Assembly (NCBI GenBank): GCA_019057375.1
Contig: DXJF01000056.1
Span: forward strand, 1 to 12,540
Length of the DNA stretch: 12,540 bases
Direction: 5' to 3'
Source of the DNA: Candidatus Heimdallarchaeota archaeon
GTDB lineage: Archaea; Asgardarchaeota; Heimdallarchaeia; Heimdallarchaeales; Heimdallarchaeaceae
Position numbers and translations under genes: made by a program. The notes beneath the pieces are model-generated. The model was not told where the DNA came from. It did not search any database and saw only the letters and a list, made by a program, of their open reading frames with translations. Numbering within the stretch: position 1 is the stretch's first letter; the number at the start of each line of letters is the position of its first letter. Shown here one piece after another: positions 1 through 12,540 of the stretch.

Positions 1-137
1 AACTCGTAAAAGAAATGCAGAAAACTGGTAAACAATTCTTAAAAATAGTGCAAAAGAGTAAAAAACTGGTAGATGAAGCGCAAGAGGGCGAAGAACAGGT
101 AGATGAAGCGCAAGTAGCGGACGAAGAACAAAATTAG
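1..137 (+). CDS. 3' end of an upstream hypothetical protein with acidic, internally repeated C-terminal tail (partial)
   Basis: Frame 3 is open from the window edge: LVKEMQKTGKQFLKIVQKSKKLVDEAQEGEEQVDEAQVADEEQN. It ends TAG (135-137) TAA and is followed by a T-rich tract. Confidence 0.75.
   Translation, partial: LVKEMQKTGKQFLKIVQKSKKLVDEAQEGEEQVDEAQVADEEQN
68..130 (+). repeat. Imperfect in-frame tandem repeat (30-33 nt unit)
   Basis: GGTAGATGAAGCGCAAG is exact at 68-84 and 98-114; CGAAGAACA occurs at 89-97 and 122-130. Encodes VDEAQEGEEQ / VDEAQVADEEQ. Confidence 0.85.
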
Positions 138-142
138 TAACC

Positions 143-170
143 CTTTACTATTTTTATTTCATTTATTTTA
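143..170 (+). terminator. Probable archaeal oligo-T terminator
   Basis: T-rich run (ctttactatttttatttcatttatttta) directly after the stop codons at 135-140. Confidence 0.45.
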
Positions 171-300
171 GTCTTAAAATTACGAAGTTTGTCTTTATTA
201 ATTAATTTCTCTATGAATCATTAGATAATAATAACATTAATTTCTCAATACTATCGGGGAATTACAAGAGAATATATTGAAAAAATACTTGTTGAGTATA

Positions 301-483
301 ATGACAGAAGAATCAGATTACGGAATAAAATTCGGAATTATCTCTGAGCTCGAAGAACAGCTAAGTGCTACTCTATTCAGATGGTTAGAGAATAGAAAGG
401 TGAAATTAGAAGAAAACGAAGATAGAAAGGTGCTCGGAGACTTATTGCAAGGAGCAGAAGAAGTTTTGAATAAATGGTTATGA
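301..483 (+). CDS. Small hypothetical protein (60 aa; alternative TTG start at 277)
   Basis: ORF MTEESDYGIKFGIISELEEQL...EEVLNKWL with charged helical composition typical of real small proteins. No recognisable motif. Confidence 0.6.
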   Translation: MTEESDYGIKFGIISELEEQLSATLFRWLENRKVKLEENEDRKVLGDLLQGAEEVLNKWL

Positions 484-501
484 TAAAAGAAAAATCTGTT
501 T

Positions 502-762
502 TTAGAGCTCTTCTTTTACTCTAGCTTCCCAATCAATTACTTCAACAAATTGGTTTTCAAGGGCGATGAGGTCTTTTTCAGTGATGATGTTATATTCATC
601 AACAGCAAACTCTATAGCTTGTTCTTCATTAGTTGCAAGAACATGATAATGACAGTCTCTTCTTTCTACACGTGTAACAATAGCGTAAAAATCTCTAACA
701 TTCTTGTCTCTGACAATCCTTGATTCCCTTCCTGTAGTATATCCTTCCTTTGCTATAAACAG
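502..762 (-). CDS. Small hypothetical protein (~86 aa) not in the ORF track; non-canonical start (CTG); weak DpnD/PcfM-like pattern
   Basis: Manual translation: LFIAKEGYTTGRESRIVRDKNVRDFYAIVTRVERRDCHYHVLATNEEQAIEFAVDEYNIITEKDLIALENQFVEVIDWEARVKEEL-TAA. Bounded upstream by TAA (763-765). No in-frame ATG/GTG/TTG. GAA-rich, coding-like codon use. Confidence 0.55.
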   Translation of the reverse strand: MFIAKEGYTTGRESRIVRDKNVRDFYAIVTRVERRDCHYHVLATNEEQAIEFAVDEYNIITEKDLIALENQFVEVIDWEARVKEEL

Positions 763-825
763 TTATTTTGAATTGTAGTATAAGAAATATTTCACTGAAC
801 TTCAAGCTTGATTAAGAACAAAAGA

Positions 826-833
826 ATTAAAAA
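826..833 (+). promoter_or_regulatory. Putative TATA box for tRNA-Met
   Basis: ATTAAAAA preceded by purine-rich AAAGA, about 30 nt upstream of the tRNA 5' end. Confidence 0.4.
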
Positions 834-860
834 CAAGATTTCATGTTCAGTTTTAGAAAT

Positions 861-988
861 GGCTCGGTAGCTCAGCTGGCTAGAGCGCAGGACTCATAAT
901 CTTAACAAAGAAGGGCTAGAGAGTTATGTGCTGAGTCCTCAGGTGAGAAATCCTGAGGTCGCGAGATCGAAACTCGCTCGAGCCACCA
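861..988 (+). tRNA. trnM: tRNA-Met(CAT), probably elongator type, with 51-nt intron at 37/38 and encoded CCA
   Basis: Acceptor GGCTCGG/TCGAGCC, A73, CCA. D stem GCTC/GAGC. Anticodon stem CAGGA/TCCTG, loop CT-CAT-A^A. T arm GCGAG-ATCGAAA-CTCGC. Mature length 77 nt. G1-C72 and A31-U39 argue against initiator; A31-U39 also favours Met over Ile2, which is not fully excluded. Confidence 0.93.
899..949 (+). other. tRNA intron with bulge-helix-bulge motif
   Basis: Central 4-bp helix CTCA(893-896)/TGAG(944-947); 3-nt bulges TA^A (897-899) and AA^A (948-950); short outer helix TCT/AGG. Confidence 0.85.
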
Positions 989-1069
989 TTTTCTACTTTA
1001 TCTTCATTTAACTAATTTGAAAAATAAAAAATGAAATAAGAAAAATAAATAGTTGGTTCTTTGGCTTTA

Positions 1070-1543
1070 CTACAGTTTCTTGAGTTGATGGTTTCTGATT
1101 AAATCTGATTCTTCCTCAATTGTTACTCCGATCATATGGTCTCCTTGATTTATCTTATTAACCACATTCATTCCATCAACAACTTTACCAAAAACAGTAT
1201 GTTTGCCATTCAAGTGCTTACAGCTATTAGGATTCAACACAATAAAAAACTGTGAACCATTTGTATTTGGTCCAGAATTAGCCATACTTAAAGCTCCTAG
1301 AACATGTATTTGTACGGGATTATCTACCTCATCAACGATTTGGTATCCAGGTCCACCTCCACCGGTTCCTGAAGGATCCCCTCCTTGAACAACAAAATCT
1401 GGTATAACTCTATGGAATTTAACTCCATTATAGAAACCTGATTGAGCCAATGAAACAATGTTCTTGACAGTATTAGGTGTTTGTTCATCAAAAAATTCTA
1501 TTGTAAAAGTTCCCTTGTTAGTTTCAACTTTTGCTTTAGTCAT
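1070..1543 (-). CDS. ppiA: Cyclophilin-type peptidyl-prolyl cis-trans isomerase
   Basis: Canonical motifs FYNGVKFHRVIPDFVVQGGDP, GTGGGGPGY, SMANSGPNTNGSQFFI, HLNGKHTVFGKV. SD-like GGAGAT at 1548-1553 (minus strand). Confidence 0.97.
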   Translation of the reverse strand: MTKAKVETNKGTFTIEFFDEQTPNTVKNIVSLAQSGFYNGVKFHRVIPDFVVQGGDPSGTGGGGPGYQIVDEVDNPVQIHVLGALSMANSGPNTNGSQFFIVLNPNSCKHLNGKHTVFGKVVDGMNVVNKINQGDHMIGVTIEEESDLIRNHQLKKL

Positions 1544-1574
1544 TTAAATCTCCGAAGCTTAATCTTACCTTTTA

Positions 1575-1583
1575 TTTTATATA
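1575..1583 (-). promoter_or_regulatory. Putative TATA box of the cyclophilin gene
   Basis: Minus-strand TATATAAAA 32-40 nt upstream of the ATG at 1543. Confidence 0.5.
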
Positions 1584-1661
1584 CATAATGATGAGTCAAC
1601 ATCTCACACCAAGAATTTATTTAATGCAACTCACTTTAATCTACTAGTGGTGCAAAACTGT

Positions 1662-2126
1662 ATGAGCACAGAAGAAATACAAAATCTAAAACCCAAACCC
1701 AAAATCAAAACACCACCATGGATTTCTGCTGTTTTAGCACTTGTTTATACTGTAACATTGGTTTTTCTTTTACTTACAAGCATGGAGTCAGCTTTTGATT
1801 TTGTTGAAGATTTCTTCAAGCAAATGCCTAATGGTGTTTGGTTTTTTGAAGTTCCGATTCCAATAATCTGTGCTTTATTTGTTTATTATGGTGCTCAACA
1901 TAGTCAGAAAAGAAGTTTGAACATCTTAGTCTTCATGTCTTCAGCTTTAGGAATTATTGCTATTGGAATTGGCGTTTACTTTATTCTCTCCAAATATTCA
2001 ATAATTCTTAATAATAGTAAAGCTGACTTCATCTTCTTCTTGATTCTTCTAGCCATTTCCCTTATCATTGCAATTGGTTCTATATTTATCACGAAATTTA
2101 TTAGAAAGAAGAAAACCTTGCAGTAA
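1662..2126 (+). CDS. Hypothetical integral membrane protein (~4 TM helices); GTG at 1647 is an alternative start
   Basis: Four hydrophobic segments, Lys/Pro-rich N-terminus and basic C-terminal tail (KFIRKKK). No family motif recognised. Confidence 0.8.
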   Translation: MSTEEIQNLKPKPKIKTPPWISAVLALVYTVTLVFLLLTSMESAFDFVEDFFKQMPNGVWFFEVPIPIICALFVYYGAQHSQKRSLNILVFMSSALGIIAIGIGVYFILSKYSIILNNSKADFIFFLILLAISLIIAIGSIFITKFIRKKKTLQ

Positions 2127-2449
2127 GGTCCCTTGACCAGAAAGTGACCTAAACAACAAGGTTGTTTTCGAAAATATTAACTCTTCTAATAAGGTAGTAA
2201 CTATTTTTGATTGTAATCTAGAGCACCTTTTATTTACAATCATTCTGTCATCAAAGAACGAAGTAAACTCTAAGAACTGCAAATGAACATTATTACTTGT
2301 CTAAGTTTATAGTAAATTTTAATAATAGCGAGCTTTTGAAAAAAAGCAGATTAGTTTAGTAAAAGTTGATTTTTCTCTCATTTTAGGTGAATCTTTAAAA
2401 TAAACTAGTACAAATTAAACAATATTCTCCTTTGAGAAACTAATTTAAG

Positions 2450-3925
2450 GTGAAAAAATTGTCACATAAAGAAGATGTTTTAGATAAAAGTGATATTAGA
2501 GAAACTGAATTAGAATCAAAACAGACAAGTTCAAAAAATGCTTGGTTATGGTATAGCTATGATATGGCAGATACCTTCTTTTCACAATCTGTAATAAGTT
2601 TAGCATTCACTCCATTTGTTTTGTTAATGGGTGTCCAAATGGGTTGGAGGTTTGCTACAGTATTTATTGTAATGTCTGTATTCATGGCTGGTTCAAATCT
2701 TTTGATTGCTATATTCGGACCAATCTTGGGGGCTATTTCAGATAAAGTTGGAAAAAGAAAGCCAGCAGTGCTTATTTCAGCTGGTATAATGGTTACTATG
2801 ACCGCGTTAATCACAGTTTGGTCAAACTTTTGGTGGGCGTGTATCTTATTTGTTATTGCAAATTTCTGTTATCAAGCAGGTCGAATGTTTTATGATGCTC
2901 AAATTCCATTCATTGCTGAAACAGAAAAAAGAGGTTTTACACAAGCCATCGGCGGTGCACTTGCAGCTTTTGGCTCAGTAATTGCAATAGCTATAAGTAT
3001 TATTATAGGTCTTCCCAGCTTATTTGGTCCACATACTCATGTAGATACCGGAATCTGGCAAGTAGGGGAAGTAGCAATTGATCCAAATACTATAAACTAT
3101 GGTGGATTGAGATATTTATTTTTAATATCAGCTATCGTTATAATTTTGATTAGTATTCCTTACCTCTTCCATAAAGAGGTAGAAAATCCCCCTGAGGAAA
3201 AGATGTCACCAAGAGAGCATGTGAAATCATCATTATCTGCCTTCAAAACTTCACTTAAAGAGATTATTTCTGATAGAAATTCATGGTTGTTCTTCTTAGC
3301 TTGGTTCTTCATCACAGATGCTGCAAATACAACGATTCTGTACATGGTACCTGTGGTTTCAGCTATGGGTGGACCAACACTTGAGGGAATGACAAATTAT
3401 ATTATTCTAGGAGGAATAATTTTCTCAATAATCTTTGGTATTCTTGTTGGAAGACTTATGAATAGATTAGGACCGAAAAAATTATTCCTAGCTGTTGCCA
3501 TATCCTGGTTTATTGCGATAGTTATTTTCGTCCTAAGTGGATTACAAATAGGTTCAGTAACAATTCCTACCTGGCTAATATGGTTTGGTGCGGTATTCAT
3601 AGGTGTAGGTTTCGGAGGAATATGGATCGTTGGGAGACAATTCATTATGGTTCTTGCACCACCATCAAAACTTGCACAATATGGTGGTTTCCAAAAAATA
3701 GCTGGAAGAGTAAGTGCAATTGTATCCCCACTCCTGTTTGGTTTGGTGATTTTTCTTACTGATGATTTATTTACACCACCAGGTCCAATGAGAGTTGCTC
3801 TTGCTAGTTTGTTAGTACTTTTCTCAATAGGAATTATTATTGCATTGTTTATCAAAGACCCTCATGAAAGGTACATGAAAGGTGAAAGAGCACCATACAA
3901 AGGAATTTACGACAAGAAGGAGTAA
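2450..3925 (+). CDS. MFS transporter, UMF1/Atg22-like family
   Basis: 491 aa, GTG start, ~12 TM segments. N-terminal WLWYSYDMADTFF (W-x2-YD-x-A pattern of UMF1/Atg22), MFS motif A GAISDKVGKRK, and its repeat GRLMNRLGPKK. Confidence 0.9.
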   Translation: MKKLSHKEDVLDKSDIRETELESKQTSSKNAWLWYSYDMADTFFSQSVISLAFTPFVLLMGVQMGWRFATVFIVMSVFMAGSNLLIAIFGPILGAISDKVGKRKPAVLISAGIMVTMTALITVWSNFWWACILFVIANFCYQAGRMFYDAQIPFIAETEKRGFTQAIGGALAAFGSVIAIAISIIIGLPSLFGPHTHVDTGIWQVGEVAIDPNTINYGGLRYLFLISAIVIILISIPYLFHKEVENPPEEKMSPREHVKSSLSAFKTSLKEIISDRNSWLFFLAWFFITDAANTTILYMVPVVSAMGGPTLEGMTNYIILGGIIFSIIFGILVGRLMNRLGPKKLFLAVAISWFIAIVIFVLSGLQIGSVTIPTWLIWFGAVFIGVGFGGIWIVGRQFIMVLAPPSKLAQYGGFQKIAGRVSAIVSPLLFGLVIFLTDDLFTPPGPMRVALASLLVLFSIGIIIALFIKDPHERYMKGERAPYKGIYDKKE

Positions 3926-3955
3926 TTCCTCTTTTCTTATTTTTTCATTTTTTTA
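3926..3955 (+). terminator. Probable oligo-T terminator of the MFS gene, overlapping the convergent HAD stop codon
   Basis: ttcctcttttcttattttttcattttttt immediately after TAA. Confidence 0.5.
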
Positions 3956-4697
3956 GAAGCTTAGTTATTACTTCTGGTAATTCATTCATATGTTCCACAT
4001 AGTATCTATACGAAGGTTCGAACTCTCCTGTTAAACAAGCTTGAATAACATTTGCTCCAATCTTTTCAGCAAATTCTAGGAAAATAGGTTTATCTTCAAT
4101 TACTATTGCTCTTTTGGGATCTAAATTAATTTCCTTGAAAATCCTATCATAGAAAACCTCGTTGCTCTTATGAGTATTTACCAAATCTGGTCCATAGAAG
4201 TTTTCGAAACAGTCTTTTACTCTCATTCCCCTTAAGTATCCTTTTAGTTCAACTGAGTGTTCTCCTGAAGCAGTAAACAGCCTAAACCCTTGGCTGTGAA
4301 GGCTTTTAATTGCTTCAACCACCCCTGGAAAAGCGGCCTTTGTATTAGGCGTTATAGCTTCTATTACTTCAAAGTAGATTATATTGTGCATCTCTTCAGG
4401 GGGAACTTTAACTCCTACATAATCAAACATACTAGTTACCCATCTCAAAATAAAATCTGAATAATAATCATTATACTCAATTAATTCTTCATTTTCTGCA
4501 GCTTTAGTATATTCTGCCATAATTTCATTGATGAATTCAAAGTTCGCTTCACTCCATTTATGAGATTCTCCCCCATACTTTGGTGAAAAAAAATCCCCTA
4601 TCATTTTCTGCCACTGAATGCCGCGTAATATATTGTCATTCATTACCCCTCCATCATCAAAGAATATTGAGAATTCAGGAGAATTATTTCTAGCCAT
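3945..4697 (-). CDS. HAD-superfamily hydrolase (subfamily IA-like, C1 cap)
   Basis: Motif I IFFDDGGV, motif II LFTASG, motif III Lys in HKSNEVFY, motif IV IVIEDK. Helical cap between motifs I and II. Confidence 0.88.
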   Translation of the reverse strand: MARNNSPEFSIFFDDGGVMNDNILRGIQWQKMIGDFFSPKYGGESHKWSEANFEFINEIMAEYTKAAENEELIEYNDYYSDFILRWVTSMFDYVGVKVPPEEMHNIIYFEVIEAITPNTKAAFPGVVEAIKSLHSQGFRLFTASGEHSVELKGYLRGMRVKDCFENFYGPDLVNTHKSNEVFYDRIFKEINLDPKRAIVIEDKPIFLEFAEKIGANVIQACLTGEFEPSYRYYVEHMNELPEVITKLLKK

Positions 4698-4724
4698 CCA
4701 TATATACCAAAATCTAGTAGTAAA

Positions 4725-4740
4725 TAAGGATATTTCCTTA
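4725..4740. promoter_or_regulatory. Inverted repeat, putative operator upstream of the HAD gene
   Basis: TAAGGA-TATT-TCCTTA, 28-43 nt upstream of the HAD start codon. Confidence 0.35.
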
Positions 4741-4760
4741 GCCTAGTTAGTAATTTGTTC

Positions 4761-4861
4761 CTTCTAACAAGGTGGTGAATACTTTCAGTGAACTCTGGTT
4801 CTTTCAAAACCCCTCTTCTTCGACTGGAAGATTTACTAGAACTTGTAAGAAGGTGGTGTAT
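4761..4861 (+). repeat. Imperfect 20-nt direct repeat, 81-nt period
   Basis: CTTCTAACAAGGTGGTGAAT (4761-4780) vs CTTGTAAGAAGGTGGTGTAT (4842-4861), 17/20 identical. Confidence 0.55.
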
Positions 4862-4948
4862 TAATTAATTGATTGACTCTTTAAAGAAAAAAATTAAGGA
4901 CTTTTCTGTTTTTAATAAACTCTATTTATGGGGTTAAAACTTAAAGTT

Positions 4949-5335
4949 TTATACCACCACAAAGAGTAAAGAAACCATCATTAATAGTAATGCAAAAATC
5001 AAAATAGCTTCACTAATTTTGGTTCTTTTTTCAATACTTGGTTTTAATTTCTCCTCAGATTCCCAAAACTTGTCAATCTCTTTTCTATTTTTTATTACTT
5101 GTCTAAGTAGTGGTTCAGCTTGAATACCTAAAGCTAAAATCAGAAAAATGATAGCTGAAGCCGCCATGATTGCATAAATTAGGAATCCAGATCCCGCTGT
5201 ATCCAGATTAATTATTCCTATAATATCTAAGGTAGTTAGTATAACCCAGAATAATAAAACCACTATTGTAATTCTTAGTCTTTCGTTAGTTAATCTTAGT
5301 TCCTTTTTTATTACATCTGATACCATGTATCTCAC
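4949..5335 (-). CDS. Hypothetical membrane protein (3 TM), translationally coupled to the phosphohexomutase
   Basis: 128 aa with three hydrophobic segments. GTG start overlaps the upstream TGA stop (GTGA, 5332-5335). Confidence 0.75.
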   Translation of the reverse strand: MRYMVSDVIKKELRLTNERLRITIVVLLFWVILTTLDIIGIINLDTAGSGFLIYAIMAASAIIFLILALGIQAEPLLRQVIKNRKEIDKFWESEEKLKPSIEKRTKISEAILIFALLLMMVSLLFVVV

Positions 5336-6726
5336 TTTTCTTTGATTATTTTTTCTAAATCTTTAACAATGTTTTCAATCCACTCAAAACGATTCTGAGT
5401 AGGAGATTCATAATATATTCTTATTTTAGGCTCTGTTCCTGATTTTCTTATCAAGATCCATGTACCATCATCCATATCATAACGTAGTCCATCAATAGTT
5501 AGCTCCTTTTTACTCTCATTTTCAAGAGAAACTCTAAGTTTGGTTTTACAATCATTGAATATGGTTTCAACACTTTCTTTAGCTACTTTGTAAGCATTTC
5601 TCTTAGCAATATGTAATGGAATATCCTTCATTATTTCAGAAACGGTAGTTTGACCGCTTGCAATCACTTTCAAAATTTTAACTAAAGAATATAGTCCATC
5701 TATCCAGAAACCCCATTTAGGAAAGATGGGTTTCCAAGGTTCAGCAGCGAAAATGACTTTTTCATTAGATTGAATTAATTCTTGACCTTTTGTGTGAAGT
5801 TCTCCTAATTTCGTTCTTATAACTTCTCCGCCTATTTTCTCTACAGTTTTATCAATTGTAGTTGACGAATCTATACTGACTATAATCTTTCCAGTTCCCT
5901 CTTCCTTTATGGCATATGTAGCCAATAGTGCATTTATTCTAGATAATTCAACAAATTCCCCCTGTTCGTTAATTATGGCTAGTCTGTCCCCATCCCCATC
6001 AAAAGCTGCTCCTAAAATATTTTCTTTCTTACAAAGTTCTATGAGTGTTGTAAGATTTTCTGGACTGGGCTCTGCAAGCCTTCCTGGAAAAGATCCATCT
6101 ATATGAGAATTAATTGTTATTGGTAGGAATCCATAATGTGTTAGTAGCAATGGTGCAAGTTTTGACATAGGACCATTAGCACAATCAAGTATGATTTTCT
6201 TCCCCTCTCCATTGGTTTGAATTGTTTGTGTTATTCTTTTAAAGTATTGATCATTTGCATCCAAAACCTCTAATTGTGGCTCAATTTCATCCCAATCTTT
6301 ATGTTGAATAAGTTTTGTATGCTCTTCTCTGCCTTTTATTAGATCTTCTATCTGGTTTTGTTCGTGAAGAGTAAATTCTCTTCCTGTTCTAAGCACCTTA
6401 ATTCCATTATCTGTTGGTGGATTATGGGATGCAGTAATATAAACAGCAACAGAATGTTTAGAATTCAGGGTTAAGTTTGCAATCACTGGAAATGTGCACA
6501 AACCAATTTTGTAAACTTTAATCCCTGTTAATGAGAGTGATGCAGAGGCAAATTGACTTAAGGCTTCTGATGATGTTCTTGCATCGTGACCAACAAGAAT
6601 TCCCTCAGAAGAATAGAGTTGAGCAACTGCTTGACTAACTTGAATTGTGAGTTCAGCTGTAACCTTAGTACCAAAACGACCTCTTATTCCAGCTGTACCA
6701 AACAGCTTATACTTTTTCTTCATCAT
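5332..6726 (-). CDS. Alpha-D-phosphohexomutase (PGM/PMM/GlmM family)
   Basis: LFGTAGIRG, GHDARTSS, catalytic ITASHNP, DCANG, Mg loop FDGDGDR, phosphate loop IRKSGTEPKIRIYYES. Substrate uncertain. Confidence 0.95.
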   Translation of the reverse strand: MMKKKYKLFGTAGIRGRFGTKVTAELTIQVSQAVAQLYSSEGILVGHDARTSSEALSQFASASLSLTGIKVYKIGLCTFPVIANLTLNSKHSVAVYITASHNPPTDNGIKVLRTGREFTLHEQNQIEDLIKGREEHTKLIQHKDWDEIEPQLEVLDANDQYFKRITQTIQTNGEGKKIILDCANGPMSKLAPLLLTHYGFLPITINSHIDGSFPGRLAEPSPENLTTLIELCKKENILGAAFDGDGDRLAIINEQGEFVELSRINALLATYAIKEEGTGKIIVSIDSSTTIDKTVEKIGGEVIRTKLGELHTKGQELIQSNEKVIFAAEPWKPIFPKWGFWIDGLYSLVKILKVIASGQTTVSEIMKDIPLHIAKRNAYKVAKESVETIFNDCKTKLRVSLENESKKELTIDGLRYDMDDGTWILIRKSGTEPKIRIYYESPTQNRFEWIENIVKDLEKIIKEK

Positions 6727-6799
6727 TTAATCTGTCTCAATTCTAATTATAAATTATTCTTTTATAGAAAGAAATCATCATTGTGAAGCTATTGCAAGT

Positions 6800-7456
6800 T
6801 TACAGAAAATCTGTCAAAGATTTCTGTTCTCCTTGTCCTTTGGTTGGTCTCTTGTTATCAGAAGTTATTTCATTTTGATTTAAGAGATTTAGGTATAAAC
6901 TCTTAATACCTTCGAAATGTTCATTGTAAACATCCATTAAGTTATAGTTACGTAAAATGTATGCAGGATGATATGTTACATACAATTTTATCCCAAAATC
7001 TGTGTCATAAGATTTTCCAACATACTTAGTTACTGCAGCAGAGGGGATGAAGAATCTCAAGGCTATAGAACCAATGGTTACAATAAGTTTTGGTGATAGT
7101 AATTTCAATTGTTTGAATAACCATCTCTCACCACAGAATTTCAACTCTGAATTTGTTGGTGTTCTATTGTTGTTATCTTCTGTAGTTGGACGGCACTTTA
7201 TTACATTAAGGATACTCAGATCCTTCTTCCTTTCTAGACCAATACCTGAAAGCATATTGTCAAGTAGCTTTCCTGATCTACCAACAAAAGGTATGCCTTG
7301 TTTATCTTCATGATAACCTGGTGCTTCCCCAATTATACACAAACTATTCTTTGGACCATAGAGACCTGGAACAACTTGAGTCCTACTATCCTTCAGGTGA
7401 CAAGCTTCACATGTGACGATATCTTCTGTCAACTTTGCTATCTCATCTTTTGCCAT
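6800..7456 (-). CDS. udg: Family-4 uracil-DNA glycosylase ([4Fe-4S])
   Basis: CEACHL, GEAPG, PFVGRSG, NVIKCRP, NRTP...FC, TYHPAY; four cluster cysteines present. SD-like AGGAGA at 7465-7470 (minus strand). Confidence 0.96.
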   Translation of the reverse strand: MAKDEIAKLTEDIVTCEACHLKDSRTQVVPGLYGPKNSLCIIGEAPGYHEDKQGIPFVGRSGKLLDNMLSGIGLERKKDLSILNVIKCRPTTEDNNNRTPTNSELKFCGERWLFKQLKLLSPKLIVTIGSIALRFFIPSAAVTKYVGKSYDTDFGIKLYVTYHPAYILRNYNLMDVYNEHFEGIKSLYLNLLNQNEITSDNKRPTKGQGEQKSLTDFL

Positions 7457-7522
7457 AAATTTTATCTCCTCTGTAAAAATACAAAAAAAAGAGGATTTAT
7501 TAAGCTATTCCCAATTAAACCA
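7457..7522. promoter_or_regulatory. Compact divergent promoter region
   Basis: 66-nt gap between divergent starts. TTTATTAA at 7496-7503 (TTAATAAA on the minus strand), with purine-rich AAAAAAAGAGGA on its 5' side. Confidence 0.55.
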
Positions 7523-8863
7523 ATGGTCAAGTTGAAAGATACAATCTTAGAAGCGGATATACTAGTTACCTGCAATCCAAAAAACAATATTATCAAAGAT
7601 GCTGCTGTTTATGTGTCTAATGGGTTAATTCATGGTGTGGGAACAAAAAAAGAAATTCATAAGGAATTTTCAGCAACAAAAATAATTGACGGAAACAACA
7701 AAATTTTACTCCCAGGTTTAGTAAACACACACAGTCACAGCGTTCAAACATTTCTAAGAGGAAAGGCGGATGATTATGCCCTTTTAGATTGGTTAAAGAA
7801 GGTGGTTTTACCAGGCGAAGCTCGTTTTACTGCAGAAGAAGTCTACAATTCATCACTTCTAGGTTTTGCTGAAATGATAAGAACGGGTACTACTACATCA
7901 AATGATATGCTTACTACTCATGATTCAGATTCTGGAATTAAAGCAGCAAAGGAAATTGGAATCAGGACAAGAATAGGTAAAATGCTGATGGATTATAGTA
8001 ATGATTTTCCGGAAATAATAGTTGAAGATACTGAAACAGTAATTGAATCTGCTAGAAAGCAAATTGATGAATATCATCAAAAGCAAAATGGGAAAGTTAA
8101 ATACTCTCTAAATGCAAGATTTCTTCTATCCTGTTCATCTGAATTGATGAAGCTTATTGTGGAAACAAAAGACGAATATGAAGATTTAATGATTCATTCA
8201 CATGCTTCAGAATCTCAAGCTGAATGTTCCGAAGTTGTAAGAATATTTGGAGATAACTATTTTAGATCTCTGAAGAAACTAGATGCTCTAGGTTCAGAAA
8301 CAATACTAGCCCATGGAATCTGGCTAGATGATGAGGAATACAATTTAGTTAAACAAACAAATACTAGAATAACTCACAATCCGAGCAGTAACAGCAAATT
8401 GGCTTCAGGAATATGTGATGTTCTCCGATATCATGAGTTGGGTGTTATTGTGGGTATTGGAACGGATGGTCCTCCATGTAATAATAATTTTGATATGTTT
8501 CATGATATGCGTTTAGCAGCATTTTTGCAGAAGGTTAAACATTTAGATGAACTGGCTTTACCCACAGAGAAGGTTCTAAGAATGGCAACAATAGAAGGAG
8601 CTCAAGCCATAAACTGGGGAACAGAGATAGGTTCAATTGAAGCAGGGAAAAAAGCTGATTTAACAATGGTAAATATTAATGAAGTAAACTCTTTTCCACT
8701 TTACAACCCTGTTTCCCATTTAGTTTATTCAGCTAGCGGTAAAGATGTAAGGATGACTATGATTGATGGGGAAATTGTTTTCAAAGATGGAAACTATCTG
8801 ACTATTGATATTGAAAAAGTAAAAAGAGCAGCTATTAAATATCAAGTGAAATGGACGGAGTAG
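7523..8863 (+). CDS. Metal-dependent amidohydrolase, MtaD/5'-deoxyadenosine deaminase (ATZ/TRZ-like) family; start corrected from 7298
   Basis: PGLVNTHSH (HxH), QTFLRGKADD..LLDWL, HSHASES, AHGIWL, HNPSSNSKLASG, GTDGPPCNN. The ORF-track extension 7298-7522 is antisense to udg. Confidence 0.92.
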   Translation: MVKLKDTILEADILVTCNPKNNIIKDAAVYVSNGLIHGVGTKKEIHKEFSATKIIDGNNKILLPGLVNTHSHSVQTFLRGKADDYALLDWLKKVVLPGEARFTAEEVYNSSLLGFAEMIRTGTTTSNDMLTTHDSDSGIKAAKEIGIRTRIGKMLMDYSNDFPEIIVEDTETVIESARKQIDEYHQKQNGKVKYSLNARFLLSCSSELMKLIVETKDEYEDLMIHSHASESQAECSEVVRIFGDNYFRSLKKLDALGSETILAHGIWLDDEEYNLVKQTNTRITHNPSSNSKLASGICDVLRYHELGVIVGIGTDGPPCNNNFDMFHDMRLAAFLQKVKHLDELALPTEKVLRMATIEGAQAINWGTEIGSIEAGKKADLTMVNINEVNSFPLYNPVSHLVYSASGKDVRMTMIDGEIVFKDGNYLTIDIEKVKRAAIKYQVKWTE

Positions 8864-8864
8864 A

Positions 8865-9929
8865 ATGGTAGAGATAATTTCGTCTTCTCCTGGAAGAGTT
8901 TGTCTCTTTGGTGAAGATGTGGACTACATGGGTCTTGAAGTCATAACCATTGCAGTCAACCAAAGAATAGAAGTAAAAGGTAAAACAAACAATGGTGGAA
9001 TTATTAAATTCACACTAGCAGATTTAGATAAAGAAGTTAAGTTTAGTAATGAAATACAACCACTAAAAGAAAAAAGAGATTATATTCGTTCTGTTTTCAA
9101 TATGTTTCAAGAATATCTTCCAAAGAACTTTGGGGCGAACGTTGAAGTTAATTCCGACATTCTAATAGGGAAAGGACTTTCCTCCTCATCTGCATTCTGT
9201 TCAGCCTTGGTTGGGTTCTTTGATAATGCTGCAGATTTAAATTTAACAAAGAAAGAATTGGCATGGAAGGCATATTTAGCAGAAGTAGTAAACTTGGGAG
9301 AACCAGGTGGAATGATGGATCAATATGCCAGTGTATTTGGAGACATGCTGTATCTAGAGTGTAGGGAACCTTACAAGCTCGAAAAACTTGATACCAAACT
9401 TACTGGCATAGTTGTTTGTGATACTTTAGCAAAAAAAGAAACGATTCAAACAATAAGAAAGAGGAAAGAGGAGATAAATCAAGGAATAGAAATAATGAAG
9501 GAAAGAGATTCTTCCTTTAATCTACAGGTTTCATCCTTTAGTGAAGTACATCAAGCATATGAAAAAAATACTAGTAAAGGATTACAAAGAATAGTAGCCG
9601 TTATAGGAATTAGGGATGTAGTAAGAGATGGATATCGTAAAATGAAAAATCAGGAATTAAAACCAGAAGAAGTTGCTGAATTAATCGATTCCCATCACCA
9701 TTTCCAACAGAACTATTTTGAAAATGTTACAAATCAGATGCAACAACTAATATTAAACGCAAAAAACGCTGGAGCATTAGCTTGTAAGCTGTTAGGTAGC
9801 GGAAACGGTGGTTCATTTCTAGCCTATTCTCCAGGGAAGAAAAAAGAGGTTGCCCAAGCAATAATACGTGCTGGAGGTAATGCCTATATCCTAAATCAAG
9901 ACAAAGGATTAAGTGTTGAAGTTTCATAG
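8865..9929 (+). CDS. GHMP kinase, galactokinase-like anomeric sugar kinase
   Basis: Motif I PGRVCLFGEDVDY, motif II GKGLSSSSA, GGMMDQY (catalytic Asp), motif III KLLGSGNGG. Starts 1 nt after the deaminase stop. Confidence 0.9.
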   Translation: MVEIISSSPGRVCLFGEDVDYMGLEVITIAVNQRIEVKGKTNNGGIIKFTLADLDKEVKFSNEIQPLKEKRDYIRSVFNMFQEYLPKNFGANVEVNSDILIGKGLSSSSAFCSALVGFFDNAADLNLTKKELAWKAYLAEVVNLGEPGGMMDQYASVFGDMLYLECREPYKLEKLDTKLTGIVVCDTLAKKETIQTIRKRKEEINQGIEIMKERDSSFNLQVSSFSEVHQAYEKNTSKGLQRIVAVIGIRDVVRDGYRKMKNQELKPEEVAELIDSHHHFQQNYFENVTNQMQQLILNAKNAGALACKLLGSGNGGSFLAYSPGKKKEVAQAIIRAGGNAYILNQDKGLSVEVS

Positions 9930-10006
9930 ATTTTTGTTTACTATTTCAGCTGCAATACAAAAAACTGAAAAACAAGATAAGTAAACCACTAGGAAAAGAA
10001 GAGAGC

Positions 10007-10420
10007 ATGATTGATATGGATGACGAATGTCTCATTTGTAAGATTGTGAAAGGTGAATTACCAAGCTATACTCTCTATGAGGATGACGAGATTAAAGTAT
10101 TTCTAGATATATATCCCATGTCAAAAGGTCATAGTTTGTTCGTGCCAAAGAAACACCTCGAACAAATATTCGATTTATCAGAAACTGAAATGAATTTCAC
10201 AAAAAAAATACCTGAAATTGCAAGTAGATTAAAACAAATAACCGGAGCTACAGGTTTGAATATTATTCAGAACAATGGTAGAGATGCAGGACAAATACTT
10301 GATCACATACACTTCCACTTAGTACCTCGATTTCCTGAAGATGGTTTAAACTTGATTCCACCTAAAATAGAATTAACTGAAGAAACAGCAATAGAACTAG
10401 TTAAAATGTTTAATAATTAG
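10007..10420 (+). CDS. hit: HIT family (Hint-like) nucleotide hydrolase, Zn-binding type
   Basis: N-terminal CLICKI, GHSLFVPKKH, NNGRDAGQILDHIHFHLVPR (HxHxH). Confidence 0.95.
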   Translation: MIDMDDECLICKIVKGELPSYTLYEDDEIKVFLDIYPMSKGHSLFVPKKHLEQIFDLSETEMNFTKKIPEIASRLKQITGATGLNIIQNNGRDAGQILDHIHFHLVPRFPEDGLNLIPPKIELTEETAIELVKMFNN

Positions 10421-10489
10421 AAAAAACAAGCAAAGACAAGCACAAACTTAATAAAAAAATACGAAAAGAGAATTGACAAGGGGAAAATA

Positions 10490-11059
10490 ATGACAGAAGA
10501 CGAGGGGCAAGGAAAGAAGTATATCTTCAAAATAGTTCTACTAGGAGACCCAGGAGTAGGTAAAAGTTCTCTTATTACTAGATTTGTACACAACCGATTC
10601 CAAGCATCATATCTTATGACAATAGGAGTAGACATTCTAAGCAAACAATTATTTGTTGGAAATGATGAAGTGTTGTTTCTAATAAGTGATATTGGGGGAC
10701 AAGAACGATTTGCATCAGTTAGAGAAAAATTCTATCGAGGAGCAAGAGGATGTTTCTTAGTTTATGATCTCACAAGAAATAACACTCTAAATTCTTTGAA
10801 AGCATGGAAGAAAGGATTAGAGAGTGTGGAAGAAGATGCAATATACTTCCTTATAGGAAATAAAGCAGATTTAAAAGAACAAATTGCCGTTTCACAAGAA
10901 AATATTGATACCATTATTAAAGAATTAAATATACCAAAGGATTCTTTCTTTGTTACATCAGCAAAAACCGGTGAAAAAGTAGAAGATGCATTCAGAACCT
11001 TTGCGCAAGAACTAATGAAAGATGTAGAACGAAAAAGAGTAGAATTTGGGTTAGATTAA
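10490..11059 (+). CDS. Rab-like small GTPase (Ras superfamily; eukaryotic signature protein)
   Basis: G1 GDPGVGKS, G2 TIGVD, G3 DIGGQ, G4 NKAD, G5 SAK. RabF-like RFASVR, FYRGA, LVYDLT. No C-terminal Cys. Confidence 0.95.
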   Translation: MTEDEGQGKKYIFKIVLLGDPGVGKSSLITRFVHNRFQASYLMTIGVDILSKQLFVGNDEVLFLISDIGGQERFASVREKFYRGARGCFLVYDLTRNNTLNSLKAWKKGLESVEEDAIYFLIGNKADLKEQIAVSQENIDTIIKELNIPKDSFFVTSAKTGEKVEDAFRTFAQELMKDVERKRVEFGLD

Positions 11060-11129
11060 ATTATTAACTTTCCCTTTTATCTATGTTAGTTGCTGTTTTG
11101 TTGAATTTCTCGTTATACTAAACGACAAG

Positions 11130-11137
11130 TTTAAAAG
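11130..11137 (+). promoter_or_regulatory. Putative TATA box for tRNA-Asp
   Basis: TTTAAAAG about 35-40 nt upstream of the tRNA 5' end. Confidence 0.45.
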
Positions 11138-11171
11138 AAGTCGTAGAAGAAAAAAGAATGTCGAAAATAAC

Positions 11172-11280
11172 GGGGCAGTAGTTTAGCCTGGCCTATGATG
11201 GGGGACTGTCAAGTTCCTTGCAGTCTTGCATTGAATGCCGAACTCCTTCGACCCGGGTTCAAATCCCGGCTGCCTCGCCA
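11172..11280 (+). tRNA. trnD: tRNA-Asp(GTC) with 31-nt intron at 37/38 and encoded CCA
   Basis: Acceptor GGGGCAG/CTGCCTC, discriminator G73, CCA. Anticodon stem GGGGA/TCCTT, loop CT-GTC-A^C. 4-nt variable loop. T arm CCGGG-TTCAAAT-CCCGG. Mature length 78 nt. Confidence 0.92.
11212..11242 (+). other. tRNA intron with relaxed BHB motif
   Basis: Central helix CTGT/GCCG contains a U-C mismatch and a U-G wobble; bulges CA^A and AA^C; outer helix GTTC/GAAT; internal hairpin TGCA-GTCT-TGCA. Confidence 0.8.
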
Positions 11281-11294
11281 CTTTTATCTTTTTA
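11281..11294 (+). terminator. Probable oligo-T terminator of tRNA-Asp
   Basis: cttttatcttttta immediately after CCA. Confidence 0.5.
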
Positions 11295-11334
11295 TTCGAT
11301 AGCTTTTTATTATTTCAATAATCAACTGTTCTTG

Positions 11335-11967
11335 ATGAAACGATATGCTCTATTATTCACGTTTGTTGTACCTCTGATAGTAGGGTTATCAATAGTTGGT
11401 ACTCCTGCTTCTGCAGATAAATATGTTGTAGAGGACGGGGACTTACTTGATTATGGCTACCAGCTGTATGTTGATGGAAATCCTGTTGAAACTCGTGATG
11501 AGGAAAATCCTGTTAAAATAGTTATCAGAACTACCAGCATTACTCCTCCTGGTCTATATCAACACCTTATCGGTATGAGAAACGGAGAAATAAAAGATTA
11601 CTTTGTCATCCAACCTGAGGAAGGTTTTGAAGACGGACCTTATGTTAGTCTAGCTTTAACTTATTATAATCTCCAGATTTACAAGATTAATGGCTATCAT
11701 TCTACTGAACTTCCAACTGAACCACCAACGAAAAGTTTTGGATATTGGGTTCTTGTGATAGGTGGAGGAATTTTAGGGACAGCAGGGGCAATATTCCTGA
11801 TTTATGGTGGTTATCGTTTTTATCCTAAGATTTTTGGTAAACGATGTATGACTTGCAAAAAAAGTGCTCTAGGTAACTGTAAGAACTGTGGACAAGCATT
11901 TTGCGATAACTGTTATTCCAGTGGTTGTCCAAATTGCAAAGGAAGATCTCTCATTAGATTCAAATGA
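11335..11967 (+). CDS. Type-I membrane protein: signal peptide, FKBP-like ectodomain, TM helix, cytoplasmic 8-Cys zinc finger (start corrected from 11218)
   Basis: MKRY+hydrophobic+ASA signal. FKBP-like VEDGDLLDYGYQLYVDG...PGLYQHLIGMRNGEIK...PEEGF...LTYYNLQIYKI. TM FGYWVLVIGGGILGTAGAIFLIYGGY. Tail C-x2-C-x7-C-x2-C-x4-C-x2-C-x4-C-x2-C. The track's TTG start lies inside the tRNA intron. Confidence 0.85.
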   Translation: MKRYALLFTFVVPLIVGLSIVGTPASADKYVVEDGDLLDYGYQLYVDGNPVETRDEENPVKIVIRTTSITPPGLYQHLIGMRNGEIKDYFVIQPEEGFEDGPYVSLALTYYNLQIYKINGYHSTELPTEPPTKSFGYWVLVIGGGILGTAGAIFLIYGGYRFYPKIFGKRCMTCKKSALGNCKNCGQAFCDNCYSSGCPNCKGRSLIRFK

Positions 11968-12019
11968 TTTGATGTGTCCCTTCGAAATTCTTTTAAGTTT
12001 TCTTACTCCTCTCTCCTTA

Positions 12020-12540
12020 ATGAGGCGTTGCTTCCATTATACACTATTACTTGTTGTTATATCGTCTTTAGTTCCTACTCAGTTTACAACAGTAGAAGCC
12101 TATGACCAGCTTTATGGGGTGGAGTATGATGATGTTGTTGATGTGGCTTTTATTAGCTGGATTAATGGAGTATTTTCTAATAATTATACTGCAGATGGTC
12201 CTTTCAGAATTGCTGTTAACCCAAGTGTAATAAATGTCCATTTTATTGATGAGCTTATTGGGATGATGGTAGGTGAAGTAAAACCCTATATTACCTGGAA
12301 TGATACAGTGGGGAATTTAATCGAATATTATGATACAACCATAGTAAAATTAGTGAAAGATTCTACTCCAGACTCATCACCAGCTTGGAGAATAATTCGT
12401 CCAATTCTTTTATCTATAATTGGGATAGGCATAGTCATTGGTAGTATTTATGCAGGAGTAAAAATTCGTCAACGTATAGGAATAAAAGGGTGCACTACTT
12501 GCAGTAATAAAGCATCCTCTAAATGCGCTAAATGTGGAAA
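12020..12540 (+). CDS. Tandem paralog of the preceding gene, truncated by window end (alternative ATG at 11972); absent from the ORF track
   Basis: Manual translation: MRRCFHYTLLLVVISSLVPTQFTTVEA | YDQLYGVEYDDVVDVAFISWINGVFSNNYTADGPFRIAVNPSVINVHFIDELIGMMVGEVKPYITWNDTVGNLIEYYDTTIVKL...PILLSIIGIGIVIGSIYAGVKIRQRIGIKGCTTCSNKASSKCAKCG. No stop before the window edge. Confidence 0.88.
   Translation, partial: MRRCFHYTLLLVVISSLVPTQFTTVEAYDQLYGVEYDDVVDVAFISWINGVFSNNYTADGPFRIAVNPSVINVHFIDELIGMMVGEVKPYITWNDTVGNLIEYYDTTIVKLVKDSTPDSSPAWRIIRPILLSIIGIGIVIGSIYAGVKIRQRIGIKGCTTCSNKASSKCAKCG

Follow-up and report, generated by a model that had tools for sequence, protein, structure and literature searches.

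The window, that is, the entire 12,540-nucleotide stretch of DNA analyzed here (contig DXJF01000056.1 of a Candidatus Heimdallarchaeota archaeon assembly), ends with two tandem genes, A and B, both on the forward strand. Gene A (positions 11335–11967, stop codon included) runs from an ATG start to a TGA stop and encodes a protein of 210 amino acids that consists of a signal peptide, an FKBP ectodomain, a transmembrane (TM) helix, and a zinc-finger tail; when the open reading frame and its translation were re-read, the position and all the sub-coordinates given for this gene in the original prediction proved correct. Residues 1–27 (11335–11415) read as a Sec-type signal peptide, with MKR and a hydrophobic core followed by PASA immediately preceding DK, and Ala27 is invariant in the alignment of 21 homologs. 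The minimal FKBP-fold ectodomain (residues 31–119; 11425–11691) is joined to the membrane segment by what reads as a Pro/Thr-rich stalk (…STELPTEPPTKS…; 11692–11736), where the pLDDT is low, about 63. The single TM helix (residues 135–160; 11737–11814), delineated by hydropathy and the AF2 model, is rich in Gly and Ala with a small-xxx-small pattern and includes the invariant G148; the hydropathy maximum (2.14) falls at residues 138–156, and in the AF2 model, a helix covers residues 135–167. Adjacent to it, the homolog alignment delineates a basic juxtamembrane segment, RFYPKIFGKR (11815–11844), in which P164, G168, K169, and R170 are invariant among the A-type proteins.

The 16 residues following the TM helix include six Lys or Arg compared to one in the 16 residues preceding it, which implies a positive-inside orientation. 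The ectodomain is acidic and free of Cys; the tail is basic and Cys-rich, all eight Cys of the protein being located within a single 31-residue stretch. From these sequence features, we infer a type I membrane topology for the gene A product, with the FKBP domain outside and the zinc-finger tail in the cytoplasm, in agreement with the topology originally predicted, namely, a signal peptide, an ectodomain, one TM helix, and a positive-inside tail.

Gene B (12020–12540), which runs off the end of the contig, has the same architecture, as judged from its sequence and its orthologs, with a more degenerate FKBP fold. Its TM helix lies at about 12404–12460, its zinc module starts at 12491, and the final 24 codons with the stop are found on another contig (C22, positions 1–75); full-length orthologs are available (P0022 and P0023). 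The gene B orthologs score at most 13 bits against the Pfam FKBP_C model, the equivalent of the pocket residue D37 is Asn, and the loop that carries Y82 (the 80s loop) is deleted. The A-B tandem, sometimes expanded to a triplet, is retained throughout the home family, and the two products may pair; the gene B protein would be a degenerate, probably non-catalytic paralogous partner of A.

The FKBP fold is a five-stranded sheet wrapped around a short helix. The assignment of the gene A ectodomain to this fold, proposed originally as an FKBP-like segment, holds across several methods. Pfam FKBP_C (PF00254) recognizes residues 32–100 with 23.1 bits, marginally passing the cut-off of 21.1, and the best match of the ectodomain profile in a sequence-profile search against the PDB is MjFKBP26 (3pr9; E = 0.004). 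The AF2 model has a pLDDT of about 90 over residues 31–120 and, when the full gene A model was compared to the PDB with Foldseek, 44 matches were obtained at E ≤ 1e-3; among the matches listed, all are FKBPs, with TMt values of 0.69–0.77. The best is human FKBP11 (9n9j; E = 1.2e-5), and others include SlyD delta-IF constructs, FKBP13 (4nnr; TMt 0.77), and FKBP2. With a Pfam score above the cut-off, a confident model, and consistent structural matches, we conclude that the ectodomain has the FKBP fold, as far as a predicted structure can define it.

Within this fold, gene A shares with the SlyD-type FKBPs (MjFKBP26, 3pr9; Thermus thermophilus SlyD delta-IF, 4odq) the PGL…GM..GE signature and a Leu at the position of W59, and superimposes on the SlyD delta-IF constructs with a TMt of about 0.7. 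The SlyD-type proteins, however, are cytoplasmic and soluble and contain an insert-in-flap (IF) chaperone domain, whereas the gene A ectodomain is exported and anchored, lacks the insert-in-flap domain, and appears to have diverged in the pocket. When the pocket residues were mapped through P0039, a distant tail-bearing relative, to plant and mycobacterial FKBPs, FKBP12 residues Y26, F36, D37, F46, V55, I56, W59, Y82, and F99 were found to correspond to Y, V, E, I, T, P, L, F, and Y in gene A, so that one of about eight positions is identical, the remaining replacements being mostly conservative. P0039 itself retains the equivalents of Y26, F36, D37, Y82, and F99, and the distant tail-bearing relatives score high against FKBP_C (P0039, 74.5 bits; P0048, 51.9 bits). 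Because the pocket of gene A is diverged and gene B lacks the 80s loop, the peptidyl-prolyl isomerase (PPIase) activity may have been lost, and both ectodomains could bind a ligand rather than catalyze.

The tail starts with an eight-Cys module (residues 171–201; 11845–11937) of the form C-x2-C-x7-C-x2-C-x4-C-x2-C-x4-C-x2-C, in gene A CMTC-x7-CKNC-x4-CDNC-x4-CPNC, which is delineated by conservation, a tail-only AF2 model, and fold matches. It is followed by a conserved strand, KGRSLIRFK (11938–11964; family motif [KG][SG][RN]x[FL][IV][RP]), which is apparent in the alignment and in the AF2 tail model (model residues 46–48) and, by prediction, completes the finger's small beta-sheet. All eight Cys are invariant in the 21 gene A homologs (41–88% identity), and the A-type proteins show near-complete sequence conservation over the 50 residues of the tail. 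In the wider family of 77 tails, six Cys are invariant, C2 is retained in 76, and C6 is replaced by H, S, or D in some members; this pattern of conservation, both among the close homologs and across the 77 tails, indicates that the module did not arise by chance. The tails are strongly basic, with a mean net charge of +9.4 across the 77 and none negative, and the C-termini of many family members are rich in Lys.

In the tail-only AF2 model, these residues form one compact domain (pLDDT 83). The model predicts a cross-brace two-zinc finger, with site 1 formed by C1, C2, C5, and C6 and site 2 by C3, C4, C7, and C8; the tail would bind two metal ions, most likely zinc. Covariation in the family bears on this arrangement: among the tails in which ligand 6 is Ser, 15 of 16 have acquired a His inside the first CxxC, compared to 1 of the 55 in which it is Cys, so that ligand 6 is assigned to one site with ligands 1 and 2. 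The structural matches of the tail are weak, and every one of them is a cross-brace finger, the best being B-box type 1, ANCHR-like B-box, RING, U-box, and ZZ. With VIA-align, where all Z scores are at or below 4.2, the top match is the PML B-box1 (Z 4.2 over 49 aligned residues), and the cluster of ANCHR-like B-boxes matches the tail model with a TM score of 0.66; a Foldseek search of the tail model against the PDB yielded no match at E ≤ 1e-3, and an Atlas feature search with the tail gave scores of 0.78 at most, which is at the noise level. The fold class of the modeled tail, cross-brace, is thus clear, and no single family stands out. Overall, the model, the fold matches, and the His/Ser covariation uphold the original description of a single RING/B-box-like module. 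We also considered two independent, DZR-like zinc ribbons, in which the ligands are used sequentially (C1–C4, then C5–C8) and each ribbon has its own beta-hairpin, and rejected this arrangement: only four residues separate the third and fourth Cys pairs, the loss of C6 accompanies the gain of His beside C1 and C2, the AF2 model is one compact domain, and no DZR match was detected in the Pfam scan of the tail.

The spacing of the first six Cys is, as claimed originally, identical to that of the type 1 B-box (C-x2-C-x7-C-x2-C-x4-C-x2-C), and the tail shares this spacing and the predicted cross-brace fold with the B1 domains of PML/TRIM19 (2mvw) and TRIM28 (6o5k). The last ligand pair differs, being CPxC after four residues in gene A and H…H in B-box1, and the gene A finger is C-terminal and directly follows the TM helix, whereas B-boxes are embedded within TRIM and BBX proteins. 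At the level of sequence profiles, the resemblance falls short of family membership: the gene A tail scores 14.2 bits against Pfam zf-B_box (PF00643; cut-off 24.1), aligning to profile positions 4–30, and 13.6 bits against PF22586 (cut-off 27), and its tail-bearing relatives reach 17.7 bits at most on the B-box models, again below the cut-offs. The FYVE, AN1, HIT, and IBR identities were tried with the respective Pfam models as well and were dismissed, all being far below the cut-offs.

The scope of the architecture was defined by a tail-profile scan over 83 genomes of the class, which detected carriers in 62 of these, in four families, with one to four full-scoring tail copies per positive genome. 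The 20–21 homologs of gene A (41–88% identity) all come from Heimdall-group MAGs. Every tail carrier with an ectodomain that was examined is either FKBP-type or thioredoxin-type. The latter type is represented in sister genomes by P0065 and its ortholog in genome G145, each of which combines a signal peptide and an AhpC-TSA/Redoxin domain (77 and 63 bits; ResA model, 99.8 bits) containing a WCPPC motif with the same TM helix and tail as in gene A. A thioredoxin-type tail bearer was not found in the source assembly, which is 89% complete. The presence of the TM helix and tail on an exported ResA-like thioredoxin implies that the tail marks surface folding catalysts and is not a common feature of a diverse receptor family. 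Neither the literature searched nor NCBIfam contains a description or model of such an architecture, nor does Pfam, which bears out the claim that the domain combination belongs to no described family, and to our knowledge, no archaeal FKBP anchored in the membrane has been described.

These observations bear on two readings of the tail other than the one that we favor. The first is that the protein is a sensor of envelope stress or of a ligand, in which the ectodomain would bind a ligand or unfolded exported proteins and the basic finger would hold or release a cytoplasmic regulator, or would be released through intramembrane proteolysis and then bind nucleic acid. The receptor-like layout and the very basic tail are compatible with such a role, the degeneration of the FKBP pocket, which has gone further in B than in A, suggests binding over catalysis, and DNA binding is known for some cross-brace fingers, such as the piggyBac finger (5lme) that is among the tail matches. 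However, the pocket of the distant members looks canonical, a catalytic WCPPC thioredoxin with the same tail fits better with enzymes that need to be placed, and in the neighborhoods compared, the conserved neighbors of the tail-bearing genes include no regulator, protease, or transcription factor; we consider a sensor function unlikely. The second is that the eight Cys bind iron in rubredoxin-type centers or form a redox switch tied to extracytoplasmic thiol chemistry, as might be suspected from the CxxCG…CPxC[GK] pattern of site 2, a classic rubredoxin knuckle, and from the thiol-disulfide oxidoreductase among the members, whose gene adjoins a DsbD_TM/Redoxin gene on one contig. Such knuckles nevertheless also occur widely in zinc ribbons, electrons would have no route to the ectodomain through a single TM helix, and among the FKBP members there is no redox chemistry to supply, so that we regard this reading as extremely improbable.

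The original prediction envisaged a sensor that signals or ubiquitinates, and the genome does encode a ubiquitin system: we identified an operon of ubiquitin (C132:25735–25947), an E1-like protein (C132:26131–26859), and E2 (C132:27252–27518) on contig C132 along with further E2s (among them C102:44659–45030 and C97:2755–3228), for four E2-like genes in all, and at least 11 canonical RING-H2 open reading frames, several of them membrane-embedded. The tail could then belong to a transmembrane RING-like ubiquitin ligase, the ectodomain of which recognizes surface or misfolded proteins while the finger recruits E2~Ub, possibly as a heterodimer of active A and inactive B. Apart from the ubiquitin genes themselves, this possibility draws on the cross-brace fold, on the many weak matches to RING and U-box E3s, including the dimeric IDOL, BIRC7, cIAP1, and MDM2, and on the end of the A-type tails, CPxCK, which resembles the CPxC[RK] linchpin of RINGs and is followed, as in dimeric RINGs, by a C-terminal strand that contains an aromatic residue; the B-type tails have Gly at the linchpin position.

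The tail itself argues against such a function. The RING consensus is C-x2-C-x(9-39)-C-x(1-3)-H-x(2-3)-C-x2-C-x(4-48)-C-x2-C, and the tail breaks it twice, in the first loop (x7 instead of 9–39) and in the spacer from ligand 4 to ligand 5 (x4 instead of 2–3). With hmmscan against Pfam, no RING family was reported for the gene A tail at E ≤ 10, and the scan of the genome with zf-RING_2 found 14 other places, the gene A tail not being among them. In an hhalign comparison to eight RING-H2 domains from the same genome, the probability was 44%, and the alignment requires an 11-residue deficit that deletes the RING central helix with its invariant Trp. The E2-binding surface of RINGs comprises Ile or Val at C1+2, Trp or another hydrophobic residue on the central helix, and Pro after C7. 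In the tail, only four residues separate ligands 6 and 7, and the E2-binding helix with its Trp is absent; C1+2 is Thr in gene A, and Ile or Val occupies this position in just 23 of the 77 tails. The Pro after C7 is the sole feature of this surface that is present, and in the A-type tails only. Furthermore, the genome already has its canonical RING-H2 proteins, and the ubiquitin genes are not conserved neighbors of the tail bearers. Thus, the claim that the protein signals or ubiquitinates is not supported by the profile searches, the spacing, the helix with its Trp, the C1+2 position, or the neighbors, nor is there support for E3 catalysis by the tail; we consider a transmembrane ligase quite improbable. 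The same low likelihood attaches to its minimal version, a divergent RING/B-box E3 (or E4) in which A, with its CPxCK, would be active and B a scaffold, the FKBP and thioredoxin ectodomains reporting misfolded exported proteins to the ubiquitin system in the cytoplasm. The PA-TM-RING ligases (RNF43/ZNRF3 and GRAIL/RNF128) resemble gene A in the layout of ectodomain, one TM helix, and cross-brace finger in the cytoplasm; we rejected membership of gene A in this group given that its ectodomain is FKBP, not PA, and its finger is not RING-H2. A link of gene A to an E2 did not emerge either.

The charge of the tail is also compatible with a pure membrane-surface or sorting module, whereby the finger would bind anionic lipids in the manner of FYVE or PHD domains or act as a retention or sorting signal that keeps these proteins within one region of the membrane. 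A net charge of about +10 directly after the TM helix, the Lys-rich C-termini of many members, and the inclusion of FYVE and ANCHR-like B-box among the weak matches all fit with such a module, but the Pfam FYVE match has an E-value of 4.2, and the conservation of the A-type tails, nearly complete over 50 residues, exceeds what a simple lipid anchor would need. We judge this reading to be decidedly unlikely.

The best reading of these data, in which our confidence is somewhat better than even, is that the tail-bearing proteins are tethered surface folding helpers that share a cytoplasmic docking or assembly tag, in an FKBP11-like layout. Under this scenario, the gene A protein would be exported via Sec and its signal peptide would be cleaved, leaving the minimal FKBP-fold domain at the outer membrane face, carried by a short Pro/Thr stalk, the single Gly/Ala-rich helix spanning the membrane, and some 50 very basic cytoplasmic residues folded around two metal ions into a cross-brace, B-box/RING-like finger. 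The protein would most likely serve as an extracytoplasmic folding helper, a PPIase or a chaperone, for exported proteins, with gene B supplying its probably inactive partner. The tail would most likely serve as a tag for docking or assembly and not for the catalysis of ubiquitin ligation, bringing surface folding catalysts together or holding them in place from within the cytoplasm. Two candidate docking sites are the ribosome-bound Sec translocon, by analogy with the basic C-terminus of FKBP11, and an anionic membrane surface; docking to the translocon or ribosome is suggested by charge and by this analogy.

Human FKBP11 is a transmembrane FKBP located at the secretory translocon of the endoplasmic reticulum (ER; PDB 9n9j; PMC12804085). 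Its C-terminal helix is conserved, positively charged, and important for ribosome binding, and at the translocon, this helix adjoins uL22 and helix H24 of the 28S rRNA; the FKBP site of the protein may serve as an adaptor and not as an isomerase (PMC12804085). FKBP11 (also known as FKBP19) has the same layout as gene A, with a signal peptide, a non-cytosolic FKBP domain, one TM helix, and a short basic cytosolic C-terminus, but its tail is a basic helix whereas that of gene A is a predicted zinc finger. The two proteins are about 18% identical, and the likeness is one of layout. Among bacterial proteins, the lipoprotein PrsA, PpiD at SecYEG, and the ResA/TlpA oxidoreductases occupy the same niche, as foldases or thiol catalysts at the outer face of the membrane, but unlike gene A, they are anchored N-terminally or via lipid and have no cytoplasmic domain; moreover, PrsA and PpiD are parvulins, whereas gene A is an FKBP.

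Protein folding outside the cytoplasm is poorly understood in archaea, and Heimdallarchaeia are the archaeal class nearest to eukaryotes. In the eukaryotic ER, the type I membrane proteins with short cytosolic tails include FKBP11 and the TMX thioredoxins. The family described here is specific to the Heimdallarchaeia lineage and appears to place two classes of folding catalysts, FKBP and thioredoxin, on one conserved cytoplasmic finger, in a layout like that in the ER. Should the tail dock to the ribosome-translocon complex, the co-translocational recruitment of folding factors would be older than eukaryotes. Should it instead be an E3, it would link surface protein quality control to ubiquitin in a prokaryote, and if the ligase reading were true, the closest relatives of eukaryotes would possess in this family an archaeal precursor of ER-associated quality control. 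Under either reading, the tail, with its 50 residues, offers a small domain amenable to expression, the partner of which can be sought directly.

With respect to the surroundings of the tandem, we considered a functional tie to a neighboring small GTPase and dropped it because synteny within the family extends over the entire 15-kb region, and the distant members reside in unrelated contexts. Upstream, there is a tRNA that ARAGORN missed at its default settings and that was found by Rfam and by ARAGORN with introns allowed.

The gene at positions 11335–11967 of the forward strand (gene A) encodes a variant of the membrane-anchored FKBP foldases, with an undescribed domain architecture (FKBP-like ectodomain, transmembrane (TM) helix and cytoplasmic cysteine finger) that is confined to part of Heimdallarchaeia. 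Translation yields 210 residues and reproduces exactly the open reading frame and every sub-coordinate of the original prediction: a signal-peptide-like segment, as read from the sequence (residues 1–27; MKR, a hydrophobic core, and PASA followed by DK), an FKBP-like segment (31–119), a Pro/Thr stalk (120–134) and a hydrophobic helix (135–160), followed, in that order, by RFYPKIFGKR, CMTC-x7-CKNC-x4-CDNC-x4-CPNC and KGRSLIRFK. All eight cysteines of the protein lie inside the 31-residue CMTC...CPNC stretch. The ectodomain is acidic (18 D/E vs 8 K/R) and the tail strongly basic (11 K/R vs 1 D/E), in agreement with an N-out/C-in type I topology, which the sequence appears to fit. The nearest relatives of gene A come from metagenome-assembled genomes annotated as Heimdallarchaeota or Heimdallarchaeaceae; the assembly that holds the window, itself an entire contig (C157), comprises 3.47 Mb (33% GC, 89% complete). 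Gene A is followed by a tandem paralog of the same architecture (gene B; 12020 to the window end at 12540), the last 24 codons of which are found on another contig (C22:1–75, ending in GKHYCSNCSSKGCTNCGSRQFIRY and the stop codon); the two contigs abut, with a 5-nt overlap, GGAAA (window 12536–12540).

The FKBP-like ectodomain originally proposed for gene A is borne out by a Pfam FKBP_C match (23.1 bits, cut-off 21.1), by an AF2 model with a pLDDT of about 90 over residues 31–120 and by a Foldseek search with this model, which yielded 44 PDB matches at E ≤ 1e-3, FKBPs throughout among the matches listed, the best being human FKBP11 (9n9j_A, E 1.2e-5), SlyD delta-IF and FKBP13 (TMt up to 0.77). 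The family profile matches M. jannaschii FKBP26 (3pr9) at E 0.004, and the distant tail-bearing relatives P0039 and P0048 are unambiguous FKBPs (FKBP_C 74.5 and 51.9 bits, respectively). P0039 retains the equivalents of FKBP12 Y26, F36, D37, Y82 and F99. When the pocket of gene A is mapped via the P0039 alignment, the Y26 equivalent alone is identical to FKBP12, with F36, D37, F46, V55, I56, W59, Y82 and F99 represented by V, E, I, T, P, L, F and Y; the pocket of gene B is more eroded, the D37 equivalent being Asn and the Y82 loop deleted. Given this erosion, prolyl isomerase catalysis appears doubtful in gene A and unlikely in gene B. Even so, selection acts on both ectodomains. In its degenerate ectodomain, the gene B family (alignment A5; window 12098–12394) has invariants of its own, several of them acidic (mature N-terminal AYD, G33, E35, D38, N72, E86, W93, Y103, D114 and P117), which hint that it has kept a binding role other than prolyl isomerisation.

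The tail set comprises about 77 tail-bearing proteins among those collected. Numbering the cysteines of the tail as ligands 1–8, ligands 1, 3, 4, 5, 7 and 8 are invariant in the 77 tails and ligand 2 is kept in 76, whereas ligand 6 varies (55 Cys, 16 Ser, 4 His and 2 Asp). In an AF2 model of the tail alone, computed from the 77 sequences (pLDDT 83 overall, about 90 across the finger), the C-terminal strand packs back on a domain that contains a small sheet and a one-turn helix. Foldseek comparison of this model with the PDB gave nothing at E ≤ 1e-3; the weak matches are exclusively RING, U-box, B-box, ZZ and FYVE domains (TMq 0.5–0.63). VIA-align placed the PML B-box1 on top (Z 4.2), with ZZ, RING, U-box and plant B-box within one Z unit, and a shape search of the ESM Atlas retrieved B-box, ANCHR-like B-box, RING and ZZ clusters (TM 0.55–0.68). 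When ligand 6 is Ser, 15 of 16 tails have His inside the first CxxC (CxHC), vs 1 of 55 when it is Cys; the 15 form one subfamily and may reflect a single evolutionary event. This covariation supports the placement of ligand 6 in the same metal site as ligands 1 and 2, as in cross-brace ligation. The cross-brace model, the fold matches and the ligand-6 covariation do not show two independent zinc ribbons, an outcome that the original prediction had listed as refuting it. From sequence and model, we classify the tail as a putative B-box/RING-like cross-brace finger that belongs to no described family.

The tail had also been likened to a RING finger, which might make it a RING-like E3 ubiquitin ligase. 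Partners are available: the genome encodes a Ub-E1-E2 operon (C132: 25735–25947, 26131–26859 and 27252–27518), a second Ub-like/ThiF pair on contig C151 and two additional strong E2s, as the original prediction required. However, canonical membrane RINGs are already present in this organism. The zf-RING_2 model has 14 matches elsewhere in the genome, with at least 11 canonical RING-H2 ORFs above the Pfam cut-off (contigs C124, C12, C154, C116, C107 and C100), three of them in tandem (C116:32345–35548); several have 1–7 predicted TM helices (single- or multi-pass) and a C-terminal RING and are candidate membrane E3 ligases. Gene A itself matched no RING model in the Pfam scan even at E ≤ 10. 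In a profile-profile comparison with an alignment of eight own-genome RING-H2 domains, the tail scored a 44% probability with the ligand pairs superposed, but is 5 residues short in loop 1 and 6 short in the segment where those RINGs have their central helix with its invariant Trp. The residue at C1+2, classically an E2-contact Ile/Val, is Thr in gene A and variable across the family, and the sole RING-like E2-contact feature is a Pro after ligand 7, found in A-type tails only. In its spacing, the tail agrees with B-box1 for six ligands, as noted originally, and deviates twice from the RING consensus; Pfam B-box scores nonetheless remain below the cut-off. Thus, by sequence, the tail is rejected as a RING; furthermore, no ubiquitin gene adjoins the tail family in any genomic context examined.

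The same tail is attached to another type of ectodomain. P0065 (271 aa) combines a signal peptide and an AhpC-TSA/Redoxin/thioredoxin domain (77 bits; WCPPC motif, ResA-model score 99.8 bits) with the TM helix and tail of the family, the latter with B-type wording (RIGIKHC...GSRQFIRL). Equivalent ORFs of ~270 aa are present in many genomes of the same genus, one of them confirmed (G145:C109; AhpC-TSA, 63 bits); none was found in the 89% complete assembly that holds the window. The P0065 contig (JGI 3300042731; genes 1646–4469 and 6898–7713) encodes 431-aa AhpC-TSA/Redoxin and 485-aa Redoxin+DsbD_TM proteins nearby, which suggests an extracytoplasmic thiol-redox cluster; this arrangement is not kept in G145. 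Because all tail carriers with an examined ectodomain proved to be of the FKBP or the thioredoxin type, the tail marks two classes of folding catalyst outside the cytoplasm and is not a feature that receptors of many kinds have in common. The shared tail bears against the alternative of a sensor or signal transducer, in spite of the receptor-like layout. Of the original prediction, the folds and topology hold, but a ubiquitin-ligase or sensor function is not supported.

A, B and their thioredoxin-type relatives would be membrane-tethered surface folding helpers, which the finger would dock or assemble from the cytoplasmic side. The tails carry a mean net charge of +9.4 (77 tails). Human FKBP11, a transmembrane FKBP that serves as a ribosome-binding adaptor at the secretory translocon, has a conserved positively charged C-terminal helix that is important for ribosome binding and adjoins uL22 and 28S rRNA H24 (PMC12804085); by analogy, FKBP11 is the nearest working model. 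Alternatively to such docking, the tail might be a lipid-binding or sorting module, or an iron or redox centre.

The complete architecture, including every one of the eight cysteines, recurs in 20 gene A homologues (41–88% identity), and searching 1.84 billion representatives exhaustively with a profile yielded 327 matches at E ≤ 1e-3. Heimdallarchaeaceae, Kariarchaeaceae and Hodarchaeales are among the source names of the family. A tail-profile scan of 83 genomes of the class detected the tail in 62, with 1–4 full-scoring copies each: 29/30, 12/12, 1/1 and 19/22 in families f1, f2, f3 and f5, and 0/3, 0/12 and 0/2 in f4, f6 and f7. Among the 301 genomes of the phylum scanned, matches outside the class were limited to the FKBP part.

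The A-B tandem is kept throughout the home family, and some related genomes contain A-A'-B triplets with a shorter, A-like middle copy (L025:3905–5861, L026:3875–5858 and L029:4001–5960). Directly upstream of gene A is a tRNA-Asp(GTC) gene (11172–11280, +), its anticodon loop interrupted by a 31-nt intron; the gene was detected by Rfam tRNA (38 bits) and by ARAGORN with introns allowed but missed in the default mode; with a tRNA-Ser(CGA) gene downstream of the gene B end (C22:106–188), the contig junction shows that the A-B pair is bracketed by two tRNA genes. The surrounding 15 kb are syntenic in the home family (MFS, HAD, PGM, UDG, amidohydrolase, GHMP kinase, HIT, small GTPase, A, B, RNase E/G-like, DUF2797), whereas the gene context of distant members is unrelated. 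The 189-aa small GTPase just upstream (10490–11059, +; Arf/Ras/Roc Pfam matches on orthologues) is part of this family-wide synteny and absent beside distant members, so its adjacency is no evidence of a functional link, and it is probably a mere neighbour. Elsewhere in the window, a 157-aa ORF (1070–1543, minus strand) with cyclophilin-type PPIase wording (FHRVIPDFVVQGGDP) and no signal peptide is presumably a cytoplasmic PPIase.

Follow-up and report, generated by a model that had tools for sequence, protein, structure and literature searches.

A tandem pair of membrane-anchored FKBP-like proteins with a common eight-cysteine tail in Heimdallarchaeia

Human FKBP11 is a type-I protein of the endoplasmic reticulum (ER) in which a signal peptide is followed by a non-cytoplasmic FKBP domain, a transmembrane (TM) helix and a short basic tail (PDB 9n9j/9ygy). 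Its positively charged C-terminal helix adjoins uL22 and rRNA at the Sec61 translocon and has been reported to matter for binding to the ribosome (PMC12804085). MjFKBP26 (PDB 3pr9/3prb) and T. thermophilus SlyD are cytoplasmic and carry an insert-in-flap (IF) chaperone domain. FkpA and Mip are FKBP-type folding helpers outside the cytoplasmic membrane, joined functionally by PrsA and PpiD; these proteins are soluble periplasmic dimers or are held by an N-terminal or lipid anchor. We know of no bacterial extracytoplasmic PPIase chaperone of the FkpA/Mip/PrsA/PpiD group with a C-terminal TM helix and a cytoplasmic zinc finger. Among anchored thioredoxin-fold enzymes, bacterial TlpA and ResA are tethered N-terminally and the tails of eukaryotic TMX are not zinc fingers. 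The literature that we searched yielded no description of an anchored FKBP with a zinc-finger tail, and no membrane-anchored FKBP from archaea.

Two adjacent genes that encode proteins of this kind lie at the end of a 12,540-nucleotide stretch of Candidatus Heimdallarchaeota archaeon DNA, which was analysed whole (the window) and is an entire contig. Gene 1 (type A; 11335..11967, forward strand) is an open reading frame of 210 codons plus stop for a type-I membrane FKBP-like protein with a putative zinc-finger tail. Gene 2 (type B; 12020..12540, forward strand) is an open reading frame with an open 3′ end, of which the window holds the first 173 codons and two bases. Both comprise a signal peptide, an ectodomain of ∼100 residues, a single TM helix with a GxxxG motif and a cysteine tail of the pattern C-x2-C-x7-C-x2-C-x4-C-x2-C-x4-C-x2-C. 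A preliminary description had noted that gene 2 repeats the layout of gene 1, and both reading frames, all of the motifs that it quoted and the identical cysteine spacing were recovered. Its suggestion that the array may continue past the window is refuted for this genome. A second contig of the same assembly, C22, opens with ...GKHYCSNCSSKGCTNCGSRQFIRY-stop and completes gene 2 with its final 22 codons and stop (L025:1-72), a join based on a 5-base overlap (‘ggaaa’) between the window end and the start of C22 and on collinear nucleotide sequence in a relative. Across the window and C22, gene 2 is intact, with its remaining cysteine pairs in place and eight of eight cysteines present; full-length type-B orthologs in relatives measure 196–201 residues. 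It is followed on C22 by tRNA-Ser(CGA), an arrangement identical in the closest relative, and the array thus consists of two genes and ends there. A Logan contig from the sequencing run that best covers the window likewise stops at base 12540, so that the reads provide no bridge to C22, and no RNA run was listed as containing the sequence.

The two proteins are 26% identical over 191 columns (BLASTP, E 6e-8), and whole-length profiles of the A and B orthologs match with an hhalign probability of 100 (E 5.8e-41). Profiles restricted to the ectodomains also match (probability 96.8, E 2.1e-10, 79 columns), which excludes a chance match and establishes that the ectodomains are homologous, as had been proposed. 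Identity between A and B is 43% in the tails and 29% in the ectodomains; the earlier contrast between conserved tails and divergent ectodomains therefore holds as a difference of degree, but the tails are not constant. The view that the duplication is old is borne out by a tree in which a well-supported branch separates A from B and their subtrees agree throughout the genus. The pair is kept in nearly all Heimdallarchaeaceae genomes, and tandem pairs also occur in further genera within the family. A and B are members of an ancient tandem duplicate.

The gene 1 protein begins with a signal peptide (11335..11415, residues 1–27) that ends ...PASA before DKY, the inferred cleavage site. The A-x-A-like end is kept among type-A orthologs, and the AlphaFold2 (AF2) model has a hydrophobic helix at residues 3–20 followed by a low-confidence linker. 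The ectodomain (11416..11736, residues 28–134) has an FKBP fold with no IF insert according to Pfam, PDB profiles, AF2 and Foldseek. Residues 32–100 match Pfam FKBP_C (PF00254) at 23.1 bits (E 9.7e-5), above the curated cut-off of 21.1, and the same match is found in 18 of 19 type-A orthologs (E<=1). These orthologs are 84–90% identical in the closest genomes and 41–66% genus-wide, and NCBI names one of them FKBP-type peptidyl-prolyl cis-trans isomerase (Heimdallarchaeota archaeon). The best PDB sequence-profile matches of the ectodomain are SlyD-type FKBPs (MjFKBP26, E 1.5e-4). In structure, the model (pLDDT ∼90 for residues 31–120) finds FKBP11, FKBP13 and SlyD delta-IF as its best Foldseek matches at a probability of 1.00, with a target-normalised TM-score of 0.77 to FKBP13. 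FKBP11 is the top match, its alignment spanning 151 columns and taking in the TM helix. In FKBP12 numbering, the type-A pocket has Y at Y26, V or I at F36, E at D37, T, N or S at I56, G at G58, L at W59, F at Y82 and Y or F at F99. Leu at Trp59 and Phe at Tyr82 are shared with MjFKBP26 and SlyD, and the pocket as a whole is near theirs but changed at positions 36 and 56. Because the FKBP_C cut-off is passed only narrowly and the equivalents of Phe36 and Ile56 are substituted, catalysis by gene 1 is uncertain.

The gene 2 ectodomain (12101..12385, residues 28–122) is a degenerate version of the same fold. The fragment in the window gives no Pfam FKBP match (E<=10), and FKBP_C is matched by 11 of 21 type-B orthologs (E<=1; best E 3.5e-4). 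The AF2 model of a type-B ortholog aligns with FKBP13 (VIA-align Z 11.3, rmsd 2.1 Å, 85 residues), SlyD (Z 10.7) and FKBP11 (Z 10.4); an FkpA-type fold is matched at Z 8.0. At the eight pocket positions listed above, type B has F, two variable residues, N, N or I, F, a deletion and Y. Type B has lost Gly58, shows no conservation of the Asp37 equivalent and has either a deletion or other sequence in place of the Tyr82 loop; it is probably a pseudo-isomerase. While SlyD delta-IF matches the archaeal ectodomains in fold, both members of the archaeal pair differ from MjFKBP26 and SlyD in lacking the IF domain and in adding a signal peptide, a TM helix and a zinc-finger tail.

The TM helices span 11737..11814 in gene 1 (residues 135–160; AF2 helix 135–167) and 12386..12463 in gene 2 (residues 123–148; AF2 helix 121–152 in an ortholog), and the most hydrophobic 19-residue window of gene 1 begins at residue 138. 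GxxxG occurs in 17 of 19 type-A and 20 of 21 type-B TM segments, and G137 and G141 of type B are near-invariant. That the variable domain faces outward, as previously suggested, agrees with the signal peptide and with a charge asymmetry between the ectodomain, acidic at net -9, and the tail, basic at net +10 to +13 (+10 in gene 1). Signal peptide, TM helix and charge together point to the FKBP11-like type-I topology of a trans-side FKBP domain and a basic cytosolic tail. Two N-glycosylation sequons (N-x-S/T) had been offered as further support for an extracellular location. Both are present in the window copy of gene 2, but no alignment column reaches 30% among type-B orthologs and several orthologs have none, and the sequons were rejected as location evidence.

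The cytoplasmic tail of gene 1 (11815..11964, residues 161–210) contains a basic eight-cysteine putative zinc finger (C171...C201) and a conserved R-x-L-I-R-F end; the eight cysteines are invariant in 19 type-A orthologs. In gene 2 the finger begins at 12491..12540 (C158-x2-C-x7-C-x2-C...) and is cut by the contig end, the other two cysteine pairs lying on C22. The 2-7-2-4-2-4-2 spacing is invariant in A orthologs, B orthologs and two aligned thioredoxin-type tails, and varies in the tails of distant K-type members. The eight cysteines most likely bind two zinc ions. The best tail matches in Pfam and the PDB, all weak, are B-box type 1, ANCHR-like B-box and AN1 fingers. Scores to zf-B_box and the ANCHR-like B-box (PF00643, PF22586) are 13.6–16.1 bits, below the cut-offs of 24.1 and 27, and the PDB gives ZFYVE19 (E 0.044) and PML B-box1 (E 0.13). 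The tail profile also draws B-box- and AN1-like proteins (E 1e-4 to 1e-5). Since all matches to known zinc-finger families are sub-threshold, the fold class is a lead rather than a result. The first six ligands of B-box1, C-x2-C-x7-C-x2-C-x4-C-x2-C, fit the archaeal spacing, whereas the final two archaeal ligands are C-x2-C instead of His and the finger is joined to a TM helix. A RING pattern (C3HC4/C3H2C3) is not seen in the tail, which has no His ligand, and searches of the ESM Atlas scored only 0.76–0.78, below a useful level.

Searched as a profile of its own, the tail gives only 51 clusters among 1.84 billion proteins, and the family is thus a small one: mostly FKBP-like proteins of ∼200–230 residues, a few thioredoxin-type proteins and four unrelated zinc-finger proteins. 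All named family members belong to Heimdallarchaeia (Heimdallarchaeaceae, Kariarchaeaceae and Hodarchaeales), the archaeal class that includes Hodarchaeales. In three families of the order, the tail occurs in 29 of 30, 1 of 1 and 11 of 12 genomes, and one further family of the class has it in 6 of 22; the rest of the phylum gives only weak matches, mostly interrupted by stops. Distant members are canonical FKBPs (for P0045, 74.5 bits to FKBP_C; PDB FKBPs down to E 1e-14). The sole other ectodomain found on the tail is a thioredoxin-fold oxidoreductase: the same TM helix and zinc-finger tail are carried by a TlpA-like domain with a WCPPC motif, and these siblings match AhpC-TSA/Redoxin (E 3e-17 and 1e-21). 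It is they, and not the two window genes, that resemble TMX and TlpA/ResA in their outer TlpA/Redoxin-like domain. An assembly search found no thioredoxin-type sibling in this 89%-complete assembly, and the only other FKBP found there is a cytoplasmic long-type protein with no signal peptide.

The reading that we prefer, with a probability of roughly 0.6, is that these proteins are folding helpers anchored in the membrane and acting outside the cytoplasm, with a strongly basic cytoplasmic module in common that serves for docking or assembly. Each would consist of a Sec signal peptide, an outer FKBP-fold domain, a GxxxG TM helix and a very basic short cytoplasmic tail. Older single-copy Heimdallarchaeia members appear to carry a canonical FKBP prolyl-isomerase domain, with the duplication placed in Heimdallarchaeaceae. 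A, whose peptide-binding pocket seems to have remained of the SlyD/archaeal type, is likely an isomerase or chaperone; B, in which key pocket elements are missing, probably acts without catalysis as a partner or holdase. The conserved pairing and the GxxxG in both TM helices make an A/B heterodimer plausible. Because the tail is also found on a TlpA-like thiol-disulfide oxidoreductase, it would serve as a docking or assembly module for surface folding factors rather than as a signalling effector. The analysis establishes homology, fold, indicators of topology, the states of the pocket residues, distribution, the mode of selection and the sharing of the tail; we infer foldase activity, zinc binding, A/B pairing and a docking target for the tail, for which our preferred guess, modelled on the tail of FKBP11, which is basic and binds ribosomes, is the ribosome–Sec translocon or acidic membrane lipids.

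Taken further, the analogy would describe a dedicated translocon-proximal folding module of Heimdallarchaeia in which (i) type-I FKBP and thioredoxin-fold enzymes stand at the Sec exit and (ii) their common basic zinc-finger tail grips the translating ribosome or SecYE-beta, a counterpart and possibly a forerunner of ER FKBP11/TMX. We regard this extension as speculative and rather unlikely. The tail of FKBP11 is a basic helix with no Cys8 zinc finger, sequence similarity between FKBP11 and gene 1 is weak (E 0.058), and the likeness is one of architecture and charge alone; the combined resemblance to FKBP11 and TMX is of architecture only.

The neighbourhood bears on an alternative in which A and B are a receptor or signal-transducer pair, possibly a heterodimer, whose FKBP-like ectodomains sense an external ligand or peptide and whose B-box/RING-like finger passes the signal on, for instance to a Ras-family GTPase or the Asgard ubiquitin-like system. 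A Ras-family GTPase (147.7 bits) is indeed encoded directly upstream, and the order HIT-GTPase-A-B is found in most same-genus loci fetched. However, the GTPase lies within 4 kb in 0 of 8 loci from other families, so that the linkage is one-genus synteny and a general functional link was rejected. Conserved neighbours in the sister family, among them an AAA+-like protein and RNA polymerase subunit A′, make up a housekeeping block and give no clue to function. An intron-containing tRNA upstream of gene 1 was found by Rfam and missed by ARAGORN. The architecture itself is receptor-like, the tail is similar to cross-brace fingers of the B-box type, through which proteins contact one another, and the catalytic features lost from B are of the sort often lost in pseudo-enzymes turned binding modules. 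Against this, just one of the 19 type-A tails matches zf-C3HC4 (RING; E 0.87), the ectodomain in its ancestral form is a canonical FKBP and the tail is common to a redox enzyme. The more specific proposal of the preliminary description, a receptor repertoire with a ‘variable sensor plus constant effector’, is not supported. The orthologs fall into just two fixed lineages, or three in one subclade, with no expansion and no diversifying selection; ectodomain and tail are both under purifying selection (dN/dS ∼0.2). Both ectodomains have the FKBP fold and the other one on the tail is a thioredoxin-fold oxidoreductase, folding catalysts and not obvious sensors. A receptor role is accordingly judged improbable.

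We are similarly doubtful that the tail, instead of docking on the translation or translocation machinery, serves for localisation or retention, as a basic zinc knuckle that binds acidic lipids, the cytoskeleton or ESCRT components and so clusters surface foldases at certain membrane sites, for instance protrusions or division sites. Such a role would suit a tail whose ∼50 residues carry a net +10 to +13, the weak best matches to FYVE-associated ANCHR/ZFYVE19 and FYVE fingers, and GxxxG motifs that suggest oligomerisation. Yet the zinc-finger matches are all sub-threshold, and the loci examined revealed no co-occurrence or neighbourhood link with ESCRT or the cytoskeleton.

Each gene is preceded by a conserved box. 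Before gene 1, TTCGATAGCTTTTTATT (11295..11311, forward strand) ends 24 nt before the start codon and begins 40 nt before it; it lies at an equal distance upstream of type-A genes in 18 of 18 aligned loci, in flanking intergenic DNA that has diverged. Before gene 2, TTCGAAATTCTTTTAA (11981..11996, forward strand; 24–39 nt before the start codon) is near-identical before 21 of 21 aligned type-B genes and has only two exact matches in the 3.47 Mb assembly, the second inside a coding region. Both boxes are putative promoter elements. As a genome-wide consensus the box was rejected: two patterns gave 2 and 4 matches, about as many as control patterns. A tightly conserved promoter-like box before every copy could indicate dedicated regulation and, with the basic zinc finger, might fit an anti-sigma- or ATF6-like membrane-tethered regulator freed by regulated proteolysis on outer folding stress, its finger binding nucleic acid or a transcription factor, but this is highly improbable given a tail of only ∼40 structured residues, no protease partner or cleavage motif seen and no neighbourhood support at the loci examined.

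A tandem duplication alone is ordinary. Post-export protein folding in archaea is little described, and this family would put an FKBP outside the Heimdallarchaeia membrane, paired with a degenerate paralog. It also joins a prolyl-isomerase-type protein and a thiol-disulfide oxidoreductase through one cytoplasmic zinc-finger module held in common. If the tail does not dock on the ribosome or translocon, it would still be new as a zinc module, compact, close to the membrane and very narrow in its phylogenetic range. If it does, these proteins would offer a simple, testable analogue of eukaryotic ER translocon accessory factors.

Two plus-strand genes lie at the end of the window, one whole contig (C157) in a 3.47 Mb assembly with a completeness of 89%. 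Close homologs bear names that assign the organism to the Asgard family Heimdallarchaeaceae. Gene 1 (type A; 11335-11967) is an ORF of 210 aa, and gene 2 (type B) runs from 12020 to the window end, still open at its 3′ end after 173 codons. All motifs quoted for the pair in the preliminary description were found in these ORFs, whose products share 26% identity (BLASTP, E 6e-8). Ortholog sets of 19 type A and 21 type B proteins were then drawn from 19 same-genus relatives. Profile-profile comparison of the two sets returned a probability of 100 (E 5.8e-41) for whole proteins and 96.8 (E 2.1e-10) for the ectodomains alone. Because both comparisons are significant, the idea that the ectodomains are not homologous fails and the proposed paralogy is real.

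The array stops at two genes, contrary to the suggestion that it may continue past the window. The gene 1 tail, used as a query against the assembly, matched the first 72 bases of another contig, C22. This contig opens with ‘ggaaa’, a 5-base overlap with the window's final bases (12536-12540) inside gene 2, and then encodes K-H-Y-C-S-N-C-S-S-K-G-C-T-N-C-G-S-R-Q-F-I-R-Y-stop. Gene 2 is intact: its last 22 codons lie on C22, both missing Cys pairs are included, and the frame is open to the stop, so the concern that it might be a pseudogene was not borne out. A tRNA-Ser(CGA) follows 34 nt past the gene end (G000:C22, here L025, 106-188), as in the closest relative. Strain variation probably created a branch point at the C157/C22 break, since a Logan contig assembled independently, from the best-matching sequencing run, likewise ends at 12540. 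The locus order is tRNA-Asp(GUC, with intron), A, B, tRNA-Ser. The tRNA-Asp (11172-11277, + strand) was detected by Rfam (38 bits, cut-off 29), was absent from ARAGORN output, and carries a 33-nt insertion after its GUC anticodon loop. A spurious long ORF starting at 11218 is in part this tRNA read as protein.

Most relatives also carry two copies, and one subclade carries three. In the middle genes of these three-gene arrays (L016:2193-2795, L017:842-1444 and L022:848-1444, all loci from relatives) the ectodomain is B-type (41-44% identical to B) and the tail A-type (69-80% identical to that of A). Such chimeras show that the paralogs have undergone recombination or gene conversion.

Both ectodomains have the FKBP fold, as judged from matches of their models to known FKBP structures. 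Gene 1 narrowly passes the curated Pfam FKBP_C cut-off (23.1 versus 21.1 bits), and FKBP_C matches at E≤1 were obtained for 18/19 A and 11/21 B orthologs. Among solved structures, sequence profiles match best to MjFKBP26, an archaeal chaperone (E 1.5e-4), and to FKBP11 (E 0.058). AlphaFold2 models built from the ortholog alignments reached an ectodomain pLDDT of ∼90. Foldseek best matches of the A model were FKBP11 in the secretory translocon, FKBP13 and SlyD delta-IF; VIA-align superposed the B model on FKBP13 (Z 11.3, rmsd 2.1 Å, 85 residues) and SlyD (Z 10.7). Unlike SlyD-type proteins, neither ectodomain has an insert-in-flap domain. FKBP12 numbering was transferred with a canonical family member as a bridge. 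Type A keeps Tyr26 and Gly58, with Glu at Asp37, Leu at Trp59 and Phe at Tyr82; MjFKBP26 has the same last two substitutions. In type B, position 37 is unconserved, Gly58 is Asn/Ile, and the Tyr82 loop is deleted or replaced. With these pocket residues, A could plausibly act as an isomerase or, at minimum, bind peptides, and B has the look of a pseudo-enzyme. One other FKBP was found in the assembly, a cytoplasmic long-type protein without a signal peptide.

In each model a hydrophobic helix stands at the N-terminus and a long TM helix is also present; GxxxG occurs in the TM segments of 17/19 A and 20/21 B orthologs. Mean net charge is −9 to −10 for the ectodomains and +10 to +13 for the ∼50 residues past the TM helix. 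This pattern fits an ectodomain outside the cell and a tail inside, and a site of eight Cys suits a reducing compartment. All eight, spaced 2-7-2-4-2-4-2, are invariant in the aligned A and B orthologs and in two thioredoxin-type tails, and are followed by a conserved R-x-(L/F)-I-R-(F/L) end; distant K-type tails show variants of the spacing. Among known modules the tail comes nearest to ANCHR-like B-box, B-box1 and AN1-type fingers. As every such match is sub-threshold, B-box/AN1-type kinship is a lead, not a classification.

A TM-plus-tail profile retrieved 51 of 1.84 billion representative proteins at E≤1e-3. Once four unrelated zinc-finger proteins and some fragments are removed, three groups remain. 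The first comprises A- or B-like proteins. The second is more distant (190-230 aa) and has a canonical FKBP ectodomain, exemplified by P0045 (FKBP_C 74.5 bits; PDB FKBPs down to E 1e-14). The third (∼270 aa) has a TlpA/Redoxin-like thioredoxin-fold ectodomain with WCPPC (E 3e-17 and 1e-21); at L028:2028-2840 (−) and L030:2817-3761 (+), in relatives, it follows a signal peptide and precedes a TM helix and a B-type zinc-finger tail. Many genomes in the genus have this protein, and the tail query did not find it in the window's 89%-complete assembly. In one relative (G001), an extra gene (L030:1340-1828, +) encodes a B-type ectodomain and TM helix with a short basic end and no zinc finger; the thioredoxin-type gene of L030 lies ∼1 kb downstream.

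Members bearing names belong to Heimdallarchaeaceae, Kariarchaeaceae and Hodarchaeales. When 400 genomes from the phylum were scanned, the tail occurred in 29/30 of the window's own family (f1), in 1/1, 11/12 and 0/3 of three families in the same order (f2, f3 and f4), and in 6/22 of a family in the same class (f5); the remaining phylum gave weak matches alone, mostly stop-interrupted. In a maximum-likelihood tree, one branch set apart the A sequences (support 92/84), another the B sequences (100/99) and a third the canonical group (100/99), and the A and B subtrees were congruent. Because of these supports and this congruence, the sequences indicate a single duplication at or before the family base, followed by co-inheritance. 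Crude Nei-Gojobori dN/dS among close orthologs was 0.18-0.21 for ectodomains and 0.15-0.19 for tails; selection is purifying, not diversifying.

The genes just upstream (10007-11059, +) encode an HIT-family protein and a small GTPase of the Ras family (Pfam Ras, 147.7 bits), and most of the genus loci retrieved keep the order HIT, GTPase, A, B. The GTPase is absent from the vicinity of the gene in 8 loci from other families, which have another block, of housekeeping genes, in common; conservation of the HIT-GTPase order is confined to the genus. In the sister family (L031-L038), a single-copy canonical FKBP-TM-zinc-finger gene sits inside a conserved block whose members, named from sequence reading alone, are a ∼150 aa protein, an AAA+-like protein of ∼510 aa, a ParB-like protein and RNA polymerase subunit A′. 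Every A gene and every B gene is preceded by a conserved box, TTCGATAGCTTTTTATT (A) or TTCGAAATTCTTTTAAG (B), of the form TTCGA-W-A...TTTT(T)A. It lies at 11295-11311 (A) and 11981-11996 (B), at the same positions in L005-L023 from relatives, and at a fixed 24-43 nt from the ATG, while the rest of the spacer diverges. The box is near-identical between A and B genes across the genus, and the rest of the genome has few copies. Its likeness is to a BRE/TATA-type promoter, apparently copied when the gene duplicated; a dedicated regulatory site is a candidate alternative. As a promoter, it would give A and B two separate, nearly leaderless transcripts.

Annotation pipelines already label some orthologs ‘FKBP-type peptidyl-prolyl cis-trans isomerase’. 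The full-text literature searched gave no description of an outward-facing FKBP with a TM helix and cytoplasmic Cys8 finger, nor of a thioredoxin-fold protein sharing this finger, of the A/B split or of the restriction to Heimdallarchaeia. The preliminary description read the pair as variable sensors on a constant effector, possibly a receptor repertoire. Membrane-anchored extracytoplasmic folding helpers fit better, because the outer domain was ancestrally a standard prolyl isomerase, the tail otherwise carries just one kind of outer domain, a thiol-disulfide oxidoreductase, copies are few and fixed in number, and selection is purifying. An A/B hetero-oligomer is plausible given the conserved pairing, the pocket lost in B and the GxxxG helices.

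The tail might alternatively serve signalling or localisation, or be freed by regulated release. The closest analogue in architecture is ER FKBP11, whose basic cytosolic tail is reported to matter for binding to the ribosome and has been modelled adjoining uL22 and rRNA at the Sec61 translocon (PMC12804085). On this analogy we prefer docking, with the ribosome or translocon, or else acidic lipids, as the putative partner of the basic zinc-finger tail, the specific translocon model being an unlikely form of it.
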